64,000 nt of DNA from Candidatus Kapaibacterium sp. (lineage in GTDB: Bacteria > Bacteroidota > Ignavibacteria > Kapaibacteriales > UBA2268): NCBI GenBank assembly GCA_963664875.1, contig OY761611.1, positions 416,001 to 480,000 of the forward strand. The letters run 5' to 3'. The notes under the pieces are model-generated. The model was not told the origin of the DNA. It saw nothing but the letters and a program-made list of their open reading frames with translations, and did not search any database. The position numbers and the translations under genes are program-made. Below are positions 1-64,000 of this stretch, piece by piece. The stretch's first letter is position 1. Every line of letters starts with the position of its first letter.

Positions 1-1
1 C

Positions 2-532
2 GGAGGTGGCTCCATGCAATTTGTATTTGCCGGAAGTGATAAGTATATAAATGGTGGCTACTACAAAGAACAAGGGGCACCAAGTCTTACAGATTTTGAC
101 CAATATGGTAATATTTTGAAAAACTATGACTTTAGGCGTGTCTATGTGGATATGCTTGAAACTTGGTTCAAAGCTTCAAAAGAAGAAACACAAGCTGTTT
201 TTGGTGAACAAATAACTTCTCTAAATATTCTGAATCCAAGAGCTACATCAGTCAGCGATTCTTTAGTTATTTCAGATAATATGCCTTTTAACATATCACC
301 AAATCCTACAATCAAAGAAGCTGCGATATCTTTCGAATTGAAATCGGCTGATTTTGTAAGTATCGATTTATACAGTGTTTTAGGAAATCGAATTTCTATG
401 ATTTACCAGGGGAATACCAATCCGGGTAGATACAGTATATCTGTAGGAGAAAACTTAGCTCCAGGCTCATATCTTGTAAACTTAAGAACAAAAAACAGAA
501 GTTATACACAAAGATTTATAGTGATAAAATAA
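2..532 (+). CDS. DUF1501-family protein with C-terminal T9SS type A sorting domain (5'-truncated by window edge)
   Basis: Frame is open from base 2 (GGGSMQFVF...). DFRRVYVDMLETWF resembles the DUF1501 C-terminus. Tail ISPNP...IDLYSVLGN...LAPGSYLVNL...RFIVIK is a typical T9SS CTD. Confidence 0.7.
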   Translation, partial: GGGSMQFVFAGSDKYINGGYYKEQGAPSLTDFDQYGNILKNYDFRRVYVDMLETWFKASKEETQAVFGEQITSLNILNPRATSVSDSLVISDNMPFNISPNPTIKEAAISFELKSADFVSIDLYSVLGNRISMIYQGNTNPGRYSISVGENLAPGSYLVNLRTKNRSYTQRFIVIK

Positions 533-3500
533 ATGAGAGGACTGTTATACATATTGTTTCTATTGCTGCTCTTCGTAAATTTATCGGCTTACGAAGAGTG
601 TGATTCTATAAGAACCTGTACCCAAAATGCAATAACTTTCGAAGTTACTTCAGGAAAGGGTGCACATTATTTGGAAGTTCAAAATACAGAATCAATAGAA
701 GCAATAGTTGATAGTATGACAGTCGATTTTTGGCTGAAGGCAGAAGAACAACCTGACAAAAATCAGTTCATTGCCGGAATATGGGGGCCGGGAGACGACT
801 ATAATGATGTTTGGTCAATTTATATCGACAGGCAAAACAGACTAACATTTCAGATAAACGGAGAAAATAGTAACAAGGGCTATACAGATAACACTTTTTG
901 CTCTTTAGATTACAATCCTTTCTTCGGTGATTGGCAGCATATCTATGCAATATTTGACGGAAGTACTTCCAAAGTTTTACTATATGTAAATGGAGAACTG
1001 TTAGCTTCCGGTATTAACGCGGAATATCCTGTCAAAAGACTAAGGAAACGTGCAAATGAAGAACTAAATATGCAAATTGGCTCTACAAACGCAGTTTCTG
1101 ATGATTTGAATTTGAATAGAACTCTTCTTGGGCAGATTGATGAATTCAGGCTTTGGAATAAGATATTTGACGAAGACAGAATGTTTTGTCAAAAAGATGA
1201 ATCTTTAGAGGGTAATGAAAAAGGACTCGTTTTATATCATCGATATAATGAAACTCCCGATAATTACATAATATGCGATGCTACCGGTAACGGCAATTTC
1301 GGAATGGCTAGGAGTGGAGCGTCTTGTACACCATCTCAAAGATATTATCAAAACACTCTTATAGTCACCTCATTGGGACAAGAGTTGCCCTTAAAAGATA
1401 CTATAGTTTGTGATGAAGAAAAGACATACTCTTTTGAAGTTCATAACATTTCGCAATGTCCAAAATCTGTAACCGTCAGGATTAGAGGAGACTACCCTAA
1501 TAAGTACACTATTTCACCGCTTAGCAAATTCAATTTAGAGCCTGATGAAAAAATGCAGTTTTCTGTAAATTTGCAAGCTGATTTTGTTGGGAAAATCAGA
1601 TCTGTGTTAGATGTTTATAACGGAAACAGATGCAGGGATTGGAATAGTTATTACATGGATATTACACGTTTAACCGAATTTTCTTATAGTACTGATACGA
1701 TTGGATTTAATGTTCTAAAAGCTAATTGCTTAGAAGTCAGGGAAGATATTCGGAGTGTTACAATCTGCAACAACAGCAACGCGATAGGAGCAGGGAGGAC
1801 TGTACAAATAGAAAATATGTCAGTAAATAACCCAGAAGCATTTCAGATATTATTGCCTAAACCTTTGCCTATCCAATTAAGTCCCGGAGAATGTATAGAT
1901 ATTCCGGTCAAATTTAACAATCTTGACTTTGCCGGAGATTTTTACGATACACTTAAAATAGAAACCGATGATAAATGCGATACTACTCGCAAAATTGAAT
2001 TAGAAGGTCACATCATTGAAGTTTTCAAGCTAACAGATGAAAGCGGTAATAACGAAATAACTAAATTTGATTTTGGGACTGAATGTATAGATTACATAAC
2101 GCCTGCTGAATCATATATTTGGCAAAACCTGACTAAAGACAATCCTTACATAGAGGAAGAAGATATCTACATAGATACCATAATTGTACCGGAACATTTT
2201 ATAAGTAAAAATTTTGACTTCCCTGTAAATATAGATACTTATGACGGCCATTATATACACTATTTCAGGTTTTTGCCTACAGCACAAGGCAATTTTGTAG
2301 ATAGTGTTATTTTTATCATCAAATCCGGTGAATGCACTATTGAAAAGAAGGTTGAAGTTTCAGGGAAAGGTTACTACGCCAATCTTCAATTTGATGATGC
2401 TATGGTAGATTTTGGAGATGTAATTATTGGGCAAGAGAAAACTATAGATATTCCGATTACAAATCTAAGTGATGAGCCTGTCAATTTGCTTGCATATCTC
2501 AAATATGGTTCCGGTTTTTACTTTGCTTCCGGACAGGATTTGAATCTTGCTCCAAATCAAACTAAGAAAGTAAGTATAATTTTTAGACCTATAGTTGATT
2601 CTACTTATACTGATGAGCTTTGTTATTTAGAAAAAAGATGCTATGAGTCAGATTGTATTACATTGAACGGAAAAGGTATTTATCAGATATTTTCTTACGA
2701 ACCAAATATTCTTTTGTTCGATAAAGTTCTTGCCTGTGACTCAAAAATTGACTCTATTCAAATAGCAAATACAGGTAGTAGTCCAATAGTGCTTTCAAAT
2801 TTTATAATCGATGATCAGAGTAATAAATATACTTATCTTGATAATAATACTTTGTTGCCTACTGCACTACCAAATATTATAAATTTTGCTCCCGGTAACA
2901 AGCTCACATTCGTTTTTTCTTATGCTCCTGATGATATTACTATGGACAGAGCAGATAGAGCGTTCCTGCGTTTTGTAGATGATAAAAATCAAGACTGGCA
3001 TTTGAAATTGTTTGCAACTTCGGTCAATCCCAAAATTTATATAACAGAGGAAACTAAGTACGGAATTATCGAAGTTAGCGATAGTAAAAGAGATACATTA
3101 GTTATTGAGAATATTTCGCAATCAATAATTGCATTAGATAGCTTGTCCGTTTCGGATGGATTCGAGATTGTCTATCCCAATCCTACAAATTTTAGTCAGG
3201 ATTTGAATCCCGGCGATACTATTATGTTGATTGTTGATTTCGTTCCGACTGTGCCAAAATACTACGAAGGAATTGTTTATGTTGGAGCCAATTCCCCTTG
3301 TGTTTCTTATGCAGAAGGTAAATTAACAGGAAATGCTATAATCGTTCCATTAGAAGTACCAATATCTACCATTAGTTATGGATATATTAAGTCATGTGAT
3401 TGTGAAGAACGCAATATTACATTGATAAATGCTTCGAACACTTTTCCTATGGTCATAGATTCAGTTTGGATTGATGATTTTAATGCTTCGAATCCATATC

Positions 3501-5578
3501 CGGAATTTTTTACATGGACTTCTTCTTTTTACAAAGCTAATGGAGAAGTTCTTCCATACGAAATACCTGCTGGTCAGTTTGATACTCTGGTTGTTTCATA
3601 TTGTCCCGGTAATCCATCTAAACGTGAATTTATAAATAATGATGCAACTTTGCATTTAACCTCTCACGGACAATCTTGGGAAAGAAATTTTGATGTTTAT
3701 TTATCAGGGAAACGGAATTTGACATTTGAGGCAGATCCAACTTATGTTGCATTTCCTCCGACAAGGGTAGATACCTTAGCCCCATCGAGATATGTTAATA
3801 TTACTATCCCGGAAATAGCTGTAAACCCGGAACAAATGCCATTGAAGATTGATTCTATATCTTTTAGCCCTGCAGAAAGAGTTTTTTCTGCAATCGATTA
3901 TAGAACAGGTTTAGATAAAAATATTACTCTTGCCTTAGGGGATACTTTACCTTTGCAGATAGACTTCAAGCCGCGTGCTGTTAGAGAGTATTATGCAAAG
4001 ATGATTTTGCACTTTTCTGAACCGTGTCCTGAGTTAGACTCTACAATTGAGCTATATGGTTCTGCGTTTGCCCCTGCTTATGCTCTTAATTTTAGATTCG
4101 ATACGTTAGATATAGAATTAGATACATTTAAAATGATAAGCTGCGATACTCTTTCAGTGCCAATTTATTCATCTCGTGAGATTCCGGCAGAGATAGTAGA
4201 TATTGGCATTAAAATAATCTACGACACGGACAAGTTAGATTTGATAGGAGCAGATTCTTATTATTTGACAAAATCCTGTTTCAGTTATTCTCCATCTATA
4301 TCAATCAAAGATTCTTCTGCTGATGGGAAAGCACTTTTGCTGAAAAATTTCTGCGGGGTTGACTCTCTAAAGCCATTATGTCATGCAAAATTTGTATCAA
4401 AACTTCAGATGCGAGATACTTTACTCATAAAAATGGACTCATTAACTTTTGACACTGAAGAAGTGATACTTTACGACATTATTGCAACTAATGATAGTGC
4501 GATGGTAGTAATTTTAGAACCTGACTTTAGGGTTTCTCAGCCCATCACATACGATAGTGTTCAGATATTAGATTGTGTAACTCGTACATTTGAAATTGTG
4601 AACTCCGGAGATATACCTATAAGTCTATCTTCAATACTGAATTTACCCACTGATGTACTGATTGTAAATTCAGTCCCGGCTCTTGATGTAATGTTTGATG
4701 TTGGCGACACTGCTTTTATTGAGATAGAGTATTGCCCTCAATCTAAAGATACAATCGATACTGAAGTCTATCCTTTCAGCAATGATCCGTGCCAAATAAG
4801 TGATACCAGCTTTATCTCAGGATATGGTTTTGCACCTGATTTACCTCTAGCTTTTAAATTTGATTTATCGGTTTTAGTACCTGAATTTAGCGGAACTATT
4901 GGGGAAAGACTCACCATACCTGTTTTTTTAGATACAAATCTTTCAACTATTCTAAAAGGTAAGGAACATTGGCTGCGTGATTTACAATTTGATTTACGAA
5001 TTACTTACAATCCACGAGCTTTGCAGTATATCGGACTTGTAGATTCCAAAATTGACTTCTCAGAAACAGATTATCAACCGGGAAATATTGTCCTTAAAGC
5101 TAATAATATTGATAGTTTAAGCAAGGGACAATTATTCAACTTGATTTTTGAGGCAACTGTTCCTGATGTAATTTCTTCCGATTTGCAAGTAGAAGTTAGC
5201 AATTTAGATTCTCAAGAATTGATGTTCCTTGATTTATATCCAAGCGGAGGAAAGGGGATTTACAATAGTGATGGAAAGTGTTTTATATCTTATTTCAAAT
5301 TCGAGTCTTCCGAAACACAATTATTTGGCAACTATCCTAATCCATGGTCAGAAAAAACAACTGTCCGCTTCAAATTGGGTGAAAAAGTGCCGGTTAGTTT
5401 AGACTTATATTCTTACACAGGCGAAAAAATAGAAACCCTGATTGATAGTAATTATCCATTTGAAAGGGGAGAATATAGTATAGAATTATTATCCGGAAAT
5501 TTGAAATCCGGTTTGTATTATTTGACATTCAAAGCCGGCATTTATACTGAAAATATTTCTATTATGCTTGTTAAGTAA
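533..5578 (+). CDS. Large secreted protein: LamG-like domain, repeated Ig-like (ASH/choice-of-anchor D) modules, two cohesin-like domains, T9SS sorting domain
   Basis: Signal peptide; LamG motifs (TVDFW, WQHIYAIFDG, LYVNG, GQIDEFRLWN); repeated DFG/xxxITNxS modules; C-terminal NYPNPWSEKT...LKSGLYY. Confidence 0.75.
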   Translation: MRGLLYILFLLLLFVNLSAYEECDSIRTCTQNAITFEVTSGKGAHYLEVQNTESIEAIVDSMTVDFWLKAEEQPDKNQFIAGIWGPGDDYNDVWSIYIDRQNRLTFQINGENSNKGYTDNTFCSLDYNPFFGDWQHIYAIFDGSTSKVLLYVNGELLASGINAEYPVKRLRKRANEELNMQIGSTNAVSDDLNLNRTLLGQIDEFRLWNKIFDEDRMFCQKDESLEGNEKGLVLYHRYNETPDNYIICDATGNGNFGMARSGASCTPSQRYYQNTLIVTSLGQELPLKDTIVCDEEKTYSFEVHNISQCPKSVTVRIRGDYPNKYTISPLSKFNLEPDEKMQFSVNLQADFVGKIRSVLDVYNGNRCRDWNSYYMDITRLTEFSYSTDTIGFNVLKANCLEVREDIRSVTICNNSNAIGAGRTVQIENMSVNNPEAFQILLPKPLPIQLSPGECIDIPVKFNNLDFAGDFYDTLKIETDDKCDTTRKIELEGHIIEVFKLTDESGNNEITKFDFGTECIDYITPAESYIWQNLTKDNPYIEEEDIYIDTIIVPEHFISKNFDFPVNIDTYDGHYIHYFRFLPTAQGNFVDSVIFIIKSGECTIEKKVEVSGKGYYANLQFDDAMVDFGDVIIGQEKTIDIPITNLSDEPVNLLAYLKYGSGFYFASGQDLNLAPNQTKKVSIIFRPIVDSTYTDELCYLEKRCYESDCITLNGKGIYQIFSYEPNILLFDKVLACDSKIDSIQIANTGSSPIVLSNFIIDDQSNKYTYLDNNTLLPTALPNIINFAPGNKLTFVFSYAPDDITMDRADRAFLRFVDDKNQDWHLKLFATSVNPKIYITEETKYGIIEVSDSKRDTLVIENISQSIIALDSLSVSDGFEIVYPNPTNFSQDLNPGDTIMLIVDFVPTVPKYYEGIVYVGANSPCVSYAEGKLTGNAIIVPLEVPISTISYGYIKSCDCEERNITLINASNTFPMVIDSVWIDDFNASNPYPEFFTWTSSFYKANGEVLPYEIPAGQFDTLVVSYCPGNPSKREFINNDATLHLTSHGQSWERNFDVYLSGKRNLTFEADPTYVAFPPTRVDTLAPSRYVNITIPEIAVNPEQMPLKIDSISFSPAERVFSAIDYRTGLDKNITLALGDTLPLQIDFKPRAVREYYAKMILHFSEPCPELDSTIELYGSAFAPAYALNFRFDTLDIELDTFKMISCDTLSVPIYSSREIPAEIVDIGIKIIYDTDKLDLIGADSYYLTKSCFSYSPSISIKDSSADGKALLLKNFCGVDSLKPLCHAKFVSKLQMRDTLLIKMDSLTFDTEEVILYDIIATNDSAMVVILEPDFRVSQPITYDSVQILDCVTRTFEIVNSGDIPISLSSILNLPTDVLIVNSVPALDVMFDVGDTAFIEIEYCPQSKDTIDTEVYPFSNDPCQISDTSFISGYGFAPDLPLAFKFDLSVLVPEFSGTIGERLTIPVFLDTNLSTILKGKEHWLRDLQFDLRITYNPRALQYIGLVDSKIDFSETDYQPGNIVLKANNIDSLSKGQLFNLIFEATVPDVISSDLQVEVSNLDSQELMFLDLYPSGGKGIYNSDGKCFISYFKFESSETQLFGNYPNPWSEKTTVRFKLGEKVPVSLDLYSYTGEKIETLIDSNYPFERGEYSIELLSGNLKSGLYYLTFKAGIYTENISIMLVK

Positions 5579-5583
5579 ATTAA

Positions 5584-7530
5584 TTATTTATCAATAGGAT
5601 TAGCAACTTCTATAAGGACTGTCCTGCAGTAGAAACGCCCCTCCGGTGTTTTGATATCAAATTTGATATTATCAGAACCTAAACCCAAACATGATTTGAT
5701 TTGTGATTCTGTTGTGTATTTTTGAACAATTTTGCGAACAGCATCAGCACGTCTTTGAGATAATTCCTGATTGTATTCATAACCACCCAGTAAATCCGTT
5801 GATCCTGTTATGTCAATCTCAGCATTATTCGAAATTTGAGAGCTTAGAAATGAATCTAAATATTCTTGATTTGTTTCATTTATCTTATCGCTATCGAAAT
5901 CAAAAACTATAAGATTCAATCTAGCCAATTCGAAATCATTTTGCTTAAGAGTTACAGGTAATACAAAAGTTGTGTCGTAAATATTCGAAAGTCTGTCACG
6001 CGTCAAAACCCTGATTGAATATTGCCCGTAAGAAGACAATAAACTACTTACATCTGAGATGTAATGGATGAATTTACTTTGCACTTTGTTTGAACTGTTC
6101 GAATAGATTAGATTCTTTCCATTATAGAGCTCTACTTCAATATTTTTGGCTGCATCTGAATTTTCAATTTCTAATTCAAAGTAAAGATCCTTTGACTTTA
6201 GCAGTACTTCAGAATATTGTTCATGTATTACAGGTCGGAAAAGTGATTGATTGTTAGATAGTAATTCTACTCTTCTGTTTTCAGCATATCCTTCGGAATA
6301 TTCAGTACTAGAAATTTTGTCCGGCAATTGCTGATATTTTGTAATTATTTGTTTAGGGTTGATGTTCCATCTTTGGATAAGATAATTTTTAACAGACATA
6401 GCTCGATTTCTCGCTAATTCAATTTTATCCGTCGAGTCGATGACTTCTCTGCCATCTGTTACGCCTTTTATTATCAATGTGTTAGAGGTGTCTTTTGATA
6501 GTCTGTCGCCTATAATGTTGAGTAATTGGTAATATATACTTATATTATTTTTAGGAAGATATTCTTCGCCTTTATAATTCGTTTTATCTACGAATTTGAT
6601 CGGAATATCTACCGATGCACTATCAAAAAATATATAAGGAAGCAAAGGATAGGTTTGCGTTACTGTAGTTTCTAAGTAGTTAATATTGTTTATAGTTATG
6701 TTTTTATATACTATGGGACGAATAGTATCTTCAACAATTACTTGTTCATCTTTTGTAAAATTTGATATTTGTTCAGAATGAATATCCTTTTCTAAATTTA
6801 AAAACCATACAGCACTAAGTCCAACTTTAAGCATATTTGAACTCCATTCATTATCTGCAAGTGTTGAATTTAGCTGATATCTATATGTAATCTCGGGTAT
6901 GATTGCAAATGAGCTATCTCGATTGTATCTACCAAAAATTGATAGGTTCAAACCATAATTGGTAGAGTTTATATTCATCTTACCGGATTCTATTGTATGA
7001 CTTCTGGTTTCATCAGGAAACAGGATACCATTGGGAGAATCTATTGTTTCAGTGTTAGTGTAATTGTTGCCAAACATTTCAGTACTAATATCAAAGCCCC
7101 CACGGACGCCAATTGGAATATTTTTGATAGGATAATACTTTACTCCCAAATCAAGTAAAAGATATTTGATACTTGCCTCTAAATTATGTTTCAGTACCAA
7201 TTCTTGATAAGTATTATCTACAAATACTTTTAAACCTGTTCGATTGGTATATTGAAAATCTAATGGTCTTACGTCGTATAATACTTTTGTATCAAATTCT
7301 AAGAAATTAGGGTAGATAATATAACCGGCGTTCAAACCAAACGATAAAGAAGATGAATTACCGGATTGATAAAGCCCACAGTCTGTAGATTTGGGGTATA
7401 ACGGAATTGCTGATTCATTATAAATAGAATTATAATAAACAGTTGGTCCTAAGTACAGCTTGTTTTCTGCAATAAGTGCCACCGGCATAACAAATAGCAG
7501 AAATAATATAATTATACTCGAAGTTTTCAT
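5584..7530 (-). CDS. OmpA-family protein: N-terminal beta-barrel plus two OmpA-like peptidoglycan-binding domains
   Basis: Signal peptide; IFFD...IKGVTD...LARNRAMSVKNYL...ENRRVE and FDFDS...ITGSTD...NQELSQRRADAV. Confidence 0.8.
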   Translation of the reverse strand: MKTSSIIILFLLFVMPVALIAENKLYLGPTVYYNSIYNESAIPLYPKSTDCGLYQSGNSSSLSFGLNAGYIIYPNFLEFDTKVLYDVRPLDFQYTNRTGLKVFVDNTYQELVLKHNLEASIKYLLLDLGVKYYPIKNIPIGVRGGFDISTEMFGNNYTNTETIDSPNGILFPDETRSHTIESGKMNINSTNYGLNLSIFGRYNRDSSFAIIPEITYRYQLNSTLADNEWSSNMLKVGLSAVWFLNLEKDIHSEQISNFTKDEQVIVEDTIRPIVYKNITINNINYLETTVTQTYPLLPYIFFDSASVDIPIKFVDKTNYKGEEYLPKNNISIYYQLLNIIGDRLSKDTSNTLIIKGVTDGREVIDSTDKIELARNRAMSVKNYLIQRWNINPKQIITKYQQLPDKISSTEYSEGYAENRRVELLSNNQSLFRPVIHEQYSEVLLKSKDLYFELEIENSDAAKNIEVELYNGKNLIYSNSSNKVQSKFIHYISDVSSLLSSYGQYSIRVLTRDRLSNIYDTTFVLPVTLKQNDFELARLNLIVFDFDSDKINETNQEYLDSFLSSQISNNAEIDITGSTDLLGGYEYNQELSQRRADAVRKIVQKYTTESQIKSCLGLGSDNIKFDIKTPEGRFYCRTVLIEVANPIDK

Positions 7531-7565
7531 GAGTATATAAACTACTGAGTTAAGATTTTAGTATT

Positions 7566-7595
7566 AAAAAAAGGAGATAGCAAGCTACCTCCTTT
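7566..7595 (-). terminator. Intrinsic terminator of serA-DUF1015
   Basis: Minus strand reads GGAGGTAGC-TT-GCTATCTCC followed by T7. Confidence 0.75.
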
Positions 7596-7621
7596 ATAAA
7601 AATATTTCTATCTCAAACTTC

Positions 7622-8863
7622 TTAGTCTAAGAAGTGAACGAATAAGCCGTCTCTTAATTTAGGTTCAAACCAAGTAGATTTTGGAGGCATAATTTTGCCT
7701 GCATCTGCAATGTCCATCAACTCATCTGTTGAAGTCGGGAACATAGAGAAAGCTACCTTCATTTCGCCGGAGTTTACTCTTCTTTCCAATTCATTAAGAC
7801 CTCTGATTCCACCGATAAAGTCGATATTATCGCTTGTGCGTGGATCTTCGATTCCAAGTATTGGATTTAGTACAAAGTTTTGTAAAACTGCAACGTCTAA
7901 TGATTCTACAGGGTCATCAATTTTAGTTAAATGTTCTTTTGCTGTTAAGCAGTACCATTGACCGTCCATATACATACCTACTTCGCCTTTTGCTTTAGGA
8001 GTATATTGAGCATCAACTTTTGTGCAATCGAAGTGTTGAGTTAATTTGTTAAAAAACTCTTCTTCTGTATTGCCATTCAAATCTTTAACTACACGATTAT
8101 AGTCCATGATGTATAGTTCGTGAGCAGGGAAAAGCACAGCTAAAAAGAAATTATATTCTTCATTGCCATTGTGATTAGTGTTCGCATTTTGACGTTCACG
8201 ACCTACGATTGCTGCAGCAGCAGATCTATGATGACCATCGGCAACATAGAATGCATCAACACCACCTAATAAGGTCTGGATTTTTTCAATATGCGTGTCA
8301 TTATCGATTACCCAAGACTGATGGCGAATACCATCTTCTGCCACATGATCGTTATCCGGTTCAGCTTTTTTAACTTCTTCTACAATAGCGTTTACTTCGT
8401 CCAAATCTCTATAAGTAAGGAAAATAGGACCAGTATGTGCATTTGTTACTCTAACGTGGTTACATCTGTCTTCTTCTTTTACCGCACGAGTTTTTTCGTG
8501 TTTTTTAATTACATCATTCCAGTAATCATCAACAGATGCACATCCTACAAGACCGTTCTGAGTTCTGCCGTTCATAGTCTGAGCATAAACATAGAAGCAA
8601 GGTTTTGCATCTTCAACTAAGTTACCGTCAGATATAAGTTTTTCAAGATTTTCTTTTCCTTTGTTGTAAACTTCAGCAGAATACAAATTAACAGAAGGAT
8701 CCAAATCGACTTCAGGTTTTCCAACATGAAGGAAAGAAAGTGGTTTACCTTCTACCATTTTACGAGCTTCTTCCGAATTCATAACATCATAAGGAAGTGC
8801 TGCAATATCACCTGCTTTACCTTTGGCAGGTCTAAATGCTTTGAATGGACGAAAAACTGCCAT
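7622..8863 (-). CDS. DUF1015 family protein
   Basis: LPYDV, IKKHEKTR, YVADGHHR and MPPKSTWFEPKLRDGL motifs; follows serA. Confidence 0.9.
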   Translation of the reverse strand: MAVFRPFKAFRPAKGKAGDIAALPYDVMNSEEARKMVEGKPLSFLHVGKPEVDLDPSVNLYSAEVYNKGKENLEKLISDGNLVEDAKPCFYVYAQTMNGRTQNGLVGCASVDDYWNDVIKKHEKTRAVKEEDRCNHVRVTNAHTGPIFLTYRDLDEVNAIVEEVKKAEPDNDHVAEDGIRHQSWVIDNDTHIEKIQTLLGGVDAFYVADGHHRSAAAAIVGRERQNANTNHNGNEEYNFFLAVLFPAHELYIMDYNRVVKDLNGNTEEEFFNKLTQHFDCTKVDAQYTPKAKGEVGMYMDGQWYCLTAKEHLTKIDDPVESLDVAVLQNFVLNPILGIEDPRTSDNIDFIGGIRGLNELERRVNSGEMKVAFSMFPTSTDELMDIADAGKIMPPKSTWFEPKLRDGLFVHFLD

Positions 8864-8896
8864 TATAATATCCTTTTTATTTATCTAATTTATTGA

Positions 8897-9805
8897 TTAT
8901 GCTTTTAAAGTATCTACCACTCTTTGTGCTATTTCAGTACTAACTCTTACCTGAGCTTCATCAGTAGAAGCACCTATGTGAGGAGTAACAGAAACATTTG
9001 GATGATTGATAAGTTCTTTTTGAGCTTCGCCTGCAGGCTCAGTTTCAAATACATCAATTGCTGCAAAGTCAACTGTTCCATCATTAAGAGCTTTCAAAAG
9101 AGATTTTTCGCAAACTACACCACCACGAGCACAATTTACTACTACCATACCTTTTTTCATTTTTGCAAAGTCAGCTTCACCGAGTGCAGGACCTTGTTCT
9201 TTGATAAAAGGCATGTGCATAGAGATAAAGTCTGAAGTAGCTAATACTTCGTCTTTTGAAACAATTTTGACATCCATATTTGTTTCTTTAACAAAAGGAT
9301 CAAAGGCAATTACGTTCATTCCAAGTCCGATAGCTCTTTTTGCAGTTTCTCTTCCAATTGCACCTAAACCGAAAAGTCCTAATGTTTTGCCTGTAACTTC
9401 ACGACCTTTGCTGTATTCTTTTTTAGGCCATTTGCCTTCTCTCATTTCTACATTGCTTCTGTGCAAGAATCTACCAACACTCATCATGTGTGCTATTGCT
9501 AATTCTGCAACTGAAATTGAGGATGCTCCCGGAGTATTCAATACAGGAATGCCTTTTTCTTTAGCATAAACATGGTCTATGTTATCAATACCAACACCGG
9601 CACGTGCAATAGCTTTCAAGTTAGTTCCTGCATCAATTACATCTTTTGGAACTTTAGTAGCTGAGCGAACAACAATAGCATCAAAATCTTTGATATTTGC
9701 TACTAAGTCAGCTGGTTCGTAAAATTGTTCTACAACTTCAAGACCATTGTCTTTTAAAATTTTTAGTCCGTCAGGATGCATACCGTCAGAAATTAACACT
9801 TTCAT
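8897..9805 (-). CDS. serA: D-3-phosphoglycerate dehydrogenase (short form, no ACT domain)
   Basis: [37 protein letters not shown]; clustered with serC and DUF1015. Confidence 0.85.
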
Positions 9806-9856
9806 GATGACCTCGAATAAAATAGGTTAATATTAATATGGATTAAGTCTATAATC

Positions 9857-9888
9857 TTTTGACTATCTAAGTACTTAGATAGTCAAAA
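9857..9888. repeat. Perfect 32-bp palindrome overlapping the predicted serA promoter
   Basis: TTTTGACTATCTAAGT|ACTTAGATAGTCAAAA, no spacer or mismatch; minus-strand TAttTTTG at 9884-9891. Confidence 0.85.
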
Positions 9889-9960
9889 ATAAACAAAAAG
9901 GCATGAGTACCCAAAAAAAATTGATAAATATAAAAAGAATAATCTTTACAGTGTCCGATT

Positions 9961-10686
9961 TTATAAAGTATTTAATATAAGAGATATGCCTAAAAGCAGA
10001 AGTAAGTAGTAAATAGCCTTATTGAAGGAGGATAAGTTCAATTTCTTATTTATATAAGTGCCTAATACGAATGCACATGCTGCAAAAGGAATACAAATAG
10101 AAAAAGTAGAAAACAGTTTGACTGTCCAAAGTCCACTAGTTATATGGGTAATTATTATTATTATGTTTGTTGGCAGAAAAAAGCCTTGAAGTTTGGCTCT
10201 AAATTCTTGTGGTTCCCATTTTGACAGGGTTCCATGTATAACTATAGGTGGTCCATTGACATTATAAGCTCCGCCTAACAGACCACTTATAATCGACAAA
10301 GAATATGCGAGAAAATTGTTTATCCTGAACTCAATAACATTATCAAAATATAGTTTAAACAGAGAAAAGAAGATGAGAGTTGCACCTAAAGATATATATA
10401 TAATACTTTGATTGATTTGTTGAACTAAAAATGCACCAATAGGTATTGTAAGTATTATTACAGCAAGTAGTTTATAATTGAATATTGCCTTGAAATTATT
10501 TTTATCTTTAATAATAATACCAAGTGCTATTGCTGTGGAGAATAATGCAACGAGGGGAGAAGCTATAGATATATCAGTAACAAGCAGTAATAATGGCATT
10601 GCAATTAGAGCATCTGCAAAACCAAATATGGACCTTACTAATGAGGATAAAAATATAATTCCTGTTATAAGTATAATCTCTGTCAT
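9961..10686 (-). CDS. Sulfite exporter TauE/SafE family membrane protein
   Basis: Hydrophobic; FGFADALIAMPLL and SGLLGGAYNVNGPP repeats. Confidence 0.8.
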   Translation of the reverse strand: MTEIILITGIIFLSSLVRSIFGFADALIAMPLLLLVTDISIASPLVALFSTAIALGIIIKDKNNFKAIFNYKLLAVIILTIPIGAFLVQQINQSIIYISLGATLIFFSLFKLYFDNVIEFRINNFLAYSLSIISGLLGGAYNVNGPPIVIHGTLSKWEPQEFRAKLQGFFLPTNIIIIITHITSGLWTVKLFSTFSICIPFAACAFVLGTYINKKLNLSSFNKAIYYLLLLLGISLILNTL

Positions 10687-10804
10687 TTTTGTATGAAATT
10701 TAGTAAATCGAAATACTTTTTTATGAAATGATGTACGAAAATGCTAACTTGCATTTGGAAATCAATATCCAACTACAAATATATAGAAAAAAAGGAGTTT
10801 TGAA

Positions 10805-11887
10805 ATGAAAAGAGCTCATAATTTCAGTGCAGGTCCGGCAATATTACCTGTAAGTGTTTTGGAAGAAACTGCTCAGGCAGTGTTAAACTATAATAACACA
10901 GGCATGTCAATAATGGAAATGAGCCACCGTTCTGCAGATTATGATAAAGTAATCAAAGAAGCACAAGCAGACGTACTTTCTATTATGAATTTATCTGCTG
11001 CTGATTACTCTGTTTTATTCCTTGGTGGTGGTGCTTCTTTGCAGTTTACAATGGTACCTCACAACTTCTTGAAAACTAAAGCTGATTACATCAATACAGG
11101 TGTATGGGCAACTAAAGCAATCAAAGAAGCTAAGTTTATGGGTGAAACTAATGTAATTGCAAGCTCTGAAGATAAAAACTTTAACTACATTCCAAAAGAT
11201 TTTAAAGTTAATCCAGATGCTGATTATGTTCACTACACTACAAACAACACTATTTTCGGTACTGAATTCAAAGCTATTCCTGAAGTAGGCAATGTACCTT
11301 TGGTAGCTGATATGTCTTCTGATATATTTTCAAGAGAATATGACTGGTCTAAATTCTCTTTGATTTATGCAGGTGCTCAAAAAAATATTGGTCCTGCAGG
11401 TGTTACCATGGTAGTTGTTAAAAATGCCTGGGTAGAAGAAGCAAACACTAACATCCCAACAATGTTAAAATATAAAACACATAGCTCTAAAGAGTCTATG
11501 TTCAACACTCCTCCTTGTTTACCAATTTTTGTTTTAGGTAAAACAATGAAATGGATTATGCAAGAAGGCGGTTTAGGAGCAATTCAAAAAATGAATGAAG
11601 AAAAAGCTGCAGTACTTTATGATTTCATGGATGCTAACAGCGATTTCTACAAAGGTACAGTTACAAACAAAGAAGATCGCTCTTTGATGAATGTAACATG
11701 GAACCTTCAAACTCCTGAATTAGAAGCTAAGTTTATTAAAGAAGCCAAAGAATCTGAAAATATGACTAACTTAAAAGGTCATAGAGATGTTGGCGGCATC
11801 CGTGCTTCTATTTACAATGCTTGTCCTAAATCTTCTGTTGAAGCTTTAGTAGCATTTATGGATAAATTCATGAAAAACAACAAGTAA
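10805..11887 (+). CDS. serC: Phosphoserine aminotransferase
   Basis: NFSAGPAILP, EMSHRS, GAQKNIGPAG (PLP lysine), GHRDVGGIRASIYNA; AAGGAG RBS. Confidence 0.95.
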   Translation: MKRAHNFSAGPAILPVSVLEETAQAVLNYNNTGMSIMEMSHRSADYDKVIKEAQADVLSIMNLSAADYSVLFLGGGASLQFTMVPHNFLKTKADYINTGVWATKAIKEAKFMGETNVIASSEDKNFNYIPKDFKVNPDADYVHYTTNNTIFGTEFKAIPEVGNVPLVADMSSDIFSREYDWSKFSLIYAGAQKNIGPAGVTMVVVKNAWVEEANTNIPTMLKYKTHSSKESMFNTPPCLPIFVLGKTMKWIMQEGGLGAIQKMNEEKAAVLYDFMDANSDFYKGTVTNKEDRSLMNVTWNLQTPELEAKFIKEAKESENMTNLKGHRDVGGIRASIYNACPKSSVEALVAFMDKFMKNNK

Positions 11888-11907
11888 TTGTTTATCTAGC
11901 TTATTGT

Positions 11908-11941
11908 AAAGCCTCTTGTACCAAACAAGGGGCTTTTTTTT
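11908..11941 (+). terminator. Intrinsic terminator of serC
   Basis: GCCTCTTGT-loop-ACAAGGGGC followed by T8. Confidence 0.8.
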
Positions 11942-11962
11942 GCTCTGGTTACCCAAAAAAAT

Positions 11963-11998
11963 AAAAGAGGCTCTTTAATAACACATCAAAGAGCCTCT
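11963..11998 (-). terminator. Intrinsic terminator of ftcd
   Basis: AGAGGCTCTTT...AAAGAGCCTCT stem with A-run on the left (T-tract on minus strand). Confidence 0.7.
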
Positions 11999-12018
11999 GT
12001 AAGTGATTACTATAATAG

Positions 12019-13641
12019 CTATTTATCGCGACTGGATAAAATATCTAAGACTTCTTTGCATTTTATCTCAGCTCTTACTTTCATATCTTCTGCCTCTTTT
12101 AAGATTTCAGCTTTAAAAGCTTCATCTTGGATGCCTGGCATATTTATAAGTACATTTTTATAAGCACCCCAGATGCCAACTTCTAATGCACGAGCACCTA
12201 CTTCAACATCAGACTTAGAAGCGATGTTGCCGAATTTTGCAACTTCAACCATTTTGTCCCAGGCTTTGTCGCCATTGCGCATGGTTGTAAGCGGTACTAA
12301 AATTGCTTTTTTAAGACCGTTTTGCATAGCTTCGTTACGTAATTTTTGCTCAGCTTCATTTCCCTTAGGTAAACGCATAGCATCAACATAATCATTAAAA
12401 GCGTTTGTATCAGCGTCTATCATAGGAATCAAATCTTGAGTAGCATTATGCAATGTTGGTATAATGCCTCGCAATTCTGTTTCAATATTTTCAAATTTAC
12501 GAACACCATAAGTAAGTTTTGCTACCATTGCTCCAAGACCTGTGCCAAGAGCAGCGATTGTCGCACTTACAGAACCACCTCCGGGTGCAGAAGTACGAGC
12601 CGCTACTTCTTCAGTAAACGCTCTTACTGTCATACTTGCTAATGGTTCATCTCTGTCTTCTTGGATTAGATATTCTATAATACGCTTTTTAGGGTCAAAA
12701 TGCCCAACAGAGTTCAAGCCTAATCTCTCTATGACTAATCGAATTTTTTGTTCTTCATCTATAATAAAGAGGTTTTCTTTCTCCATATAATAGTCAGCTG
12801 CTTGCAACATAGCTTCTAAAGGTACTAAACCTACTAATTCGGAGCCGGCAACAGCAACATTTATTTCCGAAGCAAGTCTTTTGGCTTCTTCGAAAGCTAC
12901 ATGGATTGGAGTTACTTTGTAGTTTGTGAGGTTCATAGTTATCTGAGCCATATTATACTCATCTACCCACCAGCCCATACCTTGTACTTCATCGAGTAAG
13001 CCGGGCTCGCCTGGACCTCTTCCATTTGTTCTTAAATCAAGAGCGATGCGATGTGCCTGATTGTTTGTACCGATAATATTTACATTATAAGCAATCAGAA
13101 AGAATCTCGCACCTGTTGCAGATGCACCCCAAGAAGGAACAAATTCAGCCGGACCAAAATCAGGTTTCCATTCAGGATCGTAAATCTTTTGAGCCATGCC
13201 TTCATATTCTCCGGCACGGATATTAGGTAATTTGCGGCGTTTTTCTTCTTGAGCAGCCTCTCCGTATAGAAAAATCGGAACATTTAGTTCTTCAGCGCAT
13301 CTTTTACCGAATATTTTTGCCAACTCGACACATTCTTCCATTGTTGTGTTTGCCACAGGAATGAAAGGACATACATCTAAAGCACCCATACGTTTATGTT
13401 CACCCTTGTGATGACGCATATCTATGAGTTCTTTGGCAACTTTAGAAGCATTGATAGCACCTTCGACAACTGCTTCAGGCTCACCAACAAAAGTGTAAAC
13501 AGTACGATTAGTTGAAAATCCTGGATCAACATCTAATAAGCTACAGCCCGGAGTTTTTCTAATAGCTTCAGCAATAGCTTCTATTGTTTCTTTATTTCTA
13601 CCTTCCGAGAAATTAGGAACGCACTCGACAATCTTTCTCAT
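12019..13641 (-). CDS. ftcd: Bifunctional glutamate formimidoyltransferase / formimidoyl-THF cyclodeaminase
   Basis: VECVPNFSEGR, HKGEHKRMGALDVCPF, SAPGGGSVSA (cyclodeaminase domain); 540 aa. Confidence 0.95.
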   Translation of the reverse strand: MRKIVECVPNFSEGRNKETIEAIAEAIRKTPGCSLLDVDPGFSTNRTVYTFVGEPEAVVEGAINASKVAKELIDMRHHKGEHKRMGALDVCPFIPVANTTMEECVELAKIFGKRCAEELNVPIFLYGEAAQEEKRRKLPNIRAGEYEGMAQKIYDPEWKPDFGPAEFVPSWGASATGARFFLIAYNVNIIGTNNQAHRIALDLRTNGRGPGEPGLLDEVQGMGWWVDEYNMAQITMNLTNYKVTPIHVAFEEAKRLASEINVAVAGSELVGLVPLEAMLQAADYYMEKENLFIIDEEQKIRLVIERLGLNSVGHFDPKKRIIEYLIQEDRDEPLASMTVRAFTEEVAARTSAPGGGSVSATIAALGTGLGAMVAKLTYGVRKFENIETELRGIIPTLHNATQDLIPMIDADTNAFNDYVDAMRLPKGNEAEQKLRNEAMQNGLKKAILVPLTTMRNGDKAWDKMVEVAKFGNIASKSDVEVGARALEVGIWGAYKNVLINMPGIQDEAFKAEILKEAEDMKVRAEIKCKEVLDILSSRDK

Positions 13642-13708
13642 TTGATACTCTTTAATATTCGATAAAATTCAATTATTGACTACCAAAAGCAAATTAGTAG
13701 AAATAATA

Positions 13709-14293
13709 CTATTTTTCAAATAAATATATTTTCAGTCTAACCACGTTCGTCATCCACCTTCTGTCTGTTATATCCATAGGAAAAATGATTGAGAAAGAAT
13801 TGAACACCAATTTAGCAGGTCTTGTTAGTTTATTTATTTGACAGTATATTTTTTTTACAGTAGCGATTTTAAGTTCTTTATCTAAATCTGCATAATCAAT
13901 AATACCTTTTTCGTTTTCTGATATTTTTACTGTATCGCCCACAGAGCCAACAACTTTGTCTATAAGCATCACGGGAGGAATAGCAGAAATGCTTTTAGAA
14001 ATTTCATCATAAGTAAAAAGCATAGAATATCCGTCTGCCGACTCAAACTCTAAGATAATCGAATTTGTATCACTAATACCGGCTTGCAGTACTATTTCCT
14101 GCAACGGCAGGGAATAATATTTTCCTAAAAAAGTATTTTTGCTATTATAGAACTCTGTTGAATATGATAAATTGAATAATTTATCGCTTAACTGATTCAT
14201 TTCAAAAGTTTTGATTAGTTTAAGATTAGCACTAAGTCCATTATACAATAGACTTATAAAAATTACGCCTAAGATGGGAAAGATTCTAAACAT
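13709..14293 (-). CDS. Exported hypothetical protein, weakly resembling the molybdopterin-oxidoreductase (sulfite oxidase-like) fold
   Basis: Signal peptide; LQEIVLQAG, ESADGYSMLFTYDEI, FPMDITDRRWMTNV. Confidence 0.45.
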   Translation of the reverse strand: MFRIFPILGVIFISLLYNGLSANLKLIKTFEMNQLSDKLFNLSYSTEFYNSKNTFLGKYYSLPLQEIVLQAGISDTNSIILEFESADGYSMLFTYDEISKSISAIPPVMLIDKVVGSVGDTVKISENEKGIIDYADLDKELKIATVKKIYCQINKLTRPAKLVFNSFSIIFPMDITDRRWMTNVVRLKIYLFEK

Positions 14294-14470
14294 AGTAGCA
14301 ACAATCCATTTTATACATTAACATAACGCAAAATATACATTTTTTTTCAGTCATAGTAAAAGTAAAATCGCATATCGGCTCAAATATTTTTGTTTTCGAT
14401 ATAAAAGCGACGTAAGTTGCAATTGATATATACTTTGTACAAAGATTTTACTCTAAGGAGTTTTTTTTAG

Positions 14471-14839
14471 ATGCAACGTATCATGTTCAAATCTAAAATA
14501 CACAGAGCATCAATAACTGATGCAAATTTGAATTATGAGGGTTCTCTAACTGTTGATCAGGATCTATTAGATCTTGCGGACATGAAACTTTACGAAAAGG
14601 TTTCTGTTGTCAATATCAACAATGGAGAACGCTTTGAAACTTACGTTATTCCGGGTGAAAGAGGAAAACGGGAAATATGTCTTAACGGAGCTGCCGCCAG
14701 AAAAGGTCAACCGGGAGACAGAGTTATTATTATAACTTATGGGCATTATGATGACTCAGAGTTAGATAATTTCCAACCAACTGTTGTACTCGTCGATGAG
14801 AATAACGTGGTTATTTCTGCAACAAAACCGGAAAAATAA
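14471..14839 (+). CDS. panD: Aspartate 1-decarboxylase
   Basis: KSKIHRA, YEGSLT (G|S cleavage site), [19 protein letters not shown]. Confidence 0.95.
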
Positions 14840-15594
14840 TGAACAAACCACTTTCCACAGTAGTGCTTGCTGCCGGATTAGGCAAAAGGATGAATAATCC
14901 TGAATTACCCAAAGTATTGGCAAAAATGGATAATCAGCCTTTATTAGGACATGTATTGACCACATCTTCGCTATTAAACCCAACACAGCAAGTAATCATT
15001 GTTGGTCATTTTAGAGAAAAAGTAATCGATTATATAGAGTCTTCTTCTTTCAGCAATTGTGTCTTTGCAATTCAAGAAGAGCAGCTTGGCACAGCTCATG
15101 CGGTGATGCAAGCCAAAGAAGCTTTACAAAAATTTTATGGTAATGTCTTGATTCTTTGTGGGGATGTTCCTCTTTTATCTAAAAATACTTTAGATAGATT
15201 TATAGCTTCACACGAAGACAATAAATCCGATGTTTCAGTTCTTTCGACATTTGCTGATGAGCCTTTTGGGTATGGCAGAATAATTCGAGATGAGGACTAT
15301 TTCTTTATAGGCATAAAAGAAGAAAAAGATGCATCAGATGAAGAAAAAGAGATTTGTGAGATAAATAGTGGCGTATTTCTTATAGATAAAGAAATGCTAT
15401 TTGCAGCTTTAGATAAAATAAATTCCGAGAACGCACAAGGCGAATATTATCTGACAGATATAATCTCCATTTTAAAATCTGAAAATCGGAATGTAATGGC
15501 TTTCCCTATAGCTGATTTTGAAGAGCTACAGGGAGTAAATACTCTCGAAGATTTACAAAGAGTCGAACTTGTATATAAATCATTAAAACAATAA
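14839..15594 (+). CDS. Sugar-phosphate nucleotidyltransferase equivalent to the GlmU N-terminal uridyltransferase domain only
   Basis: LAAGLGKRM, PKVL, EQLGTAHAV, GDVPL, GYGRI, NAQGEYYLTD; lacks hexapeptide acetyltransferase domain. Confidence 0.85.
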   Translation: MNKPLSTVVLAAGLGKRMNNPELPKVLAKMDNQPLLGHVLTTSSLLNPTQQVIIVGHFREKVIDYIESSSFSNCVFAIQEEQLGTAHAVMQAKEALQKFYGNVLILCGDVPLLSKNTLDRFIASHEDNKSDVSVLSTFADEPFGYGRIIRDEDYFFIGIKEEKDASDEEKEICEINSGVFLIDKEMLFAALDKINSENAQGEYYLTDIISILKSENRNVMAFPIADFEELQGVNTLEDLQRVELVYKSLKQ

Positions 15595-15606
15595 GAGAGA
15601 AATAAC

Positions 15607-16014
15607 ATGATACAATCCATCAATCACATTGGTATCGCAGTTAGTGATCTTGAAGCTTCTATTGAATTATTCAAAAAAATATTTCAATTCGAGCATTTGC
15701 ACAGAGAAGTCGTAGAAGAACAAAAAGTAAGTGTAGGTTCTTTCAAAGTTGGCGAAGTTTTGATTGAACTTACAGCTCCAACCGACGAAGAATCACCAAT
15801 TGCAAAATTTATTGCAAAAAAAGGTGAAGGTATTCATCATATAGGATTTAATTCTGATAGTGTTTCTACAGACTTGGAAAGATTGAAAGGCGAAGGTATC
15901 AAACTTATTGATGAATGTCCAAGAAATGGTGCTCACGATATGTTGATAGCATTTTTACACCCAAAATCTACAAATGGCGTGTTAACAGAAATCTGTATGC
16001 CTAAAGACAAGTAA
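15607..16014 (+). CDS. mce: Methylmalonyl-CoA epimerase
   Basis: HIGIAV, GEGIHHI, FLHPKSTNGVLTE. Confidence 0.9.
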   Translation: MIQSINHIGIAVSDLEASIELFKKIFQFEHLHREVVEEQKVSVGSFKVGEVLIELTAPTDEESPIAKFIAKKGEGIHHIGFNSDSVSTDLERLKGEGIKLIDECPRNGAHDMLIAFLHPKSTNGVLTEICMPKDK

Positions 16015-16041
16015 GTAGATTGAACAAAACTATTTATAATT

Positions 16042-16071
16042 GTCGTGTCGGATTATCTGACAGGACTTTTT
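16042..16071 (+). terminator. Probable terminator of panD-NTase-mce
   Basis: GTCGTGTCGGA-TTA-TCTGACAGGAC followed by T-tract. Confidence 0.55.
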
Positions 16072-16134
16072 ATTTTTCAAATGATATGCTTTTTTTACTA
16101 TTTTTGTTTTTTTAACAAATACAGGTAAAATGAT

Positions 16135-17868
16135 ATGTCAATCAAATCTTTATTGCAAGCAGTCATATTCACATCCGCATTTGGCTTAATAGTTTCTTGC
16201 GGTGAGCCTAATAAAACAGATGAAAAATTGAATAACACAGAGGAAGTTGCAAAGATGACAACAGAATTTGATAAGTTAGCGTCGAAAATAGAAACAGAAA
16301 TGAAGGTGGTATATAGAAATTTAGCACTTTCTTATTTCGATGCTGCTGTTTCAGGGAAGGCAGAAGATTATAAAAAGGCAGAAGATTTCGAAAATGATTA
16401 TAATAAACTTGTCTCAAATAAAGAATATTTTGCAGAGTTAAAGAAGATAAAAGATTCTGGTTTAGTAACAGACAGTATTCAAATCAGAAGGCTCAATATG
16501 CTTTATAATGCCTTTTTGGCTAACCAGATAAGCATAGAAAAGCTTCAAGAAACAACTGCTCTCCAAAGTGCAATCACTGAAAAATATTCCAAATTTAGAG
16601 CTGTTGTTGATGGCAAACAGTTGGATGACAATCAAATAGAAAATATTTTGAGAGAATCAACCGACAACAATAAACTTAAAGCAACTTGGCTTGCACATAA
16701 AGAGTTAGGCAATGTGGTTGCTGAAGATATTATCAAGTTAGTTAAGCTCAGAAATGAAACAGCACGAACACTCGGTTTTAGAAATTATCACGAAATGTCG
16801 CTTACTCTAAGTGACCAAAATCCTCAGGATATAGAAAAGATATTCGATGAATTAGATTTGTTGACTAAAGAAGAATATATTTCTTTGAAAGGTGAAATAG
16901 ATACTTATTTAGCTAAAAGACTTAACATAAAACCAGAAGAATTGATGCCTTGGCACTATCAAAACAGATTTTTCCAAGAGGCTCCACAGATTTACGAACT
17001 AAATTTGGACAAATATTTCAAAGGACAAGATTTAGTAAAACTTACAGAAGATTATTTTGCTACAATAGACATGCCCATTAATGATATGGTAGCAAAAAGC
17101 GATTTGTTCCCTAAAGAAGGGAAAAATCAACATGCATTTTGCACAGACATAGACAGAGACAATGGCGACATTAGAGTACTCTGTAATGTTGTTGATAACC
17201 AAAGCTGGATGAATACAATGCTACATGAGTATGGTCATGCTGTGTATTTCAAATACCATGATCAAACTCTTCCTTGGACCTTGAAAACACCTGCTCATAC
17301 ATTCACAACGGAAGCTATCGCAATGCTTTTCGGTAGAATGGCATCTAATCCTGATTGGATGCAAAGCATGCTGGGAATCAGCAAAAAAGAAGCAAAAAGT
17401 ATCTCAAGCACTGCTTTTAAATTACTAAAATTGGAGCAGCTTGTGTTCAGCAGATGGGCTCAGGTTATGTATAGATTCGAAAAAGAAATGTATAACAACC
17501 CTGATCAAGACTTGAATCAGCTGTGGTGGGATATTGTTGAAAAGTATCAAATGATGAAAAAGCCTGAAGGAAGAAATATGCCGGATTGGGCAACCAAAAC
17601 ACATATTGCAACTTCACCTTGCTATTATCACAACTATCTTCTTGGAGAATTGCTTGCGTCTCAGCTAGACCATTACATCAAAGTCAATATCCTTAAACAG
17701 GAATATTCAATGCCTGCCGGTTATTACGCAAATAAGGAAGTAGGTAAATATCTAAAAGAAATGATTTATGCACCAGGAGCTAAATACTACTGGAATGATA
17801 TGATAGAAAGGGCAACCGGTGAAAAACTTACTGCTAAATACTATGCAGAACAGTTTTTGACAAAATAG
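16135..17868 (+). CDS. M3/M2-family zinc metallopeptidase lipoprotein
   Basis: Lipobox IVSC; HEYGH; downstream TEAIAM; YYHNYLLG. Confidence 0.85.
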   Translation: MSIKSLLQAVIFTSAFGLIVSCGEPNKTDEKLNNTEEVAKMTTEFDKLASKIETEMKVVYRNLALSYFDAAVSGKAEDYKKAEDFENDYNKLVSNKEYFAELKKIKDSGLVTDSIQIRRLNMLYNAFLANQISIEKLQETTALQSAITEKYSKFRAVVDGKQLDDNQIENILRESTDNNKLKATWLAHKELGNVVAEDIIKLVKLRNETARTLGFRNYHEMSLTLSDQNPQDIEKIFDELDLLTKEEYISLKGEIDTYLAKRLNIKPEELMPWHYQNRFFQEAPQIYELNLDKYFKGQDLVKLTEDYFATIDMPINDMVAKSDLFPKEGKNQHAFCTDIDRDNGDIRVLCNVVDNQSWMNTMLHEYGHAVYFKYHDQTLPWTLKTPAHTFTTEAIAMLFGRMASNPDWMQSMLGISKKEAKSISSTAFKLLKLEQLVFSRWAQVMYRFEKEMYNNPDQDLNQLWWDIVEKYQMMKKPEGRNMPDWATKTHIATSPCYYHNYLLGELLASQLDHYIKVNILKQEYSMPAGYYANKEVGKYLKEMIYAPGAKYYWNDMIERATGEKLTAKYYAEQFLTK

Positions 17869-17890
17869 TATATACTTTACATTTTATAAG

Positions 17891-17936
17891 AAAAACGGGT
17901 ATTTATCAAATCATTTGTTAAATGCTCGTTTTTTTT
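17891..17936 (+). terminator. Intrinsic terminator after peptidase gene
   Basis: AAAAACGGGTATTTA...TAAATGCTCGTTTTTTTT. Confidence 0.7.
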
Positions 17937-18048
17937 ATATCTTGACTCATATAACAATAATATTTAGTATTTTGACTAAATAAGACAACAATTGAGACTA
18001 CGAATCCGTATTCTTAGAATAGATAAAAACCAAATAGGAATGCAAAAT

Positions 18049-20520
18049 ATGACTGATGTAAAAAAACTTGAGTTGTCAATTGACCAGTTGCGATGGATTT
18101 GTCCTGAAGATTCTTTCAATTTTGAGACCACAAAAGAGATAGAGCCATTAAATAAAATAGTAGGGCAAGAGAGAGCTATCGAAGCAATTCGCATGGGTGC
18201 GGGACTGAAAGCTAAGGGTTATAATATATTTGTAACAGGTCTGTCAGGTACCGGCAGACTTTCAACTGTGAAACAAATTCTTGAAGACAGTACGGTAGCA
18301 AAACCAAAATTGTTTGACTATTGCTATGTAAATAATTTTGCTGATCCGGATCAGCCAATATTAGTAAAATTGCCGAGAAGTAAAGGTAAAGAGTTTAAAG
18401 GTGCTGTTGGTGACGCTATTTCTTATTTAAAAAGAAGATTGCCTAAATTATTTGAAGAAGAATCATATCAGCAATCTCGTAGGAAAATAGTAGAAGAATA
18501 TCAAGAAAAAGAACGTTCATTTCTTTCAGAATTTGATAAAAAAATCAAACCACACGGTTTTATCAGAGGCCAAATCGAAACAGAACAAGGAATAATTCAG
18601 CCTGAAGTGTTTCCAATCATAGACAATAAGCCTGTGCAAATCGAAGTATTAGATGATTTGGTAGAGGAAGGTAAGCTAAGCTATGATAAAGCAGATCAAC
18701 TAAAGGAGCTTTGGAAAAAGTTTCATAATGAGATTTTTGAATTAGCAAAATCCGGCATGAAACTCATGAAAGATTTTAAACGTGCTCTCTCAAAAAATGA
18801 TCGTGCTTCAGCTGAAATAGTCGTTACTTCAGTTTTTTCCGAAGTTGCAGATATGTTTCATAATGATAGGGTTGATATTTATATTGATGAAGTTATTAAC
18901 CATATTTTGAATAATTTGACTCCTTTTGTACAGGGAGATGCAGCTTTTGCCAATCCTCAAGAACCTGAGAAAACTAAAGAAAATTACTTTAGTATGTATG
19001 AAGTAAATGTTGTGTTAGATAATTCCGAAACAGATAAAGCTCCTTTGGTAATTGAAACTACGCCATCTTATCAGAACCTATTCGGAACTATAGAAAAAGT
19101 TTATGACAATAGAGGATTTTGGAGAACAGATTTTACTAAAATAAAAGCAGGTGCTTTGCTAAAAGCTGACCAAGGCTTTTTGATTGTCAATGCTTTAGAC
19201 TTGTTTCAGGAACCCGGAGTTTGGCAGGCATTGAAAAGAGTGTTGCTATACGATAAACTCGAAATCCAGACTATGGATGCATATTTCCAAATATCACAGG
19301 CTTATTTGAAACCCGAAGCCATAGATGTAAATGTGAAAGTAGTTATCATAGGTGGTCAAACTCTATATCAACAGCTCTATCATTTCGAGAAAGGATTCAA
19401 AAAAATCTTTAAAATAAATGCTCAATTTGATTACGAAGCAAACAAAACAAATGAGATGCTTGACAACTTAGCTCGATTTATTTCGAAAATCTGTGAAGAA
19501 GATAAATTACCACATTGTAAACCGGACGGAGTTGCTGCAATTGCAGAATGGGCTGTAGAAAAGGCAGGTTCGCAAGATAAAATGACATTGAAGTTTTCTG
19601 ACATTGCTGACGTGCTGAGAGAGGCTGCGTTTTATGACAAATTAGAACAAAGCCCCTATATCGGCAGGGAAGATGTAAGTATTGCCATAAATATGCGTAG
19701 ATACCGCAATAATATGATAGATGAAAAAATCAAACAGCATATTCTTGAAGGATCGACACTTATAGACACAAAAGGTGATAGGGTAGGCCAGATTAATGGT
19801 TTGACAGTTTATGATAACGGAATTTTATCATTCGGTAAACCGGCAAGAATCACTGCATCAATTTCTGCAGGTAATAAAGGAATTGTAAATGTGGAACGCG
19901 AAGCAGAAATGAGCGGAAGAATACACAACAAGGGTGTTTTAATCATATCAGCATTTTTGCGTGAAAGATTTGCAAAGAAAAAACCAATGTCATTGACAGC
20001 GTCATTAGCATTTGAGCAGTCTTATGGCGGAATTGACGGTGATAGTGCCTCCGCTGCTGAGATTTACGTATTATTATCCGAGTTAACAAATACTCCAATA
20101 AAGCAAACCATTGCCATTACCGGTTCGCTAAATCAGAAAGGTGATATTCAACCAATAGGCGGAGTAAATGAAAAAGTAAGAGGCTTCTTTGAAATTTGCA
20201 AAGAAAATGGTTTCACAGGCGATCAAGGATGCATAATTCCAAAACAAAATGTAAAAGATTTGATGATGTGTCAGGAAGTATTAGATGCTGTCCGGGATGG
20301 AAATTTCAGAATATGGGCTATTGATAAAATTGAACAGGGAGTTCCAATCCTCATGGGTATAGAAGCAGGAGAATTAGATAAAAACGGAAAATACCCTGAA
20401 GATTCTTTGTTTGGTAAAGCTACAGCACAAATTGAACTAATGAGAGAATGGGCAAAAGATGAAGAGGAAAAGGACAAAAAGAACAATAAAACAGAAAAAT
20501 CTAAAAAAGAAATTGAATAA
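18049..20520 (+). CDS. Lon-like S16 protease (LonC/LonB type)
   Basis: IVGQERA; DGDSAS (catalytic Ser); QPIGGVNEK (catalytic Lys); degenerate Walker A GLSGTGR; start moved to ATG 18049 behind AGGA. Confidence 0.85.
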   Translation: MTDVKKLELSIDQLRWICPEDSFNFETTKEIEPLNKIVGQERAIEAIRMGAGLKAKGYNIFVTGLSGTGRLSTVKQILEDSTVAKPKLFDYCYVNNFADPDQPILVKLPRSKGKEFKGAVGDAISYLKRRLPKLFEEESYQQSRRKIVEEYQEKERSFLSEFDKKIKPHGFIRGQIETEQGIIQPEVFPIIDNKPVQIEVLDDLVEEGKLSYDKADQLKELWKKFHNEIFELAKSGMKLMKDFKRALSKNDRASAEIVVTSVFSEVADMFHNDRVDIYIDEVINHILNNLTPFVQGDAAFANPQEPEKTKENYFSMYEVNVVLDNSETDKAPLVIETTPSYQNLFGTIEKVYDNRGFWRTDFTKIKAGALLKADQGFLIVNALDLFQEPGVWQALKRVLLYDKLEIQTMDAYFQISQAYLKPEAIDVNVKVVIIGGQTLYQQLYHFEKGFKKIFKINAQFDYEANKTNEMLDNLARFISKICEEDKLPHCKPDGVAAIAEWAVEKAGSQDKMTLKFSDIADVLREAAFYDKLEQSPYIGREDVSIAINMRRYRNNMIDEKIKQHILEGSTLIDTKGDRVGQINGLTVYDNGILSFGKPARITASISAGNKGIVNVEREAEMSGRIHNKGVLIISAFLRERFAKKKPMSLTASLAFEQSYGGIDGDSASAAEIYVLLSELTNTPIKQTIAITGSLNQKGDIQPIGGVNEKVRGFFEICKENGFTGDQGCIIPKQNVKDLMMCQEVLDAVRDGNFRIWAIDKIEQGVPILMGIEAGELDKNGKYPEDSLFGKATAQIELMREWAKDEEEKDKKNNKTEKSKKEIE

Positions 20521-20661
20521 AAAAATCTAATAAGAAGATTTTTTATAAACGAATTCGTATTTTTGTTATACGATATGTGGGAAATCCAAAATCCTGAATA
20601 TCAGAAAGTAAAAAATCTGATATTCAGGGTTTTGCTTTTAATTAAATATCTTGAGAATCAA

Positions 20662-21324
20662 ATGAAACATCAGATAAAAATTGCACCTTCACTACTCTCA
20701 GCAAATTTTGCCAATTTGTCGAATGACATAGCACAATGCCAAGCGGCTAATGCTGAATTACTTCATATTGATGTAATGGATGGACATTTTGTACCTAACA
20801 TCACAATCGGACCTTTAGTAGTCGAAGCAATAAAGCCAATCACAAGTATTCCTTTAGATTGTCACTTAATGATTTCAGATCCTGATAAGTATGTGCCTGC
20901 TTTCGCAGAAGCCGGTGCAGACTTGATTTCTATTCACGTAGAAGCGACTCATCATTTGCATAGAAGCATTCAACTCATAAAAAGTTTCGACAAAAAAGCC
21001 GGAATAGTTCTAAACCCTATTACGCCTCTTAGCTTTGCATTTGAAGCTGCTGAATATTGTGATTTTATTATGCTTATGTCTGTCAATCCCGGATTTGGTG
21101 GACAAGGTTTTATAGATAGTTTTCTCAGAAGATGTAGCGAATTGAGAAGCTTTTTAGATAAAGAAGGGTTATCTCACGTTGAAATTGAAGTAGATGGCGG
21201 AGTCAAAAAAGACAATGTTAAACAAATCGCTGATTCAGGAGCTAATATGCTTGTCAGCGGTTCCGGAGTGTTTTCCGGAAATATAGTAGAAAACATCAAC
21301 CTACTTCGCCAGTTAGCACAGTAA
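20662..21324 (+). CDS. rpe: Ribulose-phosphate 3-epimerase
   Basis: IAPSLLSA, HIDVMDGHFVPN, MSVNPGFGGQ, EVDGG; start moved to ATG 20662. Confidence 0.95.
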   Translation: MKHQIKIAPSLLSANFANLSNDIAQCQAANAELLHIDVMDGHFVPNITIGPLVVEAIKPITSIPLDCHLMISDPDKYVPAFAEAGADLISIHVEATHHLHRSIQLIKSFDKKAGIVLNPITPLSFAFEAAEYCDFIMLMSVNPGFGGQGFIDSFLRRCSELRSFLDKEGLSHVEIEVDGGVKKDNVKQIADSGANMLVSGSGVFSGNIVENINLLRQLAQ

Positions 21325-21336
21325 AATAAATTTTAA

Positions 21337-21376
21337 TCCGGCAGAGATTTAATTTAAGATTCCAATCTCTGCCGGA
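21337..21376. terminator. Hairpin between convergent rpe and amidohydrolase genes
   Basis: TCCGGCAGAGATT...AATCTCTGCCGGA, 13-bp perfect stem. Confidence 0.7.
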
Positions 21377-21381
21377 AATGT

Positions 21382-22581
21382 TTATAAGTTAAAATATTTA
21401 TATGCCAGATAAGCTAAATTAGCTGTGCCAAGTAGCATGGCTTCTTCGCTTGGTGCTAATTTTGCGTTGTGAAGAGCAGGTAGTAATTTATCTTCGGGTT
21501 GCACACCCAAAAAGAAGAATGTAGATGGCACAGTTTGTGCAAAATAAGCAAAATCTTCTGCCCACATTTTAGGTTCAAACTCCAAAACATTCTTTTCACC
21601 AAAAACATCTTTGCTATGTAGCCTCACAAAATTAGTAGTTTCTTTTGAATTGTTTAGAGGTGGATAACCCTTTACAATATTTAATTCATAATCACAACCA
21701 TACAAGCCACAGATATGCTTAATTGTAGTTTCTATATGTTTGTGCATTTCAAAACGCCAAAGATTATTATAAGTTCTCAGAGTGCCTTTTAGTTGAGCGG
21801 AATCAGGAAAAATGTTAGTGGTATTGCCCGAATTGAATGAGGCAATAGTTAATACTCCCGGATCTAATGGATTTCTATGTTTAATCATAATAGATTGAAA
21901 AGCAATTACTATCTGAGCCGCTGTAAGAATAGGATCATTACCTAAATGTGGCTGAGCAGCATGCGAACCTTTACCTAAAATATTGATATAAATCTCATCC
22001 GTAGAAGCCATTGTAGGTCCTTCACACAGAGCAACAGTACTGAGCTTGCCTTGTGGGTCTATATGTTGCCCGAAAATAGCTTCAGGTTTTTTCACATCAA
22101 AAAGTCCCTCTTCAAGCATTACTTTTGCACCGCCCGGAAACTTCTCTTCAGCCGGTTGAAATATCAACATAACTGTTCCATTCAAATCTTGTTCTATTTC
22201 TTTGAGTAACTCAGCAGCTCCAAGTAGCATAGCTGTATGCATATCATGTCCACAGGCATGCATTACACCATCATTTTGGCTGGCATAATCAAGATTTGTT
22301 TCTTCAAAAATAGGCAGAGCATCTATATCGGCTCTAAGCGCAATACATTTTTCACCTTCTCCAACATAAGCGACTATGCCGGTTGGTTCGGCATCTTGGT
22401 TCTCAGGGTTTCTACCAATTCTTTTATATTTAATATCAAGTTCTTCCAGTCTATTTGCAATTAAATTTGATGTGTTGTGCTCAAAAAACGATAGTTCAGG
22501 ATTCTTGTGAATATTTCGTCTATAATCAACAACTGAACTGTATATATCATTAGCTTTTCTAATAAAATAATTGACATCCAT
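21382..22581 (-). CDS. M20D amidohydrolase
   Basis: HKNPELSF, RADIDALP, MHACGHD, FQPAEE, GSHAAQPH, AEDFAY; start at ATG 22581 preferred. Confidence 0.9.
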   Translation of the reverse strand: MDVNYFIRKANDIYSSVVDYRRNIHKNPELSFFEHNTSNLIANRLEELDIKYKRIGRNPENQDAEPTGIVAYVGEGEKCIALRADIDALPIFEETNLDYASQNDGVMHACGHDMHTAMLLGAAELLKEIEQDLNGTVMLIFQPAEEKFPGGAKVMLEEGLFDVKKPEAIFGQHIDPQGKLSTVALCEGPTMASTDEIYINILGKGSHAAQPHLGNDPILTAAQIVIAFQSIMIKHRNPLDPGVLTIASFNSGNTTNIFPDSAQLKGTLRTYNNLWRFEMHKHIETTIKHICGLYGCDYELNIVKGYPPLNNSKETTNFVRLHSKDVFGEKNVLEFEPKMWAEDFAYFAQTVPSTFFFLGVQPEDKLLPALHNAKLAPSEEAMLLGTANLAYLAYKYFNL

Positions 22582-22591
22582 AGAATCTTCC

Positions 22592-23407
22592 TTAGTAATC
22601 AAATTCAGAAATAATTTCAGCGGGACCTTCTAAAACTATGTAGTTTTCAACTTTACTCACCCAAAGTGACTCTTTTGAAGTTGGCACTATTTCGACAGGA
22701 AAATTGATAAGTTTACGTTTGAATGCAGAAAGAGCAGTTGAAATAGCCCCCGTACCACAAGCACCTGTTTCAGCTTCAACTCCCTTTTCAAATGTCCTTA
22801 ATAATATTTTATTAGAATCAACGACGGAATAGAGATTTACATTGACTCCTGTCGGTAAAAATGCTTGATGTTGGCGAATTGGAAGCGCCATTTTAATAAT
22901 ATCTAAATTAACAATATCATTCTCTAAGTCAGAAATGAGATTTATACATGTATGTTGAGTGCCCACATCGAAATAATCATAATCAATAGGAGCATTGTCA
23001 ATATTTAGTTTTTGAAAAAGCAATTCTTTACTTGGTGATTCAAAATAAATTGCAATACCTTTTTCGGTAAATTCTGCGGTATAAGATTTATTAGCCATAG
23101 AAAATATTACTTTCGTTTGATTCTCAGTTATTAGACCTTTAAATCTCGCAAAAAACACGGCACATCTACCACCATTGCCACACATCATACCTGTGGAACC
23201 ATCAGGATTGTAATAAGTAACAAGAAAATCGGCATTATCTGATTTTTCTATTGACATTACTCCTTCTATTATAAAATCAGATTGGTAATCAGCTATCAAT
23301 ATTTTTACGTAATCATCTAAAAGTGATTGGTTATATAAAAATTCCGGTCTTACAAAAACTAAAAATTTGTTACCTGCACCACTCATATAACTTATTTTAT
23401 TTTTCAT
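22592..23407 (-). CDS. dapF: Diaminopimelate epimerase
   Basis: GAGNKF, NPDGS..MCGNGGRC, RTFEKGVEAETGACGTG (both catalytic Cys present). Confidence 0.9.
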   Translation of the reverse strand: MKNKISYMSGAGNKFLVFVRPEFLYNQSLLDDYVKILIADYQSDFIIEGVMSIEKSDNADFLVTYYNPDGSTGMMCGNGGRCAVFFARFKGLITENQTKVIFSMANKSYTAEFTEKGIAIYFESPSKELLFQKLNIDNAPIDYDYFDVGTQHTCINLISDLENDIVNLDIIKMALPIRQHQAFLPTGVNVNLYSVVDSNKILLRTFEKGVEAETGACGTGAISTALSAFKRKLINFPVEIVPTSKESLWVSKVENYIVLEGPAEIISEFDY

Positions 23408-24200
23408 GGCAACCACTTGCACAAATATTTAGTACTGAAGATGCTTTAGAGTGAATCAATCCATTAGATGCTAAAATTGTTTGTTCGTAAACAGAGTATT
23501 GCGAATTATCAAATTGTGTAACCTTTCCGCCTGCTTCTTCAACTATCAAATAACCGGCAGCTACATCCCAAGGCTTGAGTTCTAATTCCCAAAATGCGTC
23601 GAATCTACCACATGCTACATAAGCTAAATCTAAAGCTGCAGAGCCTAATCGTCGAACCGGAATGCCTTGCTGAACAATACTAACAAACAAGTCAACACAA
23701 TTGCAAGGATTTTCTGATACATTATAGGGAAATCCGGTTACAAGGAAAGCTCTTTTGAAGTCATTAGTAGAAGAGACGGTAATGCGGTCTGCATTTAAGT
23801 ATGCACCTTTATCTTTTTCAGCCCAGAACAGTTCATCTAAAATAGGTTGGTATATAGCTCCTGCGATGATTTCTCCTTTTAATTCTGCTGCAATAGAAAC
23901 ACTAAAAATGGGGATACCGTGAGCAAAATTTACTGTACCATCGAGAGGATCTATAATCCAATTTATCTCTTCAGAATTAATCTCACCTGATTTACCTGAT
24001 TCTTCTGCATGAATAGAAGAATTTGGATAATACTTATTTATTTGAGAAATAATATATTGTTCTGATTTATGGTCAAATTCTGTAACCAAGTTATTGACAG
24101 CGTCTTTGCTTGAAATTCTAAAATTAGTTCCGTAACCTGCTTTTAAAATATCGCCTGCATTTTTGGCAGTATTTTTAATAAATTCGATAAGCGAAAGCAT
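23397..24200 (-). CDS. suhB: Inositol monophosphatase family protein
   Basis: WIIDPLDGTVNFAHG, RRLGSAALDL, WDVAAG. Confidence 0.9.
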   Translation of the reverse strand: MLSLIEFIKNTAKNAGDILKAGYGTNFRISSKDAVNNLVTEFDHKSEQYIISQINKYYPNSSIHAEESGKSGEINSEEINWIIDPLDGTVNFAHGIPIFSVSIAAELKGEIIAGAIYQPILDELFWAEKDKGAYLNADRITVSSTNDFKRAFLVTGFPYNVSENPCNCVDLFVSIVQQGIPVRRLGSAALDLAYVACGRFDAFWELELKPWDVAAGYLIVEEAGGKVTQFDNSQYSVYEQTILASNGLIHSKASSVLNICASGCHEK

Positions 24201-24327
24201 TTATACCTCTATAAAAATAGTTTTACTCAAATATACCAATAATTGAACAAAAGAATGTTAAACGGGTAATAAAATTGGAAATTTTATTATCTTTGTATCT
24301 TATTCAAATACTTCACAGCAAAGGCTT

Positions 24328-25947
24328 ATGAGAAATCTTATTTTACTCTTTTCGATTTTGCTATTATCAACTGAATCATTTGCTCAATTAGATAATTCTT
24401 TCATAACAGGTGCAACAAAAAAAGAAGTTGACACCTTGTCCTATGAATACATGAAAGAAAATGTCAAACTTAACGAAGGTTTACTCGAACGCGAAATAGA
24501 TCCTGACTTATATATAGTGGGACCGAATGATATCTTTTCAATACTTATCAATACTTCTAAAACCATTCAATTCAAAACTCCAATCTCACCCAGCGGCGAA
24601 ATATTGCTCAGAGGAATTGGAGGGGTTGATTTGAAGGGATGTACATTAAACGAATCAATTAAAAGAATAAAAGCAAAGATAAAGTCTGTTTATTCTACAG
24701 ATGAAGTTTATGTTGTCTTAGAAGATATTAGAAAGTTTAAAGTTGTAGTAAGCGGTGCGGTCGGCAAACCATCAACGGTGCAGGCAACATCTGCTGAAAG
24801 AGTAAATGAAGCAATAGACAAAGCTGGCGGATTGAAATATAACGCTTCACTTAGAAATATTACCCTTTATAGAGATAAAGACAATAAACGTATTAAAGTC
24901 GATTTACTACGTTTTTATAAGTTAGGAGAAAAAGATAAAAATCCAATTCTTCTAGGGGGAGATCATATTATCGTAGCACCTAGTGCTGATAACGTTTCTA
25001 TTGGCATTTTTGGAGAAGTCCCTGCAGAAGGCGAATTTGAATTCTTAGAAGGAGATTCTCTTTCTACCTTGATAAAATTTGCTCAGGGTTTTCTTCCCAG
25101 CTCAAATCTTGATTCAGTAGAATTAGTACGCATAAATGAAACAGGTATTGAATATAATTACCTCAATCTCAACGAATGGAAAAAGCAATTATACAGCGGA
25201 AAATCTCTAAATCAAGATGTTGCTCTTCAGGCAGGAGACAGAGTCTTTATCCGCAAAAAATATAACTGGGCAGAATCACAGTACGCTATGATTAGTGGTG
25301 AAATTTTATATCCCGGCAAGTATGCGATTGATGAAAAGCAAGACAGAGTTTATGATCTTATCAAAAGAGCCGGAGGATTCACAGATAAAGCCTCTTTAGA
25401 TCATATTGAGTTTATTCGTCAGGAAGAAATGGAAATAAAGGACTTAGAAATGGAACGTCTAAGTAAAATGATTCCATCTGAAATGTCGGAAAGTGAATCT
25501 CGCTATTTTCAAGCAAAAAAAACTGAAAAGAAAGGCTCAATGGCCATTGATTTTAACGAAATCATGAGAGATCCTTCCAGCATAAACAACATTATGCTTA
25601 GAAGTAAAGACTCTATCATTGTTTCTAAAAAGAAATATCATATCAATGTCCAAGGACGTGTGAATAACCCTGGTCTAATAACTTATCAAGAAGGTTTCAG
25701 TTATCTTGACTATATCAATTCTGCAGGGGGCTTTGGTTTTAGAGCTGATGAGGGAGAGACTATTATTACCAAACCTCGCGGTGAGCAATTCCTTGCAGAA
25801 AACATGGATTACAAACTCGAATCCGGTGATGTTATCCTTGTACCACCTGAAAAAGAGTATTCTTATACAGAATTGTTTACCACAACATTAACTGTTATAA
25901 CACAACTTATATCAATTGCTGCAATAGTTATTACAATATCGAAATAG
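24328..25947 (+). CDS. Polysaccharide export protein with multiple SLBB domains (Wza/KpsD-like)
   Basis: Signal peptide; YIVGPND; repeated G(A/E)VxxP...AGG SLBB modules. Confidence 0.85.
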   Translation: MRNLILLFSILLLSTESFAQLDNSFITGATKKEVDTLSYEYMKENVKLNEGLLEREIDPDLYIVGPNDIFSILINTSKTIQFKTPISPSGEILLRGIGGVDLKGCTLNESIKRIKAKIKSVYSTDEVYVVLEDIRKFKVVVSGAVGKPSTVQATSAERVNEAIDKAGGLKYNASLRNITLYRDKDNKRIKVDLLRFYKLGEKDKNPILLGGDHIIVAPSADNVSIGIFGEVPAEGEFEFLEGDSLSTLIKFAQGFLPSSNLDSVELVRINETGIEYNYLNLNEWKKQLYSGKSLNQDVALQAGDRVFIRKKYNWAESQYAMISGEILYPGKYAIDEKQDRVYDLIKRAGGFTDKASLDHIEFIRQEEMEIKDLEMERLSKMIPSEMSESESRYFQAKKTEKKGSMAIDFNEIMRDPSSINNIMLRSKDSIIVSKKKYHINVQGRVNNPGLITYQEGFSYLDYINSAGGFGFRADEGETIITKPRGEQFLAENMDYKLESGDVILVPPEKEYSYTELFTTTLTVITQLISIAAIVITISK

Positions 25948-25952
25948 TAAAT

Positions 25953-27137
25953 ATGAAAGACAATGTATTAAGCTTATCTCTAATAATGAGATTATTCAAA
26001 AAAGAAAAAAAGAAGATTGCCATAATTGTTTTATCTTTTACAACAATTATGCTGATAGTTAGCTATTTTCTTCCTCATAAATATGAATCTTATGCTACTC
26101 TAATGCCTCCATCAAATAAAGAAGGAAGTGGGCTTTCTTCTTTCCTACAATCTTTTGCAGGAGGAGCTGGAGGTATTATGTTAGGAGGGGTGGGTAAATC
26201 TAATCAGTCAAATGTGTTTGCAGATATGTTAAAGAGCAGAACAATCTCAAGATATATAAATAAAAAACTAAAATTAACTGATTATACACCATATCGAGAC
26301 TTTGAAAACGAGATAGCAATGTTTGATTTTATTAGTGAAAACATTGATGTTGTTGTTGAGAAAACAAGTGGTATTATCAGTGTTTATTCTGTATCTGAAA
26401 CAGGATACTTCCCAGGTGAAAACGACAAATTACTTTCTTCTAAGTTATCAGCCGAAATTGCAAATACAGCAATCGAAGCTTTAGACTACTTTTTAAGACA
26501 TAAAAGTATAAGTACTGCTAAACAGACAAAAGAATATATAGAAAACGAAATAAATAATTATAAGATTCAGTTAAACACAATAGAATCTCAGATGGAAAAA
26601 TTCCAATCAGAACATAAAGTGCTTGCTATAGAAGAGCAAACTACTGCGATAGTCCAACAAGCAATAGAAGTAGGTAAAGAACTTGCTGAAGCAAAAGTAG
26701 AACTTGCTGTTCTATCTAATGAGCTCAATCCAAATTCTGCTCAAATTAAAGCTATCAAAGATAAAGTTCTAACATTGCAAAATCAATACGAAAGTATTCA
26801 AACAGGTGGACTTGTCGAATCCGATGCTTTTGCATTTCCTTTAAAACAAGTACCAACTTTGCTAAAAGAATACGCAAGATTGCTAAGGGAAAGGAAAGTG
26901 TTAGAGCAGGTTACACTATATTTGGAAACACAAAGACATCAGGAAGCAATTCAGGAAAAGAAAGATATTCCTATTGTTGAAGTGCTTGATAAAGCAGAAG
27001 TTCCTTATAAAAGGATTGCCCCTTCCAGAAAAATTATTGCTATTCTTTCTTTTTCTCTTTCTTTACTAGTTGCTCTTGGATATGTTTTAATGAGAGCTTA
27101 CAAACAAGGAAGTATAATAATAGAAAGAGAAGGTTAG
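25953..27137 (+). CDS. Polysaccharide chain-length determinant (Wzz/Wzc-N family)
   Basis: N- and C-terminal TM helices, central coiled coil, VLDKAEVP...PSR. Confidence 0.85.
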   Translation: MKDNVLSLSLIMRLFKKEKKKIAIIVLSFTTIMLIVSYFLPHKYESYATLMPPSNKEGSGLSSFLQSFAGGAGGIMLGGVGKSNQSNVFADMLKSRTISRYINKKLKLTDYTPYRDFENEIAMFDFISENIDVVVEKTSGIISVYSVSETGYFPGENDKLLSSKLSAEIANTAIEALDYFLRHKSISTAKQTKEYIENEINNYKIQLNTIESQMEKFQSEHKVLAIEEQTTAIVQQAIEVGKELAEAKVELAVLSNELNPNSAQIKAIKDKVLTLQNQYESIQTGGLVESDAFAFPLKQVPTLLKEYARLLRERKVLEQVTLYLETQRHQEAIQEKKDIPIVEVLDKAEVPYKRIAPSRKIIAILSFSLSLLVALGYVLMRAYKQGSIIIEREG

Positions 27138-27145
27138 ACTGCAAT

Positions 27146-27757
27146 TTAATCGACGATTTTATTTTTTTCTTTTACAATTTGATGTTTGAGGTAGGTTATT
27201 CTCACATTATCACTGATATTAGCTAAGGGTAAATAAATGTCATCTATTTGCTTTAGTTTGATATGCGGTCTAAATTGCGGAGTATTGTCTAAGCTACGCA
27301 TTTTTTCCAATTGTTCTGCAAGAGCAAGAATTAGAATATCATCTCCCGGAATTTTTGTAACGTTTGAATTTTTGTAAGTATATTCTTTTGGGATTTGTTT
27401 TATTTCTTGTTTCTGGACATTTAACAAATCTAAAAGAAATGCAACATATGGACCAAAATTATAATCAATAATATCTTCAGACAACAAATCTTCGCTCTCG
27501 TATATATCATGCAACAAACATGATATAATCAAATCTGTATCGTATAGGTTTAGCTCTTCAAGTATTATTCCGCAAACTCTGGTCGAATGATGAAAGTATG
27601 GGATACCATCATGCTCGCATCTGTTTTCATATACTTCCTGCATCATTTCGTATGCCGAAACTATTTTATTTATGTCAAAACAATTGACTTTGCCTTGAAG
27701 TGCCGAAGTGATTTGATCTATGCTATAAAATTTTTTATTGTACATCTGGACTACCAT
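27146..27757 (-). CDS. Stand-alone RelA/SpoT-type HD domain protein with degenerate motifs
   Basis: DGIPYFHH, CLLHDIYE, FGPYVA, IYLPLA; LAEQLEKMRSL in place of LADRLHNMRTL. Confidence 0.7.
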   Translation of the reverse strand: MVVQMYNKKFYSIDQITSALQGKVNCFDINKIVSAYEMMQEVYENRCEHDGIPYFHHSTRVCGIILEELNLYDTDLIISCLLHDIYESEDLLSEDIIDYNFGPYVAFLLDLLNVQKQEIKQIPKEYTYKNSNVTKIPGDDILILALAEQLEKMRSLDNTPQFRPHIKLKQIDDIYLPLANISDNVRITYLKHQIVKEKNKIVD

Positions 27758-27806
27758 TAGAAATCAAAACAGTATGAAAAGATACGCTAAGATAATATTT
27801 TTATTT

Positions 27807-29510
27807 TTAATTTTCAGTCAGTTCTTTAGCTGTCTGCAAAATATTGTCACTAATATTGCCCGATCCTAACATTTTAGCAACCTCAGTTAGTAATTCATTC
27901 TTATCTAAAATGCGTGATATAGAGAAGGTGTTACCGTCTATTTCTGATTTTTCTATATAAATTGGGTTGTCAGCTAATGCAGCTAATTGCGGTTGATGTG
28001 AGATAGCAATTATTTGAATTGACTTAGAAAGCGATTTCATTCTGTCTGCTACTTTCTTTGCAATCTGACCGCTGATGCCTGTATCTATCTCGTCAAATAT
28101 CATTAGTGGCATATTATCTTTTTGAGCTAAATGAGATTTGATTGCAAGCATTATTCGAGAGATTTCCCCACCGGAGGCAACTTCTGACAAAGGCTTAGGT
28201 TCTTGACCTAAATTCGTAGATATATAAAACTCAAGTTGAGTAACACCATTTACAAAAGGAGTAAAGTAGTCATGTCCGGAAACGGCACAAAAGAGAATCT
28301 CTGAATTTGCTTCCCTTTTGTTAGAGATAATATCAAAATTTGGATTTTTTATACCTAAATCCATCAGAGTGTTTTCAACTGCAAATTTTAGCTTTTTGAA
28401 AACTAAAAGACGATCAGTCAGTAAAAGTGTATCTTTATCAGTAATTTCATTCTGAAGCACTCTAATGTTCTTAAACATGTCATTGAGTTTTTCAGTGTAA
28501 TTTTCAGAATCCTCCAATTCAGATTGCAAATCAGGGATTGACGCTATGAGAAGGTCGAGTGAACCGAATTTTTTTTGTAGATTTTTAAGCGAGAATATTC
28601 TTTTACGAATTTCTTCGGCTCTGAATTCGTCTGATTTTATATCATCTTTATAATCAGCTATCGCTGTATTTATTTCTTTGAGTGAGATGATATTTGATTC
28701 TAATTCATCGCAGTACTGGACTAATTCTTTATTATACTCTGATAATGTTGTGATTTGTTTTTGTATATCTCTGAGTTTATCTATAATAGCACCCTCTGAG
28801 TTGTATAGAGCATAGTTGACTTCATAGCAAGAGTTTTTAAGGAATTCTGCATTTTCGATTACTTCAAGCTCTTTTTCTAAATCTTCAAGTTCTCCTTTTT
28901 TCGGGTTTATACTTAATATCTCTTCGAGTTTGAATTTAACTAAGTGTTCTCTTTCTTTTAGATCAATTTCTTTCTGTTTGAATTCAAAATATTCGTCACA
29001 TAATTTTTTAAGTTTTAGATATGTGTTTTTATACGATACTATAAGCTCAGATTCAACCCCACATAAGTCGAGTAGTGAGACATGATTTCCGGAAGATAAA
29101 AGTGTGTAACTATCGTGTTGGGCATGGAAATCTAAAAGATAGCCTGATACTTCCCTAAGAAGTTTGTTTGTAACAGGAGTATCATTTATAAAAGCACGGC
29201 TGTTACCATTTACATTGAGCTCTCTTCTCAAAATCAAATCATCTTGCAGAATTTCAATATCATTTTTTCTCAGTATATCGAGTATAATAGTATTTTCAGA
29301 GTTTTCAAAAATGGCTTCGATAATAGACTTTGACTCGCCAATTCTAATAATATCTGTTGTTGCCCTTGCACCTGCAACAATATTTAATGCACTGATAATC
29401 AAAGATTTGCCAGCACCTGTTTCACCTAAAAGCACGTTGAGACCTTTGGCGAAGAAGATAGATTGTTCTCTAATAATAGCAAAATTCTTTATGTATAGTG
29501 ATTTTAGCAT
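27807..29510 (-). CDS. recN: DNA repair protein RecN
   Basis: GETGAGKS, ASGGEISRIMLA, IFDEIDTGISG, ISHQPQ. Confidence 0.95.
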   Translation of the reverse strand: MLKSLYIKNFAIIREQSIFFAKGLNVLLGETGAGKSLIISALNIVAGARATTDIIRIGESKSIIEAIFENSENTIILDILRKNDIEILQDDLILRRELNVNGNSRAFINDTPVTNKLLREVSGYLLDFHAQHDSYTLLSSGNHVSLLDLCGVESELIVSYKNTYLKLKKLCDEYFEFKQKEIDLKEREHLVKFKLEEILSINPKKGELEDLEKELEVIENAEFLKNSCYEVNYALYNSEGAIIDKLRDIQKQITTLSEYNKELVQYCDELESNIISLKEINTAIADYKDDIKSDEFRAEEIRKRIFSLKNLQKKFGSLDLLIASIPDLQSELEDSENYTEKLNDMFKNIRVLQNEITDKDTLLLTDRLLVFKKLKFAVENTLMDLGIKNPNFDIISNKREANSEILFCAVSGHDYFTPFVNGVTQLEFYISTNLGQEPKPLSEVASGGEISRIMLAIKSHLAQKDNMPLMIFDEIDTGISGQIAKKVADRMKSLSKSIQIIAISHQPQLAALADNPIYIEKSEIDGNTFSISRILDKNELLTEVAKMLGSGNISDNILQTAKELTEN

Positions 29511-29646
29511 TTGTTTCCCTTTGCGATATTACTATGCAAATATAACATAAGTCAATCTGACACGGAAAATATTGTTAATGATAAAATACGAATATTTTTA
29601 GTATTTTTGGAATCTATTGTATTTGTGGGATTTAGCAAAGACGAAT

Positions 29647-31452
29647 ATGAATTTTACTTTCAAAAATATACCTGATATGTTTTATAGAGTTTGTGACCGT
29701 TATGATGATAAAGTCGCCTTCAGGTTTAAAGAAAACGGAAAATGGCAAGACTTAACTTATAGTCGATTAGTTGAATTAGTAGAGTCTTTTGCTCTTGCCT
29801 TATTAGAGCTTGGTATCAGGAAAGGAGACCGAGTCGGTTTTGTTTCTGAAAACAGAATCGAATGGATTATTTCCAATTTTGCGGTTTCTTTGATAGGAGC
29901 TGTTGATGTTCCCATATTTCCAATATTGACAGCAAAACAAGAAGAATATATATTTTCAAATTGCGGTGTTTCATGTCTGATTGTCTCTAACAATTTTCAG
30001 CTAAATAAAGTAATGCAATTTAAAGATGATTTAGAGACATTACGTCAGATTATTGTTTTGAATGACGATTTCACAACTCAAGATCCAGCAGTCCGCTCCT
30101 ACAAAGATATGGTTGCAAGGGGGCTTGAATTAAGACCCAATCATGGCAGAGAATACTTTGATAAAAAAATAAATAAGATTGCATCCGACGATTTATTGAC
30201 TCTAATCTATACTAGTGGCACTACAGGCGACCCCAAGGGTGTTATGCTTACGCACGGCAATCTTTGTTCAAATATTAAGGACGCAAATGCTGTATTTGGA
30301 AATTTGGAACAACACACTACGCTTCTGTTTTTGCCTTTGTGCCATGCTTATGAAAGAACATCAGGTTTCTATACTTTGTTTTCTGGCGGGGCACAAATCA
30401 ATATGGCAGAATCCATTGATGTAGTTGCTTCAAATCTCAGAGAAGTATCACCTACAATAATGACATCTGTACCAAAATTGTTAGAAACAATAAAGAAAAA
30501 GATATTTCACGCTATGAGCAAAGAAACACCTTCAAAACAAAAAGTCTTTAATTGGGCTGTTGAAGTGGGATCAAAATATGTAAGAAACAAGTTAGACGGA
30601 AAAAACTCAATTACCCTAAAGGCACAATATAAAATAGCGGACAAGTTAGTATTCTCAAAGTTACGAGATAGAGTTGGTGGGAGATTGAACCGAATTATTT
30701 CCGGTGGTGCTGCTCTTGCTGATGATGTATATGAATTTTTTATGGCGATGGGAGTTAATGTTCAGCAAGGATACGGCCTAACAGAGGCATCTCCGGTGGT
30801 TGCAGTAAACAGAATAGACAATATTGAAATTGGTACTATAGGAACTCCTTTTAACTCCGTTGAAGTGAAAATTGCAGAAGATGGAGAAATTTTAGTCAAA
30901 GGCCCTAATGTGATGAAAGGTTATTGGAATGACATCGCAGCTACTAAAGAAGCAATAGATAGTGATGGCTGGCTACATACAGGTGATGTTGGGCAGTTTA
31001 CGAAAAAAGGAAATCTCAAAATTACTGACAGAAAGAAATACATTTTTGTAAATAGCGGCGGAAAAAATATAGCTCCACAGCCAATAGAAAACGTATTAGC
31101 TCAATCAAGGTATATTGATCACTGTATGTTGATAGGGGACATGAGAGAATATATTACTGCACTTATTACTCCTGACTTTGTTCAGCTTAAAGAATTGGCA
31201 GAAGAGTTTGGAATCACTTATTCGAATGAGACTGAGCTCATTAGTAATGATAGAATTGTTAAGCATATCAAGAAAGAGATAGATTACCTACAAAAAGATT
31301 TTGCAAAATTTGAACGTATAAGAAAGTTTTCTTTGCTTTCTAAGCCATTCACTGTCGAAGACGGGGAGCTTTCTCCAAAGATGAGTGTTAAGAGGCATGT
31401 TGTCGAACAAAAATATTCAGATATGATTGACGATATGTATAAAGGTTCCTAA
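29647..31452 (+). CDS. Long-chain fatty acid-CoA ligase (AMP-dependent)
   Basis: IYTSGTTGDPKG, QGYGLTE, WLHTGD, ITDRKK; start moved to ATG 29647. Confidence 0.9.
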   Translation: MNFTFKNIPDMFYRVCDRYDDKVAFRFKENGKWQDLTYSRLVELVESFALALLELGIRKGDRVGFVSENRIEWIISNFAVSLIGAVDVPIFPILTAKQEEYIFSNCGVSCLIVSNNFQLNKVMQFKDDLETLRQIIVLNDDFTTQDPAVRSYKDMVARGLELRPNHGREYFDKKINKIASDDLLTLIYTSGTTGDPKGVMLTHGNLCSNIKDANAVFGNLEQHTTLLFLPLCHAYERTSGFYTLFSGGAQINMAESIDVVASNLREVSPTIMTSVPKLLETIKKKIFHAMSKETPSKQKVFNWAVEVGSKYVRNKLDGKNSITLKAQYKIADKLVFSKLRDRVGGRLNRIISGGAALADDVYEFFMAMGVNVQQGYGLTEASPVVAVNRIDNIEIGTIGTPFNSVEVKIAEDGEILVKGPNVMKGYWNDIAATKEAIDSDGWLHTGDVGQFTKKGNLKITDRKKYIFVNSGGKNIAPQPIENVLAQSRYIDHCMLIGDMREYITALITPDFVQLKELAEEFGITYSNETELISNDRIVKHIKKEIDYLQKDFAKFERIRKFSLLSKPFTVEDGELSPKMSVKRHVVEQKYSDMIDDMYKGS

Positions 31453-31459
31453 ATTTTAA

Positions 31460-31494
31460 AAAAGAGGCAATAATATATTTTTATTGCCTCTTTT
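31460..31494. terminator. Bidirectional terminator
   Basis: AAAAGAGGCAATAA...TTATTGCCTCTTTT between convergent genes. Confidence 0.8.
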
Positions 31495-31536
31495 AAAAAT
31501 CAAAATAGTTGTAAAGATGTTCTTTCAAAAATAATA

Positions 31537-32271
31537 CTATTTTGCTTCTTCTGTCTTAGAAGTAGCTGGTTGTTGATCCACAGAAGCAGTCAAATCTATT
31601 GTTCTACCATCTGCCAAAGTTACAGCCAATGGTTGCCATACAGCACGTAAAGTTTGCAGATTTTGACGTAGAAAGACATCATTTTGATTATTGATATCGT
31701 GTTTATAAGCCGGTGTAATGATTTGTTCTTCAATTCCTGCAGCAATTTGCTTTTTGATGTTTACCGGGAATCTTTTAACAACTCTATTTTGCTGGTCAAC
31801 AGCATTTATATAGCCCTGCAGGTTAGTTATTGCCTGTGAAGAAGTATTTTTTATAGTAAATGCCATAACATTTGCATAGACTTTTTCAGCCTCATTGTCT
31901 TTCATTTCAAATTTTTCGAATTTAAAAGTATGAGTAAAATTAACTTCAGTTTTCAAAGCTGTATTCTTTAAACCGGTCACAGTAACATCACGAGATAGCT
32001 GCTCTTGAGAAGCAATTATGTCACCAATAGTTTTACCTATAACTGAATCGCGAACACCGCCAAGTCGTGCTAAGCCTTGATTAAGAAGAGTAATATCTTT
32101 GAGTGACATTACTTCATCATGCTGAATCTTTTTAGCCAATTCGGTAATGTTGTTTTCTGTAAAGACTTCTTTGAGTAAAGGTGATTTCGGCTCTGCCTGA
32201 TTGCATGAATAAATGCTTGCAACAATCAAAAGTGCTGAAAGTGCTTTAGCTGTTTTAAACGATTTGGACAT
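31537..32271 (-). CDS. Hypothetical lipoprotein
   Basis: Lipobox IYSC; GGAG RBS; TAtcTTTG promoter motif at 32322-32329. Confidence 0.7.
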   Translation of the reverse strand: MSKSFKTAKALSALLIVASIYSCNQAEPKSPLLKEVFTENNITELAKKIQHDEVMSLKDITLLNQGLARLGGVRDSVIGKTIGDIIASQEQLSRDVTVTGLKNTALKTEVNFTHTFKFEKFEMKDNEAEKVYANVMAFTIKNTSSQAITNLQGYINAVDQQNRVVKRFPVNIKKQIAAGIEEQIITPAYKHDINNQNDVFLRQNLQTLRAVWQPLAVTLADGRTIDLTASVDQQPATSKTEEAK

Positions 32272-32359
32272 ATTAGCTCCTCGAAGCTTTTAATATAACA
32301 TACTTGTCTTGTAGAATTATACAAAGATAATTAAGTATTGTAAAATTCCAATAGAATAA

Positions 32360-33247
32360 TTATAAAAATGATTTGACGAGGCCATATCTCAATCCATGAG
32401 AGCTGATATTGATAGGCTTTTCTACAATTTTTGAAATCCTGTCTAATATCAGTGCGCCTGCACCGATTAAATCCGCTCTTTTGGGATGAACTTTATATAA
32501 ATTTTGTATGGTCAATGCATCTGCTGTCAAATATTTTTTCGTTATATCACAAAGAGTTTCAGGATCCAAAATGCTGCCATGTACAATATGGTCATCAAAA
32601 TCATCTAAATTAAGGGCAGTAGTCGCTATAGTAGTAGCAGTACCGCCAACTGCATAGATATCACCTGAAAAAGCTTTGAGGTTAGTTTTATCAAGCATTT
32701 CGTCGATATATTTGACAGCAGCTCGAATTTGATCTGAAGTAGGAGGGGAGTCTTTCAAAAATTTTTCAGTTATCCTGACAGCACCAATTTGCAGACTTTC
32801 TCGCGATGTAATTAGTCCGCTTTCTCCGGTAATGAGTTCGGTACTTCCACCGCCAATATCTATGACAAGTGATTTGAATGGTTTTGTTACTGTACCCAAA
32901 AAGCTATATCTTGCTTCCTCTGCACCGGATATAATTTCTATTTTTCTTCCTAAATGAAATTCGATTATATCGGCTACTACTTCACGATTTTTTGCATCAC
33001 GCATAGCACTGGTAGCAACTGCTTTGACATTACAAATGCCGTGTTTATTTAACTCAAAAGCGTATTTCTCGAATACTTTGACTGCTCTTTCAATAGCTTG
33101 GTCGTTTATATACCCACTTTTATCAACACCCTCGCCAAGTCTCACAATTTCATGATAATCTTCTACTACTCTTAGTTCTGAGTTTTGGAACTCGGCGATT
33201 AGCATTAGTATAGTATTGGTTCCTATATCAATTCCTGCGATTTTCAA
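32360..33247 (-). CDS. ppx: Ppx/GppA family exopolyphosphatase (short form)
   Basis: IDIGTNT, VRLGEG, ATSAMRDA, ISGAEEA, IDIGGGSTE, GLRYG; TTG start. Confidence 0.9.
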   Translation of the reverse strand: MKIAGIDIGTNTILMLIAEFQNSELRVVEDYHEIVRLGEGVDKSGYINDQAIERAVKVFEKYAFELNKHGICNVKAVATSAMRDAKNREVVADIIEFHLGRKIEIISGAEEARYSFLGTVTKPFKSLVIDIGGGSTELITGESGLITSRESLQIGAVRITEKFLKDSPPTSDQIRAAVKYIDEMLDKTNLKAFSGDIYAVGGTATTIATTALNLDDFDDHIVHGSILDPETLCDITKKYLTADALTIQNLYKVHPKRADLIGAGALILDRISKIVEKPINISSHGLRYGLVKSFL

Positions 33248-33254
33248 TATTCAC

Positions 33255-34100
33255 CTATTGTTTTATTCTAAATTTAATACCAACCCATTCATCGTCTTGT
33301 TTTACTTCTTCCAACTCAAATCCCAGATCTAAAGCTGGTTGGATTACGTCATCCTTATGGTAAACTAAAATACCTGAAACAAGTAATACACCTTTACTTG
33401 CTTGTAGGCTTTTATAAAACGCAGGTAAAAATTCGAGTATAATGTGAAGGTTTATGTTTGCAGCAATGCCATCTACCTGAGGCATTTGTAGTTTGTCAAT
33501 TTCTGATAATACCAACTCTATATTTTTGCAATTATTTATTTCAGCATTTTCTTGAGCATTTTCAATACTCCAATGATCATTATCAAATGCATAAATATAT
33601 GATGCTCCGAGTTTTTCTGCCAATATAGCGAGAACACCTGTCCCTGTACCAGCGTCAATCCATCTACTTTTTTGTTTTACTTCTTGTTCCATCAACTGAC
33701 AAACTAGTCTCGTAGTGGAATGTGAGCCGGTTCCAAAAGACATTTTAGGATTGATAAGAAGTATAATCTCTTCTGTTAGTTCATTTTCTTTCCATGTAGG
33801 AGCAATTCCTATTCGGTCTGAAACATGTATAGCCTGAACATTTTTCTCCCATTCTTCATTCCAGTTCGTCTCTTCAATGGTTGTAACGTTAGTAATATCA
33901 GCACTTGGTATAAGCTCTTTAATATTATGCTTTAACAATTCTAATAGTTCCTCATTGTAAGCGTTGCTATCAAAAGAAACTATCATTTCATCAAATTTCT
34001 CTTCGACCCCCAGGAATTGAAGTTCTCCAAGCACTGCATATACTAAATCATAATACTCTTCGTAAACAGATATAGTGACATTGACGTACTGCTTTTTCAT
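33255..34100 (-). CDS. prmA: 50S ribosomal protein L11 methyltransferase
   Basis: NWNEEW, PKMSFGTGSHSTT, DAGTGTGVL, ANI. Confidence 0.9.
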   Translation of the reverse strand: MKKQYVNVTISVYEEYYDLVYAVLGELQFLGVEEKFDEMIVSFDSNAYNEELLELLKHNIKELIPSADITNVTTIEETNWNEEWEKNVQAIHVSDRIGIAPTWKENELTEEIILLINPKMSFGTGSHSTTRLVCQLMEQEVKQKSRWIDAGTGTGVLAILAEKLGASYIYAFDNDHWSIENAQENAEINNCKNIELVLSEIDKLQMPQVDGIAANINLHIILEFLPAFYKSLQASKGVLLVSGILVYHKDDVIQPALDLGFELEEVKQDDEWVGIKFRIKQ

Positions 34101-34209
34101 ACTATACTCAAAAAAATAAATAAATAGAAAGTTTTATATCTTAACTAAAATGATTATGTTTCGTACTATAAAATAGTCAATTCAACAATACAAAAATAGC
34201 GAAACTGCA

Positions 34210-34734
34210 ATGATAATAAAAGACCTAAAGAGTAAACTTTCAAAAGTCAAACTTTTAGTGATGGATGTTGACGGCACTTTAACTGATGGAGCTATGTATT
34301 ATTCTGCGAGCGGCGAAGAGTTAAAGCGTTTTTCTACAAGAGATGGAATGGGAATCACATTACTTCAAAAGTCAGGAATTAAGACAGCTATAGTTACAAG
34401 TGAGGCTTCACAAATAGCTTTAAAGCGTGGTGAAAAACTAAAAATAGACAAAATTATACTTGGATCTAAAGATAAAACATCAGCTTTGGAAGAATTATGT
34501 AAGTATTTTGAAATAAATATAGAAGAAATTGCCTATATTGGTGATGACGTTAATGACTTACATGCTATGAAAATGGCAGGCATAAGTGCTTGTCCCGGAG
34601 ATTCTGTAGAGTCAATCAAAAATATTGCAGATTATATTTGCATTGCAAATGGCGGTAACGGAGCCGTAAGAGAGCTTTGCGAAAAGATATTAAAAGCACA
34701 AGAAAAACCAATAATACTAACCGAAAACTGGTAA
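34210..34734 (+). CDS. kdsC: 3-deoxy-D-manno-octulosonate 8-phosphate phosphatase (HAD family)
   Basis: DVDGTLTDG, RDGMGI, YIGDDVND, GGNGAVRE. Confidence 0.85.
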   Translation: MIIKDLKSKLSKVKLLVMDVDGTLTDGAMYYSASGEELKRFSTRDGMGITLLQKSGIKTAIVTSEASQIALKRGEKLKIDKIILGSKDKTSALEELCKYFEINIEEIAYIGDDVNDLHAMKMAGISACPGDSVESIKNIADYICIANGGNGAVRELCEKILKAQEKPIILTENW

Positions 34735-34749
34735 TCAAAGGAGGATACC

Positions 34750-35154
34750 ATGGGAAAAGAACATGATAACTACACAAAAGGCTTTCTATTGGGTGCAATT
34801 GTCGGTGGAGTAGCCGGAGCTGTAACAGCATTATTATTTGCCCCTAAAAGTGGAGCTGAGTTGAGAAAAGATATCGCGGAAACATCTACTCAACTTTATG
34901 ACAAGAGTAAAGATTATTTCGTAACAGTAGAAGATTCTGTTAGCAAAGCGATTTCAAATACTGTAAACGAAGGAAGAATCAAAGCTCAAAGTATAGTTGA
35001 ATCTGCAAAGCGTCAAGCTGAAGGTATCATCGAAAATGCTGAACATGTACTCTCAGATGCAAAGGCAAAAGCTACACAGGTTAAAGATGCAGCTAAAGCA
35101 GGTGCAGATGCTTTTAGAGATGAGATGAAAGCTGCAGATTACAGAAAAGGGTAA
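34750..35154 (+). CDS. YtxH domain protein
   Basis: FLLGAIVGGVAGAVTALLFAPKSGAELR followed by helical tail. Confidence 0.9.
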   Translation: MGKEHDNYTKGFLLGAIVGGVAGAVTALLFAPKSGAELRKDIAETSTQLYDKSKDYFVTVEDSVSKAISNTVNEGRIKAQSIVESAKRQAEGIIENAEHVLSDAKAKATQVKDAAKAGADAFRDEMKAADYRKG

Positions 35155-35159
35155 AAGAT

Positions 35160-35633
35160 ATGGATATAATGCTAAAAATCGCAGCTTTAGCAGCATTGGT
35201 ATCAATTACTTTACTAGCGTTAATGGCAATATCTTCTCTGTCAAAATTCAATAAATCTTTTGAAATAATTTTAGATAACATCAAAAGAGTTACTACAGAC
35301 CTAAATTCGGTAAAAGATAAAATTTCTAATCTTGTTGATGGTATGAATGAATTGCGATCAGAGTTGAGTTATAAGATGAGAGAAATTAGTGAACTTAAAA
35401 ATTCGACTGAAGAATCTCTCAGGCACTTTAATGAAATGAGCATCAAAGTCAAAAATACAACTGAAAAGTTCGAAAATAGGGTAGATCAGATAACCGGAGT
35501 TTTCAAACCATTTGAAATATTGATTGAATCTGTTTATGATAAAATTGCTCCGCCGGTCAATCAATCCGCTACTTTCATAAGTGCTGCTATAAAAGCCATA
35601 GGCGTGTTTGCAAGTAAAGTTACCAACAGGTAA
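35160..35633 (+). CDS. Membrane-anchored coiled-coil protein (DUF948/YtxG-like)
   Basis: N-terminal TM helix then long amphipathic helices; adjacent to YtxH gene. Confidence 0.6.
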   Translation: MDIMLKIAALAALVSITLLALMAISSLSKFNKSFEIILDNIKRVTTDLNSVKDKISNLVDGMNELRSELSYKMREISELKNSTEESLRHFNEMSIKVKNTTEKFENRVDQITGVFKPFEILIESVYDKIAPPVNQSATFISAAIKAIGVFASKVTNR

Positions 35634-35670
35634 AAAAAAGCCGTTTAAATTCAGTTTAAACGGCTTTTTT
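35634..35670. terminator. Bidirectional terminator
   Basis: AAAAAAGCCGTTTAAA-TTCAG-TTTAAACGGCTTTTTT. Confidence 0.85.
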
Positions 35671-35746
35671 TAGGATTATTTTCCAAATTATTTCTCTCAC
35701 AAATCTATAATCTTAAAAAGATTCGTAAGATTGATTTTAATCTAAA

Positions 35747-36274
35747 CTATTTGATTTCTGCTGTAGCTGGTTTTGCAGCAAGTTTTTCAGAAATAGCATA
35801 AGTGCCAAATATAATTGCTGAAAACAACATTGAAGATGCTAATGTGCTTTTAAAGAATGGTATTGCAGCCACATAACAAGCAACCAAGCCACTAAAATCA
35901 AGAGTGTACATGCCACTCATAGCCCATACAGCAAAGTTTGTAACTACAAAAAACAACAATGCAGATACTACAGAAGAAGCAGCAACATTTTTAATATTTG
36001 GATTTGACACGAATTTTTGACCGATGAGTACAGTAAGTAAGAAACTTCCGTAAACAGCAAACATTGTGTTATGAAATCCAAAGTAAATGTCTGTCAATAG
36101 CATAGCTGCAACCGGAATAACATAAGCAAGTTTTTTGTTGAGCATAGCACCACCAAAAAGAGCCATAGCCATTACAGGTGAAAAGTTAGGCATTCCTGCA
36201 AAAAGGAATCTTGAAAATGCTGCAACTGCAATAAGTGCAATTACTAAAACGAGATTTGCGTTTTTTCCGCTCAT
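35747..36274 (-). CDS. DUF6580-family putative transporter (ECF S-component-like)
   Basis: PNFSPVMAMALFGGA, LFFVVTNFAVW, YVAAIPFF; several TM helices. Confidence 0.75.
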   Translation of the reverse strand: MSGKNANLVLVIALIAVAAFSRFLFAGMPNFSPVMAMALFGGAMLNKKLAYVIPVAAMLLTDIYFGFHNTMFAVYGSFLLTVLIGQKFVSNPNIKNVAASSVVSALLFFVVTNFAVWAMSGMYTLDFSGLVACYVAAIPFFKSTLASSMLFSAIIFGTYAISEKLAAKPATAEIK

Positions 36275-36416
36275 TTCAATTTACATCATTAAAGTTTTAC
36301 ATATTACTTAGTACCTGCAAAATAAGGTATAATAGGGAATTATCCTAATAATGCAGACAACATATTTTATTAGAGACAAATATTAGTTTACATAATATAT
36401 ATTATATTCCTAATAT

Positions 36417-36596
36417 TTATTCGTCATCCAACATGATTTTGATAGTTTTCAATACATCAGGATCTGCCTGACTAACACGAGCTTGTATTTTAGTCATCAT
36501 TTCTTTGGCTATCAGCTCGCGAAGCAACCTATCCTCATGTGACATGTTATCAGACTTTTCCGGTAGTTTAGCCGGTTTTTTATCTTTCTTAGCCAT
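36417..36596 (-). CDS. Small 59-aa hypothetical protein (not in ORF track)
   Basis: Own translation MAKKDKKPAKLPEKSDNMSHEDRLLRELIAKEMMTKIQARVSQADPDVLKTIKIMLDDE; GGAG 7 nt upstream of ATG; fills gap downstream of pyrC. Confidence 0.6.
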   Translation of the reverse strand: MAKKDKKPAKLPEKSDNMSHEDRLLRELIAKEMMTKIQARVSQADPDVLKTIKIMLDDE

Positions 36597-36653
36597 TTTG
36601 CTACTCCGAAGAAAGTATCTATATTATTATAAACGAGATACTTAAGCAAAATA

Positions 36654-37937
36654 TTATAAAGTTGACTCAACTAATTTGTTATTGTTTATCACCATTTTAG
36701 CTTTACCTTTGAATACATAGCCATCAAACGGTGAATTAAGCGATTTTGATTTTGATTTCTTTTGGCTGTAAGTCCATTCTTCAGTAGGATTAAAAATACT
36801 GATATTTGCTTTTGCACCGTTTTCAAAAGAAATCTTATCTAAGCCACAGATATTTCTAGGGTTTACAGACATCTTTTCTATAAGTTGGCTTATAGTTAAA
36901 TGTCCCGGTTCTACCAAGGCTGTAATAGCAATACCCAAAGCAGACTCTAAGCCTAAAATACCATTAGGAGCTAACTCAAATTCTACATCTTTTTCATGCA
37001 ATGCGTGCGGAGCATGATCTGAAGCTATACAATCGATAGTTCCGTCTTTTAAGCCCTCAAGAATTTCGTTTAAGTCGTCAAACCCTCTTAATGGTGGGTT
37101 CATTTTATAGTTTGTATCATATTTTTCCATATGACTGTCATCAAGGAAGAAATGATGTGGAGTAACTTCTGCAGATACTCTTTGACCGTTAGCTTTAGCC
37201 TCTCTTACGAGCTTTACTGCACCTTTTGTGCTTATATGAGAAACATGGTATCTTCTGTTGCCTAAGTAATTAGCTAACATCAAATCTCTTGCAACCATAA
37301 TGTCTTCAGCGACTGAAGGATAACCTTTGAGACCTAACTTATAAGACTGAGGAGTTTCATTTACTGCATATCCATGAGTTAAATGCGTATCTTCGCAATG
37401 CTGTGAGATTAGTAAATCATGGCTTGCAGCATAATCAAAAGCTCGTCTCATTACTTCAGTATCAATAATGGAAGCACCGTCGTCAGTAAAAAGTACTGCA
37501 CCACTTTTGATCATTTCAAGCATTGGTGCAATCAATTTACCTTCTCTGTTTTTAGTAATTGCACCGGCAACATGTACATCTACCGCTAAACCCTGCGATT
37601 TTTCTTTTATATAAGAAATCACAGTCGCATTGTCTATAGAAGGATCTGTATTTGGCATACATACTAAACCGGTAAATCCACCGTTAGCGGCACAGTTTGT
37701 ACCTGTTTTGATATCTTCTTTGTATTCAAAGCCCGGTTCTCTCAAGTGCACATGCATATCAAACAATCCCGGTGAAGCTACTAAATTAGTACCGTCAATT
37801 ATTTTTGTGTCGCTGTCAGTTTGTGCAGCTTCTTTAGAAGAATGGCAGATAATACCATCTTTAATCCAAAGATTACGAACTTCATCTAAACCTTCGTAAG
37901 GATTGATTACTCTGATGTTTTGGATATAAATATTCAA
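36654..37937 (-). CDS. pyrC: Dihydroorotase (type I, long form)
   Basis: DMHVHLREPG, CMPNT, KMNPPLR, ASDHAPH; TTG start with GGAGG RBS. Confidence 0.92.
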   Translation of the reverse strand: MNIYIQNIRVINPYEGLDEVRNLWIKDGIICHSSKEAAQTDSDTKIIDGTNLVASPGLFDMHVHLREPGFEYKEDIKTGTNCAANGGFTGLVCMPNTDPSIDNATVISYIKEKSQGLAVDVHVAGAITKNREGKLIAPMLEMIKSGAVLFTDDGASIIDTEVMRRAFDYAASHDLLISQHCEDTHLTHGYAVNETPQSYKLGLKGYPSVAEDIMVARDLMLANYLGNRRYHVSHISTKGAVKLVREAKANGQRVSAEVTPHHFFLDDSHMEKYDTNYKMNPPLRGFDDLNEILEGLKDGTIDCIASDHAPHALHEKDVEFELAPNGILGLESALGIAITALVEPGHLTISQLIEKMSVNPRNICGLDKISFENGAKANISIFNPTEEWTYSQKKSKSKSLNSPFDGYVFKGKAKMVINNNKLVESTL

Positions 37938-38029
37938 GATGCCTCCTACTCATTGAGCTATATTTTGAATTGTTTAGTTTTGTGTATCATTGCAAAATAA
38001 CTTATTTGAAGTTTTAATTCAACAAGAAA

Positions 38030-38073
38030 ATATCTTATGCTTTGACATGTTCTCAAATATAAAGCATAAGATA
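38030..38073 (-). terminator. Hairpin downstream of chaN
   Basis: ATATCTTATGCTTT...AAAGCATAAGATAT, 14-bp stem. Confidence 0.6.
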
Positions 38074-38095
38074 TTGATATATATCAGAGATACTT

Positions 38096-39052
38096 CTAAT
38101 GAGTCTTTGTCATATCTTTATCCACAACTATTATAAAATCGGCAATATTGAGATTTGATTCTTCTAATTTTTCTAAAGAATCCTGCTCGACTGTGGATAT
38201 TGTTAGTACTTCAATATTTTTATTTTCTTGTTTCAAATACCAGTTTATTCCTTCGTATTTATCAGAATGATAGCTACCATTCAAATGTATAAATATGTAA
38301 TTAGATTTCAGGTTTTTATTGATGAAATGTGCCATAGTAGCGTCTTTGACAGCCTGTGCCTGAGCTATGTATGATAAATTTGGCTTTTTCATCATCGGAT
38401 TTGCAGCTGCCGGCATTTTCATTTTCAGAGAGTCAGAATTAGTGCTATCTGATTTCTGAGACATAGGACTACCATGCATTGCCATAGGCTCCATAAGAGC
38501 AGCATAAGTAGGAAGTGTCGCATCAAATTTTACAGGTAAAGGAGCAATATATTGCTGTGCTTCATTGCTTAAAAGTGCAAGTTCATCTAAGCCGTTTCTG
38601 GCTACAAAACCAGCATATCTACGTGGAATATTTGTTGCAACAAAACTTAATTGATTTTCTTTTGCGAACTCTATAATAGGTTTATAATCCGTTGCATAAT
38701 TATCCCACAGTTTTGCTTCCTTAGAGAAATATTTATCAGTAATCTGATCTTGAAAGTATTCGTTAATTATTAGCTGGTCGTCTGATTCAAACATTTCTGC
38801 CCCTAAAATAAGCTTCTTATCATTCTTTTCAAACAGAGCTTTTGTCAATTTGAATTGAAGGAAATGAGAAATTGGGTTGTTGTGGTATTCACCAAATAAA
38901 ACAACTTGGTTATCCTCAGCAGCATCTACTATGTCAGTGAATTCAACCTCTTCCCCATCTTTATCAAAGATTTTGAAAGGGAGTGCTGTTTCTTCAGAAT
39001 GCAATTGGTTAAACATAATTGCACCAATAATAAGAATTAGAAATATTTTCAT
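38096..39052 (-). CDS. ChaN-family (heme/iron-uptake associated) exported protein
   Basis: VVLFGEYHNNP, GAEMFE, ATNIPRRYA, AQAVKDATMA, NGSYHSD; start at ATG 39052 gives a signal peptide. Confidence 0.8.
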   Translation of the reverse strand: MKIFLILIIGAIMFNQLHSEETALPFKIFDKDGEEVEFTDIVDAAEDNQVVLFGEYHNNPISHFLQFKLTKALFEKNDKKLILGAEMFESDDQLIINEYFQDQITDKYFSKEAKLWDNYATDYKPIIEFAKENQLSFVATNIPRRYAGFVARNGLDELALLSNEAQQYIAPLPVKFDATLPTYAALMEPMAMHGSPMSQKSDSTNSDSLKMKMPAAANPMMKKPNLSYIAQAQAVKDATMAHFINKNLKSNYIFIHLNGSYHSDKYEGINWYLKQENKNIEVLTISTVEQDSLEKLEESNLNIADFIIVVDKDMTKTH

Positions 39053-39056
39053 ATTG

Positions 39057-39686
39057 TTATCCTTCAAATAGTTCCATTTGTTTATCAAAATATTTTTTTA
39101 GGAAAGATTTTCTGTGAAATTCAGTAATTCCAAATTGATTTATTGCCTCATAATGGCTTTTAGTACCATAGCCTTTATGATTTTCGAATCCATATTGTGG
39201 ATAGATTGGAGCTATATGCTGTAATACCCATTTATCTCTTATAACTTTAGCTATTACGGAAGCGGCTGCAATCGTTACAGACTTAGAATCCCCTTTTATC
39301 ACAGTCTGATATGGGATACTGTCGTCATCAAATCTGTTCCCATCAATAAGCAAATAATCAGGTTTATTTTTTAGGCTATTAATAGCAATATGCATGGCTT
39401 TATAAGTAGCTTGAAGAATATTTATTCGATCAATTTCTTCGGGAAATACCATACCATAAGAATAATAGACTTTACCATGTAATAATTGAAAAAGTGCTTC
39501 TCTTTTAGAAGCACTTAATTTCTTAGAATCATTTAAACCTTCGATATCTAAACCGGAATGTGGAAATACAACAGCTGCAGCAACTACAGGTCCTGCAATA
39601 CAACCTCTCCCCACTTCATCAACTCCAACTATGGCATCATAATCAGAAATAAGTGTTTTCTCTATGTCAGAATTTGGATAGGTCAT
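39057..39686 (-). CDS. rnhB: Ribonuclease HII
   Basis: GVDEVGRG, DSKKL, IDGN, KGD, IAAASVIAKV, HKGYGT, HRKSF. Confidence 0.95.
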   Translation of the reverse strand: MTYPNSDIEKTLISDYDAIVGVDEVGRGCIAGPVVAAAVVFPHSGLDIEGLNDSKKLSASKREALFQLLHGKVYYSYGMVFPEEIDRINILQATYKAMHIAINSLKNKPDYLLIDGNRFDDDSIPYQTVIKGDSKSVTIAAASVIAKVIRDKWVLQHIAPIYPQYGFENHKGYGTKSHYEAINQFGITEFHRKSFLKKYFDKQMELFEG

Positions 39687-40438
39687 TATAAGTCATGATT
39701 GATAAGAGTCATGAACTCATTTCTTAATTTAAGATTGTGGAGTAGATAGCCTCGCATAACTGATGTAGTCATAAGAGCCTTTTCTTCTGAACCTCGTACA
39801 CCTCTGGCAATCATACAGTAATGACGTGCTTTTATTACAACTCCTAATGCTTTAGGTTGAAGGATTTCTTCTAAATAGTCGGCAATCTGTTCACCGAGTT
39901 CTTCTTGAATCTGACCTCGTCTGGAAAACCACTCGACAATTCTTGAGAGTTTAGATACACCAAGTACAAATTTACCGGGTATATAACCAATAACAGCTCT
40001 ACCTGAAATTGGTTCCCAGTGGTGAGAACAAACAGACATCACTTCAATACCCTCGCTTATAACAAGGTTATTTACTTTTTTTCTGTTCGGAAATACTGTC
40101 ATTTTAGGTGGTTCTTCGTACCTTCCTTTAAAAAGCTCATTCACATACATTTTTGCAATTCTTCTTGGAGTTTCTGTACTATTGGGATCTTTTAGAGAAA
40201 TTCTCATAATATCAAGTACTTCTTTAAATTTCTCTTCAAGATGGTGTATCATCTCCAATCGTTCTTTTTCAGAAATAGTTCTGTTCCCGTTTGCATCAAA
40301 CAACTCATAACCGAGAGAATTAAACCGAGGGAATAAATCCAATGCTTTTGATTCGTCTAATGTGCCTAAAAGCTCGTGCGATTTATTGATTTCTGACGGA
40401 AGACTATTAGAAGGCACAATATCTTTGTTTTCACTCAT
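39686..40438 (-). CDS. folE: GTP cyclohydrolase I
   Basis: TPRRIAKMY, SVCSHH, GVSKLSRIV, QIQEEL, HYCMIARG. Confidence 0.93.
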   Translation of the reverse strand: MSENKDIVPSNSLPSEINKSHELLGTLDESKALDLFPRFNSLGYELFDANGNRTISEKERLEMIHHLEEKFKEVLDIMRISLKDPNSTETPRRIAKMYVNELFKGRYEEPPKMTVFPNRKKVNNLVISEGIEVMSVCSHHWEPISGRAVIGYIPGKFVLGVSKLSRIVEWFSRRGQIQEELGEQIADYLEEILQPKALGVVIKARHYCMIARGVRGSEEKALMTTSVMRGYLLHNLKLRNEFMTLINHDL

Positions 40439-40445
40439 TACAACC

Positions 40446-40877
40446 TCACTTAAATACTTTTATTTCAGTCTTATCACCAAAATATTCGACATAACTTGTA
40501 TCTGTTTCGTAAATTTTGATTTTATGCAATTTACCTTCAGATATATTAGATTCCAAAATTTTCCAAAATTCAACAGCCATATTTTCTACTGTTGGTATTA
40601 TTCCTTTTAGAAAATCTACATCATGATTTAAGTGCTTGTGATCTACCTTATCAATAATATCGTCGATTAGTATTTTTTTTAGTTTTTTCAAATCAATTAC
40701 ATACCCTGTTTCGGGATTAGGTTCACCTGCGACGGTTACTTCAAGAGTATAGTTATGACCATGTCCCCAGTAATTGTTACATTTATCAAAAGTTTGTTCG
40801 TTCATTTCGTCAGAAAACTCAGGATTATACAACCTATGTGCCGCTGAGAATTTGACCTGCCTTGTTACGTAAATCAT
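40446..40877 (-). CDS. 6-pyruvoyl-tetrahydropterin synthase / QueD family protein
   Basis: FSAAHRL, CNNYWGHGHNY, DHKHLN, PTVEN, YET. Confidence 0.9.
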   Translation of the reverse strand: MIYVTRQVKFSAAHRLYNPEFSDEMNEQTFDKCNNYWGHGHNYTLEVTVAGEPNPETGYVIDLKKLKKILIDDIIDKVDHKHLNHDVDFLKGIIPTVENMAVEFWKILESNISEGKLHKIKIYETDTSYVEYFGDKTEIKVFK

Positions 40878-40963
40878 TCTTCTTTATCCTTTAGTTATTA
40901 TTTCCTATTTTTGGACGTTGTATAATTTAACTTATTACTTACATTTTTTAGTAAAGCAAAATT

Positions 40964-41686
40964 ATGAAATCTATCTATCTTTTCTTAGCAATAATACTGT
41001 CTTTTTTGACAATTCAGTCTTGCAAAACTATTGATGAATCTAGCAGAAATACTATTAATCTATCTGAAAGACCATCAAATATTGATTCTGAGATGTCTAT
41101 AAGTATTAAATCTGAAGATATTTCTATAAGCGGAAAGGCAAAAGTAAAAATAGCAGGTACTGATTCATTGTTTATGGATATATCTGGACCTTTCGGCATT
41201 AAATTCGGAAAACTTTACGCTGATACAAATATATTTTATTTCTATAATGCAATGGAAAACACGGTATTAAAGGGCAAACCAACTGCTGAAAATATCAGAC
41301 GAGCAACTTACTTAAATATATCTGCTATTGATATTATCAATCTTTTCAAGAACCTTCCCCCTTCTAAAGAACAAAATTATAGAGAAGCAGGAAAACACGA
41401 CAATGGTACATTATATCAGTATAAAAATGAGTTTTTGATTTTGAATGCAAAATCGCAGATGATTCAATATCAGAGGAAAAACGAGGTAAACGACTTGGAG
41501 TTGAATATTATATATTCTGACTTTAATCAGTATAGTAATTTTGAGATGCCGTCTACATTTTTGATAGATGCACCGATAGCGAGCAGTACAGTTAATATTT
41601 CAATAAAACAAATGACTTTTCCTGCAGAATTTGAAAACGCATTTAAGTTTTCGATACCTCAAAGCGCTAAAATTATCGAATTATAG
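40964..41686 (+). CDS. DUF4292-like / LolB-like lipoprotein
   Basis: Lipobox IQSC; DSLFMDISGPFGI; FKFSIP tail. Confidence 0.65.
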   Translation: MKSIYLFLAIILSFLTIQSCKTIDESSRNTINLSERPSNIDSEMSISIKSEDISISGKAKVKIAGTDSLFMDISGPFGIKFGKLYADTNIFYFYNAMENTVLKGKPTAENIRRATYLNISAIDIINLFKNLPPSKEQNYREAGKHDNGTLYQYKNEFLILNAKSQMIQYQRKNEVNDLELNIIYSDFNQYSNFEMPSTFLIDAPIASSTVNISIKQMTFPAEFENAFKFSIPQSAKIIEL

Positions 41687-41693
41687 ATAAAAA

Positions 41694-41728
41694 CAAAGCT
41701 CTTCAGAAAAATATCCGGAAGAGCTTTG
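41694..41728. terminator. Hairpin between convergent genes
   Basis: CAAAGCTCTTC...GAAGAGCTTTG. Confidence 0.7.
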
Positions 41729-41751
41729 CATTGAAAAACATATATGTTGTT

Positions 41752-43992
41752 TTATTTTTTCATAAGATTTGGAATAGCACTTTCGTATAAATCTATAATA
41801 TCGGCAACTGTATATGAAATGGAGTTGTTGATACTGAAATTATCTTTAGTAACTGTTCCGATTTTTTTGCAAGCAGTCAGATACTCTGCACATAATGCTT
41901 CGAATTGATTTGCTTTTTCAGGTGAAACAGAAACAATAATTCGTGAATGCGATTCACCAAAAAGTGCGGCTTGGTTGTTATCTAAGCTAATATTGCATCC
42001 TAAGCTGCCGCTCATAATAGCTTTTTCAGCTAAAGCAATGGCAATACCACCTTCACTTGTATCGTGAGCTGAATTGATTAAGCCTTTCTGTATTGCAGAA
42101 AGAGTAGCTTTATGCAACTGTCTTTCTTCTTCTAAATCCAATTCAGGAGCTTCTCCGGTAATTTTGCCGGTAAGGAGTTTCAAATATTCAGATCCGCCGA
42201 TTTCTGTTCTGTCACTTCCAAGAATGTAGATAAAGTCACCTTCATTTTTGAAATTTGCACTCATTACTTTTGTCATATCATCAATAATGCCCAGCATACC
42301 AATAGTTGGTGTAGGATAAATTGCTCTGTCTCTTGATTCATTGTGGAAAGAAACATTACCTCCCGTTACCGGAGTATCAAAAGCACGACAAGCAGCACCC
42401 ATACCTCTAATTACTTCTTTGAACTGCCAATAAACTTCAGGATCGTAAGGATTTCCAAAATTCAAGCAGTTTGTAATAGCGACCGGAACTGCACCTGTAC
42501 AAACAACGTTTCTGGCAGCTTCAGATACAGCAGCTAAACCACCTCTATATGGATTCAAATAAGCATAACGGCTATTGCAATCGGTACAAACAGCAATACC
42601 TTTGTTTTCTATTTCTTTTATTCTTAAAACAGCAGCATCACCTTTGATAGCTACAGTATTTGTACGTACCTGAGAATCATATTGTTCAAATATCCATCTT
42701 TTAGATGCGATATTCGGAGTAGAAATAAGTTTTTCAAAAACTTCTTTATCTGAATATTTAGATTCAATATTTTTTGTATCAAAAGAAGATGTTTCTTTTA
42801 AGTAAGCAGGCTTTTTAGCAGGTCTGTCATTTACAGGAGCTCCACCGCCTAATACAAGGTGATCAGCTTCTAATTTAGAAACAAATTTACCGTTTCTAAA
42901 TACATTGACATCACCATCATTAGTAATAAAACCAATTTCAGTAATAGGAACATCCCATTTTGCACATATTTGTTTTGCTTGCTCTTCTTTACCTTTTTCT
43001 ATTACTACTAACATCCTTTCCTGAGATTCGGAAAGCATAATTTCGTAGGCAGTCATATCTTTTTCGCGAAGAGGAACTTTATCTAAATCTACGTGCATAC
43101 CGATATTAGGGAAACGGGCACTCATTTCGGAAGTTGAGCAAGATATACCTGCAGCACCCATATCTTGGATACCTACTACTACACCTGCTTTGATAAGCTC
43201 CAGAGTTGCTTCTAACAACAATTTTTCAGCAAAAGGATCACCAACTTGTACAGTTGGTCGCATATCTTCAGTTTTTTCGTCAAACTCTCTGGAAGCTAAA
43301 AGTGAAGCACCATGGATACCGTCACGTCCTGTAGAGCTTCCAACAATCATAACTGGGTTTCCTACACCATTAGCTGCTGCAGAGGCAGTTTGGTCAGTTT
43401 TTACGATACCGACAGCCATTGCATTTACTAGTGGATTGTCAAAATAACATTCGTCAAAATAAATCTCACCACCAACTGTAGGAACACCAAAGCAGTTTCC
43501 GTAATGGCTTATACCTTCAACGACACCATTCAAAAGGAATTTTGTTCTTGGATTGTCAAGTTCACCAAATCTTAGAGAATTGAGAGCAGCTATAGGTCTG
43601 GCACCCATAGTAAAAATATCTCTTAAAATACCACCAACACCTGTAGCAGCACCTTGGAAAGGTTCTATTGCCGAAGGGTGATTATGGCTTTCAATTTTAA
43701 AAGCAATTGCATAACCGTTTCCAATATCTACTAAACCGGCATTTTCTTCACCGGCTTCTACCAAAAGTCTGCCGCCGGAGCGTGGCAAAGTTTTGAGTTG
43801 TTTAATAGAATTTTTATAAGAACAGTGCTCACTCCACATTACACCATAAATTCCAATTTCAGTGTATGTAGGTTTTCTGCCTAACTTATTCAAAATTTTA
43901 TTGTATTCCTCTTCTGTAAGACCACATTCGATAGCCGTATCAAGAGTAACTTCAATCTCAGAGTAGAGATTTGAGATGTCATAATTTGCCAT
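41752..43992 (-). CDS. purL: Phosphoribosylformylglycinamidine synthase subunit PurL (small type)
   Basis: MWSEHCSYK, ESHNHPS, DMGAAG, SESQERM, GGNVSF; start at ATG 43992. Confidence 0.95.
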   Translation of the reverse strand: MANYDISNLYSEIEVTLDTAIECGLTEEEYNKILNKLGRKPTYTEIGIYGVMWSEHCSYKNSIKQLKTLPRSGGRLLVEAGEENAGLVDIGNGYAIAFKIESHNHPSAIEPFQGAATGVGGILRDIFTMGARPIAALNSLRFGELDNPRTKFLLNGVVEGISHYGNCFGVPTVGGEIYFDECYFDNPLVNAMAVGIVKTDQTASAAANGVGNPVMIVGSSTGRDGIHGASLLASREFDEKTEDMRPTVQVGDPFAEKLLLEATLELIKAGVVVGIQDMGAAGISCSTSEMSARFPNIGMHVDLDKVPLREKDMTAYEIMLSESQERMLVVIEKGKEEQAKQICAKWDVPITEIGFITNDGDVNVFRNGKFVSKLEADHLVLGGGAPVNDRPAKKPAYLKETSSFDTKNIESKYSDKEVFEKLISTPNIASKRWIFEQYDSQVRTNTVAIKGDAAVLRIKEIENKGIAVCTDCNSRYAYLNPYRGGLAAVSEAARNVVCTGAVPVAITNCLNFGNPYDPEVYWQFKEVIRGMGAACRAFDTPVTGGNVSFHNESRDRAIYPTPTIGMLGIIDDMTKVMSANFKNEGDFIYILGSDRTEIGGSEYLKLLTGKITGEAPELDLEEERQLHKATLSAIQKGLINSAHDTSEGGIAIALAEKAIMSGSLGCNISLDNNQAALFGESHSRIIVSVSPEKANQFEALCAEYLTACKKIGTVTKDNFSINNSISYTVADIIDLYESAIPNLMKK

Positions 43993-44210
43993 TTTGCACA
44001 CTTTTGATAATTGACTCAAAAAAACTTAGAACAAAAATAATACTTTTTCGTATTAAAGCCTTAGAAAAGATACAGTATTTGTATAACTTATCTAAGTTCT
44101 TTAGAAAATTGAATTTATAGATGCTCCCATACTGATTAAAAACTAATATTATTCCTTTGGGAGTTTTTTTATATTTGAACTTAGAAAACTATTTCAGTTT
44201 ATTTAGTACC

Positions 44211-44849
44211 ATGTTCGAGAAAATGGAAACATTAAAAGATAGAATAATTAGCGAAGCTGCTGAAATGTTCCTGAAAAACGGTTACAGAAAAGTAAGGACT
44301 GACGACATAGCCGGCAATATCGGAATCAGCAAAAGAACTCTGTATGAATACTTCTCGTCTAAGCAAGACTTGCTTATAGCAGTTATTTCATATTTACATA
44401 GTCGTAAGATTAGTAGAATGAAGATATTGATTACAAAATTGCGAGATGCAAATAAAGAAGATTTTATAAGTGCTCTCAAACAATTTTGGCTTGAAGACAC
44501 AAAACTATTGAAATCAATAAGCTATGATTTTGTAGAGGATGTTAAAAAAATCGCTCCAAAAAAATGGAAAGATTTTGTTGAAGAAACAGATCACGACGAA
44601 TATCTTGATGAGTTAGTCAAAATAGGAGAAACACACGGCTTCTTCAAAAAAATGATAGACTACCGCCTTTTTAGACTTTTGCACAGACATGCTCTGTTTG
44701 GAATTTTTACAAACGAAGATTTTACGAGCCTCAATTATACACTCGAAAAGCTTATTGAAGAAACTTTCTATATTTTCTTTTTTGGGATACTTTCTGACGA
44801 AGGGCAGGATATTTTCAATAAAGAGTTTAAAATCGAAACAAATAACTAA
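44211..44849 (+). CDS. TetR/AcrR family transcriptional regulator
   Basis: HTH DDIAGNIGISKRTLYEYFSSK; heads the efflux operon; start 44211 or 44223. Confidence 0.9.
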   Translation: MFEKMETLKDRIISEAAEMFLKNGYRKVRTDDIAGNIGISKRTLYEYFSSKQDLLIAVISYLHSRKISRMKILITKLRDANKEDFISALKQFWLEDTKLLKSISYDFVEDVKKIAPKKWKDFVEETDHDEYLDELVKIGETHGFFKKMIDYRLFRLLHRHALFGIFTNEDFTSLNYTLEKLIEETFYIFFFGILSDEGQDIFNKEFKIETNN

Positions 44850-44877
44850 TTGTATTAACAAATAGAGTTGAACAACG

Positions 44878-46347
44878 ATGATCAAATCCGCTCTAAAAAA
44901 TGTTCCACTATTACTAACAGCGTTAGTTGTGTTTCTGGCTTCAAATGGTTTAGAATCCAAAGCAGAAAATTTGTCTTTGAATTTGGATCAAGCTATTGAG
45001 ATGGCTTTAGAAAACAATCATGATACGAAAAAAGCTTTGCTTGAAGTGGATAAAGCTCAGGCGGCAATCGACGAAGCATATGGGTATGCATATCCGACTG
45101 TTGATTTGTCAGGGCAATATCACCATTTTCTTGAAAAACCTAAAATGCCTTTCCCCGATCTTGAAGGTCAATTTGGTAAAGGTATGATCGAAACTTTGAA
45201 TCAGTTCAAACTTATCACTTCCCAAGAATATACAGACGCAATGAAACAGTTTGATAATTCAGGTGGGGAAACTCTTTCTGATGCTTTTACTCAAACAAAC
45301 AATTTCGAAACGAAATTGGCTGTTTCTCAAGTACTTTTCAGCTCTGCTGTTTTTACTGGTATTGGTGCGTCAGAGGATTATTATAACCTATCAAAAGAAC
45401 AATTGAAGTCAGTAGTCAATAAAACTGTATTTGATGTTAAAAAGACTTTTTATGGTGTTTTATTGGCAAAGGAAGCCCGAGATATTTTACAACAGAGTTT
45501 TGAAAATGCTCAAACAAATCTTTCCAATGTTAAAGCATTTTATGAGCAAGGATTAGCCGCAGAATATGATAAAATGCAAGCAGAAATTCAAGTCGAAAAT
45601 ATTAGACCACAAGTTTTAGAAGCAGAAAATAGATTAAAGGATGCTACAAACGGACTAAAAATGATATTAGGACTCGATAACGAAGCTGAGATTACATTGT
45701 TAGGAGAACTAGATTATTTAGTTTATAATTTGAATTCTTATAATGACTTGAAAAATACTGCATTAGAAGAAAACTATGATATAAGGACCTTAAAAAGCAA
45801 AGTGAAGTTAGATCAAGCTCAGATTGAACTTACAGAATCTGAATATTGGCCTACGATAGCAGCCTTTGGGAATCTATCTTACAACGGTGTTTCGAACGAC
45901 TTTGACTTTACAACTTATTCTTCTGCTTTAGTTGGATTAAACTTCTCTATCAATCTTTTTCAGGGTGGTAGAACATTCCATAAAAGACAGCAAAACGAAA
46001 TCTCAAAAATGCAGACAGAAACTCAAATAAATCAGATGAAAGAATATTTGAGTATGGATATAAAAACCAAGCTAAATGAGATAGAAAGAGTTCAAAGTTC
46101 TCTTGAAGCTCAAGAACGCAACGTAAAGCTTGCAGAAAAGGCATACACTATGTCTGAAGTAAGATATAAAGAAGGTTCAGGAACTCAACTTGAAGTTTTA
46201 AATGCTGACATTGCATTGAAACAAGCCAAAACAAACAGGCTCAATTCGGTTTATAACTATATTACTGCAATTGCAGAGTTAGATAAAATACTTGGCAAAG
46301 TAGATGACAAGTATATGCGTAGATTCATGAATAAGAAACAAAATTAA
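44878..46347 (+). CDS. TolC-family outer membrane efflux protein
   Basis: LDQAIEMALENN, YPTVDL, RYKEGSGTQLEVLNA. Confidence 0.9.
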   Translation: MIKSALKNVPLLLTALVVFLASNGLESKAENLSLNLDQAIEMALENNHDTKKALLEVDKAQAAIDEAYGYAYPTVDLSGQYHHFLEKPKMPFPDLEGQFGKGMIETLNQFKLITSQEYTDAMKQFDNSGGETLSDAFTQTNNFETKLAVSQVLFSSAVFTGIGASEDYYNLSKEQLKSVVNKTVFDVKKTFYGVLLAKEARDILQQSFENAQTNLSNVKAFYEQGLAAEYDKMQAEIQVENIRPQVLEAENRLKDATNGLKMILGLDNEAEITLLGELDYLVYNLNSYNDLKNTALEENYDIRTLKSKVKLDQAQIELTESEYWPTIAAFGNLSYNGVSNDFDFTTYSSALVGLNFSINLFQGGRTFHKRQQNEISKMQTETQINQMKEYLSMDIKTKLNEIERVQSSLEAQERNVKLAEKAYTMSEVRYKEGSGTQLEVLNADIALKQAKTNRLNSVYNYITAIAELDKILGKVDDKYMRRFMNKKQN

Positions 46348-46373
46348 TACATAATGTGGAGTATTTAGATACC

Positions 46374-47423
46374 ATGAAAAGAATCAGTTTTTCAGGATCA
46401 AAATTATTATTGGCTACTGTAATGTGCGGAGCTTTAGTATTAGCTTCATGCGAAAAAGAAAAAAAAGAACCCCCTATGTCTATGGAACAGTTACACGACG
46501 CTAATGGATTACCTGTATCTATAGAGGTAATCAACAAAAGTGGTTTTTCCAAAAAATTAAGCTTTTACTCTACGTTGCGTGGCATCAAAGAAGCTACAAT
46601 AGGAGCTCCTATTGGTGGAAAAATAGAAAAAATCAAAGTAAAAGTTGGTGATCATGTAAAAGAAGATCAAATTATTGCACAGTTCCCTCTTGATTCTCCA
46701 AGTATGCAGTATGAGCAAGCAAAAGCAGGTTTGGAAAATTCAGAAAAACTATATAAAAGAATGAAAGCTCTTTTGGAAACAGGTGAAATTTCACAACAAA
46801 AATATGATGATGTTGAAACAAAATATCTTGTTGACAAAAGAAACTTTGAAACTATCAAACAGGCACTTTTTGTAGAAGCTCCGTTTGACGGTGTTGTTAC
46901 AAATGTTGCACTTAATGAAGGTGATAATATCAGTGAAAAAACACCAATCATGACTATTGCTCAACTTAACACTTTGACTGCTAAAGTTTGGATTTCTGAT
47001 ACTGAAGTAAATCAAATTAAGACAGGTATGGTGGCAAAAACTACTTGGCTTGGTGAAACTTATACAGGTAAAGTCTCTGAAGTAGCAATATCAAAAGATG
47101 CACATAAACAAGCATTTTATGCGGAAATTCAATTCCCTAATTCAGACAGAAAACTAAAAAGTGGCTTGACTCTCGATATTGATGTTTTATCTGAAACTGC
47201 TGACAACATTTATGTTATTCAGAGAAATTATGTACAGGAAGAAGGCGACAAAAAATTCATCTATATTGAAAAAGATGGTGTAGCTCACAAAAAAGAAGTT
47301 AAAACAGGCACTGAAAGTGGTATTGAAATTGAAATATTAGAAGGATTGCAAGACGGCGATCATCTAATCAATTGCTGTTTCAATAAGTTAGAAGACGGAA
47401 CGAAAGTAAAAGTGGTCAAATAA
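46374..47423 (+). CDS. RND periplasmic adaptor (MFP) lipoprotein
   Basis: Lipobox LASC; GKIEKIKVKVGD, APFDGVV, EILEGLQDGD. Confidence 0.9.
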   Translation: MKRISFSGSKLLLATVMCGALVLASCEKEKKEPPMSMEQLHDANGLPVSIEVINKSGFSKKLSFYSTLRGIKEATIGAPIGGKIEKIKVKVGDHVKEDQIIAQFPLDSPSMQYEQAKAGLENSEKLYKRMKALLETGEISQQKYDDVETKYLVDKRNFETIKQALFVEAPFDGVVTNVALNEGDNISEKTPIMTIAQLNTLTAKVWISDTEVNQIKTGMVAKTTWLGETYTGKVSEVAISKDAHKQAFYAEIQFPNSDRKLKSGLTLDIDVLSETADNIYVIQRNYVQEEGDKKFIYIEKDGVAHKKEVKTGTESGIEIEILEGLQDGDHLINCCFNKLEDGTKVKVVK

Positions 47424-47433
47424 GGGGAAAACA

Positions 47434-50400
47434 ATGTTTTTAGCAAAAATCTCAATAAATAGACCTATCATGGTCACTATGGGTATTTTGGTTCTAATGA
47501 TTTTTGGTGCTATTGCTTATACAACTTTAAATCTAAACAGAACTCCTGAAGTTGATATACCTTTTATCACTATACAGACTATTTACCCGGGTGCCGGACC
47601 AAAAGAAATAGAAACACAGATTTCTAAAAAAATTGAAGACGCCGTAGCAACAGTTAGTGAAATCAAACGAATTGAGTCTTACTCTTTAGATGGTGTTTCC
47701 ATCGTTATGATTGAGTTTAACTTGTCTAAAGACGTAGATGTGGCAAGTCAGGAAGTTAAAGATAAAATTGATGTTATAATTAACGAATTACCTGATGATG
47801 CAGAAGATCCAATTACTGAAAAATTTGACTTTTCAGCTGAACCAATAGTTGATATTGTGCTTAGTGGCAAAAATCAAACTCCACAAGAACTTTTCGATAT
47901 TGCTGACAAACAGCTTAAAGACAGATTTTCGCAGATAAAAGGTGTCGCAAATGTTGAATTGGTTGGTGGTCAGGAAAGAGAAATTCAAGTACAATTAGAT
48001 AATAAAACTGTATTTGAAAATTACATTTCCTTGCCTCAGTTGATGCAAATACTGAAAGCACACAATATGGATTTGCCGGGAGGCTATTTCAATATCGGAG
48101 ATTTGGAATATACTGTTCGTGTTGAAGGTGAATATGATAAGCTTGAAGATATGCGTGAGCTCGAAATACCAACTGCTTTCGGCAACAAGAAACTCAAACA
48201 ACTTGCAGATGTTGTTGATGGAGGGAAAAAAATAAGAGAGCGTGCTGTTTACTTCAACAACAACACAAAAACTCGAGACGAGAATGTTGTTAGGTTATCT
48301 ATTGTAAAAAGTTCAGAAGGTAATGAAGTAGATGTTGCCGATGAAATAAAAGCAAAATTACCGGAAATCAAAGAAACTTTACCGGAGGGCTGTAATCTTG
48401 AATTGATCAATGACAAATCTACATTTACAAGATCAACGGTAGATGATACAATAAGCAATATTATTCTTGGTGTATTATTTACATCCATAGTATTGCTGTT
48501 CTTTTTACATGATTTGCGATCTACTTTTATTATCGCTCTATCAATGCCTACATCAGTAATCATAACATTCCTATTGATGCAATATGCAGGATTTACTCAA
48601 AATATGATGTCGCTGATGGGTATCTCGGTGTCTATTGGTGTTTTGGTTGCAAACTCTGTAGTTGTGCTTGAAAATATTTTTAGACACAAGAGTATGGGCG
48701 TGGAAAAGAAACAGGCTGCGTTCAAAGGTACTGCAGAAGTAACTGTAGCAGTTGTAGCTTCTACTTTGACAAACATTGTAGTATTTGTGCCTCTGGGTAA
48801 TATTAGCTCTATCGTTGGTGAATTCTTAAAAGAGTTAGCTTTCACAGCTGCATTCGCAACTATAGTTTCACTATTAATGTCATTTACATTGACTCCAATG
48901 CTTGCCTCATTAATTCTACCCGAAAAGCAAAAAACGGGTGCAATAAGCAGATTTATCGAATCAATGTTAGATGGTTTGTCAAATCTATATGGTGGAACAT
49001 TAAACTGGGTAATGAAAAATAAAATCATTTCCACAGTTGTAGTAGTCTCAAGTTTTGCATTTTTTGTTTGGACAATGGACTTCTACGGTAGCCGATTAAG
49101 TGGTGAATTCATGCCAAACATGGACGATGGAAAGATTAAAGTTGAAGTGGAATTGCCACAGGGTTATAATCTTGATCAAACTGCAAAAGTAATGGAAGAT
49201 GTTGAGCAGAGATTAAGCAAGTTTGAAGATATTGACCACACAATAACAAATCTTGGCAAAAAAGGTCAGATGGATATTGGTACAAACATGGCAGTAATGG
49301 AAGTTTATTTCAACAAAGCAAGCGAAAGATATACAGGCATAGTTGATTATACAACATATTTGACGAAAGAATTATCCGAAGTTCCTAACGCAGATATAAA
49401 AGTATCACTTTTAGAAAGTATGGGCGGAGGCTCTGCACCAATCGAATTTTTTATTCTTGGTCAGAACTTGGATACTTTAGAATCTTTAAAAACAATGTTC
49501 TATGAAAAAACTAAAACAATACCAGGTCTTATCAACTATGATTTTAGTTCAAGACCGGGCAAACCTGAAATTACTGTTACTCCTAAAAGGGATAAAATAA
49601 CGCAAGCAGGTCTAACTGCCACAGAAATCGCTCTTACCGTCCGTTCTGCAGTAGAAGGTATGGTTGCAACACAATTTAAAGAAAAAGGAAATGAGTACGA
49701 TATACTTGTAACCTTAGATAGAGCATCCGTGGATACACCTGAAGAAATTAAGAACATACCGATTGTATCACAAAACGGTGTAGTTTATCGATTGGCACAG
49801 TTAGCTGATGTAGAATTTACAAGCGGGGTTTCTAAAGTAATCCATAGAGACAAATATACTGCTATTAAATTCACGGGATATAATGCTCCGGGAACTGCAA
49901 CAGGTGATTTGCTTAAAGCACTTGAAGAAAAGATGAAAGATACAAAATTGCCTGAGGGGTACCAATATAAATGGGCAGGTACTACAGAAATGCAAAATGA
50001 AATGATGGCAGATCTTGCATTTGCAGGATTATTAGCTATCGTCTTAACTTATATGCTTCTTGCAGCTATGCTTGAAAGTTTCTGGCAACCGGTACTCATC
50101 CTGGCAACATTACCATTAGCATTTATCGGTGTGTTTATTCTTATGTACTATACAGATACAAATATTGGTCTGACTGCTCTTATGGGTATGATTATGTTGA
50201 TTGGTATCGTAGTTAATAATGCAATTTTGATACTTGATTATGTAAATCAGCTTATAAGAGAAGAGGGTTATACAGCAAAAGACGCATTACTAAAAGCTGC
50301 TCCTTTGAAATTGAAACCAATTTTAATGTCAACAATAGCAATTATTCTTGGTATGTTGCCTATGGCAATGGGCGTAGGTGATGCAGGTAAAGAGATGCGT

Positions 50401-50511
50401 ATTCCTTTAGGTATAGTTTCTATTGGTGGTTTGGTAGCCTCTACCCTACTAACACTTTATGTTGTACCTGCGTTTATGTATATTACTTCAAGAAACAAAA
50501 AAGCAGCGTAA
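47434..50511 (+). CDS. RND efflux permease (AcrB/AcrD/AcrF family)
   Basis: INRPI, YPGAGP, GVLVANSVVVLENI, GIVVNNAIL, LKPILMST; 1025 aa. Confidence 0.93.
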   Translation: MFLAKISINRPIMVTMGILVLMIFGAIAYTTLNLNRTPEVDIPFITIQTIYPGAGPKEIETQISKKIEDAVATVSEIKRIESYSLDGVSIVMIEFNLSKDVDVASQEVKDKIDVIINELPDDAEDPITEKFDFSAEPIVDIVLSGKNQTPQELFDIADKQLKDRFSQIKGVANVELVGGQEREIQVQLDNKTVFENYISLPQLMQILKAHNMDLPGGYFNIGDLEYTVRVEGEYDKLEDMRELEIPTAFGNKKLKQLADVVDGGKKIRERAVYFNNNTKTRDENVVRLSIVKSSEGNEVDVADEIKAKLPEIKETLPEGCNLELINDKSTFTRSTVDDTISNIILGVLFTSIVLLFFLHDLRSTFIIALSMPTSVIITFLLMQYAGFTQNMMSLMGISVSIGVLVANSVVVLENIFRHKSMGVEKKQAAFKGTAEVTVAVVASTLTNIVVFVPLGNISSIVGEFLKELAFTAAFATIVSLLMSFTLTPMLASLILPEKQKTGAISRFIESMLDGLSNLYGGTLNWVMKNKIISTVVVVSSFAFFVWTMDFYGSRLSGEFMPNMDDGKIKVEVELPQGYNLDQTAKVMEDVEQRLSKFEDIDHTITNLGKKGQMDIGTNMAVMEVYFNKASERYTGIVDYTTYLTKELSEVPNADIKVSLLESMGGGSAPIEFFILGQNLDTLESLKTMFYEKTKTIPGLINYDFSSRPGKPEITVTPKRDKITQAGLTATEIALTVRSAVEGMVATQFKEKGNEYDILVTLDRASVDTPEEIKNIPIVSQNGVVYRLAQLADVEFTSGVSKVIHRDKYTAIKFTGYNAPGTATGDLLKALEEKMKDTKLPEGYQYKWAGTTEMQNEMMADLAFAGLLAIVLTYMLLAAMLESFWQPVLILATLPLAFIGVFILMYYTDTNIGLTALMGMIMLIGIVVNNAILILDYVNQLIREEGYTAKDALLKAAPLKLKPILMSTIAIILGMLPMAMGVGDAGKEMRIPLGIVSIGGLVASTLLTLYVVPAFMYITSRNKKAA

Positions 50512-50594
50512 CGTCTTGTAACAATCTGATATTATTATTTAATTAGAGACTGACTTATTCAAATTTCTCAATAAGTAACTCAATTCAAATATTC

Positions 50595-50637
50595 AGGACT
50601 AAGTTAGGAATTTTCCAGACTTGGTCCTCTATTTTTA
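50595..50637 (+). terminator. Probable terminator of the efflux operon
   Basis: AGGACTAAGTTAGGAA-TT-TTCCAGACTTGGTCCT followed by T-rich tract. Confidence 0.55.
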
Positions 50638-50777
50638 TTGTATGGAATTTGATCAAACTCATCTAACCTTGTTTATAAAATATATTGATGTGAATAACTT
50701 TTGTTGAGCAAATAATGATGAAATCTACTCGATTTTATTATCTTGTAAAATGTATCTACCACATATAAAACAATACT

Positions 50778-51887
50778 ATGGATAATAACATAAATAAACC
50801 GGAATGGGTTCCTGAGGATGCAGGCTCCGAATTTACAACGAATGTAATGAAAGGAGTTGATTTATCTGCTGTCAAAAAAAATAGAAATCTTAAGATAGTA
50901 AAACGTAAATCTCTTTCAATCAATGACTATGTCGAAGGTATTAAACAAAACGACTTGTCTATTATGTCTAAAGCAATTACTTTAGTTGAAAGCAACAATC
51001 CCCTACACAACCGTGAAGCTCAGGATGTTCTGAAAGCTCTTAACGGACTTACCGGTAATTCTGTTAGAGTAGGCATTACCGGACCTCCAGGTGCCGGAAA
51101 AAGTACTTTTATCGAAGCACTGGGAACATTCTTAGTCAAAAATGGTTTCAAAGTTGCTGTGTTAGCTGTTGATCCAAGCAGTACTGTTACAAAAGGTTCT
51201 ATTTTGGGCGATAAGACAAGAATGGAAATGCTTTCTCGTGAAAAAAATGCCTATATCCGACCTTCACCCTCAGGAGGTTCCTTAGGTGGCGTTGCAAAAA
51301 AAACAAGAGAAACGATTCAAATTTGCGAAGCTGCCGGATACGATGTAATTCTTATAGAAACTGTTGGCGTTGGGCAAAGCGAGACAACAGTGCGTTCTAT
51401 GGTTGATTTATTCATGTTGCTTCTACTCCCCGGTTCTGGTGACGAATTGCAGGGAATTAAGAAAGGTGTTGTAGAATTGGCTGATTTATTAGTAATCAAC
51501 AAAGCTGACGGTGACTATAAAACGCGAGCGAATATCACTAAAAATGCTTATGAGAGTGCTCTTTATCTTTTGCAACCTGCAACTGAAGGCTGGAAAACAC
51601 AAGTTAGAACTTGCTCTGCTTTAAATAATATTGACATTGATACTGTTTGGTCAACTGTAAATGAATTTGTACTCAACACTAAAGAATCAGGTGTTTTTGA
51701 GAAACGTCGAAAATCTCAGATATTGGAATGGGTTTATAGTATGATTGAAGACAATCTAAAAACTATTTTCTATAACAATCCGCTTATAAAGCAAAATATG
51801 CCTGATATTAAAAGTAGAGTAATGAAAGGAGATTTGACTCCGGCTTTAGCTGTTGAAGAGTTACTTAGTTATTTCGGGAAATTGTAG
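50778..51887 (+). CDS. meaB: Methylmalonyl-CoA mutase-associated GTPase
   Basis: GITGPPGAGKST, AVDPSS, GSILGDKTRM, ETVGVGQSE, GDELQGIKKG, NKAD. Confidence 0.93.
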   Translation: MDNNINKPEWVPEDAGSEFTTNVMKGVDLSAVKKNRNLKIVKRKSLSINDYVEGIKQNDLSIMSKAITLVESNNPLHNREAQDVLKALNGLTGNSVRVGITGPPGAGKSTFIEALGTFLVKNGFKVAVLAVDPSSTVTKGSILGDKTRMEMLSREKNAYIRPSPSGGSLGGVAKKTRETIQICEAAGYDVILIETVGVGQSETTVRSMVDLFMLLLLPGSGDELQGIKKGVVELADLLVINKADGDYKTRANITKNAYESALYLLQPATEGWKTQVRTCSALNNIDIDTVWSTVNEFVLNTKESGVFEKRRKSQILEWVYSMIEDNLKTIFYNNPLIKQNMPDIKSRVMKGDLTPALAVEELLSYFGKL

Positions 51888-51888
51888 C

Positions 51889-52473
51889 ATGAAAATTCTT
51901 ATTGCTTCTAACAATAATCACAAAATCCAAGAAATAAATTCTATCTGTGAATCAGTTTTACCCGGATACTTTAAGTTTTTCAAGTTAGATGATATTATTT
52001 CTGAGCCATTCGATGTGGAAGAAACTGGAATTACATTAGAAGAAAATGCAATTTTGAAGGCGAAAGCATATTATCAAATTGCAAAAATGCCGGTACTTGC
52101 TGATGATACAGGCTTAGAAGTAAGAGCACTTGACTATAAACCAGGTGTTTACTCTGCGAGATATTCGGGCAAGCATGGTGATGATGCTGCAAACAGAAGA
52201 TTGTTGCTTAAAAACATGGAATCTGAGAGCGATAGATATGCACATTTCAGGACTGTGCTCTGCTTTTTTGATGGTTCTAAAGAGATCATTGTAGAGGGCA
52301 AATGTGCCGGGAAGATTGCTTTTCAAGAAATTGGAGATAACGGTTTCGGTTATGATTCCATTTTCATTCCTGAAGGATATTCAGACACATTTGCAGAGCT
52401 ATCTACAGCAGAAAAAAATGCTATTAGTCATAGATTCAAAGCAGTTATGAACTTTGCAAAATTGTTTGTGTGA
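51889..52473 (+). CDS. rdgB: Non-canonical purine NTP pyrophosphatase (RdgB/HAM1)
   Basis: ASNNNHK, ENAILKA, ADDTGL, PGVYSARY, GFGYD, KNAISHR; start at ATG 51889. Confidence 0.93.
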   Translation: MKILIASNNNHKIQEINSICESVLPGYFKFFKLDDIISEPFDVEETGITLEENAILKAKAYYQIAKMPVLADDTGLEVRALDYKPGVYSARYSGKHGDDAANRRLLLKNMESESDRYAHFRTVLCFFDGSKEIIVEGKCAGKIAFQEIGDNGFGYDSIFIPEGYSDTFAELSTAEKNAISHRFKAVMNFAKLFV

Positions 52474-53216
52474 AATACATAATATACATATTTCTTATAT
52501 ATTTTTGTTTTGTCAATAGCGAAGCCGGTGAAAGACAAAATAACTTTTATGTTGATATTATACTAAATAATCACTTCTTCAACGGAAATTTCAAAAATTT
52601 GGGAGGTTTGCCCGATTGCTGCCCTGATAATAGAACAGGAAACGGGTTTACTCCAAAATTTATTATAGGTACTGATCTCCCGCTCTGGGAAGAGCCATTT
52701 CTGCTGAACTTAGGGTTCAATAGAATTTCAGGTAGAATGAAACATGAAGAAAATACTTTTATCCTGATTAACGATTCTGAAGAACTTGGGAAATTTGAAC
52801 ATAGCATCAATTTTTCCTTTTATTGCTTATCTCTAGAACTTGCTAAAAAGATAAGCTTTTCTGATTTTAGCACGACTATTGGCACAGGTGGGTATTTTCT
52901 AATTCAATCCAATTACGAACAGTCAGAAAAGTTAGTTGCTCCTTTTGAATACGGAGTTTTTAGTAATACAAGAACAAGATTGAGAAATCAATCATCAGGA
53001 GATGTAAGAGATAAAAATGTATTCTTACCATTCATCTTCGTTGATTTAGCATACACATTTATTAGACCAACAGAAAATCAGATGATTAGTTTGAATCCTT
53101 ATATTCATTTTGAATTGTCTCTAACATCTTTACTTAGACAAGAGACTTGGAAATACTATAGTATTGGAGTAGGCATAAAATTTACAATACAAACTAATGT
53201 CGATAAGACTAATTAG
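52470..53216 (+). CDS. Hypothetical outer-membrane beta-barrel protein, paralogous to the N-terminal domain of the OmpA protein
   Basis: Signal peptide, amphipathic beta strands, motifs shared with 5584-7530. Confidence 0.55.
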   Translation: MKYIIYIFLIYFCFVNSEAGERQNNFYVDIILNNHFFNGNFKNLGGLPDCCPDNRTGNGFTPKFIIGTDLPLWEEPFLLNLGFNRISGRMKHEENTFILINDSEELGKFEHSINFSFYCLSLELAKKISFSDFSTTIGTGGYFLIQSNYEQSEKLVAPFEYGVFSNTRTRLRNQSSGDVRDKNVFLPFIFVDLAYTFIRPTENQMISLNPYIHFELSLTSLLRQETWKYYSIGVGIKFTIQTNVDKTN

Positions 53217-53344
53217 TCTTGAAATCGATATTAATTGTTTGCAATTCAAGAATATACATTTTCTTTGTTCATATAAATTAATTATATTTGTAATCTATAC
53301 TATTTACGATTCGTATTATTTATAATAATCGTGGTCTTCAAAAA

Positions 53345-55420
53345 ATGGATTCGAGTTCTGACTCTCTAAAATCTATCTACAAACGTGCATCTCTAAGTGC
53401 AATCAATTTTGTTAACAAAGCTAAAATGACCGAACATCTTTTTATGATCATTTTGGCTATTTTTATAGGTTTACTGACCGGATTCGGTGCGGTAGGAATT
53501 AAGTACCTTATCCACTTAATTTCTGATTTATGCTACTCCGGTGAAGGTAATTTATTAGACAATATTATAAATTCTCCATGGTATATAAAAGTATTGATTC
53601 CTGCACTAGGCGGACTGCTTGTAGGTCCTATTATACTTTGGTTTGCTCCTGAAGCTAAAGGACATGGCGTTCCGGAAGTAATGCAGGCAATCTTACAAAA
53701 AGGTGCTATCATAAGACCTCGAGTAGCAATTGTAAAAGCCTTTACTTCAGCAATTACAATAGGAACCGGAGGTTCCGTTGGTAAAGAAGGTCCAATTATT
53801 CAAATTGGTTCTTCTTTAGGATCTACTGTTGGACAGTTTTTTAATATTCCTTCTTCACGTCTAAAAACATTAGTTGGTTGTGGTGCTGCTTCCGGTATAG
53901 CAGCTGCATTCAATGCTCCGATAGCAGGTGCCATTTTTGCAGTAGAAATTATTTTGCTTGATTTTACTGCTAAACAGCTTTCTCCAATAGTAATAGCATC
54001 AGTGATGGCAACTGTTGTATCTCATACTTTCGAAGGTAATTATCCTGCATTTGTGGTACCATATTACGAATTAAAAAGCTCTTATGAAATCATTTTCTAT
54101 TTCATTTTAGGTGGTCTAAGTGGCATAGTATCTTGGATGTTTATCAAAATACTATACTTTTTCGAGCATATCTGGGAAGAAAAAATAAAAATTCCAAAAT
54201 ATATGAAAGCTACATTAGGTGGTTTGATTGTTGGAACTATTGCTCTTGCATTCCCACAGGTTATGGGTACAGGTTATGAATATATTACTATTGCTCTTAG
54301 CTCAAATGCAGTTTGGACTACCGCATTGTTATTAATCTTTGTTAAAAGCATTGCAACATCTATAACATTAGGTTCTGGTGGCTCAGGTGGAGCTTTTGCA
54401 CCTTCTCTATTCGTGGGTGCTATGTTAGGAGCATTTTTTGGTTTCTTTGTTCATCAGTTCTTCCCTGATGTAACTGCCGATCCCGGTGCTTATGCTTTAG
54501 TTGCAATGGGTGGTCTTGTTGCAGGTACTGTGAGAGCTCCTTTGACAGCTATCATCATCGTTTTTGAACTCACTAAACAAAATAGTATCATTTTGCCTTT
54601 GATGATAGTAGTAACTATTTCAATGATTTTGTCTTCTAAATTGTCTCGTGAATCAATTTACACGCTTACTTTGGTTCTTAGAGGTATCAAAGTAAAAGAT
54701 ACTGCTGATTATAGTATTCTAAGTTCAATTCATGTAAGAGATTTATACGATAAAAACTTCGTTTTTGTCGATGAAAAAATCAATTTTAGTGAAGTTGTTT
54801 ACAATATTATCAGCAAAAAACAACCTTCTTTGGCTGTTCTCTCTCAAAAAGGGGCTTATATTGGTATCATTTCGATAGATAATATAAAAGAATTTATTTT
54901 AGACTCTGATGAATTGAAACATGTTTTAATTGCGGGCGATTTAGCAGACAAAAACGTACCTAAAGTTACATTAGATGATTCTCTGAAAACTGTTTTCGAA
55001 CAATTTTCGAAATGTGATTACGACGGTTTACCAGTTATGTCAGGTAAAGATAGCTCTTTTCTTGCCGGTATGATATGGAGAAAAGATGTTGATGATGCTT
55101 ATCAAAAAGAACTTAGCAGACAGCAACTTACCTCTGATTTGGCAACAAAACTTACATTGAATAATTCTTCTGAAGATGTACACTTTTTGGAAGGATATAT
55201 TATTACTGAAATTGATGTACCAAAAGCTTTCGTTGGCAAAACCATAAAAGATTTGAATATAAGATCTGTTTATGGTGTTGATATTCTTTCAATAAAGAGA
55301 CCTATACAAAACTCAACGGATATAAAAGCCATACCTGAAGCAAATCACAAATTTGCACAAAATGAAAAGATCATTGTTGCCGGTGAAGCGGAAAAAATAA
55401 ATTTAATAAAAACAATTTAG
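53345..55420 (+). CDS. ClC chloride channel/antiporter with CBS pair and C-terminal TrkA-C (RCK-C) domain
   Basis: GHGVPE, GKEGP, FNAPIAG, GGAFAP, SIYT; tail FVGKTIKDLNIRSVYGVDILSIKR. Confidence 0.9.
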   Translation: MDSSSDSLKSIYKRASLSAINFVNKAKMTEHLFMIILAIFIGLLTGFGAVGIKYLIHLISDLCYSGEGNLLDNIINSPWYIKVLIPALGGLLVGPIILWFAPEAKGHGVPEVMQAILQKGAIIRPRVAIVKAFTSAITIGTGGSVGKEGPIIQIGSSLGSTVGQFFNIPSSRLKTLVGCGAASGIAAAFNAPIAGAIFAVEIILLDFTAKQLSPIVIASVMATVVSHTFEGNYPAFVVPYYELKSSYEIIFYFILGGLSGIVSWMFIKILYFFEHIWEEKIKIPKYMKATLGGLIVGTIALAFPQVMGTGYEYITIALSSNAVWTTALLLIFVKSIATSITLGSGGSGGAFAPSLFVGAMLGAFFGFFVHQFFPDVTADPGAYALVAMGGLVAGTVRAPLTAIIIVFELTKQNSIILPLMIVVTISMILSSKLSRESIYTLTLVLRGIKVKDTADYSILSSIHVRDLYDKNFVFVDEKINFSEVVYNIISKKQPSLAVLSQKGAYIGIISIDNIKEFILDSDELKHVLIAGDLADKNVPKVTLDDSLKTVFEQFSKCDYDGLPVMSGKDSSFLAGMIWRKDVDDAYQKELSRQQLTSDLATKLTLNNSSEDVHFLEGYIITEIDVPKAFVGKTIKDLNIRSVYGVDILSIKRPIQNSTDIKAIPEANHKFAQNEKIIVAGEAEKINLIKTI

Positions 55421-55635
55421 GGTTATTGAAATTTCAAAATATTGGAACTACGGACTTTTCAGTCAGTAAGATAACATAGTCAAAGAAACAAATATCTGAC
55501 ATAATTACTACAAATCCATCCTATTCCAAAATAGGATATTATCCTTATTTGCTCTGATTCGCATAGTCTTCCATACTTATCTGACCAAAAAACTCACTTT
55601 TCTTTGAGTATTAGTTAAATATAATAAAAAAAACC

Positions 55636-55683
55636 TTTGACAATTCTTTAGCAATATCTATTTTTGTTCTTAGCTATACCTAA
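55636..55683 (+). promoter_or_regulatory. feoAB promoter (-33 TTTG, 19 nt, -7 TAttTTTG) with two DtxR/MntR-type boxes
   Basis: TTTG 55636-55639; TATTTTTG 55659-55666; TTAG-caatat-CTAT 55648-55661; TTAG-ctatac-CTAA 55670-55683. Confidence 0.7.
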
Positions 55684-55714
55684 TAGGTAAATTCCTAAAA
55701 TATTGGATGATGTG

Positions 55715-55948
55715 ATGACAACTTTATTAGACGCTCCCGACAATATTGTTCTAAAAATAAAAGAAATAATTGCCGGCGATACCGCTAAAATCAAACTTAG
55801 TAATCTGGGTTTGAATATCGGAGATAATGTAATTAAAATTAGAAGCAAAAAGTCAGGTCCCGTTTTATTACATAACGAATCTAATGCTATCTCGAAACTT
55901 GCCATTGGTAAAGGTTTAGCAGAAAAAATCGGTGTAGAGGAAGTATGA
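55715..55948 (+). CDS. feoA: Ferrous iron transport protein A
   Basis: KLSNLGLNIGD, GPV, LAIGKGLAEKI; overlaps feoB start (ATGA). Confidence 0.85.
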   Translation: MTTLLDAPDNIVLKIKEIIAGDTAKIKLSNLGLNIGDNVIKIRSKKSGPVLLHNESNAISKLAIGKGLAEKIGVEEV

Positions 55949-57858
55949 GAGATATAAAAACTATAGCACTCATCGGACAGCCAAATTCCGGCAAAAGTAC
56001 TATTTTCTCTGTTATGTCTGACATCAAGACTTCTGCATCAGGTTCAACTTATGAGCAAAAAAAGTCTTTAATAAATATTTTTGGTGAGAAGTTTAATCTT
56101 GTGGATTTGCCCGGGATTTACTCCTTAAATTCTTCTCAAAATTCTGAAGAGCTCACTTTAGATTACCTTCTAAAAGGGAAAGTAGATTTAATAATAAATG
56201 TTGTAGATGGTACTCTTCTTGCCAGGTCTTTAGAATTGACTGTTGAGCTTCTCGAATTAGGACTTCCTATGATTGTAGCAGTCAATATGGAAGATATATT
56301 TTCCAATTATGGTATCACAATAGATTATAAAAAATTACAAGAGATACTTAATGTCCCTGTAATTCCAACACAAGCTCTTTTTGGTAAAGGCATAAAAAAT
56401 CTTACTGAGCATTGTTATAAAAGAATAAAAGGTAAATCCATTGCTCCCGGTACGCTTGATTACACACATCATTTTGAAATGCATCTCCAAAAGTTGTACC
56501 CGGTAATAGAACCTTTGAAAGAAAAATACAACGCTAAGACACGTTTCTTCGCAATTAAAGCCATAGAAAACCCAAAGGTTTTGCCTCAGGACATCAGAGA
56601 GGCAGTGTCTGATATATCCTCCGGCATCAGACGAGAATTAGAAGAAGAGCATGGAAAGGATACATTTGAAACTGTTTCATACGAGAGGCACCATCTTGCA
56701 ATGAAAATGGCAGAAGATATTTCTGTTATTTCAAATCGGAGATCAAAACCTTTTATAGAAAAAATTGACAATTTGCTTTTACATCCAGTTTTTGGAAACT
56801 TTTTCCTTGTCATCTTTTTCTTTCTTTACTTCTTATCAATTTTTGTTGTTGGTGATTTTCTGGCAGGATTATTAGAATCACCTTTAGAAAATCTTGCAAC
56901 ATATTTTCAAGGTTTGAAGGAAGTGAATGAATTTGCGTGGTTTTCTGTCAATGGAGCCTATCAGGGGCTGATTGGTGTCGTTGGAATCGTATTACCTTAC
57001 TTTCTTCCTTTAGTCTTTCTAACTTCTTTATTTGAAGACACAGGCTATTTGTCCCGAATTGCATTTCTAATTGATGGCTTGATGCATAGAGTAGGTTTGC
57101 ATGGAAAATCTGTAGTATCTTTTATACTTGGGCTGGGTTGTGCTATCCCTGCTATTTATGCAACAAGGATGCTCGAAGACAAAAGAGACAGAGTAATAAG
57201 TGCTATGCTTATCCCATTTGTTCCGTGTTCTGCTAGAATAACAGTAATATTTGCTCTTGCGGCTGCTTTTACCGGACCAATATGGGCAATGGTAATCTTC
57301 CTATATATTTTACTTGTAATAGCGATTGTAGGTAAGGTACTGTCTAAATTTTTGTCTGAACCTACAGGAATGGTTTTAGAAATACCACGCCTAAGAAAAC
57401 CACTACTAAAATCTTCTGCAAAGTCAACCTGGTTAAAAACAAAAGATTTTATAAGAGAAGCTACTATATTTTTAATTGGCGGTGGTGTATTCCTTGGCTG
57501 GGTTGAGTATTTTGGAGTTGCACAGTTTTTAGATGCTGCTTTTGCTCCTATTCTACATGCAATTTTAGGACTACCTGAACAGTTAGGCTCAACTCTTATA
57601 TTTGGCTTTTGGAGAAAAGAATTGATTTTGGTTATGGCAAACCAAGCACTTAACGTATCTACACTTTCAGCTTTACCTCTTACTAATGCACAAGTGATAG
57701 TATTCGTAATTTTTGTTGCATTGTATTTTCCGTGCTTTACAACATTTGTTGTTATTGTTAAAGAATTCAGCTGGAAAATAGCCACTTATTCCGGTATTTT
57801 GGCACTTGCTATTGCCACTATCTCAGCTTTTTTGTTCAAAATAATACTTGGTGCCTAA
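55945..57858 (+). CDS. feoB: FeoB ferrous iron/manganese transporter
   Basis: GQPNSGKS, DLPGIYSL, NMED, EDTGYLSR, GLHGKS, GLGCAIPA, PCSAR, RKEL, LYFPC. Confidence 0.92.
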   Translation: MRDIKTIALIGQPNSGKSTIFSVMSDIKTSASGSTYEQKKSLINIFGEKFNLVDLPGIYSLNSSQNSEELTLDYLLKGKVDLIINVVDGTLLARSLELTVELLELGLPMIVAVNMEDIFSNYGITIDYKKLQEILNVPVIPTQALFGKGIKNLTEHCYKRIKGKSIAPGTLDYTHHFEMHLQKLYPVIEPLKEKYNAKTRFFAIKAIENPKVLPQDIREAVSDISSGIRRELEEEHGKDTFETVSYERHHLAMKMAEDISVISNRRSKPFIEKIDNLLLHPVFGNFFLVIFFFLYFLSIFVVGDFLAGLLESPLENLATYFQGLKEVNEFAWFSVNGAYQGLIGVVGIVLPYFLPLVFLTSLFEDTGYLSRIAFLIDGLMHRVGLHGKSVVSFILGLGCAIPAIYATRMLEDKRDRVISAMLIPFVPCSARITVIFALAAAFTGPIWAMVIFLYILLVIAIVGKVLSKFLSEPTGMVLEIPRLRKPLLKSSAKSTWLKTKDFIREATIFLIGGGVFLGWVEYFGVAQFLDAAFAPILHAILGLPEQLGSTLIFGFWRKELILVMANQALNVSTLSALPLTNAQVIVFVIFVALYFPCFTTFVVIVKEFSWKIATYSGILALAIATISAFLFKIILGA

Positions 57859-57864
57859 AAAACA

Positions 57865-57901
57865 TTTAGATAAGAATAAAATATTTCTTAGTTTATATAA
57901 A
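57865..57901 (+). promoter_or_regulatory. Degenerate tandem DtxR/MntR-type boxes upstream of the regulator
   Basis: TTAG at 57866 and 57888, the same 22-nt spacing as at the feoA promoter; right half-sites are degenerate. Confidence 0.4.
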
Positions 57902-57932
57902 ACATTAATGTACCACTTTTGATTTGTGAATT

Positions 57933-58577
57933 ATGCTAAGTCAAGCCGTACAAGATTATCTGAAGACAATATACAAGTTACAGGAAACGGGGCCTGTATC
58001 AACTACAAAGATTGCAAAAGAATTGAATATATCAGGTGCCTCCGTGACAGGAATGCTAAAACGATTAGCTTCTATGGGAATGGTAGATTATAATTCGTAC
58101 AAAGGTGTCAAACTAACATCTAACGGAGAAAAAATTGCTTTAGAGATTCTAAGGCATCACAGATTGTTAGAGCTTTATCTGAAAGAAATGCTTGGATTCT
58201 CTTTAGAAAAAGTCCACGACGAGGCATGCCGTTTAGAGCATCATATTTCACCTGAGTTTCTCGAAAAAATTGATGATTTACTTGGCAATCCACAATTTGA
58301 CCCACATGGGCATCCAATTCCTCAGCGAGATGGCAATCTTCCAAGTTTGCAAGAAAATGTCCTTCTAGAAATAGATCCCGGTAGAACAGTTACTATATCT
58401 CGTTTAGCCGATAACGATCCGGAAATGCTAGCCTATTTTGAAACGCAGGGGCTTGTTCCTTCAGTAGTGATTCAGGTAATGGAGAAAGCTCCATTCAACG
58501 GACCAATTACTATTAAATTGAACGGTCAAAATAAAATATTAGGCAACGAGGTTGCTAGAAATATATATGTGAAATAG
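57933..58577 (+). CDS. DtxR/MntR-family metal-dependent repressor with C-terminal FeoA domain
   Basis: QDYLKTIY, SVTGMLKRL, RHHRLLELYL, HDEACRLEH, DPHGHPIP. Confidence 0.92.
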   Translation: MLSQAVQDYLKTIYKLQETGPVSTTKIAKELNISGASVTGMLKRLASMGMVDYNSYKGVKLTSNGEKIALEILRHHRLLELYLKEMLGFSLEKVHDEACRLEHHISPEFLEKIDDLLGNPQFDPHGHPIPQRDGNLPSLQENVLLEIDPGRTVTISRLADNDPEMLAYFETQGLVPSVVIQVMEKAPFNGPITIKLNGQNKILGNEVARNIYVK

Positions 58578-58610
58578 CATCACAGCTTTTGTATATTATA
58601 CTTGAATTTA

Positions 58611-58646
58611 TATAAAAGAAGCGAGTCTAATCTCGCTTCTTTTATA
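58611..58646. terminator. Bidirectional terminator
   Basis: TATAAAAGAAGCGAG-TCTAAT-CTCGCTTCTTTTATA. Confidence 0.85.
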
Positions 58647-58820
58647 TAGTGATTTTATGATATTTGATTGATTCCATGATTCATTTCAAGGCAACATTCA
58701 TGTATTTATACTCAGCTCCTTGAGTCTTATTTGATGAATCAAATTCTGTGCTGCATTTTTCTTAGACAAGATATTGGAATTGACTTACAAAAATCAAAAA
58801 AATTACTTAATATCCTTTTT

Positions 58821-59354
58821 TTATTCTTTCTCAGATTCGCAGAGTACTTTAAGTTGTTTCAAACCTTTTTCGTAATCTGCTGCAATCATATCTTCCAGAC
58901 CTAATCCGAGCCATCTGCCAAAGAAGCCGAGGTCAGCCTTCATACCCCAAATTACTTCTGTAGCACTATTTTTGTCATTAAATATGAAATATCCTGTCCC
59001 CCATTGCTGTCCTGCAAATGTAAGTTGTGTTTCAAGATACTTGTTGTCTTCGAATTTCGAAATTTTTAGACTCCCAATCCCAACATTTTCATGCTTACTT
59101 TCCCAATCCATTACGGCTCCTAAACCAGAGCTGCTATTTGAATATTTAACAATCATAGCAGTATCAATTTGATGCCATGGCGACCAATCAGTCCAACGTT
59201 TTAATTCGTTTACTTTAGGAAAAACATGTTCTACATTTTTATTGATTATAATACTTCGATTCATATCGAATTCAGGAGAAAGAAAAAAAGTAGAAACCAA
59301 TAAGATCAAGATTATTCCTATTAAAGCAAGAAATATATACTTTAAAAATTTCAC
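58821..59354 (-). CDS. SRPBCC (START-like) family protein
   Basis: N-terminal TM; RSIIIN, WTDWSPW, TEVIWG, DYEKGLKQLK; GTG start with AGGAG RBS. Confidence 0.85.
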   Translation of the reverse strand: MKFLKYIFLALIGIILILLVSTFFLSPEFDMNRSIIINKNVEHVFPKVNELKRWTDWSPWHQIDTAMIVKYSNSSSGLGAVMDWESKHENVGIGSLKISKFEDNKYLETQLTFAGQQWGTGYFIFNDKNSATEVIWGMKADLGFFGRWLGLGLEDMIAADYEKGLKQLKVLCESEKE

Positions 59355-59372
59355 GTTATACTCCTACAAATA

Positions 59373-59396
59373 AGGGCTATTTATTGTAATAGCCCT
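59373..59396 (-). terminator. Hairpin downstream of the split gene
   Basis: AGGGCTATT-loop-AATAGCCCT. Confidence 0.5.
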
Positions 59397-59426
59397 GAAT
59401 AAAGAAACTGTAAATTAGAAATGTAT

Positions 59427-60988
59427 CTATTCAGCAGCATATACTTTTACTTGATCATTTAGTTCTTGAATCATGTGATCCCATAAAGTAGTATATGGAA
59501 CTATTTCTAATGAATCAAGTATTTCGTTATCCGGCGTATTTTCGACTAATTGTTTATAGTATCTCAATGTAGTCTTACGAATCATGTTAGCTTTGAAATT
59601 ATGTTGAATCATTGTTTGCAACATTCTTAAGAAAGCAAAAGTCCTTCTGTGACCTCTAGTTTAAGAGTATTTCTCTCTAAATAGAAAGCAATTTCACCTT
59701 CCAAATCAAGTATTCGTCTAAACTCGTTATTGGCAAAAAAGTGCATAAATTGAATTACAAGGAAAGAGGTATTGAATTCGAGTCTGTCTTTTTCATAATT
59801 CGGCATATTGTCTAGAATTTCAAGAATTTCAAATTTTTTCTTGAAAGGCTTTGATACCATTCTTTTAGATCTTAATCTTCCCATAGCAGTGAGGACATAA
59901 ATTGCTCCTGCATAAAGTCTCCAATTGTCAAATACTTGTTCTGACATATTTTTGAAGTTGACATTATTCATTACTTCTGTAATTACCATTTCTGCACGTT
60001 TGTATTCCTCGCCGTGTATGAGCAACACAAAAAAGTTTTGCAATACTGCAAACCAAAAATCAGAACCTTCAGGGAACATTTCTATAACATCATCAGCCAA
60101 TTTAATGTTTTCATCGATACTACCTACTCTTCGGAATGCATCTAATTTTGCCTGAGCAAACTCAATGAAGACTTCATGGCTGTACATATCAGGATTGTCT
60201 TTATAGTATTTTTGTATCTCATTACATATTCTGAGTACATTTTCGTAATCATATTTGATTTGATGGAGGTATAGTTGTATTTGGTAATATCTGATTTTAA
60301 GCATGTGAGAATCTGCACCTAACATCAAAGAATCTAATTTCTTGACACTTTTTTCTGTGCGAATCACGAAGGCTTCAGGGTGAACTGTTTTATCAACTTT
60401 ACGATAAAGATCGCAATATAACTCGTTGGCTACAATCTCAGCGTTGTAAATATGTATTTCTTTTCTTACGATTTCGACGTATTCTGAATATTTTAGTTTG
60501 GTTCTTGCTTTGGAAGACATTTGCATCAATATTTTCCCAGCTTCAAGAATAAATTCTGATATTTTATATCGAAGAGCATAATCAAGTACTTTGTCTAAAA
60601 TCTTTACACCGCTCTTCTCAGCTTTTTTTTCTATAAGTGTTCTTCCTACTTCTAAATCTCTCTTTAACTGGTAGTAGTTTTCCTCATAAGGACTAACCCA
60701 TGGTTGCTTTTTTTCTAAAAGAAGTACTGTTTCCAAAAGCTTTTCTTTTAGGCGAGACTTGAGCATCTGATATTTCTTTTCAGATGCATCTGAATTATAC
60801 AAATCGTAAGCAGCATCTTCGTCTGAGGCATATTTGTGTTCTTTTATGCCTTCATAGAAGCTATGCATCATTGTATCGCCGCCCTCTTGTAAGTCTTCGG
60901 GAATACCTTCGAGTCTTTTTTGTCGCTTAGCATTTACTATCTTGACAATTTCAATAAGTTCTTTCACGGTAATATTCCTTTTAATCAT
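59427..60988 (-). pseudogene. ~520-aa alpha-helical hypothetical protein split by a 1-nt frameshift near 59660 (pseudogene or assembly error)
   Basis: Adding one A to CTTAAACTAGA (minus strand) joins the 453-aa ORF to the 65-aa ORF as ...LKTRGHRRTFAFLRMLQTM...EIVPYTTLW. Confidence 0.6.
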
Positions 60989-61199
60989 ACAATAAATACT
61001 TTTTTGAATTTAAGAATATTTAATCTAAAATCAAAATATTTTTTTCTTATCGTAACTATATGATATATAAGGAATAAGGATACTGCATTTACCTTGGAGT
61101 ACACAATACCGCAAATATTTTCAAATTTAACTATGTTTGTTTTGGAATCAAAACTACATAATGAAATATATTAATCAATATAAAAGTGTAGAAAACAGA

Positions 61200-62675
61200 T
61201 TATCTTTTCAACATATTTTTCATCTCATTGATTTCATTTCTTGTATAAAAACCTAAAATCTTTAGAAGCAAGACATGAGAACACAACAAAACAATTTTGG
61301 AGACTATTTGAGTTATGCCAGTAAAAGTATTGGAAAGAATATAATCAGCAATAAAAATGGAAAGCGTTGATATAAGTATTTTCAATACCCTGCCCCACTC
61401 ATACTCTACTTCGTAAATTTTCTTCTGGAATTTATAGAGGATGGCAGCACTTATCAGATAAGCAAACAATGTGTTGTATGCAGCTGCTATATAACCAAAA
61501 ACAGGAATAAATACGATATTAGAAATAATATTAAAGATAGCTGCCGTACCTACTGCCATAGGTAGATATTTTGTATTTTTAGTAATATAAAACGCAGATG
61601 TGATATTAGTAAAAACACCGTTAAAATAATAAGCAGCCAAAATAATGGGCACTATTCCCAATGCCTCCCAATATTCACTGTTTATCAAAGTTCTTGATTC
61701 TGTGATAGGTATTTTTACGATTAAGTCAACAAAAAGAGTAATAAACAAAAACAACACCGATGCAAGTAATGTAAAATAGGTAAAAACTCTTGCAAACATT
61801 TCCTTAGCATTGCCTTCTTTTCTATTATTTAGATAAAATGGTTTCCATGCGTATTCAAACATTGAAACGAAAAGCATCATGGGGATTCCCAATTTATAAT
61901 TTATCGAATAAATACCTGCCTGATGTGAGCCCTCTGAGCCACCTATAAGGAATTTCATCAAAGGCTGGTCTGATATTTGAAGAACAATTGCTGATAAACT
62001 TGCGGGTATTGTCGGCAAACCAAATATTATCATTTCTTTATACAATTGAACATCGAAAATTAGCAACCTATTGTTGTAAAGCTGTTTACCAAGGACGATT
62101 GCTCCTATGACAGAGGAAATAAATTGAGCTTGCAACGCACCTGCCGGACCTAATTTTAGGACGATTACAAAATACAATGACAATGCAACTGCAATAACGA
62201 TTATTGAAAACCTCGTTATTGTAAACTGTTTTGCTTTATCGGTAAGTCTTAGAAATGCATATGGAATCAGCATCAATGAGTCAAGGAAGGGTATCCAAGC
62301 AGCATATCTAATCATGGGCAAACCGTAGGGCTCTCTCGTAAAAAGAAGAGCAAGCTCTTTAGAAAATAAAAACAAAACGAGCGACAAAATAAATGAAGTA
62401 ATAGCTATACTTAAGTAAGATGTAGAAAACACCCTCCTACTTCTGTTGCAATCATCTTTATCCCAAAATCTAAAAAAAGCAGATTCCATCCCAAATGTAG
62501 CAAATATTCCCATAAATGCAACAATTGCAAGGACAGATGCCAAATCTCCCATTTCACTTGTAGATAAATCTTCAGTATAAAAAAGAGTCAGAATAAAAGT
62601 TAAAAATCTGCCGGCAATCATCATCAAGCCATATACAAGGGTATCTTTGCTCAATGATTTGAGTTTATCTTTCAT
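61200..62675 (-). CDS. Polysaccharide/oligosaccharide flippase (Wzx-like, MOP superfamily)
   Basis: Polytopic membrane protein; DTLVYG, GMESAFFRF, FGLPTIP, AWKPFYL; TAttTTTG promoter motif at 62751-62758. Confidence 0.85.
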   Translation of the reverse strand: MKDKLKSLSKDTLVYGLMMIAGRFLTFILTLFYTEDLSTSEMGDLASVLAIVAFMGIFATFGMESAFFRFWDKDDCNRSRRVFSTSYLSIAITSFILSLVLFLFSKELALLFTREPYGLPMIRYAAWIPFLDSLMLIPYAFLRLTDKAKQFTITRFSIIVIAVALSLYFVIVLKLGPAGALQAQFISSVIGAIVLGKQLYNNRLLIFDVQLYKEMIIFGLPTIPASLSAIVLQISDQPLMKFLIGGSEGSHQAGIYSINYKLGIPMMLFVSMFEYAWKPFYLNNRKEGNAKEMFARVFTYFTLLASVLFLFITLFVDLIVKIPITESRTLINSEYWEALGIVPIILAAYYFNGVFTNITSAFYITKNTKYLPMAVGTAAIFNIISNIVFIPVFGYIAAAYNTLFAYLISAAILYKFQKKIYEVEYEWGRVLKILISTLSIFIADYILSNTFTGITQIVSKIVLLCSHVLLLKILGFYTRNEINEMKNMLKR

Positions 62676-62820
62676 TTTTTATGCTACATATTGGTTACAG
62701 AATACATTTTTGTTTTTATTTATGAACAATACTTCTTATTTTAAGGCGTGCAAAAATATTTAAGAGGTATCTTAAAACGATAAGTACTATTTTACTTTTA
62801 AAATAACCATCAATGAAACA

Positions 62821-63183
62821 ATGAAACAAATATTTAACATACTGTTTTCGATAATACTATTCGTCGCAACTTTGCTCTCGATGCATAATGAAGCTGTGAA
62901 TGGACATTATCATGTTTCAGAAGATGGAATTACATATTATCATGTGCATCCTTACGATCATCACGAAAATAGTGATTCTCCATTAAAAGACCATACACAT
63001 TCTAAAGTTGAATCAGTTATATATCTAAGCTATACACACCCTCTTTTTATTCTAAGTAGCATTTTTTGCTTCATAGTATATAGCTTATATAGGAAAATTG
63101 ATTTTAAATCTTCAAAAATCTTTGCTTTTTCACTGCAAGAATCCTTCGACAGTAGTGAGTTACGTGCTCCACCGGCTTTGTAA
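62821..63183 (+). CDS. His-rich membrane-targeted leader protein ending in RAPP arrest motif (putative cis-acting regulator)
   Basis: N-terminal hydrophobic segment; HYH/HVH/HH/HTH cluster; second hydrophobic segment; C-terminal LRAPPAL*. Confidence 0.7.
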   Translation: MKQIFNILFSIILFVATLLSMHNEAVNGHYHVSEDGITYYHVHPYDHHENSDSPLKDHTHSKVESVIYLSYTHPLFILSSIFCFIVYSLYRKIDFKSSKIFAFSLQESFDSSELRAPPAL

Positions 63184-63213
63184 AACAAATCTATTAATGC
63201 CTCTAATTCTTTT

Positions 63214-63242
63214 CCAATAAATACAGCCTATTGTATTATTGG
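63214..63242 (+). promoter_or_regulatory. Intercistronic hairpin between leader and downstream gene
   Basis: CCAATAAATACA-GCCTAT-TGTATTATTGG, 11 bp with one bulge. Confidence 0.45.
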
Positions 63243-63293
63243 TTCATATTAGCACATACACTATAATTTTTATACTTAATAATGGGGATTACT

Positions 63294-64000
63294 ATGAAAT
63301 TAGTAAACTTTTTACTTATTACATTTATGATTTCTGCCAACTTACTACATGCAGAAACGGAAGAAGTTACAATAACTACTGGTGTAAGCTACCAAAATAC
63401 CGTTTGGTACTCATTGACAGGAGGAGTAGTCAAAGAAGCACCAAAAGATAACTGGGATTTAGCTTTCCAGACAGGACAAAACGGTGCAATTCATCTCAAC
63501 TGCCAAAAAGGCTATGAACTTTTTGAAATAGTAGATTCTGACGAGTTTTCTTGGGATGCTACTATAGATACTACTGACTTCAGAAACTCAAAGAATTTTG
63601 TTTCTTGGCTCAACTCGGAAGGATCTTGGAATGTTGGCGCATTTAATACCGGGAAAAACGGATTTGAGGACAATGGAGAATTCGGTTGGGGTGCTTATGA
63701 TTTGTCAGATCATGGGATAAAAGGCAATAAACTATTTATGCTTATAACACCCGATAAACAAGTAAAAAAGATATTTATATCTAAATTATTGAACAGGAAA
63801 TATGACTTCAAATATGCTGATTTAGACGGATCAAATGAAGTATATGCTACTGTTAATAAAAATGACCGACCTGATGTATCATTTATCTACTTCGACTTTG
63901 CAACTAATGCAATACTTACAGAAGCTAGAGAACCTAATAGTTCTGACTGGGATTTGGTTTTTGGAAAATACACAATAGCTTACCCAACAGGTGAAGGAAC
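63294..64000 (+). CDS. Secreted HmuY-like (tandem domain) putative heme/metal-binding protein, 3'-truncated; not in ORF track
   Basis: GGGGA RBS; own translation MKLVNFLLITFMISANLLHA-ETEEV...VWYSL...DNWDLAF...FGWGAY...FIYFDF...REPNSSDWDLVFGKY; open to window end. Confidence 0.7.
   Translation, partial: MKLVNFLLITFMISANLLHAETEEVTITTGVSYQNTVWYSLTGGVVKEAPKDNWDLAFQTGQNGAIHLNCQKGYELFEIVDSDEFSWDATIDTTDFRNSKNFVSWLNSEGSWNVGAFNTGKNGFEDNGEFGWGAYDLSDHGIKGNKLFMLITPDKQVKKIFISKLLNRKYDFKYADLDGSNEVYATVNKNDRPDVSFIYFDFATNAILTEAREPNSSDWDLVFGKYTIAYPTGEG

Follow-up and report, generated by a model that had tools for sequence, protein, structure and literature searches.

A histidine-rich small open reading frame ending in RAPP ahead of a HmuY-like/TonB-receptor operon of Candidatus Kapaibacterium, a candidate ligand-sensing ribosome-arrest leader

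Described arrest leaders and the reading frame under study

CruR (Bp2923) of Bordetella pertussis belongs to the Pfam family DUF2946 (PF11162) and has a CxxC motif that lies 45 residues from a RAPP motif; this spacing was described as fixed, and altering it impaired control (PMC9426467). Arrest on CruR was demonstrated in vitro (PMC12992588). That source ranks RAPP and RGPP as the two most versatile arrest cores, with RSPP being partly permissive, and from it we take the expected placement of the stall, in which the two proline codons occupy the P site and the A site in an arginine-dependent manner. Small upstream reading frames with RAPP or RGPP ahead of TonB-dependent receptors were presented there as a class (PMC12992588, EMBO J 2025). 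In CutF of Rhodobacter capsulatus, likewise a DUF2946 protein, copper is reported to induce a stall that melts a stem-loop over the ribosome-binding site of the next gene (bioRxiv 10.1101/2025.02.05.636593). A further group comprising SecM, MifM, ApdA and ApdP combines an R-A-(G/P)-P core near the C-terminus with an N-terminal localisation signal and is thought to be released by a pulling force.

The window analyzed here is the whole 64,000-nt stretch of contig OY761611.1 (positions 416,001 to 480,000 of the forward strand, assembly GCA_963664875.1). Near its end, the plus strand carries a reading frame of 120 codons (62821..63183; ATG at 62821 and stop codon TAA at 63181-63183 in the ORF list), which the homologue search assigned to an unnamed family with three HxH motifs and an R[AG]PP core. 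We favour, as reasonably probable, the view that this reading frame is the regulatory leader of an operon encoding a HmuY-like protein, a TonB-dependent receptor and a second HmuY-like protein, and that it is most likely a ligand-sensing ribosome-arrest peptide. By analogy, the best reading would be that of a metal-sensing arrest peptide of the CruR/CutF kind.

Comparison with CruR revealed a similar overall plan but also clear differences. Both are small, exported or membrane-targeted upstream reading frames that form the first gene of a TonB-dependent-receptor operon, with RAPP two to three residues before the stop codon, a metal-ligand motif held at a constant distance from RAPP, and a spacer of approximately 100-160 nt before the next gene. 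In contrast, the putative sensor of the leader consists of three HxH motifs rather than CxxC, a second membrane helix separates this sensor from the core, the distance amounts to approximately 58 residues instead of 45, and the host belongs to the Bacteroidota, whereas CruR is proteobacterial. The two leaders are also unrelated in sequence. In a search of the own genome with the DUF2946 model, the leader was not recovered at a threshold as lax as E ≤ 10, and the sole match (E 6.19) lay elsewhere. The claim of the sequence-only reading that the leader lacks CxxC was borne out as well, since its single cysteine is C83, within the second helix, and cysteine is absent from the family consensus.

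The leader differs from CutF in that it uses histidine instead of cysteine ligands, that no stem-loop hiding a ribosome-binding site was predicted at its locus, and that it heads an uptake receptor operon, whereas CutF controls a detoxifying oxidase. It fits the class of PMC12992588 in every feature, with a length below 300 residues, RAPP at residues 115-118 of 120, a localisation signal, a position upstream of TonB-related genes and a Gram-negative host. The sequence-only reading had overrated the novelty of the arrangement, because that source had already described RAPP/RGPP upstream reading frames that precede TonB-dependent receptor genes in Gram-negative phyla. The main text of PMC12992588, which gives counts and distributions only, does not describe the present His-type family with its six invariant histidines, two-helix layout and 58-residue spacing. 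SecM, MifM, ApdA and ApdP share the core and the N-terminal signal with the leader, but their targets are components of the Sec or YidC machinery, and they lack a conserved module of metal ligands.

We also compared the leader with Pfam DUF6769 (PF20558), which groups Bacteroidota proteins without an assigned function. In the three members examined, these proteins were likewise small, with an N-terminal helix and His/Cys clusters, and all three ended in LRAPP plus two to four residues and preceded a His-rich lipoprotein. A relative scoring below the DUF6769 threshold precedes an RND pump operon in the own genome. When the profiles of DUF6769 and the His family were aligned, only the last 15 columns, corresponding to the arrest module, could be matched; none of 106 His-family members reached the DUF6769 cut-off of 27 bits, and one of them matched at E 0.0038. 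The genes downstream of DUF6769 members are efflux genes instead of uptake genes.

Anatomy and conservation of the leader family

The leader contains two hydrophobic helices that enclose a histidine module and are followed by the RAPP core. The first helix (aa 4-21, 62830..62883, plus strand), recognised by hydropathy and in the AlphaFold2 model, reached a Kyte-Doolittle value of 2.46 in a 17-residue window and may be a signal anchor or a signal peptide. It is followed by the histidine module (aa 22-60, 62884..63000, plus strand), which is predicted to be periplasmic and holds all nine histidines of the protein at positions 22, 29, 31, 41, 43, 47, 48, 58 and 60; these include HxH at 29/31, HxHP at 41/43/44 and HxH at 58/60. 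The second hydrophobic helix, which had been placed at aa ~66-90, was found at approximately aa 64-90 (63010..63090, plus strand) with a hydropathy of 1.96 and is followed by the basic residues R91 and K92. R115-A-P-P118 (63163..63174, plus strand; codons CGT GCT CCA CCG) is the predicted arrest core, as suggested by family conservation and by analogy with ApdA, ApdP and CruR, and only A-L and the stop codon come after it. The ORF list and the sequence confirmed the earlier description of a 120-residue frame with a segment at aa 4-21, nine histidines within aa 22-60 and RAPP codons at 63163-63174. The AlphaFold2 model (mean pLDDT 81) showed a helix at residues 2-27 (pLDDT ~90), a β-hairpin with strands 28-32 and 38-42 that carried four of the histidines (pLDDT 80-90), and a second helix at residues 62-97, which was followed by an unstructured tail. 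In public gene calls, the start was placed at the internal Met21 in four of the five closest homologues. Met1 is nevertheless the likelier start judging from sequence conservation, because the hydrophobic segment upstream of Met21 was kept at all three close loci and first-helix hydropathy was at least 1.6 in 135 of 144 family proteins.

The homologue search yielded 259 cluster representatives at E ≤ 0.001 among 1.84 billion cluster representatives. The family proteins are typically 121-127 residues long and bear no database name other than 'hypothetical protein', and among the 106 members searched no Pfam or NCBIfam family model covered the leader or its family. A model of the HypB His-rich prefix matched 39 of the 106 members, which we treated as an effect of composition only. 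Residue conservation was assessed in 106 aligned sequences, the C-terminal motif in 154 family proteins, and spacing and hydropathy in 144. H29, H31, H41, H43, H60, P117 and P118 were invariant in the alignment, and N23, G36, P44, H58 and R115 were retained in at least 90% of the sequences. R[AG]PP was present within the last 30 residues of 127 of the 154 proteins (128 when RGPPP is counted), the individual cores being RAPP in 86, RGPP in 41 (plus the one RGPPP) and RSPP in 9. Deviant cores (RPPP, KSPP or RASP) occurred at three of the 16 other loci; at one of these (L024), RASP replaces RxPP, the leader frame runs on and the receptor gene overlaps it.

In 141 of the 144 family proteins, 55-59 residues separate the last histidine from the second proline (exactly 58 in 69 proteins), although the sequence of the intervening stretch is not conserved. 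This segment resembles a ruler, as does the CxxC-RAPP spacing of CruR. Second-helix hydropathy was at least 1.6 in 136 of 144 proteins, and the end of the hydrophobic window lay a median of 28 residues ahead of the second proline (interquartile range 26-31). The expectations that terminal R(A/G)PP and the positions and spacing of the histidines would be conserved in homologues were thereby upheld, five histidines being invariant.

The motif is distributed unevenly in the own genome. RAPP and RGPP were found in none of the 2164 ORFs of at least 200 aa (1,036,199 residues), in which the 22 remaining permutations of these letters occurred 52 times in total. The six-frame translation contained R[AG]PP 26 times; the three occurrences in the longest open frames belonged to three small metal-linked leaders, each with the motif two to four residues before the stop codon, and no other small ORF ended in it. 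The first of these is the 120-residue leader; the second, its paralogue, precedes another receptor, and the third is a Cys/His leader ahead of a His-rich RND pump operon. A fourth RGPP frame (G000 412635, 81 codons) was dismissed, as it had neither a hydrophobic segment nor a plausible partner gene.

These observations can be weighed against the idea that the reading frame encodes a stable small inner-membrane protein that cooperates with the receptor, perhaps as a subunit that binds metal in the periplasm or hands it over, and in which RxPP is a cytoplasmic structural or interaction motif, or a translational pause that aids membrane insertion, instead of a regulatory switch. The two well-predicted membrane helices and the compact His hairpin would suit such a protein, as would a histidine module conserved beyond the need of mere stall release and the fixed partnership with receptors. 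However, the residues after PP, a tail of mostly two or three, and the 20 residues preceding the arginine were not conserved, so RxPP fits a binding motif poorly. Moreover, no arrest cores stronger than RAPP and RGPP are known, the own genome otherwise avoids both, the leader always stands first in the operon, 41-162 nt ahead of the next gene, and the histidines keep their distance from PP across a sequence that is otherwise free. We consider a stable partner unlikely as the explanation in place of arrest, although the two roles are compatible with each other and do not exclude one another.

Operon context and surrounding non-coding DNA

The co-oriented gene downstream of the leader starts with an ATG at 63294, 110 nt after the leader stop codon, and encodes a protein with a signal-peptide-like N-terminus. 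Its 5' part lies in the window (63294..64000, plus strand) and continues past the window end. The part inside the window matched Pfam HmuY (PF14064) with 29.6 bits against a cut-off of 27, and the full protein of 426 aa reached 40.7 bits and additionally contained a T9SS C-terminal sorting domain, in agreement with the HmuY-like identity first proposed from motifs. Beyond the window, the order is a 732-aa TonB-dependent receptor, a 333-aa HmuY-like lipoprotein (59.6 bits to Pfam HmuY) and dtd; this gene order was identical in all three close relatives.

We examined the neighbourhood of the leader at 17 loci and found a TonB-dependent receptor in the operon at 16 of them, the remaining locus having a metal-type RND pump of the CusB-like/AcrB type after the leader. 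The leader gene was the first of the operon at all loci examined. The receptor followed it directly at 15 of the 17 loci, starting within 162 nt (gaps of 41-162 nt), whereas at the own locus the HmuY-like gene precedes the receptor. The predicted synteny thus held for the TonB-receptor operon, but the link between leader and HmuY is a peculiarity of one subclade, comprising the own locus and its three close relatives. The genes tightly linked behind the receptor at the other loci encode thioredoxin-like proteins (two loci), a globin, a TPR protein, a peptidase, or proteins without a Pfam match. None of these linked genes points to one metal, and His-rich loops were found neither in the own receptor nor in its HmuY-like proteins.

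In this subclade the ligand might be a His-bound tetrapyrrole, such as heme or a corrinoid, instead of a free metal ion. Two HmuY-family proteins flank the own receptor, whose closest solved relatives are BtuB chains (E about 3e-21) and which in NCBIfam matched models of B12 and heme receptors best, with every score far below the respective cut-off. However, the same six histidines are found across the family with other receptor subtypes; the CxNCG plug motif, missing from the own receptor, is present in nine of 16 family-locus receptors, and these share only 13-23% identity with the own receptor. The two HmuY-like proteins of the own operon hold just three and two histidines, respectively, and no match to Rfam, including cobalamin and other riboswitches, was obtained at E ≤ 1 in positions 1-6000 of the own-locus sequence (L002). 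A tetrapyrrole ligand appears to us rather improbable.

Another explanation is that the peptide does arrest ribosomes but monitors the capacity for membrane insertion through Sec or YidC, in the manner of SecM and MifM, with the histidines serving otherwise. The second helix ends a median of 28 residues before the stall site, a geometry at which, from force-profile studies, membrane insertion can pull on the nascent chain. Known RAPP peptides mostly monitor Sec or YidC (PMC10987492). The genes downstream were receptors or a metal pump at the 17 loci and never sec or yidC, and six invariant or near-invariant histidines in three HxH motifs are what a ligand site would be expected to show; both speak against such a monitor, which we regard as very improbable. 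That the frame arose by chance or from a mis-annotated 5' region without function, as the missing database family and name might suggest, is already refuted by conservation: the 259 homologous representatives share invariant residues and a constant spacing, and the order of the neighbouring genes is maintained.

The non-coding DNA on both sides of the leader was also inspected. A block at 62685..62750 (no strand assigned) lies between the leader and a divergent flippase-like gene (start at 62675, minus strand). When the own locus was aligned with the three close loci, this block hardly varied and exceeded the flanking coding DNA in conservation; it probably serves as a promoter or as an operator. 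On the plus strand, no exact copy of the Bacteroidota -7 motif (TAnnTTTG) was found in 62650-63300, which does not prove the absence of a promoter. An inverted repeat upstream of the leader (62725-62745 with 62771-62791, 76% complementary) was set aside, as its second arm was not conserved in two of the close loci (L038 and L039, the third being L037).

The 110-nt spacer (63184..63293, plus strand), aligned with the three close loci, contains a Shine-Dalgarno-like GGGG/GGAG element 8 nt upstream of the HmuY-like ATG. It contained no predicted intrinsic terminators, and promoter-like matches in it were at chance level (five against 5.6 expected), neither of which proves absence. A single-sequence fold gave z = -1.0, and RNAalifold on the four close loci gave no supported conserved structure (-6.4 kcal/mol with a positive covariation term). 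When partition functions were computed for the RNA with the footprint of a stalled ribosome either blocked or left free, the predicted accessibility of the downstream start changed by -0.004 at the own locus, with a median of 0.002 over 18 loci and values above 0.1 at only five of these. Unmasking of the start site in the manner of SecM or CutF was consequently dropped for the own locus, given folding without a consistent effect and without a supported structure. Pairing of CUCC, from the proline codons, with the GGAG-like element was visible by eye at three of the four close loci, but not at L039; it comprises only four to five pairs, was not supported by folding and was rejected. The only RNA-library contig for this region, a metatranscriptome contig of 213 nt, covers 63274-63486 with five differences and reveals neither a transcript start nor co-transcription, and DNA contigs of near relatives showed no change across 63000-63290.

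All 18 leaders showed, over their final 90 nt, the bias of C over G that is expected of a Rho loading site, although it is partly forced by proline, alanine and arginine codons and is weak in the own leader (18 C versus 16 G). Rho is encoded in the own genome (682 bits).

Predicted switch and its meaning

What the sequences show directly is the layout of the leader, its retained His and RxPP residues, the constant spacing and the genes around it; for the favoured arrest-peptide reading, we infer stalling, topology, ligand, direction of response and a Rho step along the following lines. The first helix would direct the growing chain to the inner membrane, where the three-HxH module would be moved to the periplasmic side. 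Translation would halt at R115-A-P-P118, the P site holding Pro117 and the A site Pro118. By then the second helix would be just leaving the exit tunnel, and the last histidine, approximately 58 residues from the peptidyl-transferase centre, would lie near the outer mouth of the translocon. Occupancy of the histidine module by a ligand, most likely a divalent transition metal, may alter the pulling force on the chain and thereby how long the stall lasts. If the parallel with CruR holds, prolonged stalling under scarce ligand would keep Rho off the RNA so that the uptake operon is made, and release of the stall under plentiful ligand would shut the operon down. The efflux-pump locus of the family would need the opposite logic.

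A more detailed version of this model, which we put forward only tentatively and consider rather doubtful as a whole, is that the periplasmic six-His site folds round a metal while the chain is still bound to the ribosome, that the resulting force reaches R[AG]PP via the second helix across a constant length of approximately 58 residues, like a transmembrane molecular ruler, and that periplasmic instead of cytoplasmic metal thus sets the transcription or translation of outer-membrane uptake genes with no protein regulator. The sensor would then be independent of CruR and CutF, possibly responding to Zn, Ni or Co, and the subclade of the own locus would have re-used it for a tetrapyrrole cassette of the HmuY/BtuB-like kind.

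To our knowledge, nascent-peptide control of metal uptake has been shown solely for copper and solely with Cys-based DUF2946 leaders of proteobacteria. The general class of upstream reading frames was already published in 2025, and what is new here is the His-type sensor variant. The leader family would represent a second, unrelated and much-used sensor module, which is His-based, faces the periplasm between two membrane helices and keeps a constant spacing to the arrest core. Neither Pfam nor NCBIfam contains the family, and gene callers often set its start 20 codons too far downstream; current annotations therefore hide a likely regulator of many TonB-receptor operons. If confirmed, the RAPP arrest module would have been combined repeatedly with distinct ligand sensors, and a system of approximately 120 codons would offer a compact natural case for how binding outside the membrane reaches the catalytic centre of the ribosome. 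The principle would then extend to the Bacteroidota and probably to another metal.

The histidine-rich leader and its operon

The 120-residue leader ORF at 62821-63183 on the forward strand (TAA stop codon at 63181-63183) was found to contain a hydrophobic N-terminus (residues 4-21), nine His residues between residues 22 and 60 (positions 22, 29, 31, 41, 43, 47, 48, 58 and 60) and a second hydrophobic stretch (residues ~64-90) followed by basic residues; R115-A-P-P118 (codons 63163-63174) lies two residues before the stop. The next gene on this strand starts with an ATG at 63294, 110 nt past the leader end. This anatomy, including the His count and the 110-nt gap, was confirmed as it had been described in the sequence-only reading. 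The leader start sits within a direct duplication at 62813-62829, ATGAAACA ATGAAACA, and the first ATG of this duplication begins a mini-ORF of three codons (M-K-Q-stop), which overlaps with the leader start codon.

The operon was read past the end of the window (positions 416001-480000 of contig C1 in the source genome G000), which revealed the following order: the leader, a 426-residue HmuY-like protein carrying a type IX secretion C-terminal domain, a 732-residue TonB-dependent receptor (Plug and barrel), a 333-residue HmuY-like protein with a lipoprotein-like N-terminus, and dtd. The secretion domain is among the features that assign the organism to the wider Bacteroidota group. We also observed a DtxR/MntR-type metal-dependent repressor with a C-terminal FeoA domain at 57933-58577 (forward strand), 4 kb upstream of the leader.

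The divergent gene upstream of the leader is polysaccharide-flippase-like. Between the two lies a non-coding block (62685-62750, ~65 nt) that was nearly invariant in four close loci, in which the surrounding coding DNA had diverged to 57-77% protein identity. The block is probably a shared promoter or operator and suggests added transcriptional control of the leader operon; no known regulatory box was recognised in it.

Conserved residues and predicted topology of the leader family

Sequence comparison indicated that the leader belongs to a real gene family. A word-indexed search revealed five close homologues, all of which kept the His pattern and had LRAPP or LRGPP near the C-terminus, with 2-6 unrelated residues behind it. 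Phmmer, run exhaustively against 1.84 billion cluster representatives, revealed 259 proteins at E<=0.001. Sequence counts are based on 154 proteins, the phmmer listing having given the best 150 of the 259 matches. An xxPP motif was present in the last 30 residues of 149 of the 154: RAPP in 86, RGPP in 41, RSPP in 9, HAPP in 4, KSPP and KAPP in 3 each, and RGPPP, RPPP and LSPP in 1 each. Of the other five, three had a C-terminus that was truncated or divergent, one was an unrelated repeat protein, and one carried RAPP farther from its end.

In the family alignment (our leader and 105 of the other listed proteins, chosen for typical length, with clearly truncated or extended ones excluded), H29, H31, H41, H43, H60, P117 and P118 were invariant, and N23, G36, P44, H58 and R115 were kept in at least 90% of the 106 sequences. 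From this His conservation, the sensor is therefore taken to be three HxH motifs. No conservation was found in the 16 positions before the Arg or in the positions after PP, except for a Leu at -1 (62/150). This pattern matches the two-module layout of RAPP arrest peptides in PMC12992588.

The spacing between the last His and the second Pro, measured on the 144 of 150 family proteins that matched both motif patterns, was 58 residues in 69 proteins, 55 in 26, 57 in 25, 59 in 15 and 56 in 6, and thus fell within 55-59 residues in 141. The two features that the sequence-only reading expected homologues to share, a terminal R(A/G)PP and the His residues with their spacing, were both borne out.

The first and second hydrophobic segments were present in 135 and 136 of these 144 proteins, respectively, and the second ended a median of 28 residues (IQR 26-31) before the predicted stall site. 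An AlphaFold2 model built on the family alignment (mean pLDDT 81) contained a helix (2-27), a β-hairpin (28-32/38-42) bearing four of the His residues, a second helix (62-97) and an unstructured tail. Because K2 is at the N-terminus and R91/K92 lie behind helix 2, the topology is likely N-in, His loop out and C-in. Given this predicted topology, stalling at P117/P118 would leave helix 2 at the exit of the ribosomal tunnel, with the last HxH close to the outer side of the membrane.

Neither Pfam nor NCBIfam had a model that matched our leader. The only recurrent match among the 106 members was a His-rich HypB prefix model (39/106, best E 2.5e-6), which may be compositional. DUF2946, the family of the copper-linked leaders CruR and CutF, did not match our leader at E<=10, in agreement with the earlier proposal of a His-based analogue without CxxC. 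The nearest named family is DUF6769, of which the three members examined likewise end in LRAPP (3/3), but the profile comparison aligned only the last 15 columns. Family members are labelled 'hypothetical protein' at most in their sources, and none of the 30 nearest clusters in the ESM Atlas carries a name, most of them coming from Bacteroidota.

Genomic neighbourhoods and other R[AG]PP leaders

Of 401 genomes drawn from across the phylum, 17 contained a match to the family profile, spread over 16 of the 180 genera; the profile also revealed a second leader copy in our genome. We compared 17 loci, namely our own and 10 kb around 16 other places; L019, a weak match with internal stops, was left out. 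An ORF of 735-801 residues started at most 162 nt past the leader end in 15 of the 17; the gap to the next ORF was 41-162 nt in 14 loci, and in L024 the next ORF overlapped the leader frame. Pfam confirmed Plug and barrel in 16 of the 18 downstream ORFs tested, the other two being pump genes; in L029, the genes after the leader encode a CusB-like membrane-fusion protein and an AcrB-type pump. For seven of the 16 receptor genes, no further co-oriented gene lay within 350 nt.

In our locus, an HmuY-like gene comes first after the leader, ahead of the receptor, and the order leader, HmuY-like, receptor, HmuY-like, dtd was kept in all three close relatives; the coupling to HmuY-like genes thus characterises this subclade. 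Accordingly, of the synteny proposed earlier, the TonB receptor stood (in the operon at 16/17 loci), but the HmuY partnership was confined to our locus and these relatives. The subtype of our receptor also differs from most family receptors: among solved structures, BtuB chains are its nearest relatives, and the CxNCG plug motif present in 9 of 16 receptors is absent from it.

Two side observations concern loci of other genomes. In L023 and L033, the receptor gene shares its last 4 and 1 nt, respectively, with the ORF of a thioredoxin-like protein (154 and 157 residues); this arrangement suggests that a redox step is coupled to that subtype of receptor. In L024, the leader (2001-2471) has RASP in place of RxPP and its frame continues 30 codons into the receptor gene; this member may be a decayed leader.

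In our genome (3.83 Mb, 36% G+C), none of the 2164 ORFs of at least 200 residues contained RAPP or RGPP; the 22 other orderings of the same letters occurred 52 times in total. Among small ORFs, only three have R[AG]PP at the end: our leader, its paralogue and a Cys/His-rich ORF. The paralogue (C1:813831-814190; L022 2001-2360), placed at 813861 in the genome-wide check, ends in RAPP plus three residues, has HSHF in place of HxHP, and is followed 121 nt on by a 797-residue TonB-dependent receptor with a CQNCG plug motif; no ATG, GTG or TTG was found upstream of its hydrophobic segment. The 132-residue Cys/His-rich ORF (C1:2344212-2344610; L041 1492-1890) ends in RGPP plus four residues and resembles DUF6769 below the cut-off (21.7-23 bits vs 27). 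Because the genes downstream of it encode a His-rich lipoprotein (441 residues), a 1030-residue RND pump and a 393-residue outer-membrane factor, it is likely an arrest leader of a metal-efflux operon. Three bona fide DUF6769 (PF20558) proteins from loci of other genomes (L044, L045 and L046) all have a terminal GLRAPP with 2-4 further residues, and a His-rich lipoprotein is encoded after each. This Pfam family, to which no function is assigned, looks as if it consisted of RAPP arrest leaders that serve metal efflux.

Putative mechanism and relation to known arrest leaders

The accessible text of PMC12992588 reports an enrichment of small RAPP/RGPP ORFs ahead of TonB-dependent receptor genes. 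Nearly all of these ORFs carry a signal sequence, they are found 'universally' among Gram-negative bacteria, and arrest in vitro leaves the two Pro codons occupying the P and A sites. This kind of leader was therefore already known. In the accessible portions of PMC9426467, PMC12992588, PMC12914433 and the CutF preprint, whose supplements may list members, we found no description of the His-type family, its six invariant or nearly invariant His residues, the helix between sensor and arrest core, or the 58-residue ruler.

In CutF, as the available preprint text describes, copper induces a stall that melts the stem-loop covering the ribosome-binding site of the next gene (bioRxiv 10.1101/2025.02.05.636593). 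This route was tested at 18 loci by RNA folding with a ribosome footprint blocked at the Pro codons. At our locus, the block did not make the downstream start region more accessible in the prediction (change -0.004); over the 18 loci, the median change was 0.002, and it exceeded 0.1 in five. No consensus RNA structure was supported, and neither an intrinsic terminator nor an Rfam element was found at our locus.

In CruR, per the accessible text of PMC9426467, the stall at RAPP stops Rho from terminating in a 162-nt spacer, and copper relieves the stall via CxxC. By exclusion, from the folding, terminator and Rfam results, and by analogy with CruR, we therefore prefer a Rho-dependent route. Rho is encoded in our genome, and in each of the 18 leaders the final 90 nt contained more C than G (only 18 vs 16 in ours), a bias partly forced by the arrest-motif codons. 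In our leader, a stall at RAPP would bar Rho; this step, the ligand and the sign of the response are what we infer. At the level of sequence, every comparative test proposed for the metal- or heme-responsive attenuator gave the expected result. While we place less confidence in any particular ligand or in the Rho step, the putative arrest-leader mechanism as a whole appears moderately probable.
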